Assembly (NCBI GenBank): GCA_021498095.1
Contig: JAIZWK010000001.1
Coordinates: 1,260,001-1,292,000, forward strand
Reading direction: 5' to 3'
DNA from: Candidatus Harpocratesius repetitus
Lineage (GTDB): Archaea; Asgardarchaeota; Lokiarchaeia; Sigyniarchaeales; Promethearchaeaceae
Length of the DNA stretch: 32,000 bases
In this document: piece after piece, positions 1-32,000 of the stretch
Layout of the letters: each line of letters starts with the position of its first letter
Position numbering within the stretch: position 1 is the first letter of the stretch
The notes under the pieces: model-generated
Told to the model about the DNA's origin: nothing
Seen by the model: only the letters and a program-made list of their open reading frames with translations
The model's database searches: none
Program-made: the position numbers and the translations under genes

Positions 1-117
1 GTTAAATAATGACATGATTTCTAAAAATAAGGCATATAAATTTATTCATCCATTACAAAAAATGCGAAATTTACCAATCAAAAAATATAATTGCTTAATT
101 AAAAAAATTGAAAAGTA

Positions 118-1206
118 TTAACTTTGCTTCTTTTTTCGCTTCAAAAAGCCTTTTTTCTTTTCGTCAAATGACTCCTTTATAATAGTGGATTTCTCATGCC
201 ATTTTTCTTTCACATTTTCAGAAATTTCTTCTAAATTTTCCCTTAATCGCGCAATAGCGGGTTTGTCTTTATCTGGAATAACCGCTTCAGCTAAGTGCAG
301 TTCTTGTGAATATACATCACAGGGATATTCATCGGGTAATGCATCAGAATTCAAACCTCCTTGTTCAAACCACGCCTTGGCTCGCTGGTAAGCAAGATCA
401 ATCCATTCTTTCGAATGTGAAAAATCAAACGGATCTAAACGGGCATCATTAGGTGAAGGAAGTACATGTATTGATACTTTAGATCGGTAATGATAATAGT
501 CTGAGATCATTTGACGGGCTAAGACATAAAGAAATGTTCTAGCTAGCACTTGTTCTAATTTTTTTGGATAAACATCAGGTGTGTTTGGATATCCGATGGG
601 AAAAACGATGATATTCTCGGCACCAAGTTTTATTGCGGTTGAAATTGCACTGTTGTTTATCAAACCGCCGTCTACCAGCATCATATTATGCATATATTGA
701 GGGGGGTAAACCATAGGAATCGCAATGCTACTCATTAGGGCTTCTATGGCTCTTCCTTTATTAAATACAATTTCTTTTCCCGTTTTCAAATCTGAGGCAA
801 CAGCATAAAAAGGAATGGTTGTTTCTTCTAAGCGTTGGAAAGGCAATGATCGTTCAATTAATTTACGAATATTTTTAGGGGATATCAAATATTTTCCAAA
901 GGTTGTTAGATTTTTAACTGGGGTTATTGGTGAAGGTGTAAAGACATCTGTGAATTTTACTTTATTCCAAACAGATTCTAAATATTCTACTCCCTCTAAA
1001 GTGGGGTTATATGCAAAAATTGCACCATTTAGGCTTCCAACAGATGTTCCAAGAATAAAATCTGCTTTTATTCCAAATTCAGTTATCGCTTTTAGCAGAC
1101 CAACTTCAATTGCGCCCAAGCTTGAACCGCCGGAAAACACAAATGCTGTTTTTCTTTCTGTATTCGATGATTGTGTAATTTTTGTTTTTTGTAAAGATTG
1201 ATTCAT
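118..1206 (-). CDS. Patatin-like phospholipase (NTE/RssA-like)
   Basis: Gly-rich FSGGSSLG loop, catalytic GTSVG (GxSxG) and DGG motifs; Lys-rich C-terminal extension. Confidence 0.92.
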   Translation of the reverse strand: MNQSLQKTKITQSSNTERKTAFVFSGGSSLGAIEVGLLKAITEFGIKADFILGTSVGSLNGAIFAYNPTLEGVEYLESVWNKVKFTDVFTPSPITPVKNLTTFGKYLISPKNIRKLIERSLPFQRLEETTIPFYAVASDLKTGKEIVFNKGRAIEALMSSIAIPMVYPPQYMHNMMLVDGGLINNSAISTAIKLGAENIIVFPIGYPNTPDVYPKKLEQVLARTFLYVLARQMISDYYHYRSKVSIHVLPSPNDARLDPFDFSHSKEWIDLAYQRAKAWFEQGGLNSDALPDEYPCDVYSQELHLAEAVIPDKDKPAIARLRENLEEISENVKEKWHEKSTIIKESFDEKKKGFLKRKKKQS

Positions 1207-1267
1207 GGTTCTTAGTACTGTATGAAAATATTTCTTAAAAGTATGTGGGTATCAATCAAAGATTTAG

Positions 1268-1373
1268 TTAAGAGGTTCTAGCAACTTCTATATTTTTGAC
1301 TGAATTACAATTTTCATCTTCCCTTCTCCGATTATAATCAAATATATCTAAAAATTACTTCAGTCGCGAAGAT
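1268..1373 (-). repeat. Dispersed intergenic repeat, copy 1 (homolog at 28128-28234)
   Basis: Manual alignment: 1268-1366 matches the reverse complement of 28136-28234 without gaps at 83/99 positions, including a 22-nt exact block TTAAGAGGTTCTAGCAACTTCT. Confidence 0.9.
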
Positions 1374-1395
1374 TAAATCAAATTTCAATGTATTT

Positions 1396-1998
1396 TTATA
1401 ATTTTTGAGATATTGGATAATATTCTACTATAAGATGTGGAGAAAGAAGATTTGCTAACCGCATTCCTTCAATTTCAGTCATCCAAGGGCGGATGAGTAC
1501 TTTTTTTTTCTGGTTTTTCAAGTATATCTCAATTTTCCAATTTGGCACCCTAACACGTATATAGAGCAGAAGAATACCAATAAACATAAGAATTGTAGCC
1601 AATCCCCACCACAAAAGTTTACGTTTAGGATTATATTGAATGATTATTTTTTCAATTTGATTAAATTGAATGAATGCAGGTTTATGAAATTGTGATTGTA
1701 GTTTAACCGTCTTTTTTTGCACATCAAAACGAACTGATTGACCGTACAACATATCTTGGAATTTCACTGGTTCAATACGGTTCAAAATTGTAAATTTTGG
1801 TTGAGTAGTATTGTATGGATTGCGAGAAATGTCTGATTTATGCGAATCGTTTGAATTGTATGATTTACTTGGATTGTGAAAATTATGTATATCTGAATTG
1901 TCTGAGTTGTCTGAGTAAACTGAGTTGCCTGAATTGTGAGAATTATGCAGATCGTTTGAATTAAATGAATTATTTGAATTTTGCATTGAATTGATCAC
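1396..1998 (-). CDS. Hypothetical membrane protein with N/S/D/H-rich low-complexity N-terminus
   Basis: 200-aa ORF directly abutting the upstream stop (TAA|GTG); probable start ATG at 1986; one hydrophobic segment (LLWWGLATILMFIGILLLYI). Confidence 0.75.
   Translation of the reverse strand: MINSMQNSNNSFNSNDLHNSHNSGNSVYSDNSDNSDIHNFHNPSKSYNSNDSHKSDISRNPYNTTQPKFTILNRIEPVKFQDMLYGQSVRFDVQKKTVKLQSQFHKPAFIQFNQIEKIIIQYNPKRKLLWWGLATILMFIGILLLYIRVRVPNWKIEIYLKNQKKKVLIRPWMTEIEGMRLANLLSPHLIVEYYPISQKL
1893..1937. repeat. Degenerate 9-bp coding tandem repeat (5 units, CTGA[AG]T core)
   Basis: ctgaattgt ctgagttgt ctgagtaaa ctgagttgc ctgaattgt; encodes xNS-type tripeptides on the minus strand. Confidence 0.75.
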
Positions 1999-2475
1999 TT
2001 AAGGAAATAAAATTAATAATAATAATAAAATTGCATCAAATCCAATTTCTAACACGACTGTCCATTTTTTTGAAGTCAAATCAGGAAGCCACGAAAACCA
2101 GGTATTTCGAACTTTATCGATATATGGATGTATGTATGGTCCTTTTTTAAAAATAGGGCGCATAATATACCAATCTATTATGTCCGGAAGCGTTGCAGCT
2201 AACATGACCCACCAATATTGAGGTAGATAGAAAATTATCAGGAGCAAACTACCAATATAAACAAAAATTATATGATAACTAAGCCAAAATAAGTCTTTCC
2301 ATTGAGCATTAGGAACATGATAAGTAATTTTTGCAAAGCAATCTAATATTAAATGAGAGAGGAGTGCAAGTAAAATAGAGATGGTTATAAGGCTCCATGT
2401 TGAAAAATTTGGTGCGCATAAGAGAAAAATTTTATAGATCCAGATACCAACTAAAAAATGAGTGGTACTTTGCAT
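1999..2475 (-). CDS. Multi-pass membrane protein, putative metal-dependent hydrolase (YdjM-like motifs)
   Basis: Several TM segments with THFLVG, SHLILD and LPDIID His/Asp motifs. Confidence 0.65.
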   Translation of the reverse strand: MQSTTHFLVGIWIYKIFLLCAPNFSTWSLITISILLALLSHLILDCFAKITYHVPNAQWKDLFWLSYHIIFVYIGSLLLIIFYLPQYWWVMLAATLPDIIDWYIMRPIFKKGPYIHPYIDKVRNTWFSWLPDLTSKKWTVVLEIGFDAILLLLLILFP

Positions 2476-2658
2476 ATGATATTTATTGCCAACATTGGCT
2501 AATTTAAAAATTTATTTGAAAAAAAGATAATTTTGTATTCAATGAATACTAATGACTACATTTTATCCAAAAATTTAAAAAGAGCATTTTGATCTAGCTC
2601 ATATTACATCTTTTATTGTTTATATCTATAATTTATTAATAATTCATATCAAAGACTG

Positions 2659-3417
2659 ATGCTTAATATGACAAAACAATCTTCTCCTTCTCACTCATCC
2701 ACTCATCTTGATATAAATAAAAAAGGAATAAAAACTCGAGATCAATCAACTACTTCTTCAACAAGTAATATGGTTTCAGTACGAATGGATCAAGATACCC
2801 GAAACCAATTAGATGATATAGGGGAACAATTTCATTTAAAACGTAGTGATATTGCTCGTTCTTATCTAAAACTATGTAAGACTGTAATTGTGAAGACGAA
2901 TCAAGATCTCCAATTATTTGATGGTACAAAAGTAAGTTTTTTTCCACAGATATTGTTAAAATTTATGTATTCACGGCTAAATCCTGAAGATCTCATTGCA
3001 TTAGGAGATCAACTCGCACTTTTAGCCTATACAAACTGTCAAATAGAATCCATTCATGATATGGAAGAGAAAATACGTTATCTTGAACAATTAGGCTGGA
3101 TCACAATCAACAGAATTCGTGAAATGGATGCTGAAGGAAAGAGTTGGATATATTATGCCATTACTGCCCAAAATTCTCCATTGGATTTAATCCATGCTCT
3201 GCTTTATCGTTTTCTTTTTCGAAAAAAGTTACCTCCTGAATTAACTGCTGAAAATATTAAAGAAAATTTCTCAAAAATAACAAAACGATTTAAAAATTCG
3301 GATTTGGAGAAATCTCTCCCAAGATTTAAGAAAGAATTAGGGATTCATAAAGAAAATTTTGATGATTTTGCACCACTTTACAAATTTGATGCACTTAGAG
3401 AAGCAGTAAATAATTAA
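2659..3417 (+). CDS. Ribbon-helix-helix (CopG-like) DNA-binding protein with uncharacterised C-terminal domain
   Basis: VSVRMDQDTRNQLDDIGEQFHLKRSDIARSYL fits the RHH beta-strand/helix/helix pattern; true start may be downstream. Confidence 0.7.
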   Translation: MLNMTKQSSPSHSSTHLDINKKGIKTRDQSTTSSTSNMVSVRMDQDTRNQLDDIGEQFHLKRSDIARSYLKLCKTVIVKTNQDLQLFDGTKVSFFPQILLKFMYSRLNPEDLIALGDQLALLAYTNCQIESIHDMEEKIRYLEQLGWITINRIREMDAEGKSWIYYAITAQNSPLDLIHALLYRFLFRKKLPPELTAENIKENFSKITKRFKNSDLEKSLPRFKKELGIHKENFDDFAPLYKFDALREAVNN

Positions 3418-3498
3418 ATAGTCATATAAAACAATTTAAAGCGAAAAAATTTGATTCAAGGAAATTTATAGTGAAAAAAAGAACATTAATCAAATTTT

Positions 3499-3954
3499 CT
3501 ACGTATTTTCTAAAGTTTTTGCCATTTCAAACGATTCCCCAAATTTTTCGTCAGATATTTTTCCAATTTTTCTGTAACCTCTTTTTATATAGAAATTAAC
3601 TGCATTAATACTCGCGTGAAGTTTTACTTCTTGTAATCCATTTAGTTTAGCTAATCTTTCTAAAGAATCCATTAATTTGTTTCCAATCCCTTTACCTTGC
3701 ATATCTGGTCGTACAAAAACCGAACCGAAATAGTTTTGGCTAATTGTCGCAGTTCCTACAATTTCATCCAATTCTTCTGCTACTAAAACCAATTGTTTTT
3801 GAGCAGTTTCAATGAGATGTTTTGGAGTGTAAACTTTAATCATGCGTTGAATTACATTTTCTGGATAAAATTCACTGTTGATTTGCTTAAGATTGGCAAT
3901 AATTAAATCTGAAACTGCTTGTGCATCGGAATTTCTAAATTGGCGCGTTATCAT
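3499..3954 (-). CDS. GNAT family N-acetyltransferase
   Basis: Acetyl-CoA motif A VFVRPDMQGKGIG and motif B NAVNFYIKRGY. Confidence 0.92.
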   Translation of the reverse strand: MITRQFRNSDAQAVSDLIIANLKQINSEFYPENVIQRMIKVYTPKHLIETAQKQLVLVAEELDEIVGTATISQNYFGSVFVRPDMQGKGIGNKLMDSLERLAKLNGLQEVKLHASINAVNFYIKRGYRKIGKISDEKFGESFEMAKTLENT

Positions 3955-4215
3955 CGATTCTCATCCCATTTAATATATTAGGTACAGCCGACTTAAAAAA
4001 GTTGAAGAAACGAATTTTAGAAAGTTGGGAAAATGTAGGATGAAAGCTTATGTTGTACATCAATGTACTTAAAAATCGAAGAATAGCAAAAATGTATGTT
4101 GCTTCTTTCTTTATTTAAATAATCCCTAAAATTTTTAAATGGAAAGCCTATTATTTTACTTAAATTTTATGCTATTATGCTAAAATGAAATCATTTATAA
4201 TTTAACTAAATTTAA

Positions 4216-4935
4216 GTGGTAAAAATGACTGTACAGGGTGTAGATTACGAATTTGAGATAGTTGATAGACCTACTTTTACATATTTAAAAGTTCTTTTAA
4301 AGCAAGGTCAAGAAATTAAAACAGAACGTGGGACGATGATGTTTTTCGAGCCAACTTTAGAAATCCAAACTCGAAAAGCCGAAAAAGGTTTTTTAAAATC
4401 CATGGCACGAAAATTAGCAGGAGAAACCTTTTTAATGAATTATTTTATTGCAAATAACAACGGTTGGCTTTCATTAGCTCCGTCTTTTGCTGGTGATATG
4501 ATGCATCTTCCTTTAGACATTGGCCAAACTTGGGTTGTTTATTCTGGAGGATATATTGCGAGTTCACCTCAATTACAGCAAAAAACACGCTTTTTGGGTT
4601 TTAAAAAGGGTATTTTTAGCGGAGAACGAGCATTCTTTTTAGAGATTTCTGCAACTGAATCTCCAGGAGATTTGTTTATTGGAGGGAATGGTTCCTTTAT
4701 TGAATGGAATCTTCAGCCAGGCCAGATATTAAATTGCGATAATGGTCACTTAGTTGCGATGGATGCATCAGTTCAGATGGATATTAAACGAGTTGGTGGT
4801 TGGAAATCAACATTGTTTAGTGGTGAAGGTGTGGTTGCTCAACTTACAGGTCCTGGAAGGGTGATCATGCAGAGTCGAAATCCACAAGAATTTGCAATGT
4901 GGTTGTATAAATTTATGCCCCATCCAAATAATTAA
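4216..4935 (+). CDS. AIM24 / TIGR00266 family protein
   Basis: AGETFLMN, LAPSFAGD, IFSGERAF, DNGHLVA, LFSGEG..LTGPGRVIMQSRN motifs; probable ATG start at 4225. Confidence 0.9.
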   Translation: MVKMTVQGVDYEFEIVDRPTFTYLKVLLKQGQEIKTERGTMMFFEPTLEIQTRKAEKGFLKSMARKLAGETFLMNYFIANNNGWLSLAPSFAGDMMHLPLDIGQTWVVYSGGYIASSPQLQQKTRFLGFKKGIFSGERAFFLEISATESPGDLFIGGNGSFIEWNLQPGQILNCDNGHLVAMDASVQMDIKRVGGWKSTLFSGEGVVAQLTGPGRVIMQSRNPQEFAMWLYKFMPHPNN

Positions 4936-5156
4936 TTGTATTTATTAATGTAATTTTTTTTATATTAATTTAGATAAAAATCACTCATGTTTTAACTATT
5001 CTATTTAAATGGTACCTTTAATTTATTATAAATAGTCGAAGATAGATCTTTATAAGATATTAATCTTGAGAATTTGAAGAAATATTTCTTATTGAAAAAA
5101 TTTATTTCAAGTTATATACGAATAATATTCCGGATTTTGATGTTTTGTGATGAAAT

Positions 5157-5648
5157 ATGGCTGATGTAAGTGAAAAGCTGCAAGAATTACAAGAAAGCAT
5201 GCAAAAATTGCAATTATTAAAACAACTTGGTGCAGAAAGACTAATTCTTGAACAAGAAAAAGAGATTTACCAAATACAACAAGAAATCATGAAAGTTAAT
5301 GAGTCGACTTCAATCGATGCATTTGAAATGATTTTGCCCAAAAAATGTAAATTTTGTACGGAGAAAACTACTGATGAAGAGCGTTTAGAGTGTTATGAGA
5401 AAAATTATAATACGTGTAAACGAAAACCTCCAAAAGTTGCAAATATGCTTAGTTTAGGTGCTGTAAAACTTTTTCTAAGTTATATTGCTATTTTAGCTCT
5501 GTTATTTCTATTTCTACTTTTAACTAACATTTTCCTGGATTATTTTCCAGAAAATAAATTATTGGTATTTATTCTTGCATTTTTAGGATTATCGATGGTA
5601 GTTGTAGGATTTTGGAAACCATTTAAGAGACTTCATTCCGCATTTTAG
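5157..5648 (+). CDS. Hypothetical protein: N-terminal coiled coil, 4-Cys motif, two C-terminal TM helices
   Basis: Q/E/L-rich heptads, CKFC-x11-C-x7-C, two hydrophobic helices; GTGATG RBS-like motif upstream. Confidence 0.7.
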   Translation: MADVSEKLQELQESMQKLQLLKQLGAERLILEQEKEIYQIQQEIMKVNESTSIDAFEMILPKKCKFCTEKTTDEERLECYEKNYNTCKRKPPKVANMLSLGAVKLFLSYIAILALLFLFLLLTNIFLDYFPENKLLVFILAFLGLSMVVVGFWKPFKRLHSAF

Positions 5649-5662
5649 CAAAATAGTGCAAA

Positions 5663-7945
5663 GTGAAGGTGCTTTTATTGGACAATTCCAAAAAACTTTA
5701 TTTTTTTCCACTGCATTCGAAAAATCGACAATCTAAGTCAAGTAAACAAAATGAACATATTAATCAAGTCTCATTGAATTGGAATGGAAAATCTTTTGAA
5801 CCACTGAAATTACCTGATATTTTGATAAAACCTCTTTTTGAGATTAATCTATCAAAACTAATTTTTAGTTTAAAAGGTTCTTTTAATTCTACTCATTTTT
5901 ATTGGAAAAATCAAATTATTTGTGGTGATTCCCTTTTAGCAATGCATGCTTTATTGCAAGATGGATATCAAAATTCTGTTCAGATGATCTACGTAGATCC
6001 ACCATACGGAATCAACTATAAACCACAAAATAATCGGAATCAAACGGCAGGAAAAGGATATATTGATTCATGGAAACACGGATTAGCTTCATATTTAGAC
6101 CATTTGAGAGATCGCTTTATTTTAATGAGAGAATTATTAAACTCCACTGGTTCTATCTTTGTTCAAATCGGTCAAACAAATATGCATTATGTTCGCTGTA
6201 TTCTGGATGAAATTTTTGGTGCTTCAAATTGCGTTAATGTCATTACATTTCGAACAGCGATTAGCACTAATAAAGTCACAAATATCGCAGATCATCTCCT
6301 TTGGTATGCTAAGGATAAGAAAAAAGTATTTCAACGCAAACTCTTTACAGAACGACCAAAAGAAAAATCTCAAAAAACATTTACCTATATTGAGAAAGAA
6401 GAAAATAAATTATATTCAAAAAAACTAGCATTTAAACCACAAGAAGTGGTTTTACGTTTAAAAAACAGTTCTCAAAAAAGAAATCCACGTTTATTTCCCG
6501 TATATTTAGATGGCAAAGAATACTATCCACCTTCAGGTTTTGAATGGCGCTGGGATGAAGTTGCTTTTGATCGACTTATTCAAGCTAACAGATTGGTTGA
6601 CATAAATGGAAAATTATACGGAAAACGCTATGAATCTGATTTTCCCTTTATGATATTAACAAATGTTTGGATGGATACCAGTACCAGCACTTTTGCAGCT
6701 CGAAAACATTACGCGGTTCACACCAATCCAAAAGTTATTTGGCGTTGTATGGCTATGACAACTAAGCCAGGTGATTTGGTTTTAGATCCCACCCTTGGTT
6801 CTGGCACAACAGCGGTAGTAGCTGAACGTTATGAACGACGGTGGATTGGAATTGATACCAATTTTGCTTCTATTAGTTCCACAATGATGTGGCTTTTAGA
6901 GAAACCTTTTCAATCTTTACAAAAAGATAAAGAAAGTCAATCTGTTTTATATCAAACCTTTATAAAAACTAGCTTAAGTTCTATTGCAAAGGGCAAAAAA
7001 GAATCAACTGAATTCTTGTTTGATAAACCTTTAACTAGTAAGAAAAAAGATCGACCACCATCTCCCTTCAAAATTTTAACTTTAGAAGCACCTGATGGTA
7101 TAGTTAATTATCTTGAAAATAACAATATTGTTGATAATTTCCTACCTATTTTTGATTCAATCATAAAGCAACTTACTTTAAATTCAAAAAATAACGACAG
7201 TTTTGAGGTTAAAAGACTTTCTGAATTCTTCACACTCACTACTGCTAATAAAACTTTATTATCACCTAAATTACCTCATTTTGAATATTTTGAATTATGC
7301 TTAACAAATTCAAAAATTTTAGTTATATGTGCCCCTTTTTTGAGACCCATTCCTGAATTGGAATTAATATCCCATCTTGAAGATCTTAATTCTCAATCTA
7401 AATGGGATTCTTTGATTCTAGTTATATCTTTAGGACAATTAAGTTGGGGTGCTTATCAGCAGTTATATCTTAAATATGGTCCAACTTCAAAACAATCAAA
7501 TCGATTAAGAATTGGATATTATCACAATGGTTTATCTGTTTCTCAAATAAATATTCAAGAAAATAGTGATGTTGCTTACTTAAGTTCTTGGATAGATTTC
7601 GCTAGTTTATCATCGAATAGTCTGATGAAGGGATCAAATTACGTGTTTTGGGCATTATTACCTGTAGAATTGTCTGATCGCTATTTTTCTCATAATTTAA
7701 AAGTTCCTTTTTTCATAAAGATCAGTAAGAATTATAGTTCATTATTCTCTTTATCGAAAAATAAAGAAAAATTTGTAGGAATATTCTCTTCATCCTTCTC
7801 TGAATTAAATGCATGGATATCTCAAAATTCTCCTTCTTTTTCAGATTCACCGTCTCATTTTTGTGTTCTTGACAAACGAGGCATAATTAACTATGGGATT
7901 TTATTATCTTTAAAACATTCTTCAAATGTGCAAATTAATAAATAG
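5663..7945 (+). CDS. DNA adenine/N4-cytosine methyltransferase, beta class (type III Mod-like)
   Basis: Catalytic motif IV YVDPPYG precedes SAM-binding LDPTLGSGTT and RRWIGID; start position uncertain. Confidence 0.88.
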   Translation: MKVLLLDNSKKLYFFPLHSKNRQSKSSKQNEHINQVSLNWNGKSFEPLKLPDILIKPLFEINLSKLIFSLKGSFNSTHFYWKNQIICGDSLLAMHALLQDGYQNSVQMIYVDPPYGINYKPQNNRNQTAGKGYIDSWKHGLASYLDHLRDRFILMRELLNSTGSIFVQIGQTNMHYVRCILDEIFGASNCVNVITFRTAISTNKVTNIADHLLWYAKDKKKVFQRKLFTERPKEKSQKTFTYIEKEENKLYSKKLAFKPQEVVLRLKNSSQKRNPRLFPVYLDGKEYYPPSGFEWRWDEVAFDRLIQANRLVDINGKLYGKRYESDFPFMILTNVWMDTSTSTFAARKHYAVHTNPKVIWRCMAMTTKPGDLVLDPTLGSGTTAVVAERYERRWIGIDTNFASISSTMMWLLEKPFQSLQKDKESQSVLYQTFIKTSLSSIAKGKKESTEFLFDKPLTSKKKDRPPSPFKILTLEAPDGIVNYLENNNIVDNFLPIFDSIIKQLTLNSKNNDSFEVKRLSEFFTLTTANKTLLSPKLPHFEYFELCLTNSKILVICAPFLRPIPELELISHLEDLNSQSKWDSLILVISLGQLSWGAYQQLYLKYGPTSKQSNRLRIGYYHNGLSVSQINIQENSDVAYLSSWIDFASLSSNSLMKGSNYVFWALLPVELSDRYFSHNLKVPFFIKISKNYSSLFSLSKNKEKFVGIFSSSFSELNAWISQNSPSFSDSPSHFCVLDKRGIINYGILLSLKHSSNVQINK

Positions 7946-8192
7946 TAATGTTGTCTTCAATAATGTGTTATGACCGACAAAACTATATATCACAGGAAGA
8001 AGAAGAAAATAAAGAAAATGTCTCTTCTCACTCCAATGGATTACGAAGGGCTTGAAAATAGTAAAAGAAAAATCTTACAACCAAACTTGGAGAAATTAAA
8101 GAAAGACAGAAGGAGAATGCACCGTCTGTATAATTTTATCCTTCATTTTTAGAGATTTTTTTAATTTTATTTTAGTAACTTTCAATCATCCT

Positions 8193-8618
8193 TTATTTAA
8201 AATGAGTTACTATTTTCTTCAATTTATAGATTGATTTTGAGCCACATTTTGGACATTGTGTAAAATCGTCTGATGTTTCCCATTCATGGTCGCAGATCCA
8301 ACAGCCAAAACCAAACCAATCTTCATAAAAGACATGTCCTCCAATTATCTTGAAATCCTTATCTTCAACTAATGCTTGTGCGATTTTTTCAAGACCTGCG
8401 CGTAAAATACGGGAGAAAGTTGGTTGTGATACATTCAATTTATTTGCACATTCTGATTGATCAAGTTTTTGATAGTAATATAAGCGAATTGCTTCATATT
8501 CTTCCAAATTTAAAATAATGGGGTCAATATCTTCTTCTTGTCGTTCTAGATTTTTATAGTGGATTTTTACTTTATGAAATGATTCAGCATCAATCATTCG
8601 AAGTAATTTACGGGGCAT
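8193..8618 (-). CDS. DUF134 HTH protein with C-terminal Zn ribbon
   Basis: LEEYEAIRL..QSECANKLNVSQPTFSRIL..KIAQALVE; CWIC-x12-CPKC. Confidence 0.88.
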   Translation of the reverse strand: MPRKLLRMIDAESFHKVKIHYKNLERQEEDIDPIILNLEEYEAIRLYYYQKLDQSECANKLNVSQPTFSRILRAGLEKIAQALVEDKDFKIIGGHVFYEDWFGFGCWICDHEWETSDDFTQCPKCGSKSIYKLKKIVTHFK

Positions 8619-9018
8619 CGAATTTATCCTCCATTTTGAATGTTGGGGGATTAAACAACTTTAAATTCCCCTTTGTAAAAGCTATAAAATTATTTTTTAC
8701 TGTTTCAGAAATTCCTTGAAAAACTTTAATATCCATTTGAGAAAATCCCAAAAATGCCCGTCTTCCAATTTGTTTAATCACAATTGTATCAACCTTTGAA
8801 TTTTTTAATAACATTATTGGGGTCATACATTTTCCTTGCTGGTGAACAGCATTTTTGATTATTTCTATACTTTCAACTTTATTTGTTTCTGAGTTAAATG
8901 TAATTAGTGTGAATGCATGAGCATGTCCAAAGTGTTCAGCGAGTTTTGAGTGAAGTCCTTCGATTGAACTTGGAAAAGCGATTATTCTTGCAGTCATTTC
9001 CTCCTCATTAAGTGACAA
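8608..9018 (-). CDS. NifB/NifX (FeMo-co binding-like) family protein
   Basis: IAFPS..LAEHFGHAHAFTLI..GKC..IGRRAF pattern; probable start ATG 8997 after GAGGAGG; overlaps DUF134 by 11 bp. Confidence 0.88.
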   Translation of the reverse strand: MSLNEEEMTARIIAFPSSIEGLHSKLAEHFGHAHAFTLITFNSETNKVESIEIIKNAVHQQGKCMTPIMLLKNSKVDTIVIKQIGRRAFLGFSQMDIKVFQGISETVKNNFIAFTKGNLKLFNPPTFKMEDKFDAP

Positions 9019-9151
9019 TTAGGAGAAATTATACATTTATTTTTTACGGTTCTAAAAATCTTGATCTTATGTATTTAAGAAAAATATGGATAAAGAAAAA
9101 AGAGTAGAATTACAGAAAAAAGAGTTGTATATTCATTAATTTAGTTATTTA

Positions 9152-10186
9152 TTAATTCTCAATTATTTCTTTGCAATTTTCTCGCTTGTTCCATAATTTT
9201 TCAGCAATTGCCTCAAATTCTTGCAGGATTTCTTGATCTTCTAAAAATTTTGCAATAGGTTCTTGACTTACAATAGCATATGGCCATCGTGAATTGATAG
9301 GAAATGATCCAAGTATTTCATATCCTTTTTGTTTAAAAAAGGCAGTTAATTCTGAGTACATTTCAAGATTCATATCTTTTTTATTTATGATTATACCAAA
9401 TGGGATATTAAAGGATTTAACAATGGAAATTGCTCTATTAATATCGTGTAAAGCTGCAGTTGTTGGTTCCGTAACAAACACAATAAAATCTACGCCAGTT
9501 ATAGCTGCCAATACTGGACATCCAATACCTGGGGGTCCGTCCATTAGAAGGAAATCCCGATTTTCTTGTTTAGCTTGAACTTCTGCAATTTTTCGAAGTT
9601 CGGTTACCATTTTTCCACTCGTTTGAGATCCTAAGATTGTTTCTCCAGATATTAAAGGAAATCCATAATCTGTCATGATTGTAGTTATTGTTCCACTATT
9701 TACTGGGTTAATTTGAAAGGAATGACTGGGACATAATAACTGACAAGCTTTACAACCTTCACATGCAACAACATCAATAATAGGAATTTTTTTATTTTCA
9801 TCCCAAGAAAGAGCATCAAAAGAGCAAAATTCTTGATCAATACATTGTTTGCAATGTGTGCATTTTTCTGGAATAAATTCGGCTTTTTCACTTGTTTGAA
9901 CTGTTTGCTTATGTGTTTCTCTTGATTTTTCTAATATTTCACTATGTTCAATATTATTGTACGAGTTTTCAGGAGTGAAGAGAATTGCCAAATTTGGAGC
10001 ATCAACATCAGCATCAGCAACAATAATTTGTCTATTTTGCTGGGCTAAAACATAAGCTAAACTCGATGTAATTGATGTTTTTCCCACTCCGCCTTTTCCT
10101 GAAATAACTGTAACTGTGAAAATTTTATATGTTTCCTCAGATTGTTGTTGGGTATTATGAGATTCACTTATCGATTTTACATTCAT
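9152..10186 (-). CDS. MinD-superfamily P-loop ATPase with inserted ferredoxin domain (COG1149 type)
   Basis: Deviant Walker A SGKGGVGKT, DADVDAPNL, CTHCKQC..C and CEGCKACQLLCP, DGPPGIGCP, VTEPT. Confidence 0.92.
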   Translation of the reverse strand: MNVKSISESHNTQQQSEETYKIFTVTVISGKGGVGKTSITSSLAYVLAQQNRQIIVADADVDAPNLAILFTPENSYNNIEHSEILEKSRETHKQTVQTSEKAEFIPEKCTHCKQCIDQEFCSFDALSWDENKKIPIIDVVACEGCKACQLLCPSHSFQINPVNSGTITTIMTDYGFPLISGETILGSQTSGKMVTELRKIAEVQAKQENRDFLLMDGPPGIGCPVLAAITGVDFIVFVTEPTTAALHDINRAISIVKSFNIPFGIIINKKDMNLEMYSELTAFFKQKGYEILGSFPINSRWPYAIVSQEPIAKFLEDQEILQEFEAIAEKLWNKRENCKEIIEN

Positions 10187-10214
10187 TTTTCATTTATCTC
10201 CTTGAGGTATTAAA

Positions 10215-11222
10215 TTAATCTGCTTTTTTTATTCGTAAATTACTTGGCATATTATCATGAATTGGCTTAATAATTGCTTGTATCTTATGAAAGATTTCAA
10301 GAAATTGGTTTTTGGCAGGAAAAGTCCGAGAATCTTGAACGAATGGTTTACCTTTTGCGTAATCTTCCATAATTGTTTTATCAACTTCAATATTGCCTAA
10401 ATATTTTGTTATATCACTGGATAACTTTTTTGTAAGAAAATCTGATTCGTTTGTTAGGTTTGATCGATTCAAAATGAAGTAAGATGGTTTATTTATGAGT
10501 CGAAGTAGTTCTAGTATTCTGTTTAAATCATGTTCTCCGAACGGAGTAGGCTCAGTGACACTGATTACCATATCTGATGCATTGAGTATTTTTTCAACAT
10601 CACAGTGTGCTCCAGGAGCTGAATCGATAATTATTATGTCATACTGGTTCATTATCTCAGGAGTAGTTGCTTGAGAAATCAAATTTTCGACAATAAAAGC
10701 CGACAATGCTTCAGATGGTGTCAATTCCCCTACTAAAAGATCAAGATTTTCAAAAGCATTTGGTATGAAATATTTTGTTCCAATCTGTCGTGCTCCTGCC
10801 TCGATGGCATCATGTGGACAAATTCGCTGGCAAACTTGACATCCAGAACATAAATGCTCCATAAGTGATGGATAATGTTCGGGAAATTGTAAAATTGCAT
10901 GTCGATAACAACCTTTTTGGCAGATTCCACATTTTACACATTTTTCTTTATTAAATTTCGGAATGAAAATATCAATAGGTTGAGAAGAGACTAATTTATT
11001 TTCTAAACTTTTTCCCAATAAAATAAATGTATTTGGATTTTCAACATCACAATCTACCAGCAAAACTCGAGAATTAGATTGAGTAAATGCAACTGCCAGA
11101 TTTGTTGCAACTAATGTTTTTCCAGTTCCACCTTTTCCTCCAGTAACTGCAATTATAGGAGGAAATGATCTATTCGCTATATTTTGAGTAATACTTTCCT
11201 TTTTAAGAGAATTATAGGTCAT
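10215..11222 (-). CDS. MinD-superfamily P-loop ATPase with inserted ferredoxin domain (COG1149 type), second paralog
   Basis: GGKGGTGKT, DCDVENPN, CVKCGICQKGC and CSGCQVCQRICP, DSAPGAHC, VTEPTPFGEHDL. Confidence 0.92.
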   Translation of the reverse strand: MTYNSLKKESITQNIANRSFPPIIAVTGGKGGTGKTLVATNLAVAFTQSNSRVLLVDCDVENPNTFILLGKSLENKLVSSQPIDIFIPKFNKEKCVKCGICQKGCYRHAILQFPEHYPSLMEHLCSGCQVCQRICPHDAIEAGARQIGTKYFIPNAFENLDLLVGELTPSEALSAFIVENLISQATTPEIMNQYDIIIIDSAPGAHCDVEKILNASDMVISVTEPTPFGEHDLNRILELLRLINKPSYFILNRSNLTNESDFLTKKLSSDITKYLGNIEVDKTIMEDYAKGKPFVQDSRTFPAKNQFLEIFHKIQAIIKPIHDNMPSNLRIKKAD

Positions 11223-11295
11223 GGAATTACTCCTTTATTTTGATATTTCATTATTTTATTCTTCTATTGAAAAATAACAAAAAAAAACTAAATAT

Positions 11296-11703
11296 TTAGT
11301 ATCGATGACCTGGGCTTGTAGCAGAGTTAATTTCTTCTAATTCATTTTTTAAGAATGCATCAATTAATTCAGCAACAGTTGCATTCTCTTTTTTTAATGG
11401 ACCAAACATTTGAATATTTGCTTGCTTTAATGCATTTGCTGCATTAGGACCATAATACCCACCAATAATAGTATTCACTCCTTCATTTGCAATTGATTGA
11501 ACTGCCAGCGGCCCTGCTCCTCCCATTGCTTGACTGGCTTTATTTTCTATGATTGAAACTGTTTCAATTTCACCATCATTTAATGAAACAATGGTGAATA
11601 TGGGACAACGACCAAAACGAGTCGTTGCTTTAGCTTTTAATCCTTGATCTGAAGTGCTAGGAACAGCAATTTTTATTGTTTTTGTCTCAGACATTTTTCT
11701 CAC
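11296..11703 (-). CDS. NifB/NifX family protein (first gene of the ATPase operon)
   Basis: KIAVPS..RFGRCPIFTIV..GGAGPLAVQ..GGYYGPNAANAL; probable start ATG 11694. Confidence 0.9.
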   Translation of the reverse strand: MRKMSETKTIKIAVPSTSDQGLKAKATTRFGRCPIFTIVSLNDGEIETVSIIENKASQAMGGAGPLAVQSIANEGVNTIIGGYYGPNAANALKQANIQMFGPLKKENATVAELIDAFLKNELEEINSATSPGHRY

Positions 11704-11756
11704 TTCTATATGATTAAGTTCTTAAATAATATTAAAAATTTTAAATCAATCAAACA

Positions 11757-11776
11757 TTATGAATATTTATTCATAA
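11757..11776. promoter_or_regulatory. Palindromic operator TTATGAATA-TT-TATTCATAA
   Basis: Perfect 9-bp inverted repeat with 2-bp spacer in the divergent NifX/PIG-L intergenic region; identical arms at 12912-12931. Confidence 0.75.
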
Positions 11777-11835
11777 AAATATTTTTTTAAAGAAAAACTT
11801 TTGGAGTTAGAATTAAAAGTAGCAAAATAAAAAGA

Positions 11836-12795
11836 TTGAAAAGAAGAATTTTTCCAGTTGTATTAGTAATTATGAACCAGAAAAAATTCTTGTTTATCTG
11901 TGCCCATCCTGATGATTTGGAATTTAACATTGGTTATCTAATATTCTGCTTGGGGCATAAAAATATCAAGGGAATTGGAAAAGAATTTATCTTTTCGATT
12001 AAAAAAGGATATCCTTCTCCTGCTCAACGCAGTGTTTCTGTTCGAATTATTAGTATGACTCGGGGAGAAATGAGTGATTATACTTTAATAACCAAATCCA
12101 CAAAAAGGGCCGCAGAAGTTAGAACTGCTGAATTAATCAAAGCTATGAATTATCTTGGAATATCAGAGAATGAAATTTCTTTTCTCGGATGTTTTGATGG
12201 TGATATTCGAGTTACAGATCGAAATATTGAGAAGCTTAAGAGAGAGATAATTACATTTCAACCAGATTATGTAATTGCTCCTGAACCAGTATTTACATGG
12301 TATTTCCATCAAGATCACCGAAAAACGGGTAAAATCGCTTATTGGGCAATCCAACGCCTGATTTCTGAAAGAAAAAATCCTAAAAAGATTTTAAAATCCT
12401 CAAATGTTGACAAAATTCCCGCTTTATATTTTTATTCTTCTTTATTTCATCATTTCTACTTTCCTAAGTATCCTTCATTTCAAATTTCTGTCAATAATGC
12501 TCTTCAAGCGCATTATTCCCAGAAAGAATTATTATTTGGGAAAGGTGTTAAAATGGATAAAATTACTACCACTATACATGGATGGCATGTTTCCAATCAT
12601 AAATATGCTCAAGCATTGAGACGTCAATTCATTTCTGGACGAGATCCGCTTTCAGCTAAATTTAAGCTTGATAAAAAGAATACTTTATGGAGAAAATTAT
12701 TATACATTTTAGGTGTAAAAATAGTTTATTCTTATACTATTCCAGAATTGGAAAGTAAACGTAAATTTTTTGATGGGACCTTACCGCCATCATAA
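11836..12795 (+). CDS. PIG-L/LmbE family deacetylase
   Basis: AHPDD and HQDH Zn-binding motifs, TRGE and R-x-x-E segments; probable start ATG 11872. Confidence 0.88.
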   Translation: MKRRIFPVVLVIMNQKKFLFICAHPDDLEFNIGYLIFCLGHKNIKGIGKEFIFSIKKGYPSPAQRSVSVRIISMTRGEMSDYTLITKSTKRAAEVRTAELIKAMNYLGISENEISFLGCFDGDIRVTDRNIEKLKREIITFQPDYVIAPEPVFTWYFHQDHRKTGKIAYWAIQRLISERKNPKKILKSSNVDKIPALYFYSSLFHHFYFPKYPSFQISVNNALQAHYSQKELLFGKGVKMDKITTTIHGWHVSNHKYAQALRRQFISGRDPLSAKFKLDKKNTLWRKLLYILGVKIVYSYTIPELESKRKFFDGTLPPS

Positions 12796-12879
12796 TTTTT
12801 ATTCAAATTTACTCTCCACCGTTCATTTTCCTTTTTTCATTCCTTTTACATTTTTTGCTTTCAGATCAATAACAAAGAC

Positions 12880-12887
12880 TTTAAATA
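12880..12887 (+). promoter_or_regulatory. Candidate TATA box for the DUF5320 gene
   Basis: TTTAAATA preceded by purine-rich AAAGAC (BRE-like), about 25 nt upstream of the palindrome; weak evidence in AT-rich DNA. Confidence 0.35.
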
Positions 12888-12911
12888 TATGGAATGAGTT
12901 TAGTCACTTAG

Positions 12912-12931
12912 TTATGAATAATTATTCATAA
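12912..12931. promoter_or_regulatory. Palindromic operator TTATGAATAATTATTCATAA
   Basis: Perfect 20-bp palindrome 26 nt upstream of the ATG at 12958; same arms as 11757-11776. Confidence 0.75.
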
Positions 12932-12948
12932 ATATTTAAATAAAAAAA

Positions 12949-13323
12949 GTGATTAATATGCCCTACGGAGACAGAACAGGTCCTAATGGATTAGGTCCTC
13001 GAACAGGTCGAGGATTAGGTTTTTGTAATGGCTACCCACAACCGGGATATGCAAATCCGGTTGGATATCCTCCATATTCGCAACGAGGTTTTGGTCGAGG
13101 CGGAGGTTATGGTCGAGGTGGTGGATGGGGAAGAGGTGGAGGTTATGGTCGAGGTTATCGACACTGGGCTCCTATATATGATGTCTATCCTCCAATTTAT
13201 CCTCCAACTTCAATTTCTCCTGAAGATCAAAAGAAAACCTATGAACTTTATGTTCAAAATCTTGAAAAACAACTTAACGATGCAAAAAAACATTTAGAAA
13301 ATTTTGAAAAAGATAATGAATAA
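12949..13323 (+). CDS. DUF5320 family Gly/Arg-rich protein
   Basis: MPYGDRTGPNGLGPRTGRGLGFC N-terminus, Gly-rich middle, C-terminal coiled coil; probable start ATG 12958. Confidence 0.88.
   Translation: MINMPYGDRTGPNGLGPRTGRGLGFCNGYPQPGYANPVGYPPYSQRGFGRGGGYGRGGGWGRGGGYGRGYRHWAPIYDVYPPIYPPTSISPEDQKKTYELYVQNLEKQLNDAKKHLENFEKDNE
13093..13158 (+). repeat. 18-bp coding tandem repeat (GRGGG[YW] x3 plus a partial unit)
   Basis: ggtcgaggcggaggttat / ggtcgaggtggtggatgg / ggaagaggtggaggttat / ggtcgaggttat. Confidence 0.8.
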
Positions 13324-13394
13324 AAAGTCGAGAAAAATTTCCAAAATGCTGATATAATAACACCTCATTATGCAAAAAATTCTTTTTTTTTTAG

Positions 13395-13422
13395 AGTATG
13401 CATTAAATTGCATACTTTTTTT
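13395..13422 (+). terminator. Hairpin plus T-tract between convergent DUF5320 and Lrp genes
   Basis: 8-bp stem AGTATGCA/TGCATACT with 6-nt loop, running into T7. Confidence 0.5.
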
Positions 13423-13465
13423 CTTCTTTTTGTGTTCTTTCCTACATTATTTTTTCTTATTTATA

Positions 13466-14056
13466 TCACATTAAATTTAATTCTTCAGGTGATCTAACTC
13501 CTGCTCTTTTTCTGTCTGCTGCACAAACAGGATTCCCTTTACAAGGATCATCAGTATTTACCAAAGATTCAACTGTTAGGTTAAGTGGAAAGATTATTGG
13601 ACTCGCCATAGAAGTAACCAAATCCATTTGAATTCGAAATACATAAGGTTTGTTACGAAAATGTCTATCCATAACAGCATCTAAATGTTTTAAGTTTCGA
13701 GAAGCCATAAAAAGAGTCATATTATAATCTCCTGTGCTTTTAATTGCATTTATAACAAAAGGGCAATATTCACATAATTCCATTATATCTTCTGGACGAG
13801 TAGTTTTTAGATTAACACGTATTAAGTTCAGTTCTGGAATTTGTTGAAAATTTACACCAATTTGTGTGGCAATTAATCCTCTTTCGGCTAATTTTTTAAT
13901 GCGAGCGCCAATGGCTGGTTGGGATAATCCTAAGATTTCAGCGATTTTGGAATGTGTTATCGAAGGATCATGTTGCAATTGGTCTATTATGGCTTTGTCA
14001 GTTGAATCAATATTAAAATTCTTTTTCATTACCTTCAAGAATACGTGTGCTGACAT
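13466..14056 (-). CDS. Lrp/AsnC family transcriptional regulator with extra Cys motifs
   Basis: IDSTDKAIIDQLQHDPSITHSKIAEILGLSQPAIGARIKKL HTH; RAM-like domain with CEYCP; C-terminal PC-x5-C. Confidence 0.88.
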   Translation of the reverse strand: MSAHVFLKVMKKNFNIDSTDKAIIDQLQHDPSITHSKIAEILGLSQPAIGARIKKLAERGLIATQIGVNFQQIPELNLIRVNLKTTRPEDIMELCEYCPFVINAIKSTGDYNMTLFMASRNLKHLDAVMDRHFRNKPYVFRIQMDLVTSMASPIIFPLNLTVESLVNTDDPCKGNPVCAADRKRAGVRSPEELNLM

Positions 14057-14205
14057 TATATTTTATCTTTTCTTTTCCTATATAATGAAATCAAAAATAT
14101 TTTCTAATTTCGTTAATTTTCATTTTCAACAGTTTATTAAAGAGAATCATACTGTATGTATTGAAGAATGATCAAAAAATCTGATGATCAAGTATAATCT
14201 TCAAT

Positions 14206-14994
14206 GTGTTTAGGAGGGTTTTAATGGGACGTCCCCACAAATATCGCAAAATTTCAAATATTGTGCCGAAATTTAATAATTACCATCCAAAAGGAATAAA
14301 TTCTCAAGATGTTAATCAAATTTTTCTTAGTATGGAGGAATTTGAAGCCCTTCGACTTCGTTATTATGAAGATCTTAAACAAACTGATGCAGCTCAAAAA
14401 ATGCAAATTTCACAGACTACATTTTCAAGAATTCTATCTAAAGCTTATAGAAAGATAACAAAAGCTTTAGTTGAAGGGTATGGAATTGCAATACAAACAG
14501 AAATCATGCCTCTACCAATTAAACCTGTTCAACCTATTTCATCTATTCCTCCTCGGTATGGTCGCCGTAGACATGGGCGTGCTTTTCATAGTATTGAGGA
14601 CTTTCCGCAAAGGGGGGGTTCAAAACATCTTGGTAATAATTCATTTAAAATGGATCAAGATAAATCTTTTCAACTGGATCAATCACCAAATTGGATTCCA
14701 CGACCGACAGATCCAAAAAGTCAAGAAAGGCAGGTAATTGTTTTTAAAGGTTGGGGATGTTTGAATTGTGGGTTTGTTTTTCAAACTTCGTCGCAATCTG
14801 ATGAAAATTTGAAAGAAAGAAATGATAAAAAAGTGGGTGAATTCGCTGAAGAAAGAAACTATAAAGATCATAAAGACCTTGAAAAGAAAGAAATTTCTTC
14901 TTCCCAATCAAACACAACTAAGCAAAAACCAATATGTCCGAAATGTAACTCAAAAAAAACATATCAATTAATCAAAAAATTATCTCCTGATTGA
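14206..14994 (+). CDS. DUF134 HTH protein, long paralog with split Zn ribbon
   Basis: MGRPHKYRKI..EEFEALRL..AAQKMQISQTTFSRIL..KALVEG; CLNC-x55-CPKC; probable start ATG 14224 after AGGAGG. Confidence 0.88.
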   Translation: MFRRVLMGRPHKYRKISNIVPKFNNYHPKGINSQDVNQIFLSMEEFEALRLRYYEDLKQTDAAQKMQISQTTFSRILSKAYRKITKALVEGYGIAIQTEIMPLPIKPVQPISSIPPRYGRRRHGRAFHSIEDFPQRGGSKHLGNNSFKMDQDKSFQLDQSPNWIPRPTDPKSQERQVIVFKGWGCLNCGFVFQTSSQSDENLKERNDKKVGEFAEERNYKDHKDLEKKEISSSQSNTTKQKPICPKCNSKKTYQLIKKLSPD

Positions 14995-15110
14995 TATCAG
15001 TAATTAAAAGTCGTTAGTAATACAGAATTAGTTTTATCATTATTTCATAAATGAAAAAATAGCATAATTTTATGTGAAATAATAAATTAAGCTACAAGAA
15101 GGAATCCTTA

Positions 15111-16022
15111 ATGGAGAGCTCTGAAAAAATAAGTTCACAAAAACAAACATCACTAATTTCTCATCCTTTTCAAAATGAGGGTCTAAGTCAAGAATTATTT
15201 GATTTTTTTAGTAATCAGCCAGTATCTCTGTCTTCTTCAGAACTTATTGATTCTTTCAACAAATTCTCTTCACTTCCCAAACATTGGTCTGGCCGAAAAT
15301 TAAAACAATTTTTAACAGGAGAGGGCTTTTTACGATATACACGCGCAAATCCAAAGGGATATTATTTAAATATTAAAGAAATTCAAGAAACCTATCTTAA
15401 AGAATCGAATTTATTGCTAAAAGAATCAGAAAAATCAACTTCTGAAAAAATAATAAATTCATTAGCAAATAATCCACCTGAAACAAATAAAAAAACGCAT
15501 AGATCTCATTCATTTTCGTCCCAAGAATCTATAAATGATATTTTGGATACGATTCCTGATTTCCCACAATATCTTTTGGCAAGAATGCCAAAAAAAGCGC
15601 GTTATGCATTTCGTTTAGGTGTAGCTCAAATTAATTCTTTATCGATAAGTAAATTAGATCATATGATTGAATATTTAACAGCTGCAAAAATGTTTTTTGA
15701 TACTACTTATTCCAATGAAGGAGAATTAGTTAAGGCAATTAATGATAAAATAAGATATATGTCAGAAATTTCCGAAATGCGCCATTCTGAATCCATTCAA
15801 AGGGAATTTCAAAAAATATTCTATTCCCTATATTCTAAAGGAAAATTCTCATCAATTATTCAAAATTGGGGTGTAAAATATGGATTGGATGGGTGTGCTT
15901 TTCGATGTTGGAAAAAAATGGGAAAAAAAGCCAAAAAAATACCTATTTCGGATTATGCTCTTAGGAAAATGATTGCAGAAGTATTAAAAGAAAAATTTCC
16001 AGATAAATTAAAAGAGAAGTAG
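15111..16022 (+). CDS. Hypothetical protein (possible N-terminal winged helix)
   Basis: 303-aa ORF with AAGGA RBS-like motif, 14 bp upstream of the M24 gene; no family recognised. Confidence 0.7.
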   Translation: MESSEKISSQKQTSLISHPFQNEGLSQELFDFFSNQPVSLSSSELIDSFNKFSSLPKHWSGRKLKQFLTGEGFLRYTRANPKGYYLNIKEIQETYLKESNLLLKESEKSTSEKIINSLANNPPETNKKTHRSHSFSSQESINDILDTIPDFPQYLLARMPKKARYAFRLGVAQINSLSISKLDHMIEYLTAAKMFFDTTYSNEGELVKAINDKIRYMSEISEMRHSESIQREFQKIFYSLYSKGKFSSIIQNWGVKYGLDGCAFRCWKKMGKKAKKIPISDYALRKMIAEVLKEKFPDKLKEK

Positions 16023-16036
16023 AATTAACTCATTTT

Positions 16037-17257
16037 ATGAGCCAAATACATGATCTTCGCATTAAATCCATTCAAAAATCCCTTCAAACAATTAAATTAG
16101 ATGGAAAAGACATCCATGGTTGGTTATTATACGATTTTCATAATAGGGATCCTATTGCATATCGAATTTTACAATTAAATGAAAATAATTTTCATTCGAG
16201 AAGATGGTATTATTTTATTCCATCAAATGGGTTGCCCCAAAAATTGGTTAGTGCTGTAGAACTAGGAGCTTTAGATGATCTTCCTGGTAAAAAATCAGTT
16301 TATCGTTCTTTATCAGAACAGAAAGATTTTCTTCACCAAATTCTTCCCAAGGGAAGTAACATTTTGATGAATTATTCACCTATGAATGACGTACCTTACG
16401 TTTCAATGCTGGATGCAGGAACATTTGAGTTAATTCAAAGTTTTGGCTGCAATATTCATTCTGCACAAGATTTAATCCAAGAATTCGAAGGATTAGTTGA
16501 TGAGAAAGCATTTGAAACACATCAACGCGCCTCAAAAATTATGCATGAGATAATGGAATCAGCATTTAAAGAAATTGGACGCCGTATTAGTGAAGGTCGG
16601 CGATGTCGAGAGGTGGATATTCAGCATTTTATTCGAGAAAGCTATAAAAAAAATAATCTGATTACAGTGGGTAGCCCTGAGGTGGCAATTAATCAAAATG
16701 CCGCAGATCCTCATTATAGTCCATCAAGAGAAGGCCCAAATATAAAGAAAGGTGATTTGGTCCTTATTGATTCATGGGCTAAATTCGATGAACCCGGTGC
16801 TGTTTATTATGATCATACTTGGATGGCGTATATAGGTGAAGAAATTCCTTCTCGCATTCAAGAAATATGGGAAATCGTATGTAAAGCTCGAGATACAGCA
16901 GTTGCATTTGAGCGAGATAAAATTGAAAATGGGCAGCCTTGTTATGGATGGGAAATTGATCATGCATGCCGTAAAGTTATTGATGATGCGGGTTATGGTG
17001 ATTTTTTTGTTCATCGAACCGGTCATTCTATTGGGCAAGAAGTTCATGGGAATGCAGTTCATATCGATGGATTAGAAACACATGATACCCGGCAGGTGGT
17101 TCCTTTAATTCTTCATTCTATTGAACCGGGGATTTATCTTATGGATGAAAAGATCGGAATTCGCTCAGAAATAGATGTATATATCGATTCAAATAGACGC
17201 GTTATAGTTACAGGACCTATCCAGAATGAAATTGTAAAAATTCTGCCTCGAAAATGA
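16037..17257 (+). CDS. Xaa-Pro aminopeptidase / M24 family metallopeptidase
   Basis: LIDSWAK..YYDHT, HRTGHSIG, SIEPGIY and RSEID metal-binding motifs. Confidence 0.92.
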   Translation: MSQIHDLRIKSIQKSLQTIKLDGKDIHGWLLYDFHNRDPIAYRILQLNENNFHSRRWYYFIPSNGLPQKLVSAVELGALDDLPGKKSVYRSLSEQKDFLHQILPKGSNILMNYSPMNDVPYVSMLDAGTFELIQSFGCNIHSAQDLIQEFEGLVDEKAFETHQRASKIMHEIMESAFKEIGRRISEGRRCREVDIQHFIRESYKKNNLITVGSPEVAINQNAADPHYSPSREGPNIKKGDLVLIDSWAKFDEPGAVYYDHTWMAYIGEEIPSRIQEIWEIVCKARDTAVAFERDKIENGQPCYGWEIDHACRKVIDDAGYGDFFVHRTGHSIGQEVHGNAVHIDGLETHDTRQVVPLILHSIEPGIYLMDEKIGIRSEIDVYIDSNRRVIVTGPIQNEIVKILPRK

Positions 17258-17380
17258 ACATGCAGTAATCTTTTCCTTTCAATTTTTTTTTTGGAATAGA
17301 AATTAGTATATTTTTTATGTTACTTGAAATAATTGATATCTGATTAAAATGCAATTTGGGCTATTTCTAATAACGAAGGA

Positions 17381-17707
17381 TCAATTCATTGACACCTCGG
17401 TTTGATTTTTTTTCCCCCAATTTTCGTTTAATTGAAATAATCGTTTAATTCCTGAATTATTCCACTCATTAAAGAGAATTTTTGGGCTAAATCGGTGCGG
17501 AACAATGATAATTTCTAAGATTTCTGGGTTATTTCTTGCGATAATAAATGTCCGAAGTCGCTGTTCTAAACCTTCAGCTGTTTTAGGACCAAATAAATGA
17601 ACACGAGACTCAATCACACTATTTATATTCTCCACCAGATTATTTGATATAACTTTTGCAACAAATAGTCTTATATTTCCCCTATGCAACAGTAACTGCG
17701 AGAGCAC
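17381..17707 (-). CDS. Small hypothetical protein
   Basis: Fills the gap between the two peptidases; the frame stays open to 17779 without ATG, so the start is uncertain. Confidence 0.45.
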   Translation of the reverse strand: MLSQLLLHRGNIRLFVAKVISNNLVENINSVIESRVHLFGPKTAEGLEQRLRTFIIARNNPEILEIIIVPHRFSPKILFNEWNNSGIKRLFQLNENWGKKNQTEVSMN

Positions 17708-17960
17708 ATTTTTTACCAGTTTGAGAGTATTATAAAAAATATCAATATCGTTTAATCTTAAAATGCTTAGCGAAAATAATTAAATGAAGTAGTAAATACT
17801 CAGTATGTTTAAAAAATAGAAGTTATTTCTTCAAGTATTTTTTTTTGATATTTTCATTTGAAGATATTCGAAAATGATTGTTTTCTATCTTCTATGAACT
17901 TGGAAGACTTAAAATCAAATTGTTTTTATGGAATTTGATCTTATTGTGTGGTGATTTAAA

Positions 17961-20540
17961 ATGCCTATGGATTATTCAAGTGTAAATAATATAAAACGAA
18001 AATATCTAAAGCGGGGAGAATTTGCGCGCCCGGAAACAGAGCGGAAATATGCTCCTTCCTTGGAATTTGAACCTACTCACCAAACAATTAATTTGAACTT
18101 TGAAATAGCTAAGCAAAAAGCTGAAGGATTTGTAGAAACTCAATTAACGGCAAAAACTTCTTCTGCTAGTATAATTAAGTATGATGCAATCAATCTTTTT
18201 ATCAAAAATGTTGAAGGACCAGACGAATGGCATTATGATGGAATAGTTTTAACGTGCAAATGGAAAAATCCTCTTTCTAAAGGTGATACAACTTCAACCA
18301 AAGTTTTTTATTCCGTAGATCATCCGATCTCAGGGTTGTATTTCAGTAATCCCGATGAATTTTATCCTGATCGTCCTCGCTATGCTGTTACCGATGTTGA
18401 ATCTATACGAGCGCGCTATTGGTTGCCATGTGTTGATCATTTAAGTGTTCGATGCACACTTGATTTTTTCCTTACCAGCGATAAAGAACATACAATTTTA
18501 GCAAATGGAAAGCTTGTTTCTGAAGAAAATCTTCCAAATGGAAAGAAAATGGTGCATTGGTCCTTGGATTTTCCCTGTCCTAGTTATTTAATCACTTTAG
18601 CTGTGGGGGAATTTATTGAATATAAAGATAGAGATGCTGATACCGGAAAAGGGCATATTCCAGTCGCATATTATACCACAAAGAATTATACTGTTGAAAA
18701 TTTGGGAAAAAGCTTTTCGGGCACACCTGATTTCATTGAATGGATGGTTAAAAAGTTAAATTGTCCTTTAGAATGGCCTAAATATTATCAAATTGCAACT
18801 GCTCTTCATGGTGGTGCCATGGAAAATATTTCTTTAGTAACTTGGGGTGATTTTGCCATTATGGATGAACGAGAAAGAGCCGAATTTAAATGGCTGGTCG
18901 ATTGGATTAATGTTCATGAACTTTCCCATTCTTGGTTTGGTGATATGATCGTTTGCAATGATTTCGCTCATGCGTGGTTGAAAGAAAGTTGGGCAACATA
19001 TGTAGAGAAATTGTATTATGAAGATTCTCAAGGAATTGATGCTTATCTCTATGGAATGTATGAAGATCGTTGTGATTATATGAAGGAAAGTGATGAACGT
19101 TATGCTCGGCCTATAGTAACCAAAGAATATGAAAGTTCTTGGGATATGTACGATAAACACCTCTATCCTGGTGGTTCTTTTCGACTTCATATGTTAAGAA
19201 ATATAATTGGAGATTCTGCTTTTTTCGAAGCAGTAAGTGATTATTTGAATACATTCAAAGGAAAAACGGTTGAAACTATTGATTTTCAACGCAAATTAGA
19301 GTTCCATTCTGGTATGAATTTACAGCCATTTTTTGATCAATGGTTATTTTCTCGCGGATATCCTCAATTAAAAGCAGATTTTTCATATGAAGATAAATCT
19401 CAATTAGTAAAAATCAGAATCTCTCAAAATCAAGTGGATGAAAAAGCCAAAATTGGTGTTTTCAAATTTCCATTGGTAATTGAGTGGGAAACTGCAGAGG
19501 GTGAGCTTAAACGCCAAACTTTTCAAATTAACGAAAAAGACCAGACTTGTTACTTTAAATGTGAGCACAAACCACTACGCGTTCAGTTAGATCCTGATTT
19601 TCATCTTTTATTTAGTTTGGAGTTTAATCCTGGACAAGATCTCTTATTGCGACAATTGATGAAAGGAAATTTAATCGGTAGGATCTTTGCGGTTCAAGAA
19701 TTGGCAAAAATAGGCAATTATCAAGCAATATCGGCAATATCAGAACAATATAAAAAAGAAACTTTTTGGGGAATCAAAGTAGAATTCTTGAAATCATTGC
19801 TTTCTATAAAGAATTATCATGCAATTGAAAAAGCAGTTGAGATATTAAGTAATGAGAAAGATCCTCAAACATTATTTCATTCTATCGGGGAATTGGAAGG
19901 AAAACGCCATCAAATCATAGTTGATATGATAAAAAGTTTTATCAATCGTTCTGAATACTATTATCATTCAACAGGAAATGCCCTTAAGGTTCTCGGTAGT
20001 CAAAGATCAAAGGAAATGTGGGATTACCTTTCTTCTTTAACCCTTCCAGCAGATTACAATAATATATTAAAAGGTTATCAGTTTGAAGCAATTGGAAAAC
20101 TGCGACTTCCTGATTCAGTTGACTATCTAAAGGAAAAAATAAGATATGGAAAATCTCCAGAGAATATTCGCCGACAAGTTATTAAGGGATTAGTTGATGC
20201 TCTCACTTGGGCGAAAAAAGAAATTAAAGAAGAGATTTTAGAAATATTCCAAGTGGAAATTGAAAGAGCATTAGATGAAACATTTTTGATACAAATAGCT
20301 TTTGCAATTCAGCAATTAAGGTTACCTCGAAGTAATTCACTTTTGATTGCACTGAAATCTCGAATTTCAACTCAATTCCATCCACGTTTGGAGAAATTGA
20401 TTAAATCCTTAGAAAAATCAGAAAATTCTGCAGAAGCAAGTAAGCAACAGGCTGAAAAGCTCGATAAACTTGAAAAAATGATGGAAAAATTAATATCCCG
20501 TGTTGAAATATTAGAGCAAAAGGTTAATCCTGCAAAATAA
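17961..20540 (+). CDS. M1 family aminopeptidase with C-terminal HEAT-like repeats and coiled coil
   Basis: GGAMEN exopeptidase motif, HELSH-x18-E (WLKES) Zn motif, YPGGS..LHMLR; GGTGA RBS 6 nt upstream of ATG. Confidence 0.93.
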   Translation: MPMDYSSVNNIKRKYLKRGEFARPETERKYAPSLEFEPTHQTINLNFEIAKQKAEGFVETQLTAKTSSASIIKYDAINLFIKNVEGPDEWHYDGIVLTCKWKNPLSKGDTTSTKVFYSVDHPISGLYFSNPDEFYPDRPRYAVTDVESIRARYWLPCVDHLSVRCTLDFFLTSDKEHTILANGKLVSEENLPNGKKMVHWSLDFPCPSYLITLAVGEFIEYKDRDADTGKGHIPVAYYTTKNYTVENLGKSFSGTPDFIEWMVKKLNCPLEWPKYYQIATALHGGAMENISLVTWGDFAIMDERERAEFKWLVDWINVHELSHSWFGDMIVCNDFAHAWLKESWATYVEKLYYEDSQGIDAYLYGMYEDRCDYMKESDERYARPIVTKEYESSWDMYDKHLYPGGSFRLHMLRNIIGDSAFFEAVSDYLNTFKGKTVETIDFQRKLEFHSGMNLQPFFDQWLFSRGYPQLKADFSYEDKSQLVKIRISQNQVDEKAKIGVFKFPLVIEWETAEGELKRQTFQINEKDQTCYFKCEHKPLRVQLDPDFHLLFSLEFNPGQDLLLRQLMKGNLIGRIFAVQELAKIGNYQAISAISEQYKKETFWGIKVEFLKSLLSIKNYHAIEKAVEILSNEKDPQTLFHSIGELEGKRHQIIVDMIKSFINRSEYYYHSTGNALKVLGSQRSKEMWDYLSSLTLPADYNNILKGYQFEAIGKLRLPDSVDYLKEKIRYGKSPENIRRQVIKGLVDALTWAKKEIKEEILEIFQVEIERALDETFLIQIAFAIQQLRLPRSNSLLIALKSRISTQFHPRLEKLIKSLEKSENSAEASKQQAEKLDKLEKMMEKLISRVEILEQKVNPAK

Positions 20541-20650
20541 TTGAAGATTTCTGCTTAATCTTATTTTTTCTTCTATTTTTTTAAAATATTTCATAATTTA
20601 ATTTTAATTCTTTTTCACCATTATTTTTACGAAAAATTCAATGGAAAAAT

Positions 20651-20784
20651 TATTAAAAATAATATAATATTGTTTATATTATAATTATATTAAGATAATT
20701 TAAATTATATTATAATTTAGATAATATAATCAAAAATATTTTCATTAAAATATGATATAAATTATATTATATTAATTTAAAAAT
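20651..20784. other. Extremely AT-rich intergenic tract
   Basis: 6 G/C in 134 nt (counted); TAAATTATATTATA repeated at 20701 and 20758. Confidence 0.8.
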
Positions 20785-20864
20785 GTGTTTGATTAATTTT
20801 GATTATAAAAATTTCGCATTAAATTCATTTAGATTCATTCTTTATTGGAGTATGAGGGAATCAA

Positions 20865-21203
20865 ATGGAAAATGATTACAAATTAATTATATCTCCAGCT
20901 GCATTATCTCATATTCGTGAAGTTGGTTTAAAGCAATTTGATGATGCATATGTGCTTGTTTTGGCCGACACTCATGCAATTGGTGGAATTGTAGTTCCTG
21001 AAATTCACCCCATTGAAATGCTTTATGATAATTATCATTTTAGGGAATTGTTCCCACGAGATTATCAAAATTATGGATTTCCCATTTATGTTGATCGAAC
21101 GATGGAACGAGAAGGTTATCTTCCACAGCATATGTTAATTGATTTTCTTCCTACATATGAAGGGATGAATTTAGTTTTTAAAAATCCTGATTTTGAATCC
21201 TGA
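20865..21203 (+). CDS. HesB/IscA-fold-like protein lacking cysteines
   Basis: IISPAALSHIRE and IYVD..GYL..IDF..LVFKNPD resemble the A-type carrier pattern; the protein has zero Cys. Confidence 0.55.
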   Translation: MENDYKLIISPAALSHIREVGLKQFDDAYVLVLADTHAIGGIVVPEIHPIEMLYDNYHFRELFPRDYQNYGFPIYVDRTMEREGYLPQHMLIDFLPTYEGMNLVFKNPDFES

Positions 21204-21237
21204 TTTTTTTGTGAAATAAATTAAATTTTTTAAAAAA

Positions 21238-22344
21238 ATGACACAACTTGCATTTATTGCTGAAGGTTTTGGGCATAAGGATAAAATTCGAGGATTTTGT
21301 TTCGATTTACAAGGAAAATACTGTTTTTCAGCAAGTTGGGATCGCACGGTTTGTCAATGGCTTATTCCAAGCGAAAAAAAATCTGATAAAAATAGTTATA
21401 GTTATGTAAATCAAAAAATAGAACCTTTCAGGATTTATGGAAAACATGCAGCTGAAGTTTCTGCTATGGCGCTGTGGAACGCTCAAGAGGTTCTTATCAC
21501 TGGAGACAAGACAGGTCATATATTTGCTTGGGATTTAAGGACAGGACAATGTCTTTTTGATTTAGTTTCGCCACATACACGGGTTTCTGCAATATATATT
21601 GATGAATTATCTTGTGAATCGACTTCTTCATCTACGTTATTATCTTCATCATCAACATTCTTATCTAAATCATCTTTTAATTGGGCAAAAAGCCATCAAA
21701 TTCAATTATATACTGGAGGGAGTGAAGGTACAATATATTCTTGGAGACTTTCATATTTATCTTTAAATTCTTCTCAAATATCGACTGCAAAAAAGATTGA
21801 TAAATTAACTATTAAAAAAATTGATGTATTTAAAGGTCCTAAAAAAGCAATTCATCAAATTGGGGTAGATACTGAACAAAAACTGCTGATCAGTAGCGGT
21901 GATGAAGATAAAATATATGTCTGGAAATTAGATTGCCCTGCGAACCCTATTCACATTTTGAATTTTCCTGAAAAAATCATATTCACTTTTGCAATGAACA
22001 AAGTATCAAGTAATCCATATTTATTGTGTGGAGGGCAGAAAAAGAAACTTTATCTTATTGATTATTTGAATGGAACGTTAATTGATTCTATTCACACATC
22101 AGCGCCAATTTCTTATATATTCTTTAATCAAAAAATGATGCAATGGCTCATCTGCGATTTTAAGGGAAATTTGTCCCGCTATAAAATAACAAACGAAAAA
22201 AATGGGATTGAAATAATTGATTCCATTTCAATCTTAGAGGAAAATGGAATGTTTTTTGCGGGTATTGATAAAAAATGGAAGTTTTTAGCATTAAGTTCAC
22301 CTGATGATTCATCCCATAGTATTCGTTTTTTTCGCCTTTATTAA
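21238..22344 (+). CDS. WD40-repeat beta-propeller protein
   Basis: Repeats such as GHKDKIRGFCF..SASWDRTVCQW, KHAAEVSAMAL..TGDKTGHIFAWD, SSGDEDKIYVWK. Confidence 0.88.
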   Translation: MTQLAFIAEGFGHKDKIRGFCFDLQGKYCFSASWDRTVCQWLIPSEKKSDKNSYSYVNQKIEPFRIYGKHAAEVSAMALWNAQEVLITGDKTGHIFAWDLRTGQCLFDLVSPHTRVSAIYIDELSCESTSSSTLLSSSSTFLSKSSFNWAKSHQIQLYTGGSEGTIYSWRLSYLSLNSSQISTAKKIDKLTIKKIDVFKGPKKAIHQIGVDTEQKLLISSGDEDKIYVWKLDCPANPIHILNFPEKIIFTFAMNKVSSNPYLLCGGQKKKLYLIDYLNGTLIDSIHTSAPISYIFFNQKMMQWLICDFKGNLSRYKITNEKNGIEIIDSISILEENGMFFAGIDKKWKFLALSSPDDSSHSIRFFRLY

Positions 22345-22416
22345 AGGTTTATTTATAAATTGGCGGAGAGATTTTTTAGTGATCTTTAAATAACTCTTCT
22401 CTACTCTTTTAATGAA

Positions 22417-22728
22417 ATGTATTTTGGATCTATTTTAAGTGGAATTCTTATTTGTATGATTTTTATTATGATTATAGTTTTGCTTGTTGTTATACATTTA
22501 GTTAAGCGGAATGAAGAAATGGGTGAATGGGCAACCTATCCAAATAGAAATATCAATCCTGATAAACATCATACACCTTATATGGGATTTCCTGCACACG
22601 TTACCACTCCACTTAAATCAAAATTTTGTCCTAATTGTGGGGAATTAATCACACGTCAAATGAAATTCCGATTAGAACAAGGCTTTAAAACATTTTGTGA
22701 GAATTGTGGCTATTTAATTCTCCCATAA
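22417..22728 (+). CDS. Single-TM protein with C-terminal Zn ribbon
   Basis: N-terminal hydrophobic helix; CPNCG..CENCG. Confidence 0.8.
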   Translation: MYFGSILSGILICMIFIMIIVLLVVIHLVKRNEEMGEWATYPNRNINPDKHHTPYMGFPAHVTTPLKSKFCPNCGELITRQMKFRLEQGFKTFCENCGYLILP

Positions 22729-22933
22729 TGAAATTTTTGATCAAACAAAATAAATGAAATTTAAGTATCAATCTCTGAAATATTTCCGATTTTTTCCGAT
22801 TTTTGTCTGCTCCTTAATATTGTATATTTATACTACTATTGGCGCGATAATACTTCTTATATGGGTTATGCGCTTATTCATTTATATTGACACTATTCAC
22901 TTACTTATATTGAATTATTCGAGGAAGTTGTAA

Positions 22934-23497
22934 ATGTTTAAATTGAATTTTGATCCAAAGAAAATTAAAGAAAAACACATCATTAATCCTGAAGATCTGC
23001 TTCCAAAACACGTTGAAACAACCGATGGTAAAATATCTCCTTTTGATGCAAATAAAATAATATATTCAATTATGGAAGAAACAGGTTTAGACAAAGAAAA
23101 AGCAATTGAAGTTACAACTAATGTTTTAAGGAAACTAGGTGGGCTGGGTTTGGAATTTATTGCAGCTCCCCATCTTAGGGAATTAGTTTGTGGTGAATTA
23201 ACTGCAGAAGGCTTACATACTTATCGAAATCGCTATACGCGCTTGGGGATTCCTATTTATGATGTTAAAAAAATATTAACTGAGCAAAGAGGAAAAGCAT
23301 TTGCCTCATTATTAGCTGCACAAGTTATCGAGCAGTATGTGCATTTAGATCGTTTAAGTGAAGCAGCTGAAGTTGTTATTGAACAAATATCACATTATAC
23401 GAAAGAACTGCCCGAGAATGAACGAGCTCTTATCGAAAAAGCAATGGAAAATGCAATGAGATTGTATAATGAAAAGAAAGAAAGACACTTGATATGA
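22934..23497 (+). CDS. Stand-alone ATP-cone domain protein (resembles the N-terminus of archaeal class III RNR)
   Basis: VETTDGKISPFDANKIIYSIMEETG..APHLRELVCGEL..YTRLGIPIYDV; no catalytic domain follows. Confidence 0.8.
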   Translation: MFKLNFDPKKIKEKHIINPEDLLPKHVETTDGKISPFDANKIIYSIMEETGLDKEKAIEVTTNVLRKLGGLGLEFIAAPHLRELVCGELTAEGLHTYRNRYTRLGIPIYDVKKILTEQRGKAFASLLAAQVIEQYVHLDRLSEAAEVVIEQISHYTKELPENERALIEKAMENAMRLYNEKKERHLI

Positions 23498-23572
23498 AAA
23501 ATAAAAATATTATAATTGAGGATATTTTATCTTTTATAATTCAAGCGCTTTTTTGAATATCATTTAAATATA

Positions 23573-23774
23573 TCCGACTTAAATCTGAAATATCGCAATT
23601 CTTTTTTTGTTGAACTCAATTTTTTCAAAGAATTTGTTAAAAATTTACCATTCTGTTTATAAATTCTTCAATCTGATGTCCTTTTTATTATAATTCTTGA
23701 TTTGCATATCTTGAATTTGGCAACTTGGTAAAATCGACAAAAAATAAGAAAGGGTATTTTAGATTTGAGTCGGG
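23573..23774 (+). other. ~200-bp intergenic element bounded by long imperfect inverted repeats
   Basis: 23573-23594 pairs with 23753-23774 over 22 contiguous positions (18 Watson-Crick, 4 G.U on the + strand); 23599-23613 pairs with 23734-23750 with bulges. Confidence 0.65.
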
Positions 23775-23831
23775 AGAATTAAGATGATGAAATGAAAAAA
23801 TTCGAATCTTTGAAATTTAAAATACCCTTAA

Positions 23832-24752
23832 TTACATTGGATGTAATTTTTTTTCAATTTTATCGATTTTTTCACGCACATAGTGATCGATTTCTCTTAG
23901 TTCAAGTAATGCAACTTCATGTGCTCTACTTGGATCTGAACTTTGCATCGAGAAATCTATGTTTTGTTCTTCTCCAGATTGTTTTTTGAGTGCTTGCAAT
24001 TCTTCTTTACTGAATTTATGTGAAATTGCACCATCTCTGATGTAATATAAACGATCTGCAATTGCTTTCAACTCAGGATCGTGAGAAACAATGATCATTG
24101 TTTTTTCTGGAAATTTTTTAATAACTGAATGTAATAATTCCATAATAATACGTTTTGAAGCTGTATCTAATTCACCAGTCGGCTCATCACACAATATTAT
24201 ATCCGGATTATTCGCTAAAGCAGCTGCAATCGAAACCCTTTGTTGTTCACCACCACTTAATTCATCTGGACGATGGGTTTTCCGCTCACTTAATCCGACA
24301 ATATCCAGCAAAGAGTTAACAAATTCTTTACTTGCTTTATTCAATGTTTTTGACAACTCTAATGGAAGAAGAATATTTTCTTCCGCTGTAAGTTCTGGAA
24401 TCAAATTCATAAATTGGAAAACAAATCCTATTTTTTTCCTACGATATTGTTCCATCTCTCTATCTGTATATTGTGCAATATCTACACCATTTACAAAAAT
24501 TCTTCCAGATGTTAAACGATCTAATCCTCCAATTACATTTAAGAGAGTTGTTTTTCCACAACCACTTGGTCCCATAATAACTGTTATTTCTCCCGCTTTA
24601 AATTCACAGGTAAGTCCACGAAGTGCTACAACTTCAATTTTTCCTCGTTTATATATTTTTATTGCATCATCAATTTGAATTGATCCCGACTGCTGGGCAA
24701 GAGCATAGGTCATATTTCCGTTTTGTGTTTGATTATCACTCATTATTTTCAC
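23832..24752 (-). CDS. ABC transporter ATP-binding protein (LolD/MacB-like)
   Basis: GPSGCGKT, LSGGEQQR, LCDEPT, SHD motifs; C-terminal helical extension; probable start ATG 24743. Confidence 0.93.
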   Translation of the reverse strand: MKIMSDNQTQNGNMTYALAQQSGSIQIDDAIKIYKRGKIEVVALRGLTCEFKAGEITVIMGPSGCGKTTLLNVIGGLDRLTSGRIFVNGVDIAQYTDREMEQYRRKKIGFVFQFMNLIPELTAEENILLPLELSKTLNKASKEFVNSLLDIVGLSERKTHRPDELSGGEQQRVSIAAALANNPDIILCDEPTGELDTASKRIIMELLHSVIKKFPEKTMIIVSHDPELKAIADRLYYIRDGAISHKFSKEELQALKKQSGEEQNIDFSMQSSDPSRAHEVALLELREIDHYVREKIDKIEKKLHPM

Positions 24753-24797
24753 TTAATTTTTCTCAATTTTACTATTATTTTAGATAAAAAAAAGTAA

Positions 24798-27700
24798 TTA
24801 CGCAGAAATTCTCAGAAGATCTCCTATCTTTGAAACATCTGATTTTCTAGTTTCAATTGCAACAGCAATTGCAATACTCACTATAAAAGCAAATATAGAT
24901 CCTGCAAGTTGAAGAAGAAGCTTGCCCCATTGTATATAGATTTCTCGTTGTAAGGCTCCTGATATTCCCATTCCACTTAAATTATTTAATTGTATAATAA
25001 TAGATGCCCCTCCAAGAATCCCAGTAAATGTGAAAAGAGTTCCTAATAAAATTAGTGTAAGCCCTTCTGCAATTTGGATCTTGTATATTACTTTCTTTTC
25101 TACTCCTCTTGCTCGTAATAAACCCATATCATGGGATTTCTCGTTAATTGATATGTACATAATTATTGCAATCCCGAAAGTCACAATTGTGAGAAGATAC
25201 AAGCTTTCTAAATTAAGAAATCGGAGTAATGACCCCGTAATATCAGTAACACCTTCATTCCAAGTTTGATATTTTTCAACATATCCATTAGGATCCCATT
25301 CTTTAATTAATGTAATTAATTTATCTATATCGATTTCTTCAAGGGATGATCCAGCACTAGGATAGAATGTTATAGTAATATCTTTAATTATACCATCTTG
25401 AATTGTTTGATTTGCAATAATTATTTCTGGATTCCAAGTATATTCATCTGTTAAAGGAAACGCAGAATAACTTCCTAAAATCTTAATCTCTAATTCAATT
25501 AGTTCAGAAATGGAATCATTTGCAGAATTATATTGAATTGTAAGATTTTCACCTACTTTATATCCTTGTTCAACCATAGAATCAGGAATTAAGCAGTAAT
25601 TTCCTTGGGATAATTTTGAAATAACTTCAACACCATATTCCGAATTTATCCATTTAGAATAAATATTGATATCTTTTGTATAATTTTCTGCAGATATTAA
25701 AACAACATTGGGACTTCCCATATATCCATAGTCATCATAAAATCCATCATATACTTCGATAGATGTTTTTAAGCGGCCACCATATAGAGTTCCAAGCCAA
25801 TTCAATCCCCTAACATTGACATCTGAAAAATTGGGCTGAAGATTACTCACCAAATTGTCAATACCATCAGTTCCTAATCGAGATGAATAAAGATCAACAC
25901 GAACTCCATTTCCAGATAAAATTGTATTTCTTTGGTTTTGGTAATTAATTTCAGAGCCTTCTACTGTAGCAGATAATACTAAAAAGCTTAGTGCCATTGC
26001 TACGATGAATACCAAACGAAATGAACGTGCTTGGTTATTTATTATACTTTTTGAAGTAAATACTGAAATATTTTTTGAAAATAATTTGCTAATTTGACTT
26101 ACTACTTTTTGAAAAAATGAAATATTCCTACATAAAAGTTTCACTAGTGCATACGTAAGTATAAAAGGTGCAAAAGGAAGAATCGCAGTTGAAATGGATA
26201 TCAAAGGATATAATATTATAAGTAATCCAAAATTTGCTTGATTCATTAATAAATCTCCAATAATTGAAATTAATATTGGAAAACCTCCAACAATTAATAA
26301 TATCCAATCTATTTTCTTTTTGGGAATTGTATTATAACTTACTTCATGGTATTTTGCTAATCCTTCAATAGGTTCCATTTTAGAGAATTCTTTTAACGGT
26401 TTTCTAACAGCAAAGATTGAAATTATAATACCACCAATTATCCCAATTATCCATGTTGAGAGTTTCATATATTCTCCAGAAAATATTTGGCTAATAATTG
26501 AAATAGTTGTCTGATCTTGAAGTGCTTGAGGATAAATTCTACTTAAGACTAAGGTTGATGTAAAATTTCCTCCCAGTATGCCAAGAATTCCCCCTATTCC
26601 ACCAATAATCAAGGCTTCTAAGAAAAACATTGATTTTAGTTGTGCTGTAATCCCTCCTTTAACTTTTAATAAGGCAATTTCTCTTCGACGCTGTTGGTAA
26701 CTTAACAACCAGTTTGTTTTACAGAGATACCACCCTAGTATTAGTACGGGAAGTGAGATAAACAGAAATAATGTCTGATATAAAATCATCTGAAATTGAA
26801 CTTGTCTTACAACTTGTTTGAGTGAAGTTGAAATTGAATGAAATCCTCCTTCACCTATACGTGAAATCCTGGTTGATATATAATCTAATCTGTCCGAGAT
26901 TTCACTTGGTTGGATATTTAATATTTCACTATGCTCTAATAGCACTGCATATTGAATTGAAAATAAGTTTCCTCCATTCTGCCATAAATTTTCATAAGAA
27001 GAAACTGGATTTTCTGCTACATTATGCATCATCAATTCCATTTCATCAATCAAATTCTGAATATATGAAATATTTCCTAAAATCAACCTGCTCCCATCTG
27101 GAAAATAATAATCTGAAGCCCCAATTATTTGTTGAATATTTTGCATATCAGATACATCAATTGTTCCTAAAACTGGAATATTTGTTGAATTTATTAGGTG
27201 ATTTACTTCTACGTAATTTTCGCCAATATTCATATATTCTTGAAAGACAACTCGAATTGTAAGGTTATCTCCAGGATTAAGTTGCATGTATTGTGCAAAA
27301 CTTGAATCGATATATATTCCATCTTGCGATAAATTTAAGGGTGTATTAAATTGAATCACATCACTAAAACGCGATTGAATTTGTTGTTCTTCAAAAATAT
27401 TTTGGTATAAGCCACAAAAGATTGAAAAATTAAATCGATTCCATAATCTGTAGTCATCATTAGAAAGATAATCCGACCAATTTATTGAAGTAGAATTTGG
27501 AATATATATTGATTGATAATAAGTGGCAGAACCAACTACATAAGAAGTAAGGTATTCATCTATTTCTAAAGATAATTTGTTTAGTTTATCTAGATTTGCA
27601 GTGATATTATCATCTCTACTTTTCAAAGTAAAATCTACTTTTACTTCATCTAGTTGTTCTTTTATCATATGAAGTGCCATACGATTGCTGGCAATATTAA

Positions 27701-27800
27701 CTCCTGAAACCAACATAATGCTAACAATAATCCCAACCATTATAAGAAGTGAACGGGTTTTATTGCGCCATAAGGAACGTCGTAAATAATTTCGTATCAT
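24798..27800 (-). CDS. FtsX-like ABC permease (duplicated FtsX architecture)
   Basis: Two FtsX signatures (QRRREIALLKVKGG and EKSHDMGLLRARG), large extracytoplasmic loops, adjacent ATPase. Confidence 0.88.
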   Translation of the reverse strand: MIRNYLRRSLWRNKTRSLLIMVGIIVSIMLVSGVNIASNRMALHMIKEQLDEVKVDFTLKSRDDNITANLDKLNKLSLEIDEYLTSYVVGSATYYQSIYIPNSTSINWSDYLSNDDYRLWNRFNFSIFCGLYQNIFEEQQIQSRFSDVIQFNTPLNLSQDGIYIDSSFAQYMQLNPGDNLTIRVVFQEYMNIGENYVEVNHLINSTNIPVLGTIDVSDMQNIQQIIGASDYYFPDGSRLILGNISYIQNLIDEMELMMHNVAENPVSSYENLWQNGGNLFSIQYAVLLEHSEILNIQPSEISDRLDYISTRISRIGEGGFHSISTSLKQVVRQVQFQMILYQTLFLFISLPVLILGWYLCKTNWLLSYQQRRREIALLKVKGGITAQLKSMFFLEALIIGGIGGILGILGGNFTSTLVLSRIYPQALQDQTTISIISQIFSGEYMKLSTWIIGIIGGIIISIFAVRKPLKEFSKMEPIEGLAKYHEVSYNTIPKKKIDWILLIVGGFPILISIIGDLLMNQANFGLLIILYPLISISTAILPFAPFILTYALVKLLCRNISFFQKVVSQISKLFSKNISVFTSKSIINNQARSFRLVFIVAMALSFLVLSATVEGSEINYQNQRNTILSGNGVRVDLYSSRLGTDGIDNLVSNLQPNFSDVNVRGLNWLGTLYGGRLKTSIEVYDGFYDDYGYMGSPNVVLISAENYTKDINIYSKWINSEYGVEVISKLSQGNYCLIPDSMVEQGYKVGENLTIQYNSANDSISELIELEIKILGSYSAFPLTDEYTWNPEIIIANQTIQDGIIKDITITFYPSAGSSLEEIDIDKLITLIKEWDPNGYVEKYQTWNEGVTDITGSLLRFLNLESLYLLTIVTFGIAIIMYISINEKSHDMGLLRARGVEKKVIYKIQIAEGLTLILLGTLFTFTGILGGASIIIQLNNLSGMGISGALQREIYIQWGKLLLQLAGSIFAFIVSIAIAVAIETRKSDVSKIGDLLRISA

Positions 27801-28127
27801 ATCTTAAATTCTCCGAGTTTTAAAAATCAATTTTTTTTCATTTTTATTTAAATATTCATAATTTTTACTCAATTTTACCCATTGTATTATTCATAAAAGC
27901 AACCAATTTTTGAAATTTTCCTTTATTTTTCCTTTAAATAATATATGGAGAAAAAAAGAATATAAATTCGATTTTAGCGATAAATTTGATAAATTTACGC
28001 ATTTACCAATATTCCATCCAAATTTGAAATTTGTCGATCAGAAATTTAGATCTTTTTTTAACAAATTCAACTATAATTTGATTAAAAATAGTCAAAGAAC
28101 AACCCATAATTATATTTTCTAAAGTTC

Positions 28128-28234
28128 ATCTTTGCCGACTGAAATAATTCTTTGACAATTTTGATTATTATCGAAAAAAGAAAGATTAAAATGGAAATTC
28201 AGTCAAGAATAAAGAAGTTGCTAGAACCTCTTAA
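28128..28234 (+). repeat. Dispersed intergenic repeat, copy 2 (homolog at 1268-1373)
   Basis: See copy 1; ends 37 nt upstream of the LOG start codon. Confidence 0.9.
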
Positions 28235-28271
28235 TGCAGAAAATCAAAAATTATAAGGAATTATTCTACAT

Positions 28272-28853
28272 ATGATTAAATCCATAGCCGTATTTTGCTC
28301 TTCAAGTAATTTTATTGCTCCTAAGTTTTTTGATATTGCTCAAAAGATAGGTGAATTGCTTGTTAAAAACAATTATCACTTAATTTATGGAGGGTCGGCT
28401 GTTGGACTAATGGGAAAATTAGCTGAAACGGTTAAAATAAATGGGGGTGTTGTGGTTGGCATTATTCCTGAAGCAATATCTTCTAAAGTACCTCATATAG
28501 ATAACTATGATGAATTAATTATAACCAATAGCATGAGAGAACGGAAAGCTGAAATTGAAAAGCGCGCTGATGCATTCATCGCTTTACCAGGTGGTTTTGG
28601 AACGTTGGAAGAGTTAATTGAGATAATTACCTTGAAGCAATTACAGTATCACAATAAACCAATTGTTATTCTTAATGCTTTCGGATTCTATAATTATCTT
28701 TTAAAGCATTTTGAATATCTTTTTACCAATTCATTCGCGAACCAACAATTCAAGCGACTTTATCATGTTGTTGAATCGCCTATAGCCGCAATAACTTATT
28801 TTAAGCAATTTTCTTTATCAAGTATTCCCATTTTTGGAAATTTTTCGCTTTAA
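28272..28853 (+). CDS. LOG family (TIGR00730) nucleotide phosphoribohydrolase
   Basis: IYGGSAVGLMG, MRERKA and ALPGGFGTLEE motifs. Confidence 0.93.
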   Translation: MIKSIAVFCSSSNFIAPKFFDIAQKIGELLVKNNYHLIYGGSAVGLMGKLAETVKINGGVVVGIIPEAISSKVPHIDNYDELIITNSMRERKAEIEKRADAFIALPGGFGTLEELIEIITLKQLQYHNKPIVILNAFGFYNYLLKHFEYLFTNSFANQQFKRLYHVVESPIAAITYFKQFSLSSIPIFGNFSL

Positions 28854-29045
28854 TGGAATAAACGAGCAAGTATAATTAATTCAAAGATGATCAACTTTAT
28901 TTAGAATAAATATTTACATGTAAACCATATGAACCATATGAAAATAAAAAAATCATATTGTGCCAGTTGAAAGTAATGGAATTTTTATTTGTACTATATG
29001 AAAGTACTATTTAATTATATCTAATATTTCTGAGATTTTTATATT

Positions 29046-29876
29046 TTGGAAAATATTTTTTGGAGGATGATATCCATATCGATGGTCTGGCATGAAATTT
29101 TATTTTCAATCTGCGTAGGTTCTCTTATAGCAGGAATATTATTAGTTAGTTTGCTTCTCTTTTTATCTGCAACCTCGCTCTCAACTAGTAATCATATTGA
29201 GCATTTTGGTGCAGATTCTGGCACAGATGCTGCAATTAATGATAATTTTGAAGGGGATCATTCGCTTTCAAGCGATCATGATATTAGTTCGGAGCATGAA
29301 TTTACTTCTGATCATGATATTAGTTCGGAGCATGAATTTACTTCTGATCATGATATTAGTTCGGAGCATGAATTTAGTTCGGAGCATGATTTTGCTTCTG
29401 ATTTCATAAGTGAAAGCCAATTTCCTGAATTTGTGCAAACTAAAGGTAAAACGCCATTATCTCTAAAATTTTCTCTTTTCTTGCTTTGGTTTGGTGCTAT
29501 TGGAATATTCCTATATGATTATATAAAATTAAAAGAATTTTGGATTATTTTGACCATTCTATTATCTTTTGGTATATCAATTATAATCACAAAATTTTGG
29601 AGCAAAATTGCTCGAAATACTATGTATCGAGTCCGTTTAGGCAATGAATTGATTGGAAGACAAGCTACTGTTAAAATTCCCGTTTCAAAAGGGGGTGGTG
29701 TCATATCTGTAAACACTTATGATGCCGTCCAAACACTGGCTGCAAGATCACTTCATCCATTATCTTATTTTTATCCAGGTGATCAAGTGTATATTTGCAT
29801 AGTAAAAGATGGCATGTATTTAGTAGATGATAATCCTGAAAGTGCAAGAATTCAAACTCGAAAATTTAAGAATTAA
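29046..29876 (+). CDS. NfeD/YqiJ-like membrane protein with His/Asp/Glu-rich repeat loop and C-terminal OB-like domain
   Basis: TM1, acidic His loop, two more TMs, LIGRQATVKIPV..GVISV..G-x-x-V OB-type pattern; directly upstream of an SPFH gene; start may be ATG 29067 or 29082. Confidence 0.8.
   Translation: MENIFWRMISISMVWHEILFSICVGSLIAGILLVSLLLFLSATSLSTSNHIEHFGADSGTDAAINDNFEGDHSLSSDHDISSEHEFTSDHDISSEHEFTSDHDISSEHEFSSEHDFASDFISESQFPEFVQTKGKTPLSLKFSLFLLWFGAIGIFLYDYIKLKEFWIILTILLSFGISIIITKFWSKIARNTMYRVRLGNELIGRQATVKIPVSKGGGVISVNTYDAVQTLAARSLHPLSYFYPGDQVYICIVKDGMYLVDDNPESARIQTRKFKN
29274..29393 (+). repeat. 36-bp coding tandem repeat (DHDISSEHEFTS)
   Basis: gatcatgatattagttcggagcatgaatttacttct exact x2, then a 30-bp partial unit and an 18-bp sub-unit. 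Confidence 0.95.
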
Positions 29877-30036
29877 AGGTTTTTGAAAGAAATCGTAAAA
29901 TCAAGATTATAAATTAACCAATTATTTTTTTTAGTTATTCCATTCAAAAATAATCAAATAAAAAATAGAAAAGAATAAACAAAATTTAAAAATATAAAAT
30001 AAAAAAAGGTAAAAAAAAATAAAGGATGTATAAAAA

Positions 30037-31206
30037 ATGGCAGAATTCGAATTAGGTCCGGCTGGTATTGTTCTTTTAGTCGTGCTAACTTTGGTATTTA
30101 TCGCAGTATTTTTTGCTTCGCGATATCGAAAATTTAAAACAAATGTATATGTAATTCACTTGCGTAATGGGAAAGTACATTCAGCAGGTCGTGGCGGGAA
30201 GGTAATAAAATTACCCTTAATTGATGAAATTGTGGTAATTCCCACAACCACGCGCAAAACCTTGTTAAATTCAAGTGAAAAAATCTTATCACGAGAATTT
30301 CAAGATGTGAAAATCTCTGCAATTCTTTATTGGAGAGTCTCAAATCCTCAAACAGCATTTAATGCAGTTCAATGGGATCCTCGTTCACCTGATTACGTTG
30401 AACACATTTTAAGCACAGCCACTGAAGCCATCATTCGAACAACATGTGCAGGTTTAGAAATTGAGAAAATCATTTGTGAAAGAACAGAGATAATTAAATT
30501 GATTACTGATCAGCTATTAAATTTAACTCGTGATTGGGGTATTGTAATCGAAAGTTTAGAAATAACTGAAGTTCAAGTGCTAGATTCCCAGTTAAAGGAT
30601 AATATGGAAGCAATTAAAAAAATCGAAGAAAAACGCAAGGCTAAATTATCTGAAGCCAATGCAGCTGAAAAATATCGATTAAGAGAAATTGAAGTAGCAC
30701 GATTGGCTGGCGTTGCTGATAAGAATGCACAAATTCAAATTCAACAAGAAGAAATGAAACGGATGGAAATTGAAGCAGAAGCTTATAGAAAAGCCACAGT
30801 GCTAAGGGCAAGAGCTGATGCTGAAGCAATACGAATGAAGAAACTTGCTGAATATCAGGCTGAAGCAGAAGGTGTGCGGCAAAAAATGATGGCAGAAGCT
30901 GAAGGATTAGAAAAACAAGTTGCGGCTATCTCCAAAGCAGATCCAAATTTTATTACATTGAAGTTGTTAGAACGATTACCTGAAATATATTCAAAGTTGG
31001 CACCTGAAAAGATGATTGTTTTAGGAGAGGGGAGTCAGAGCTTCAATTCTTTGATTTCCAGCATTGTTCCAATGATGGAATTGCTACCCGATTTTCGAAG
31101 ATATATGAAAAATAAAGATTCATTCTCATCAGAACTTACGAGTACTTCACCAAAAAAAAAAATAAAGAAAGATCAAAAGATAGAAAGTATCGTTCGAGCT
31201 GCGTAG
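30037..31206 (+). CDS. SPFH/flotillin family protein
   Basis: N-terminal TM, band-7 domain (WRVSNPQTA, WGIVIESLEITEV), AEA-rich flotillin coiled coil. Confidence 0.9.
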   Translation: MAEFELGPAGIVLLVVLTLVFIAVFFASRYRKFKTNVYVIHLRNGKVHSAGRGGKVIKLPLIDEIVVIPTTTRKTLLNSSEKILSREFQDVKISAILYWRVSNPQTAFNAVQWDPRSPDYVEHILSTATEAIIRTTCAGLEIEKIICERTEIIKLITDQLLNLTRDWGIVIESLEITEVQVLDSQLKDNMEAIKKIEEKRKAKLSEANAAEKYRLREIEVARLAGVADKNAQIQIQQEEMKRMEIEAEAYRKATVLRARADAEAIRMKKLAEYQAEAEGVRQKMMAEAEGLEKQVAAISKADPNFITLKLLERLPEIYSKLAPEKMIVLGEGSQSFNSLISSIVPMMELLPDFRRYMKNKDSFSSELTSTSPKKKIKKDQKIESIVRAA

Positions 31207-31404
31207 ATGATGATCAATCATAATACACATATTTATTTGAATGATTTACCAAAACTTTCAAAACTTTTGAAATATTTTTTTTTTCATCTATTTATTAATA
31301 TTTAGAGTGATTTATAAAGAAAAGATATTGAAATCAAAAAATAGTAAAGTTTATTGGAAAATCTCTCTTTTTTCCTTCACTATAAATACTAAAGGTGAAT
31401 TCCC

Positions 31405-32000
31405 ATTTCTTCAGATTTACCTAATCAACACACATCCCCTTTTAAATACCCAAAATTCTCTAAACCATCATCTTTTTTGTGGTTAATTATTTTTGTTAAT
31501 TTCTTGCGAGTATTGGGCAATTCTTCCATTTCAATGGGACTTCCCAATTATATTGTGACATTGGATGGTGAATCTATGGCTTACGGCTTAGTTTTAGCAA
31601 TTTATACCCTTACTCAAACTGTTTTTCAAACTCCTCTTGCTCTGCTTTCTGATAGATTAGGTCGTAAGAGAATGGTATTAATTGGAATGGGTATTTTTTT
31701 AATAGGAACAATTTTATGCAGTATTGCCACCACCCTTCAACAATTAATTATTTTCAGAGGTGTGCAAGGCATTGGTGCTTATTCTTCAATTTTGTTAACT
31801 ATGATTACGGATACTTTTTCGAAAGAAAATCGTTCACGTGCGATTTCCTATTATATGATGTCCATGACGGGTGGTTATTTAGTGGGTACAATGGTAGGAG
31901 GCTTAATATCGGAATTTTTAGGAATGCGTGGCGTTTTTTTTGTTTGTGCTGTTCTTATTAGTTTGGCAATGTTAGCCATTTTAATTTTTCTTCAAGAAAC
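31405..32000 (+). CDS. MFS transporter, truncated by the window end (absent from the ORF track)
   Basis: My translation of frame +1 is open from 31399 to the end: motif A LLSDRLGRKR, FRGVQGIGA, DTFSKENRSRA. Start uncertain (ATT 31405 or TTG 31477). Confidence 0.85.
   Translation, partial: MSSDLPNQHTSPFKYPKFSKPSSFLWLIIFVNFLRVLGNSSISMGLPNYIVTLDGESMAYGLVLAIYTLTQTVFQTPLALLSDRLGRKRMVLIGMGIFLIGTILCSIATTLQQLIIFRGVQGIGAYSSILLTMITDTFSKENRSRAISYYMMSMTGGYLVGTMVGGLISEFLGMRGVFFVCAVLISLAMLAILIFLQE

Follow-up and report, generated by a model that had tools for sequence, protein, structure and literature searches.

The two ~100-nt repeat copies that lie in a 32,000-nucleotide stretch of the Candidatus Harpocratesius repetitus genome (the whole of which is referred to here as the window) are very probably dead, 5'-truncated fragments of a 289-bp MITE, which we call MITE-A. 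A non-coding element with terminal inverted repeat (TIR) tips has been amplified in this genome to tens of near-identical copies, and its 95-bp bipartite end is shared with an insertion sequence (IS) that encodes a DDE transposase. Cut-and-paste is the mode of transposition that we infer for MITE-A. The two copies had previously been read as a new leader RNA or regulon element linking a patatin gene and a LOG gene, with a small mobile repeat offered as the fallback; it is the fallback that is borne out, by TIRs, 4-bp target-site duplications (TSDs) and IS-related ends.

In a repeat search of the window, positions 1268-1366 and 28136-28234 are recovered as inverted copies of 99 nt that are 84% complementary, in agreement with the repeat first reported at these positions. 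This pair is the longest inverted repeat of the window, the other listed pairs reaching at most 85% and at most 80 nt and consisting of AT-rich sequence; when the two copies are aligned in gene sense, the alignment stretches a few bases further with one 1-nt indel. A chance origin of the repeat is excluded by the BLAST E-values of 1e-20 to 1e-30 that are obtained between MITE-A members in this 4.36-Mb genome. The genes next to the two copies are the following:

118-1206, minus strand, patatin-like phospholipase gene (Pfam Patatin)
28272-28853, plus strand, LOG/Lysine_decarbox-family gene (Pfam)

The repeat is separated by 61 nt from the patatin ATG at 1206 (minus strand) and by 37 nt from the LOG ATG at 28272; both distances had been given correctly, and Pfam backs both gene assignments. 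The window also holds a large AT-rich near-palindrome at 20634-20800 (arms at 20634-20713 and 20721-20800, 80 nt each, 74% complementary and 7 nt apart), which is intergenic, between an ORF ending at 20540 and an ORF starting at 20865. At 29238-29419, within the ORF 29046-29876, there are at least eight tandem 18-nt units, which imply a hexapeptide-repeat segment rich in D/E-H-D/E-F/I-S/T-S.

The genome that was searched is a single contig of 4.36 Mb with 31% G+C. A BLAST search of it with the element gives 41-44 matches of 80-89% identity on both strands, and 43 matches score above 50 bits with a MITE-A profile derived from full-length copies; the repeat itself had been recognised correctly, whereas the count of two copies does not hold for a genome with ~43. 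When the matches are aligned together with their flanks, the 3' boundary is sharp, homology reaches far upstream of the flagged 100 nt in most copies, and elements most often reach ~295 nt from the 3' end that they share, flank included. Full-length copies make up 27 of the 43; they are 288-291 bp long, with a consensus of 289 bp and a mean identity to that consensus of 95.5%, and the flagged 100 nt corresponds to the 3' end module of this longer element. Intact copies start with GAG and end with CTC, where homology stops, and their terminal inverted repeat is imperfect, the tips matching at 10 of 14 positions. In 25 of the 27 full-length copies the 4-bp flanks are identical on both sides and show an NTAW preference (ATAA 10, TTAA 7, TTAT 4, ATAT 2, GTAT 1 and CTAA 1). 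Left and right flanks of each copy agree in the variable first base of the tetramer, the chance of finding identical tetramers at MITE-A spacing in this genome is 0.7%, and at least six different tetramers are found in each of MITE-A and a second family, MITE-B (see below). The flanks of MITE-A are a 4-bp target-site duplication with an NTAW preference. The consensus is non-coding, its longest stop-free stretch being 48 codons, and a 70-codon ORF that overlaps the copy next to the LOG gene (27910-28122) is without a Pfam match. MITE-A shows several of the features by which a MITE is recognised, namely small size with sharp ends, TIRs, varying TSDs, no coding capacity, dispersed copies and IS-related ends.

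The context of the copies was scored on a rough ORF-based gene map, in which 84% of the genome is coding. Intergenic DNA harbours 39 of the 43 copies; 19 of the 43 are co-directional with the downstream gene and face its 5' end, 24 face a gene's 3' end, and the strands are represented by 22 plus and 21 minus copies. The orientation of MITE-A relative to neighbouring genes is random, and this combination of many copies with random orientation and context is the very outcome that the original prediction had named as speaking against itself. That copies often sit just upstream of genes is explained by position alone, since insertions are hardly ever retained outside intergenic DNA. Sequencing runs found to contain 27700-29000 are DNA runs only. 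The contigs of the source metagenome also show the signs of a multi-copy repeat: summed depth rises from ~16 to ~1000 (~60-fold) across 27924-28259 and contigs break at the element edges; filled/empty insertion polymorphism was not seen in the population contigs over 27000-29500.

When compared with the MITE-A consensus, the two window copies (referred to as copy A and copy B) are resolved into the following parts:

1272-1377, minus strand, copy A, 5'-truncated MITE-A relic (consensus 183-289; nhmmer 73 bits, E 5.5e-20; 88/107 identical)
27991-28230, plus strand, copy B, 5'-truncated MITE-A relic (consensus 50-289; nhmmer 229.8 bits, E 9.7e-68; 225/240 identical)
1268-1271, TTAA flank of copy A, surviving half of the TSD (from the sequence and the TSDs of full-length copies)
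28231-28234, TTAA flank of copy B, surviving half of the TSD (from the sequence and the TSDs of full-length copies)
1272-1285, plus strand, TIR tip of copy A (GAGGTTCTAGCAAC read inward; 10/14 against the other MITE-A end)
28217-28230, minus strand, TIR tip of copy B (10/14 against the other MITE-A end; near-identical to the IS left tip)
1363-1366, plus strand, subterminal GTCG box of copy A, at position 92 from the tip (shared with MITE-B and IS ends)
28136-28139, minus strand, subterminal GTCG box of copy B, at position 92 (shared end architecture)
1346-1349, plus strand, position-75 box of copy A, mutated, with ATCT for ATCC (sequence against family consensus)
28153-28156, minus strand, position-75 box of copy B, mutated, with GTCA for ATCC (sequence against family consensus)

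Copy A is the 3' end module alone and is found past the stop of ORF 1396-1998 and ahead of the patatin start at 1206, and copy B lies between the start of an FtsX-like gene at 27800 and the LOG start at 28272. The extent first given for the repeat needs correction at both ends: the last 4 of its 99 nt (TTAA, at 1268-1271 and 28231-28234) belong to the target that flanks the element, and the length of ~100 nt falls short for copy B, in which homology to the family spans 240 nt (27991-28230). Similarly, the imperfect palindrome that had been noticed in the invariant 3' block is present in the sequence, but what it represents is the inverted-repeat tip of the element. Measured against the consensus, copy A (82% identical) falls below the family mean and copy B (94%) is about at it, which places both among the more diverged members. 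They are no longer mobile, as the 5' end module is lost and the position-75 box is mutated; in metagenome contigs, other copies over the copy B site carry the consensus position-75 box, with G at 28153 and T at 28156.

A structured cis-regulatory leader RNA (riboswitch-like, with a pseudoknot) common to the patatin and LOG genes, which is what had initially been proposed, is now to be regarded as extremely improbable. It would account for the fact that both window copies point at a gene start, 61 and 37 nt off, and three short helices can indeed be drawn in both copies, as claimed. However, when the pairs of these helices are counted on an alignment of 30 family members (26 distinct sequences), no pair is altered on both sides, the covariation score is no different from the shuffled mean (0.083 vs 0.083), and 14 of the 26 distinct sequences cannot form the central pair of the 7-bp helix. 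The reported compensatory change from C-G to U-A needs a 1-nt indel between the two copies and is unrepeated in the family, and the GACUGAA arm of the longest proposed helix coincides with the GTCG box at position 92. The RNAalifold consensus has an energy of -4 kcal/mol and a fold different from the proposed helices; compared with dinucleotide shuffles, the single-copy folds give z values of -0.15 and -0.71 in gene sense, and between -0.15 and -1.19 when both copies are folded on both strands. Rfam yields no match at gathering thresholds in the window and, for a full-length copy, only one chance match at E 0.88. In addition, only 19 of the 43 copies face the 5' end of a gene, and in a congener the patatin gene lacks the element but retains the 60 nt adjoining the ATG, a TATA-like box among them. 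A regulon element shared by the patatin and LOG genes does not survive the finding of ~43 randomly oriented copies with zero covariation, shuffle-like folding and no Rfam match.

The congener in question (G002) has its patatin and LOG orthologues on a single contig, separated by ~24 kb, an arrangement that matches the window. Its patatin locus is syntenic, with patatin and the two upstream neighbours at 77%, 66% and 65% protein identity, and gives no MITE match even at E 10. The patatin intergenic region measures 81 nt in the congener and 189 nt here (83 nt plus the 106-nt relic), and the ~60 nt next to the patatin ATG, which include a TATA-like TTTT(A/T)AG box (at 1234-1240 of the window, minus strand), are conserved between the two genomes. 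As these ~60 nt are kept in the element-free congener, the promoter region of the patatin gene pre-dates the insertion and lies downstream of the relic; the element-free syntenic site is a between-species comparison. At the place matching copy B, the FtsX-like/LOG intergenic region of the congener (G002:C1; L049 1206-1305) has a 100-N scaffold gap, which may mark an unassembled repeat. MITE-A itself was not found in the 40 relatives searched (two of them of the same genus), many of whose assemblies are fragmented, such that repeats may be unassembled. The 200-aa ORF next to copy A (window 1396-1998, minus strand) has a 151-aa orthologue in the congener that aligns only from residue 58 on, and its N-terminal part contains diverged direct repeats of ~59 nt (window 1820-1983); either its true start lies further downstream or its N-terminus has been expanded by repeats.

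One feature of the relics sits less well with their being mere truncation products of MITE-A: three to four of them break within ~15 nt of one another, at consensus positions 177, 183 and 190, and such clustered breakpoints are not predicted by random deletion. It could be proposed that MITE-derived relics have been exapted and that their end module now helps to regulate the adjacent genes, for which it could serve as an upstream activating or repressing site, as an outward promoter, or as a binding site for the transposase or a transposase-derived regulator. Several relics keep an end module of ~100-113 nt (177/183/190 to 289) with an intact GTCG box, and both window relics lie directly upstream of promoter-proximal DNA. 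We nevertheless consider exaptation very unlikely, as there is no orientation bias in the family, the position-75 box is mutated in both window copies, and their 82% and 94% identity to the consensus suggests neutral decay; moreover, the patatin orthologue of the congener has a conserved putative promoter region and no element. The reading of the two copies as dead fragments of MITE-A is the one that we retain.

A partner for MITE-A was looked for in the genome among GAG...CTC pairs whose tips are similar and whose NTAN flanks match. This search gives the following element:

Genome 2233279-2235103, IS of 1825 bp with a TTAA duplication and one 496-aa ORF

The protein encoded by this ORF matches Pfam DDE_Tnp_1 with 31.9 bits (cut-off 23). 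Against the NCBIfam IS1182 and IS1634 models its matches are weak and far below the cut-offs; membership of IS1182 was rejected at 32.3 bits against an equivalog cut-off of 270. The genome contains one intact IS, one frameshifted (degraded) copy, several solo ends and two paralogues of the transposase at 32% identity. In the protein database the transposase has 87 homologues, most of which carry PF01609; the few with a source name are Asgard (Promethearchaeota, Harpocratesius, Sigynarchaeota), and one is named IS4/IS5 family transposase. A pattern scan of a collection of genome contigs with the transposase gave no confirmed relative. Read inward, the MITE-A end module has 78 identities with the IS left end over ~105 nt (~72%). 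This alignment scores 31, where shuffled sequences give 8.9 +/- 2.7 (z about 8); the tip at the IS left end, GAGGATCTAGCAAT, is near-identical to the MITE-A tip of copy A. All six ends of MITE-A, MITE-B and the IS have ATCC beginning at 75 and GTCG at 92, counted from the terminal G. The same boxes are present at both ends of a 1838-bp IS from another Asgard metagenome (ATAT duplication; transposase 58% identical). A Candidatus Harpocratesius sp. assembly contains a further IS (transposase 82% identical) that has them at its right end. Across the genome, GAG followed by ATCC at 75 and GTC at 92 occurs 142 times, against 0-2 occurrences at control offsets; 41 pairs of this end architecture are spaced 288 or 289 bp apart, and of the more widely spaced pairs, the 1825-bp IS alone has flanking tetramers that match.

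An intact MITE-A is built from two ~95-bp end modules and ~100 bp of filler and encodes nothing; each end module combines an inverted-repeat tip that begins with GAG with two boxes, ATCC at 75 and GTCG at 92. In our working model, MITE-A would be mobilised in trans by the transposase of the 1825-bp IS, a member of the IS4/IS5 superfamily of DDE transposases (Pfam DDE_Tnp_1), which would bind the tip and the 75/92 boxes at both ends and then to synapse the ends. Insertion would take place into A/T-rich NTAW tetramers via a 4-bp staggered cut, leaving a 4-bp duplication. The ATCC and GTCG boxes are likely transposase-binding sites, and the 1825-bp IS, or a close paralogue of it, is the probable mobilising partner of MITE-A; with the IS left end only ~72% identical to the MITE end, the transposase responsible could be a lost or a paralogous copy.

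The shared end also allows the window fragments to be viewed as solo ends of the autonomous IS, or of an unseen element with the same end module, rather than as truncated MITE-A. The end module is indeed common to the IS and at least three MITE families, and copy A keeps this module alone. Yet copy A is 82% identical to the MITE-A consensus, compared with ~72% for the IS left end, copy B runs 240 nt into the MITE-A-specific interior, and in the four solo ends tested, the sequence upstream shows no pattern of repetition that would point to a larger element behind them; the probability that we attach to this view is next to nil. A different proposition is that of an undescribed Asgard IS family whose transposase reads two sites ~90 bp apart at fixed phasing, together with solo ends of ~100-110 nt (e.g. 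copy A) that persist by binding this protein and influence their neighbours. We regard this as unlikely.

MITE-A is one of several such elements in the genome. MITE-B is present in 20 copies, 19 of which are exactly 289 bp long (e.g. genome 703248-703536; the copy at 2706458-2706746 adjoins a MITE-A copy). Its flanks are identical 4-mers in 18 of the 20 copies, and its tips, like those of MITE-A, match at 10 of 14 positions. The two families align without any gap at 163 of 289 positions (56%), from which it follows that length and box positions have been conserved while the sequence has diverged. A third family, MITE-C, has a full copy in the window:

23518-23829, MITE-C copy, full 312 bp (tips GAGGATATTTTA...AAAATACCCT(T), with AATT on both flanks)

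This copy is intergenic, ahead of ORF 23832-24752. There are at least 50 MITE-C copies in the genome; this family, too, has ATCC at 75 and GTCG at 92, and it is found nested in two MITE-A copies (genome about 479343-479640 and 2359646-2359945). MITE-A, MITE-B, MITE-C and the IS form one superfamily that is defined by a long bipartite end, with a GAG tip, ATCC at 75 and GTCG at 92. A further stretch of 3144 bp (genome 3642749-3645892) has MITE-B-type ends with 23/24 identical tips and TTAT after each, and encloses ORFs of 431 aa and 367 aa and no transposase. One possibility is a composite element moved by two MITE ends; the matching TTAT flanks are weak evidence, as MITE-B inserts into TTAT more often than into any other target, and a TTAT duplication already flanks the left MITE-B copy by itself. 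The genome also encodes one Piwi-domain protein (3526454-3527359; 822-aa open frame, 215 bits against PF02171), which is of interest given the heavy MITE load.

In the description of Candidatus Harpocratesius repetitus, repeats are reported to make up 4% of the genome, and the term MITE is absent from the text (PMC8813620); a 2026 survey of archaeal insertion sequences mentions MITEs in general terms only (PMC13343696). In the open literature searched we found nothing specific on MITEs in Asgard archaea and no description of MITE-A. The copies in the window are ordinary MITE relics, and their biology is conventional. Once they are recognised as such, one supposed new archaeal riboswitch or regulon falls away, and the annotation of a repeat-rich Lokiarchaeial genome is helped. 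The MITE/IS superfamily with its fixed-position subterminal boxes provides a concrete substrate for studies of DDE transposition in Asgard archaea, as well as markers for strain-level insertion polymorphism.

How do these elements compare with known systems? With riboswitches and other 5' leader RNAs (as collected in Rfam) the window copies have in common that they are intergenic, ~100 nt long, and upstream of and co-oriented with a gene; they differ from them in having no Rfam match, no covariation and no excess stability, in the random orientation of the family, and in the presence of TSDs and TIRs. Tourist-type MITEs of eukaryotes are mobilised by PIF/Harbinger transposases, which are distant relatives of IS5 and use a TWA target. 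They resemble MITE-A in their GAG/GGG-type tips, in a TA-centred target (NTAW here), and in non-autonomous copies that far exceed the partner in number. In contrast, MITE-A has a 4-bp rather than a 3-bp duplication and a prokaryotic host, and the transposase of its IS matches only Pfam DDE_Tnp_1, plus, weakly and below threshold, the NCBIfam IS1182 model. The closest parallels are prokaryotic MITEs derived from ISs of the IS4/IS5 superfamily, archaeal examples of which are found in Sulfolobus, Methanocaldococcus and haloarchaea. Like these, MITE-A is small (289 bp) and non-coding, has TIRs and a short A/T-rich TSD, occurs in tens of mostly intergenic copies, and is related through its ends to a resident DDE-transposase IS, which it far outnumbers. 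It differs from them in that its sequence has no match in the 40 relatives searched, and in its end, which is long (~95 bp) and bipartite and extends beyond a short TIR to boxes fixed at positions 75 and 92.

Follow-up and report, generated by a model that had tools for sequence, protein, structure and literature searches.

A conserved ORP/IssA-like operon and a predicted DUF134 operator form the probable core of an iron and iron-sulfur homeostasis regulon in Candidatus Harpocratesius repetitus

Results

Genes and putative operators of the locus

The stretch of DNA analysed here, referred to as the window, consisted of 32,000 nucleotides of the Candidatus Harpocratesius repetitus genome. A first-pass annotation had described nine of its ORFs as a self-contained locus of the orange protein (ORP) type with archaeal-style regulation. 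All nine ORFs were recovered with the same coordinates and domains, the latter assigned by Pfam. The features were as follows:

8193..8618, minus strand: DUF134 regulator, short paralogue (PF02001, E 4.8e-14)
8608..9018, minus strand: NifX-like protein b (NifXb; Nitro_FeMo-Co/NifX-like, PF02579, E 7.9e-15)
9152..10186, minus strand: MinD/ParA-type ATPase b (Pfam ParA/CbiA/Fer4) with an inserted 2x[4Fe-4S] ferredoxin domain
10215..11222, minus strand: MinD/ParA-type ATPase a (Pfam) with an inserted 2x[4Fe-4S] ferredoxin domain
11296..11703, minus strand: NifX-like protein a (NifXa), IssA/MTH1175-type (PF02579, E 3.5e-17)
11757..11776, no strand: putative operator copy 1, TTATGAATATTTATTCATAA, in the divergent NifXa/PIG-L promoter region (weight-matrix score 25.7 bits)
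11836..12795, plus strand: PIG-L/LmbE-type deacetylase (PF02585, E 8.8e-17)
12912..12931, no strand: putative operator copy 2, TTATGAATAATTATTCATAA, directly 5' of a TTTAAATA box and DUF5320 (27.0 bits)
12949..13323, plus strand: DUF5320 (PF17253, E 2.8e-23)
13466..14056, minus strand: Lrp/AsnC-family regulator (HTH_AsnC/AsnC_trans_reg) with extra cysteines C95, C98, C172, and C178
14206..14994, plus strand: DUF134 regulator, long paralogue (PF02001, E 1.5e-21)
15111..16022, plus strand: 303-aa protein without assigned family, a partner conserved 3' of the long DUF134

NifXa was the first gene of a minus-strand operon that continued through the two ATPases and NifXb and ended with the short DUF134. 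Translation likely started at the ATG at 11694 for NifXa and at 12958 for DUF5320, and probably at 8997 for NifXb, which was of a His/Cys type (HFGH...QQGKCM). The ATPases were paralogues with 28% identity, and each carried a deviant Walker A motif, GKGGxGKT (GKGGTGKT in ATPase a, GKGGVGKT in ATPase b), together with eight cysteines in two ferredoxin motifs (two CxxCxxCxxxC in ATPase a; CTHCKQCx5C and CEGCKACQLLC in ATPase b).

The genome encoded two DUF134 proteins only, both at this locus. The short paralogue combined an HTH with a C-terminal Cys4 ribbon (C106, C109, C122, C125), whose motif GxGC-x2-C...C-x2-C did not vary among relatives; in the long one, which had orthologues in Promethearchaeum and Lokiarchaeum, a long linker joined a canonical N-terminal domain to a Cys4 ribbon (C185, C188, C244, C247). 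The 303-aa protein, which found no match in Pfam and NCBIfam searches, lay 3' of the long DUF134 in four related loci (L058-L061) and about 2 kb 3' of it in L. ossiferum (L062). DUF5320, present in single copy, began with the invariant motif MPxxDxTGPxGxGxxTGxxxGxC, followed by Gly/Arg/Tyr/Trp repeats, a Pro-rich segment, and a coiled coil (11 invariant columns in alignment A4). It was fused to NifX in more than 110 of the best 120 matches, and one DUF134-DUF5320 fusion was found (L068).

Conservation of the core operon and insertion of PIG-L

Co-conservation in relatives had been set beforehand as a test of the annotation. We found the NifX-ATPase-ATPase core in all 20 Asgard loci sampled, with ATPases a and b always side by side as a pair, and DUF134 was nearby in 17 of them. 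Homologues of ATPase a occurred in 213 of 301 Asgard genomes, mostly two per genome. The ORP/IssA-like Fe-S handling operon is thus widely conserved across Asgard archaea. NifXb orthologues were found in relatives, the Cys-containing Lrp/AsnC gene was kept in a same-genus relative, and Lrp-like genes lay 3' of feoB in sister-family loci.

PIG-L, listed by the annotation as part of the system, was missing from 20/20 related loci, including the same genus. Its flanks were collinear with an unbroken intergenic region of the same-genus relative (G089), where operator copy 1 aligned with the NifXa-proximal site and copy 2 had an exact counterpart (L038 9764). On this comparison, PIG-L is a lineage-specific insertion that splits a predicted ancestral two-operator promoter and lies outside the conserved system; its expression is now possibly driven from operator copy 1.

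Genome-wide targets of the palindrome

The shared palindrome reported by the annotation was genuine. It reads TTATGAATA-NN-TATTCATAA (20 bases, core pattern TGAA-N6-TTCA), and its two window copies were identical at all 18 arm bases. The exact 20-mer occurred only three times in the 4.36-Mb genome, and the 14-nt core seven times, six of them intergenic, compared with 0-4 for composition-matched control palindromes. Weight-matrix sites of at least 16 bits numbered 14, versus none in the reversed genome, with the top five 5' of feoA-feoB, DUF5320, NifXa/PIG-L, a 58-aa ferredoxin-like ORF, and NifX3.

As the annotation had noted, no full Mrp/NBP35 was encoded within the window. The true Mrp/NBP35 of the genome lay at 446667-447569 (G000), with a core site 91 nt upstream. 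Since the same operator marks it elsewhere on the chromosome, the "missing" Mrp is a dispersed member of the predicted regulon. The operator was thus present at four other chromosomal places (feoAB, Mrp/NBP35, a third NifX-like gene, and a small ferredoxin-like gene), and the locus is not self-contained.

The palindrome and DUF134 in other lineages

In DPANN archaea, CPR bacteria, and Methanocellales, the same operator lay directly 5' of operons encoding DUF134 or DUF5320-DUF134. The exact core was located no more than 400 nt upstream of DUF134 in 11/20 DPANN and 6/8 bacterial loci, while seven control palindromes gave no match in about 900 kb. Ten small genomes had 15 exact sites in total, of which 12 were at the DUF134/DUF5320 operon; in six of these genomes this was the sole site. 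Of the loci that an unrelated query retrieved, the two with DUF134 had the operator, whereas the three without DUF134 lacked it; one of the latter had Fur instead. The description "archaeal-style" therefore did not hold, as the DUF134-operator pair is shared with CPR and other bacteria.

In Hermodarchaeota (L131), the regulon genes were physically clustered with the operator present, and Methanocellales-type loci with the operator (L185, L189) were arranged as DtxR-FeoAB-DUF134-Mrp-ferredoxin-DUF5320-NifX-ATPases. Mrp was also inside the operon in other Asgard lineages. The operator was within 350 nt of feoA in 13/30 sister-family loci versus 0-1 for controls, and DUF5320 was often divergent from feoAB in this family. 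In Asgard lineages with an altered DUF134 recognition helix, no clear covarying operator was found.

We considered whether Fur, a DtxR-like protein, or the Cys-containing Lrp binds the palindrome instead, with DUF134 a co-regulated passenger or acting on other targets. Fur is encoded once in the genome and DtxR-like proteins two or three times; these proteins and the locus-encoded Lrp could bind AT-rich palindromes, and feoAB is classically controlled by Fur or DtxR. DtxR is the first gene of the Methanocellales cluster, Fur lies 5' of an Aminicenantes DUF5320/NifX cluster, and within this order Lrp-like genes adjoin feoB or DUF5320. However, the exact sites of CPR and DPANN genomes were found only at the DUF134 operon, which had no Lrp gene close by, the Fur-associated locus lacked the motif and had a Fur-box-like sequence instead, and the second feoB of the genome, which adjoins a DtxR-FeoA-domain gene, was without the operator. 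The TGAA-N6-TTCA core does not match the Fur or DtxR box consensus, and it is the operator type of the homologous DeoR HTH. We regard control by another regulator as unlikely.

DUF134 as the predicted operator binder

DUF134 matched the DeoR DNA-binding domain at the profile level (E 1.2e-6). In the AF2 model of the short paralogue (pLDDT 78), 40 residues of the HTH superposed on the DeoR domain 7bhy at an rmsd of 0.7 A and were 45% identical to it. The palindrome shares its TGAA-N6-TTCA spacing with the solved DeoR operator, ATTGAACAAAATTTCAAT (PMC11229326). We predict that DUF134 encoded at the locus itself, as the short or the long paralogue, most likely binds the palindrome. Like B. subtilis DeoR of the SorC family (left half-operator, PDB 7bhy, 8r7y), DUF134 has a sigma-70-region-4-type HTH and is predicted to bind the palindrome as a dimer. 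Unlike DeoR, it lacks the SorC sugar-phosphate effector domain, its HTH being followed by nothing, a Cys4 ribbon, or a DUF5320 motif; its regulon differs, and it occurs in both archaea and bacteria.

The putative operator overlapped the -10 box in CPR bacteria and was between the TATA box and the leaderless start in DPANN and Methanocellales, so in these DUF134 operons it sits in predicted repressor positions. The window copies were just 5' of TATA-like boxes and not over the start site, and because of this position activation is also possible there. The short DUF134 is a candidate autoregulated repressor, and we infer a DUF134-repressed regulon of iron and iron-sulfur homeostasis genes. The proposed logic, an autoregulated repressor with Cys-rich sensor elements over iron uptake and Fe-S carrier genes, resembles that of IscR, SufR, RirA, Fur, and DtxR, which respond to Fe-S or iron and have small regulons, although these share no sequence kinship with DUF134 and the Fur and DtxR boxes differ from the palindrome.

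Relation to the ORP and IssA systems

One of the nearest known systems was the ORP system of Desulfovibrio vulgaris Hildenborough (Orp3, Orp4, Orp5, Orp8, Orp9/MrpORP; OrpR with sigma54 and IHF). Both include a paralogous pair of MinD-like ATPases with two [4Fe-4S] ferredoxin motifs each (PMC6345978, PMC8359166), small NifX-family proteins, an Mrp/NBP35 Fe-S carrier within one regulatory unit, and a dedicated local regulator, and both are confined to anaerobes. They differ in that the Harpocratesius Mrp is single-domain, encoded 0.8 Mb away, and tied to the locus by the operator only. There was no MrpORP-type fusion, with scores of 37-78 bits against the NF041136 cutoff of 450. The predicted DUF134 operator stands in place of sigma54/OrpR control, as the annotation had proposed, and the regulon takes in feoAB, DUF5320, and the ferredoxin-like gene.

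A strict ORP complex would be a NifX "orange protein" with a Mo-Cu-S cluster and two Fe-S ATPases, redox-controlled and possibly related to cell division as proposed in Desulfovibrio, with no special tie to iron supply. The composition equals Orp3/Orp4/Orp8, that is, two Fe-S MinD-type ATPases and NifX-family proteins (PMC6345978). ORP-type clusters have already been suggested in Archaea, where the system is thought to have originated (PMC8359166), and NifXa matched the D. gigas ORP 2wfb at E 1.1e-8. However, the best PDB match of NifXa was MTH1175 (E 6.5e-17), placed in the IssA clade by Vaccaro et al., and NifXb, closest to the TM1816-type structures 1o13/1t3v, had no match to 2wfb at E <= 0.01. 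The operator ties the operon to feoAB, Mrp, and the ferredoxin-like gene, orthologues bear IssA-type tails, and the conserved neighbourhood is without Mo or Cu transport or cofactor genes. No pointer to the Mo-Cu-S cluster was found, and a strict ORP complex appears improbable. The annotation's overall interpretation therefore stood for ORP-like composition and conservation, but not for self-containment, PIG-L, the Mo-Cu-S cluster, or archaeal-style control.

The P. furiosus IssA/SipA protein, which forms thioferrate nanoparticles, shares the NifX fold (IPR003731). Most other Asgard lineages have NifXa orthologues with cationic (GMGR)n tails that fit the description of the IssA tail (PMC5524996), and DUF5320 shares its Pro-rich and Gly/Arg/aromatic chemistry. 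In contrast to IssA, NifXa in the window has no tail; the tail-like module is encoded separately, as DUF5320, and has an additional invariant Cys motif. The NifX proteins also come with two Fe-S ATPases.

The module might instead mature or insert another complex metallocofactor, for example of a nitrogenase-like or hydrogenase-type enzyme, with NifX proteins as carriers and the ATPases as NifH-like reductases or insertases. NifX/NafY/NifB-domain proteins carry FeMo-co precursors (PMC5524996), the ATPases belong to the NifH/CfbC/BchL-type fold family, and radical SAM genes occur in some related clusters. Against this, neither the window nor the conserved neighbourhood contained nitrogenase-like or other candidate client enzyme genes, the conserved partners were feoAB, Mrp, ferredoxin, and DUF5320, and the DUF134/DUF5320 regulatory pair stands alone, without the ATPase module, in CPR/DPANN genomes of 0.5-0.9 Mb. 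This role is very unlikely.

Discussion

We consider it probable that the locus is the core of an iron and iron-sulfur homeostasis regulon with a DUF134-repressed ORP/IssA-type module. In the proposed mechanism, NifX-fold proteins would hold pre-formed inorganic Fe-S material, and the MinD/NifH-like ATPases a and b, as a heterodimer with two [4Fe-4S] clusters per subunit, would spend ATP and low-potential electrons to load, mobilise, or pass on this material. In IssA-type proteins, a cationic Gly/Arg/aromatic "tail" binds anionic iron sulfide; DUF5320 may provide this tail in trans, and would also bring its invariant Cys motif. A DUF134 HTH dimer bound to the 20-bp palindrome would jointly repress the operon, DUF5320, feoAB, Mrp/NBP35, the third NifX-like gene, and the small ferredoxin-like gene. 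Derepression would probably follow iron or Fe-S status, with the DUF134 Cys4 ribbon and/or the DUF5320 Cys motif as the sensor. The gene content, conservation, operator and its genome-wide targets, cross-domain DUF134 linkage, and domain fusions were observed directly, while DUF134 binding, repressor mode, signal, and NifX/ATPase biochemistry are predicted from them.

An importer and a storage protein under one repressor are not obviously logical, and NifX-type proteins may be carriers instead of stores. The same families as in the IssA system are co-induced with FeoB and Mrp in other archaea. FeoAB and two IssA homologues increase together in M. voltae (PMC8516115), as do SipA/IssA, "CobQ Fe-S" ATPases, FeoB, and Mrp/NBP35 in Thermococcales on sulfur (PMC6981617). 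These are independent experiments on the same families that the predicted Harpocratesius regulon would bring under one operator.

Gene content and conservation of the locus

The region at 8193-14994 had been described in the first-pass annotation as a self-contained metal/Fe-S locus resembling the orange protein complex (ORP) of Desulfovibrio, with its own regulators. All of the open reading frames were found in place and every domain call was upheld by Pfam and NCBIfam, while the interpretation was supported in part.

Genes of the locus (window positions, strand, assignment and supporting match)
8193-8618, minus strand, short DUF134 (Pfam/NCBIfam)
8608-9018, minus strand, NifX-like (Nitro_FeMo-Co) protein, NifXb (PF02579)
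9152-10186, minus strand, ParA/MinD/CbiA-type ATPase b with an inserted ferredoxin domain (Pfam/NCBIfam)
10215-11222, minus strand, ParA/MinD/CbiA-type ATPase a with an inserted ferredoxin domain (Pfam/NCBIfam)
11296-11703, minus strand, second NifX-like protein, NifXa (PF02579)
11836-12795, plus strand, PIG-L (Pfam/NCBIfam)
12949-13323, plus strand, DUF5320 (PF17253, E 2.8e-23)
13466-14056, minus strand, Lrp/AsnC regulator with extra cysteines (Pfam/NCBIfam)
14206-14994, plus strand, long DUF134 (Pfam/NCBIfam)

The two ATPases are 28% identical paralogues, each with the deviant Walker A motif GKGGxGKT and eight cysteines forming two ferredoxin motifs. As noted at first pass, no full-length Mrp/NBP35 gene was found within the window. 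The chromosome carrying the window is closed (4.36 Mb) and belongs to a Lokiarchaeia-type Asgard archaeon near to, but distinct from, Promethearchaeum syntrophicum MK-D1. Homologues of the ATPases were present in 213 of 301 sampled Asgard genomes and in 64 of the 90 high-quality ones, nearly always two per genome. When 20 diverse Asgard loci of 17 kb each were compared, the NifX-ATPase-ATPase core was co-conserved in all of them, with a DUF134 gene nearby in 17 and DUF5320 in 7. A genuine Mrp/NBP35 (PF10609, E about 1e-92) lies inside the operon in several Asgard lineages.

Three further features of the window were recorded. The 133-nt spacer between ATPase b and NifXb holds a tandem 20-nt direct repeat at 9091-9130 (TAAAGAAAAAAGAGTAGAAT / TACAGAAAAAAGAGTTGTAT), which may be an internal promoter or processing element; at this place relatives have a copy of the operator described below (retrieved loci L039, position 10130, and L062, position 4851). 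The intergenic region between the Lrp and long DUF134 genes (14057-14205) holds about 35 nt of conserved, non-palindromic sequence (TTAATTTTCATTTTCAACAGTTTATTAAAGA), common to a same-genus relative. A 303-aa protein of no known family (15111-16022) is conserved after the long DUF134 in Promethearchaeum and Lokiarchaeum genomes.

A shared operator links the locus to iron import and Fe-S carriage

The two promoter regions of the locus share a 20-bp palindrome, TTATGAATA-NN-TATTCATAA, at 11757-11776 and 12912-12931. The exact 20-mer has three copies in the genome, the third lying upstream of feoA-feoB. The genome has seven copies of the 14-nt core, TGAATA-NN-TATTCA, and six of these are intergenic; composition-matched control palindromes had zero to four. 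An operator weight matrix trained on 76 sites of other Asgard genomes returned 14 sites of at least 16 bits in this genome and none in the reversed-genome control. Its top five sites stand before feoAB, DUF5320, NifXa/PIG-L, an ORF encoding a 58-aa ferredoxin-like protein, and NifX3, a third NifX-like gene whose product has a His-rich tail. A core site also lies 91 nt upstream of the genome's sole true Mrp/NBP35 gene (446667-447569 in the window organism's genome, G000; single-domain); the seemingly missing Mrp thus belongs to this regulon, only at a dispersed position. With operators before these genes elsewhere on the chromosome, the locus cannot be called self-contained.

The fourth-best site (G000 4022951) had been considered a chance hit between convergent genes. 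That view was dropped when an unannotated 58-aa ORF was found directly downstream (G000:C1:4022988-4023164, C1 being the contig; L190 289-465). The ORF carries the pattern CxxCxxCxxxC...CP and is 33% identical to a 57-aa ferredoxin of a Methanocellales cluster; its Pfam matches are sub-threshold (best E 0.0022). A second feoB (661 aa; G000:C1:2443875-2447420, L193) adjoins a DtxR-like gene with a C-terminal FeoA domain, and the weight-matrix scan of this genome found no DUF134-type operator there. The genome thus seems to run two separately regulated ferrous-iron importers.

Two other loci were noted in the same genome. An 18-bit operator-like site at G000:C1:3687191-3687212, between divergent genes for an FMN-dependent dehydrogenase-like protein and a DUF2207-like membrane protein, may belong to the regulon as a weaker site or be due to chance. 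A fourth NifX-like gene (147 aa; G000:C1:3158680-3159123, L192 1181-1624) has no operator and adjoins a 494-aa ORF with a weak Cas12f/TnpB-like zinc-finger match.

The same arrangement recurs in other genomes. Across many genera and families of Asgard archaea the operator stands before DUF5320, additional NifX-like genes and the NifX-ATPase operon. Among 30 feoB loci of the same order, 13 had it within 350 nt upstream of feoA with one mismatch allowed (control palindromes, 0-1), and DUF5320 is often divergent from feoAB in these loci with two operator copies between. One Hermodarchaeota contig unites three NifX genes, DUF134, both ATPases, Mrp, DUF5320 and feoAB in a single cluster, in which four exact sites occur. 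Two Methanocellales-type contigs carry the order DtxR-FeoA-FeoB-DUF134-Mrp-ferredoxin-DUF5320-NifX/DUF5320-NifX-ATPase-...-ATPase. Methanosarcina acetivorans, among the control genomes, likewise had matches to DUF134, DUF5320 and NifX. A further link between a NifX domain and metal transport was seen at L050:1298-2518 (Pfam-confirmed) and, similar by inspection, at L053:10207-11394.

PIG-L is an insertion between the two operators

PIG-L had been listed as a member of the locus, yet it was absent from all 20 of the relatives. In a same-genus relative, NifXa and DUF5320 are directly divergent over a 150-nt region with two operator copies, and each of the window's two promoter regions aligns collinearly with one half of it, which places the insertion of PIG-L between the operators. 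Its absence from relatives, and flanks collinear with an uninterrupted promoter, led us to reject it as a component of the system. PIG-L now lies 60 nt from operator copy 1 (11757-11776), so that it may have been captured by the DUF134-type regulon. The protein is a PIG-L/LmbE-type deacetylase with weak, below-cutoff matches to the bacillithiol deacetylases BshB1/BshB2, and a tie to low-molecular-weight thiols is speculative.

DUF134 as the probable operator-binding protein

The window DUF134 proteins carry the PF02001 helix-turn-helix (HTH) with the recognition helix (I/V)SQ(P/T)TFSRIL, and the palindrome stands at the promoters of their own or neighbouring genes. We scanned this helix pattern over all species genomes and obtained 80 loci. 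In 11 of 20 DPANN loci and in 6 of 8 bacterial ones, the 400 nt preceding DUF134, or preceding a DUF5320-DUF134 pair with translational coupling, contained the exact core. None of seven control palindromes had a match in the approximately 900 kb of this survey. Ten small genomes (0.5-2.3 Mb) contained 15 exact sites, of which 12 were at the DUF134 operon, the sole site in 6 genomes, and a reversed control pattern occurred once. The three remaining sites, in DPANN, were inside or at the end of coding regions or beside an unrelated gene and were set aside as chance.

A test unbiased by the helix pattern used loci fetched through NifX-DUF5320 fusion proteins. Both of the retrieved loci with DUF134 (46-47% GC) had the exact 20-mer between the TATA box and the DUF134 start, and none of the three without DUF134 had an operator. 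One of the latter, from Aminicenantes, has Fur instead, together with a Fur-box-like sequence. A Fur or DtxR regulon would have Fur-box or DtxR-box operators at its target promoters; the operator here is a 9-2-9 palindrome that differs from the Fur and DtxR consensus sequences, and neither this Fur-linked locus nor the DtxR-linked second feoB has it.

The HTH of DUF134 matched the DNA-binding domain of Bacillus subtilis DeoR (profile E 1.2e-6), and the DUF134 model superposed on that domain with an rmsd of 0.7 A over 40 residues at 45% identity. The fold search with this model gave no match at E <= 0.001, and confident alignment was confined to the 40-50-residue HTH core. The solved DeoR operator, ATTGAACAAAATTTCAAT, has the core spacing TGAA-N6-TTCA (PMC11229326), the same as that of the DUF134 operator. 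DUF134 thus shares the HTH of the SorC/DeoR family but lacks the SorC sugar-phosphate-binding effector domain and has a Cys4 ribbon instead. From these results, DUF134, through one or the other of its two paralogues here, is very probably the cognate, autoregulated binder of the operator.

In CPR bacteria, whose promoters here read TTGACA-N17-TATAAT, the left arm of the operator overlaps the -10 box. DPANN and Methanocellales loci have the operator between the TATA box and a leaderless start, at times with a second copy upstream of the TATA box. This geometry points to a repressor, a mode that the operator position in bacteria and DPANN archaea supports for DUF134. The window operators are just upstream of TATA-like boxes, so that regulation there may be of either sign.

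Asgard loci with another DUF134 helix (ISRGTxWRL) gave no more than hints of a variant operator, TGAATC-CT-GATTCA in L051 and a 32-nt palindrome in L052, and were left out of the argument; several of their operon starts are further upstream. A second Asgard DUF134 subfamily pairs with a 366-aa protein; at L075:7962-9640 this partner has a TrmB-like HTH and two C-terminal [4Fe-4S] motifs. Similar loci are L079-L083, L091, L092, L105, L107, L117, L125, L127, L129, L130, L132 and L137, whose partners were matched solely by similarity to the ATPase query. The TGAATA-NN-TATTCA operator is absent from these L075-type loci, suggesting that their DUF134 works in a circuit of its own.

DUF5320 and the NifX-like proteins

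The N-terminal motif of DUF5320, MPxxDxTGPxGxGxxTGxxxGxC, has 11 invariant columns in an alignment from CPR bacteria to Asgard archaea. It is followed by a Gly/Arg/Trp/Tyr-rich stretch, a Pro-rich segment and, in long forms, a coiled coil; the window protein combines this motif with a Gly/Arg-rich segment and a coiled coil at its C-terminus. The C-terminal part is joined to a NifX domain in one Asgard locus (PF17253, E 1.4e-10) and in more than 110 of the best 120 database relatives, with fusions from Baldrarchaeia, Methanocellales, Bathyarchaeota, Altiarchaeales and Aminicenantes. A Woesearchaeota protein joins the N-terminal motif to DUF134. Complex prediction for DUF134L, the long paralogue (residues 1-105), with DUF5320 from paired alignments returned a score of 0.00, the DUF5320 partner being disordered, and weighs neither for nor against a pairing.

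In most other Asgard lineages the NifXa orthologues end in cationic (GMGR)n tails. The window NifXa is tail-less, ending ...SATSPGHRY, and its same-genus orthologue likewise has no tail. Among solved structures the best match of the window NifXa is MTH1175 (E 6.5e-17), against E 1.1e-8 for the D. gigas ORP (2wfb). NifXb is a His/Cys-type NifX-like protein and had no match to ORP at E <= 0.01. At L055:6180-6380, a frame ending just before the first NifX gene encodes an extremely Trp/Gly/Arg/Tyr/Pro-rich peptide (WGRGWGRGWCWW...YYPYYTYPYYGWW), which in composition resembles an extreme IssA tail or a DUF5320-like protein.

Comparison with known systems

Orp3 and Orp4 are two paralogous MinD/ParA-type ATPases with two [4Fe-4S] ferredoxin motifs each (PMC6345978), and the window has such a pair. 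By composition the locus is of the D. vulgaris ORP type, the relation of its two PF02579 proteins to the orange protein itself being only a possible one; it has neither an MrpORP fusion nor sigma54/OrpR control. A non-covalent Mo-Cu-S cluster and a physical Orp3-Orp4-Orp8 complex also mark the D. vulgaris system, and the analysis gave no sign of a Mo-Cu cluster here. MrpORP is an Mrp/NBP35-NifX-like fusion within the cluster, whereas the window genome has a single-domain Mrp sharing the operator core; locus proteins scored 37-78 bits against the MrpORP model NF041136, whose cutoff is 450. Enhancer-binding-protein families had no match among the locus proteins in Pfam/NCBIfam and the palindromes were found, in keeping with the first-pass view that DUF134/Lrp regulators and a shared palindrome stand in place of a sigma54 activator. 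OrpR is reportedly confined to deltaproteobacteria, and an archaeal origin of ORP was suggested earlier (both PMC8359166), so the core operon belongs to a kind already known. The regulatory layer, comprising DUF134 with its operator, the feoAB/Mrp/ferredoxin regulon and the bipartite DUF5320, had no counterpart in the literature searched; most subscription journals were outside its reach, and it contained no functional study of DUF134 or DUF5320.

IssA, the thioferrate storage protein of Pyrococcus furiosus, shares the IPR003731/PF02579 globular domain with NifXa, whose nearest solved structure, MTH1175, was placed in the IssA clade by Vaccaro et al. (PMC5524996). The IssA tail, proposed to bind anionic thioferrate (PMC5524996), is a cationic Gly/Arg/aromatic C-terminal extension of the same polypeptide, whereas the window NifXa lacks it and like chemistry is found in the separate DUF5320 gene, fused to NifX elsewhere. 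The locus may work like an IssA-type system, minus the tail on NifXa itself.

Proposed mechanism and significance

We propose that DUF134 would repress together FeoAB for Fe2+ import, Mrp and the ferredoxin-like protein for cluster carriage, and a set that would keep pre-formed iron-sulfur material or make it available: DUF5320, the NifX-like proteins and the pair of ATP-driven Fe-S ATPases. Iron or Fe-S status is the probable signal, for which the Cys4 ribbon in DUF134, the Cys motif in DUF5320, or both would serve as sensor; the signal, like the biochemistry of the NifX/ATPase module, is inferred. Published co-induction fits such a regulon: FeoAB and two IssA homologues rise together in Methanococcus voltae on pyrite (PMC8516115, PMC9431491), and in Thermococcales on sulfur SipA/IssA, an adjacent NifX-like protein, 'CobQ with Fe-S domain' ATPases, FeoB and Mrp/NBP35 rise jointly (PMC6981617). 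The regulon offers a direct explanation of this 'paradoxical' co-induction of FeoAB and IssA homologues in methanogens and Thermococcales.

A wider joint reading is put forward only tentatively, as a rather doubtful possibility: DUF134 as a cross-domain iron-sulfide/Fe-S sensor-repressor of anaerobes, with DUF5320 as partner and the fill state of a store setting transcription. DUF134 would then be a functional analogue of IscR or RirA in Asgard archaea, Methanocellales, DPANN and CPR. In sensing metal or clusters, the invariant N-terminal Cys motif of DUF5320 would complete the Cys4 ribbon or take its place. The other half of DUF5320, a Gly/Arg-rich coiled coil, would bind to Fe-S stores of the NifX/IssA type, and how full these are would act directly on the transcription of feoAB, Mrp and the ORP-like ATPase machine.

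What the ORP-type cluster does physiologically has been an open question since 2011, and the sensing and balance of iron and sulfide in anaerobic archaea are poorly known. Through the shared operator this cluster is tied to the import of ferrous iron, to an Fe-S carrier and to a ferredoxin-like gene. Two large families without known function also gain roles open to testing: repressor for DUF134, and IssA-like tail or sensor partner for DUF5320. Operator and protein are a pair nearly unchanged from CPR bacteria to Asgard archaea, so a result in any carrier would inform all, including organisms close to the eukaryotic ancestor. If the joint reading is true, the long-unexplained ORP complex would gain a role in iron-sulfur storage and mobilisation, and not in cell division.

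Follow-up and report, generated by a model that had tools for sequence, protein, structure and literature searches.

Organization of the locus

The window analysed here, a stretch of 32,000 nucleotides from the genome of Candidatus Harpocratesius repetitus, contains two copies of a perfect palindrome, which we refer to as O1 and O2. O1 (TTATGAATA-TT-TATTCATAA, positions 11757..11776, no strand assigned) is intergenic, with an operon on the minus strand on one side and a plus-strand gene for a PIG-L family deacetylase (11873..12795; Pfam PF02585) on the other. The first gene of the operon, all of which is on the minus strand, is NifX-like (gene a, 11296..11694; Nitro_FeMo-Co, PF02579, E 3.5e-17) and is followed by two genes for MinD/ParA-type ATPases with a ferredoxin insert. 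The former of these (10215..11222; Pfam CbiA, ParA and Fer4) has a two-[4Fe-4S] insert and is Orp3/Orp4-like, and the latter (9152..10186) was also assigned from Pfam matches. A second NifX-like gene (gene b, 8608..9018; PF02579, E 7.9e-15), whose product is a candidate sensor partner, overlaps by 11 nt the last gene of the operon (8193..8618; PF02001), which encodes a short DUF134 protein of 141 amino acids, the candidate repressor.

O2 (TTATGAATA-AT-TATTCATAA, 12912..12931, no strand assigned) lies upstream of a plus-strand DUF5320 gene (12958..13323; PF17253, E 2.8e-23) that is present as a single copy in the genome. Beyond it are a minus-strand Lrp/AsnC-family gene identified by Pfam (13466..14056), which an earlier sequence-only reading of this DNA had put forward as an alternative regulator, and a plus-strand gene for a long DUF134 paralogue (14224..14994; PF02001, E 1.5e-21). 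The PIG-L gene is located between O1 and O2. Alignment with the sister genome G002 places both operators in one intergenic region from which PIG-L is missing, and the two promoters of the window look like one ancestral divergent control region, with PIG-L now between the operators.

The palindrome is over-represented and precedes a small set of genes

O1 and O2 are 9-N2-9 inverted repeats with perfectly complementary arms, and all 18 arm bases are the same in the two copies, exactly at the coordinates that the sequence-only reading had given. With up to three mismatches allowed, they are the sole matches to the palindrome in the window; shuffled windows contained a mean of 0.18 such matches, and two were reached in 1 of 100 shuffles. 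In the whole genome (4.36 Mb) the exact palindrome was found three times against 0.003 expected (Markov order 1 to 3), and its 16-bp core, ATGAATA-N2-TATTCAT, six times against 0.33 expected. Beyond the window the genome carries one more exact copy and two others that each depart from it at a single base, so that the earlier statement that no other full copy was found holds inside the window but not genome-wide. The 18-bp inner stretch, TATGAATA-N2-TATTCATA, has five copies in the genome, all of them intergenic, which precede the NifX-like/Fe-S ATPase/DUF134 operon, the DUF5320 gene, a third NifX-like gene, feoA-feoB and a gene for a 54-amino-acid ferredoxin. Sequence comparison confirmed the pair as real copies of a shared, predicted operator.

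In order to scan the genome for further sites we used a position weight matrix (PWM), symmetrised and built on 28 orthologous promoter sites, in which T, G, A, T and A, T, C, A positions are invariant. Four matches scored 24-29 and the next ones below 20; O2 scored 29.0 and O1 27.7, the latter ranking third in the genome. The half-sites that had been noted near 27853 and 27888 are both present as TATTCATAA words (27853-27861 and 27887-27895) without left arms, and score 7 compared with 28-29 for the full sites. Such a genome scan had been proposed in the sequence-only reading as a check on whether the motif is scattered, and the matches are biased to intergenic DNA before genes: 10 of the 12 top PWM matches are intergenic, although the coding mask covers 85% of bases. 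The reading had also described the regulon as local. This is corrected by the sites of equal strength that lie 2.1 to 2.8 Mb away, before the third NifX-like gene, feoAB and the small ferredoxin gene, and by box-gene pairs that recur across the phylum; the regulon is therefore genome-wide.

Two groups of sites were set aside. The sixth copy of the core overlaps the aroE stop codon; its flanks are poor and it probably arose by chance. Weaker PWM matches would extend the regulon to a pyridine nucleotide-disulfide oxidoreductase, an NADH oxidase-like flavoprotein, TusA and DUF6125, and none was counted; the best of these candidates, the oxidoreductase site, has two mismatches, but it is not conserved in the G002 orthologue (74% identical), where the best match has seven.

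Conservation of the box across archaea

The core occurs 51 times in the 41 genomes of the order, compared with five occurrences of a reversed control pattern, and these sites again precede orthologues of the same target genes. We also examined DUF5320 orthologues at loci chosen without reference to the motif. O2 is orthologous to the G002 site and to sites before all 30 of them: a site with at most 4 mismatches in 18 lies within 250 bp upstream in 30 of 30 cases, and with at most one mismatch in 21 of 30, whereas in downstream control regions long enough for scanning the best match had 5-9 mismatches in 28 of 29.

In other Asgard families perfect boxes are found directly before DUF134-NifX-NifX-ATPase-ATPase operons, some of them in genomes of 46% G+C, and in family f23 a perfect box precedes a DUF134 gene beside which no other gene of the cluster was detected. 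The related-locus search returned Promethearchaeota-type records only; other phyla were reached by searching with representative proteins and inspecting their contigs, and the box is present on DPANN contigs too, again with these target genes. Genomes of 43-49% G+C keep the box while its flanks have diverged. In both cultured species, Promethearchaeum syntrophicum MK-D1 and Lokiarchaeum ossiferum, DUF5320 and the NifX operon are preceded by box-like sites; in MK-D1 the same is true of feoAB and the ferredoxin gene. Family f11 has the exact box in 2 of 76 genomes and DUF134 in 70 of 76; in its upstream regions only the left half-site is good and the boxes are degenerate. At two bacterial DUF134 loci that were inspected (L246 and L248) no obvious palindrome was seen. 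Taken together, these comparisons indicate that the box is a DNA switch conserved across Asgard and DPANN archaea. Its consensus is TTATGAATA-WW-TATTCATAA, with the core TGAA-N6-TTCA, and we propose to name it the DUF134 box.

DUF134 as the candidate binding protein

The genome encodes two DUF134 proteins and both genes flank the sites; they score 53.1 and 77.2 bits against the DUF134 profile, whose curated cut-off is 27. The short protein consists of a sigma-70-region-4-type helix-turn-helix (HTH) and a C-terminal CxxC-N12-CxxC ribbon; the long one shares the recognition helix, SQTTFSRIL, but its Cys4 ribbon is split, and the window PWM scan gave no strong box upstream of its gene. In family f11 the helix has FNR. 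Around 80 DUF134 genes, 570 kb of DNA contained 69 sites with at most two mismatches, which corresponds to 121 per Mb compared with 1.8 per Mb in this genome, and in at least six families a DUF134 gene belongs to a box-controlled operon or adjoins one; in one family nothing else is conserved next to the box. Co-occurrence discriminates poorly, as DUF134 is present in 37 of 41 genomes within the order; it was not detected in the other four, and the box is still there in three of these, although they are only 74-92% complete.

The nearest solved relative is the DNA-binding domain of Bacillus subtilis DeoR (PDB 7bhy, profile E 1.3e-7). The recognition helices align as ISRPTVSRLL in DeoR and VSQPTFSRIL in DUF134, whose S, Q, T and R are invariant in the alignment. 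The DeoR half-operator, ATTGAACAAAATTTCAAT, is also of the form TGAA-N6-TTCA, and an Arg of DeoR, R39 in the numbering of the paper, contacts the G (PMC11229326). A Foldseek search of the PDB with DUF134 gave no match at E <=0.001, its top rows being sigma region 4 and the DeoR DNA-binding domain; the latter superposes with an rmsd of 0.7 Å over 40 residues at 45% identity. A homodimer model of DUF134 scored 0.67 compared with 0.00 for the best control, with contact agreement between runs of at least 95% and partner pLDDT of at least 71. The homodimer mark was reached in the calibration of the tool by 20 of 30 proteins solved as one-chain pairs and 1 of 23 solved as single chains (rough counts, as our own alignment was used), and the pass may reflect likeness to the solved DeoR dimers. 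A comparison across families revealed no covariation between helix and box: two or three helix positions differ (FSR, LHR, FYR, ISR) and the box is constant. In the literature searched there was no functional study, DNA motif or target gene for DUF134.

Because of the operon linkage, the DeoR-like helix and the homodimer model, DUF134 is the best candidate binder of the box, which supports the first of the two binders that the sequence-only reading had named, DUF134 or the Lrp. A DUF134 dimer would place one recognition helix on each TGAA half-site. The protein would be supplied by the last gene of the box-controlled operon and again, as the paralogue, 1.3 kb downstream of O2.

Promoter geometry

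A TATA-like word, TTTAAATA, was read at 12880-12887 on the plus strand, where the sequence-only reading had placed a TATA box; it is kept in G002 and sits 24 bp before O2, so that a start about 26 nt past it would coincide with the 5' edge of O2. A Shine-Dalgarno-like GTGAT (12949..12953, plus strand, read from sequence) lies 4 nt before the ATG of DUF5320, and relatives have GGTGA or GAGGTG at this position. It implies a leader, and the DUF5320 promoter is therefore upstream of O2. On the minus strand another TATA-like word, TTTAAAAAAATA (11780..11791, also read from sequence), is directly upstream of O1, and a start of the NifX operon would lie inside O1.

Similar arrangements are seen elsewhere. 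Family f16 has the order TATA, 3 bp, box, 1 nt, GTG start; in f23 the TATA box is immediately followed by the box; the DUF5320 promoters of f3 have a TATA box flanked by two boxes; and at the third NifX-like gene of this genome the box abuts the ATG, with a TATA box 4 nt upstream. The feoA copy is 31 bp past the stop of the preceding gene, and the geometry at both O1 and feoA is ambiguous, with several TATA-like words in AT-rich intergenic DNA. Typically the box adjoins the TATA box, or lies downstream of it and ahead of the start codon, an arrangement that would suit a repressor. The earlier suggestion of repression, made from the overlap of O2 with the expected start, gains support from box positions. 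An occupied box would block the assembly of TBP, TFB and RNA polymerase, and the targets, including the regulator's own operon, would be repressed.

Comparison with known systems

DeoR (SorC family; PDB 7bhy, 8r7y; PMC11229326) shares with DUF134 the sigma-70-region-4-type HTH with a near-identical recognition helix. It binds as a dimer, its operator and the box have the same TGAA-N6-TTCA core, and it is a repressor whose operator partly overlaps the promoter of the target operon (PMC11229326). By analogy, the DUF134 DNA-binding domain probably works like that of DeoR. Unlike DeoR, both DUF134 proteins are without the SorC sugar-phosphate effector domain: PF04198 was found in neither of them nor anywhere in the genome, and they are therefore not members of the SorC family. 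Its place is taken by the N-terminal extension of DUF134 together with a Cys4 ribbon or, in other lineages, by a NifX-like domain. DeoR further acts as a tetramer on a 39-bp bipartite operator in nucleoside catabolism, whereas here there are single 20-bp boxes or TATA-flanking pairs, and the candidate control by DUF134 concerns metal-sulfur genes at an archaeal TBP/TFB promoter.

The gene content resembles the orange protein (ORP) cluster of Desulfovibrio vulgaris Hildenborough (PMC8359166, PMC6345978, PMC3897727), in which Orp8 corresponds to the NifX-like proteins, Orp3 and Orp4 correspond to the pair of MinD-like ATPases, and a small companion protein is likewise encoded. The two systems are alike in their divergent genes with one dedicated regulator, here a predicted one, on the intergenic region and in being confined to anaerobes. 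The ORP-type composition of the present locus, a NifX-like (Nitro_FeMo-Co) protein with two MinD-like ATPases bearing two [4Fe-4S] motifs, was established from Pfam matches and the published ORP content (PMC6345978). Control differs: in Desulfovibrio it is positive and involves sigma-54, IHF and OrpR, an enhancer-binding protein that uses an Fe-S cluster to sense redox and that, according to the authors, is seemingly restricted to deltaproteobacteria, whereas here a palindrome lies at an archaeal core promoter with DUF134 as the candidate regulator, and feoAB and a ferredoxin belong to the regulon. An Orp9-type Mrp-NifX fusion is missing from the window, and no EBP-type (OrpR-like) gene was found among the 30 window ORFs scanned with Pfam. 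Archaea are not known to have sigma-54.

An archaeal parallel is EnfR (TON_1525, Tfx family) of Thermococcus onnurineus (PDB 8hno; PMC10570040), a repressor that forms dimers and has a further domain C-terminal to its sigma-70-region-4-type HTH; its pseudo-palindrome is centred 21 bp before the start codon of the target operon. The HTH domains superpose with 35% identity over 48 residues, but EnfR belongs to a different family and is not matched by the DUF134 profile at E <=1, and its 36-bp pseudo-palindrome is unrelated in sequence and controls a CO dehydrogenase/hydrogenase cluster. Fur and DtxR are likewise dimeric repressors that bind AT-rich palindromes overlapping promoters, with feoAB as a classical target. 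Boxes of the Fur family, however, are 7-1-7 or 9-1-9 repeats with an odd centre and differ in sequence from the DUF134 box.

Alternative explanations

We consider it likely that the palindrome is the operator of a conserved regulon bound by a DUF134 dimer that represses metal-sulfur and iron-uptake genes. The box could instead be real but bound by another regulator, such as a metal sensor of the DtxR family, an Lrp/AsnC protein or a factor not yet recognised, with DUF134 only a target. Several points speak for this: feoAB, whose presence is typical of regulons under iron-sensing repressors, is included; this genome encodes one Fur and 2-3 DtxR-type proteins; and DUF134 was not detected in three box-bearing genomes. 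Archaeal Lrp proteins such as FL11 also bind TGAAA-type palindromes. DtxR/IdeR boxes, on the other hand, are of the TTAGGTTAGCCTAACCTAA type, unlike the DUF134 box. Fur was dismissed on its phyletic pattern, as it was not found in many box-bearing genomes of 92-100% completeness, among them the closed Lokiarchaeum ossiferum genome. The box-bearing genomes in which it was not found include G002, G007, G010, G025, G037 and G039 (89-100% complete). The Lrp orthologue adjoins the locus only within the genus (G001, G002; L026, L077), while the box is conserved far beyond it, which leaves the Lrp, proposed as binder by the sequence-only reading, unsupported. Neither DtxR nor Lrp genes are linked to the box across families, as DUF134 is, and the DeoR-like helix independently predicts TGAA-N6-TTCA, so that another regulator seems unlikely.

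Alternatively, DUF134 may bind the box and activate its promoters, or activate some of them and repress others. At O1 (towards PIG-L) and at feoA the site is upstream of a TATA-like word, as is the upstream box of the f3 DUF5320 promoters, archaeal activators bind upstream of the BRE, and the equivalent ORP genes of Desulfovibrio are under the activator OrpR (PMC8359166). Against this, the box fills the gap between TATA and start codon in f16, f23 and the third NifX-like gene, where a bound dimer must clash with the pre-initiation complex; the upstream boxes abut TATA within 1-4 bp and would cover the BRE; and the solved relatives, DeoR (PMC11229326) and EnfR (PMC10570040), are repressors. We regard activation as quite improbable. 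That the palindrome is not a protein site but an RNA hairpin or terminator, the remnant of a mobile element or a chance AT-rich repeat has a negligible probability. Although AT-rich palindromes are common in a genome of 31% G+C, one core copy overlaps the aroE stop and the feoA copy closely follows a gene, the number of exact copies expected by chance is 0.003, the G and C positions do not vary among 28 independent orthologous promoters, and at a genomic G+C of 43-49% the box outlasts its flanks. An AU-rich stem of 9 bp closed by a 2-nt loop would moreover make a poor hairpin, and the copies have no surrounding repeat family or target-site duplication. The conservation data thus appear to have effectively refuted such readings.

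A possible sensor and the meaning of the regulon

Under repression by DUF134, the targets would be orange-protein-like genes (NifX-like proteins, the two Fe-S MinD-type ATPases and DUF5320), feoAB and a small ferredoxin. The sensor is most likely a NifX-like protein with a bound metal-sulfur species, since fusions of this domain to DUF134 occur in many other organisms; among representatives of long DUF134 proteins, 6 of 10 have such a fusion. We tentatively raise the possibility, which we hold to be less than even, that DUF134 and NifX-like proteins act jointly as a split one-component sensor with a wide distribution among archaea and anaerobic bacteria, in which the NifX-like domain, in trans here and fused in cis elsewhere, binds a metal-sulfur species and sets the affinity of the DUF134 dimer for TGAA-N6-TTCA.

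DUF134 (UPF0251, PF02001) is a large family of predicted DNA binders, which forms about 2,300 clusters in the searched library when grouped at 50% identity, and a 20-bp box with a small coherent regulon makes it directly testable, including in two cultured Asgard archaea. The regulon links orange-protein-type genes and the NifX-like proteins of non-diazotrophs to ferrous iron uptake, and their likely role is therefore narrowed to metal-sulfur handling; it also suggests how the orange-protein-type system is controlled beyond deltaproteobacteria, where OrpR is absent. If the split sensor proves true, Fe(II) uptake through feoAB and the orange-protein-type machinery would be coupled to metal-sulfur status; two large uncharacterised families would gain a first function, and Asgard archaea a first defined transcription-factor regulon.

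Two identical operators and their locus

The two palindromes O1, TTATGAATATTTATTCATAA (11757-11776), and O2, TTATGAATAATTATTCATAA (12912-12931), are both exact matches, and the sequence-only reading was right that their arms are identical (18 of 18 arm bases); no further match with up to three mismatches was found in the window. The window corresponds to positions 1,260,001-1,292,000 of one 4.36-Mb contig whose G+C content is 31%. In this genome the exact palindrome occurs three times against 0.003 expected, and its 16-bp core, ATGAATA-N2-TATTCAT, six times against 0.33 expected (Markov order 1 to 3). The sixth core copy (L004:6003-6022, genome 4332032-4332051) overlaps the stop codon of a shikimate dehydrogenase gene, has convergent genes on either side and poor flanks, and is probably a chance occurrence.

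O1 lies between the PIG-L gene and a minus-strand operon that encodes NifX-like a (11296-11694), two MinD/ParA-type ATPases, each with a ferredoxin insert, NifX-like b (8608-9018) and a short DUF134 protein of 141 aa (8193-8618), the last two genes overlapping by 11 nt. O2 is placed between PIG-L and the sole DUF5320 gene of the genome; next come a gene of the Lrp/AsnC family and the longer of the only two DUF134 genes in the genome (14206-14994). Since no copy of the shared motif (hereafter the box) was found upstream of this longer paralogue, its expression may be independent of the regulon. Alignment with the sister genome, G002, showed that the NifX operon and DUF5320 are there divergent neighbours with one common intergenic region, which can be aligned to the O2 region and in addition contains a degenerate O1-like site. 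O1 and O2 look like a single ancestral control region, now split by PIG-L (11873-12795, compared with L026:3886-4040 of the sister genome), which itself looks like a gene inserted into the divergent control region and may have been placed under the same control by the insertion.

A genome-wide regulon

Five copies of the inner 18 bp, TATGAATA-N2-TATTCATA, occur in the genome, O1 and O2 included, and all five are intergenic. The regulon had been proposed to be local, a view that no longer holds: of the three further copies, one directly adjoins the start codon (ATG) of a third NifX-like gene and has a TTTAAAT box 4 nt farther upstream, one precedes feoA-feoB by 188 bp, and one precedes a 54-aa ferredoxin-like gene by 28 bp. 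This content of orange-protein-type proteins, a ferredoxin and feoAB fits a metal-sulfur theme. The third NifX-like protein (L001:5620-6009, genome 3372119-3372508) has a His-rich C-terminal tail of the HEHHHENVH type.

A PWM derived from the sites that precede the DUF5320 orthologues of other genomes gave four scores at 24-29 in this genome, the next ones being below 20, and 10 of the top 12 matches were intergenic under a coding mask covering 85% of bases. Weaker sites, scoring 16-20, are found at genome positions 232910, 1460742, 2623526 and 3889889 (L193, L198, L196 and L195); the genes just downstream encode a pyridine nucleotide-disulfide oxidoreductase, an NADH:flavin oxidoreductase fusion, TusA and DUF6125, a possible sign of a redox or sulfur theme. 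Because the best of them, at 232910 before the pyridine nucleotide-disulfide oxidoreductase gene, has no conserved counterpart at the G002 orthologue, the weaker sites before redox genes were not counted as regulon members. The half-sites claimed near 27853 and 27888 are present as TATTCATAA words, but their partner arms are not: these right half-sites (27853-27861 and 27887-27895) are direct copies 34 bp apart without left arms, score only 7, and lie between the start of a minus-strand FtsX-type permease gene and a small plus-strand ORF.

Conservation across archaea

Across 41 genomes of the order the core occurs 51 times, versus 5 for a reversed control pattern, and the flanking ORFs that recur beside it are the NifX/ATPase/DUF134 operon, DUF5320, feoAB, the small ferredoxin and the third NifX-like gene. 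Independently of the motif, the 250 bp upstream of each of 30 DUF5320 matches in relatives were scanned; every one contained a site with at most four mismatches of 18 (21 with at most one), whereas the best sites in downstream control regions had 5-9 mismatches, with one exception that precedes the next orange protein (ORP) operon. In a phylum-wide scan the core was found in other Asgard families (f9, 18/28 genomes; f16, 11/19; f23, 4/6; f26, 9/21) and was nearly absent from some, e.g. f11 (2/76). Among 19 sites sampled outside the class, 14 immediately precede an ORP-type or DUF134 gene; for 11 of these the gene is DUF134, mostly at the head of a DUF134-NifX-NifX-ATPase-ATPase operon. The box before DUF134 and ORP-type genes is kept even in genomes of 43-49% G+C, whose composition makes the chance occurrence of so AT-rich a 20-mer very improbable.

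The same box precedes DUF5320/DUF134 operons in Nanobdellota- and Woesearchaeota-labelled contigs (DPANN), and variants with the 6-2-6 layout are found before other DUF134 genes (TGAGCATATGTTCA and TGCACATATGTGCA, and TGAAATATATTTCA in a bacterial-type contig). In one Nanobdellota contig (L242:1689-3374) a cation-efflux (CDF) transporter gene is located between DUF5320 and DUF134 in the operon, and the box and the start codon of DUF5320 overlap. In the GC-richer f11 loci (L222-L237) the DUF134 helix reads SQPTFNRIL, and the word TTTTGAAT is conserved about 25 nt before the ATG, its right arm being degenerate; a small, divergently oriented Cys-rich ORF starting MPAPCYLCG is frequent farther upstream.

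Promoter geometry

The box is closely associated with core promoter elements. In f16 the box begins 3 bp after the TATA box and is separated by 1 nt from the GTG start, in f23 the box immediately follows the TATA box, and at the third NifX-like gene here TATA, 4 nt, box, 1 nt and ATG succeed one another; as this ATG is one base from the operator, the predicted mRNA is implied to be leaderless. In the DUF5320 promoters of family f3 a first box abuts the TATA box upstream, covering the BRE, and a second lies about 30 bp downstream, ahead of the Shine-Dalgarno sequence. At O2 a TTTAAATA box precedes the operator by 24 bp and a GTGAT Shine-Dalgarno sequence follows it, so transcription should start at the edge of the operator. 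A bound box would sterically block assembly of the pre-initiation complex; the geometry at all these promoters is compatible with such repression, as had been suggested for O2.

The candidate regulator

Around 80 Promethearchaeota DUF134 genes we found 69 sites with at most two mismatches in 570 kb, a density of 121 per Mb vs 1.8 per Mb for the present genome as a whole; many of these sites precede the DUF134 gene by 40-200 bp. In f9, f16 and f26 the first gene to follow the box is DUF134, and in f23 DUF134 is the sole cluster gene detected beside the box. The nearest solved relative of the DUF134 profile is the DNA-binding domain of B. subtilis DeoR (E 1.3e-7), a match with which a fold search was concordant. 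The recognition helix ISRPTVSRLL of DeoR aligns with VSQPTFSRIL in DUF134, where S, Q, T and R are invariant among the aligned proteins, and the DeoR half-operator, ATTGAACAAAATTTCAAT (PMC11229326), has a TGAA-N6-TTCA core in common with the box; in the DeoR crystal structure the arginine numbered R39 contacts the G (PMC11229326). As a SorC-type effector domain was not found in this genome, the DUF134 pair remain the sole candidates found with a DeoR-like HTH.

Both linkage across families and the DeoR-like helix thus favour DUF134 as the putative binder over the Lrp that had been named beside it, whose gene accompanies the locus only within the genus. Fur was ruled out, since it was not found in many highly complete box-bearing genomes, the closed Candidatus Lokiarchaeum ossiferum genome among them. 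A DtxR-type regulator is conceivable on distribution, and DtxR-type genes are present in the genome, but nothing links them to the box.

The short DUF134 was modelled as a homodimer with a score of 0.67 (best control 0.00), contact agreement of at least 95% between runs and partner pLDDT of at least 71. In calibration this mark was reached by 20/30 proteins solved as one-chain pairs and 1/23 solved as single chains, counts that hold only roughly because the alignment was custom-made. The modelled interface (residues 18-25, 41-51 and 73-91) leaves the recognition helix free. The model's pass may be partly due to solved DeoR dimers.

Signal and relation to known systems

Both DUF134 proteins here terminate in a CxxC...CxxC ribbon, and in the long paralogue about 50 residues are inserted between the two knuckles and a long disordered linker is present. 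The f9 proteins and that of locus L200 are without the ribbon, yet stand behind the same box, so the ribbon appears dispensable for DNA recognition. Among long DUF134 representatives 6/10 are fused to a NifX-like domain. Such Nitro_FeMo-Co fusions are frequent (L201, L244; P0043, P0076, P0079, P0104, P0120, P0152), and P0120 combines HTH, zinc ribbon and NifX-like domain within one chain. The most economical idea from these architectures is that the NifX-like protein is a candidate sensor, which, with or without a loaded metal-sulfur species, would be the effector-sensing partner of DUF134.

Orange-protein-type proteins have been described in Desulfovibrio (PMC6345978), where activation of the equivalent genes depends on sigma-54, IHF and OrpR, a redox sensor with an Fe-S cluster; according to the authors, OrpR seems to be confined to deltaproteobacteria, and the system may have originated in archaea (PMC8359166). 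A region-4-type repressor known from archaea, EnfR, is of the Tfx family and has a different binding site (PMC10570040). The system proposed here is of the ordinary operator-repressor type. In the literature searched we found no study on the function or DNA site of DUF134 (UPF0251, PF02001, COG1342). Taken as a whole, the palindrome is an operator of a conserved genome-wide regulon, and we consider DUF134 its likely repressor, which would also control its own operon; the mechanistic model is the DNA-binding domain of DeoR. A large family of unknown function would thereby gain a concrete, easily tested role, in organisms of high current interest.
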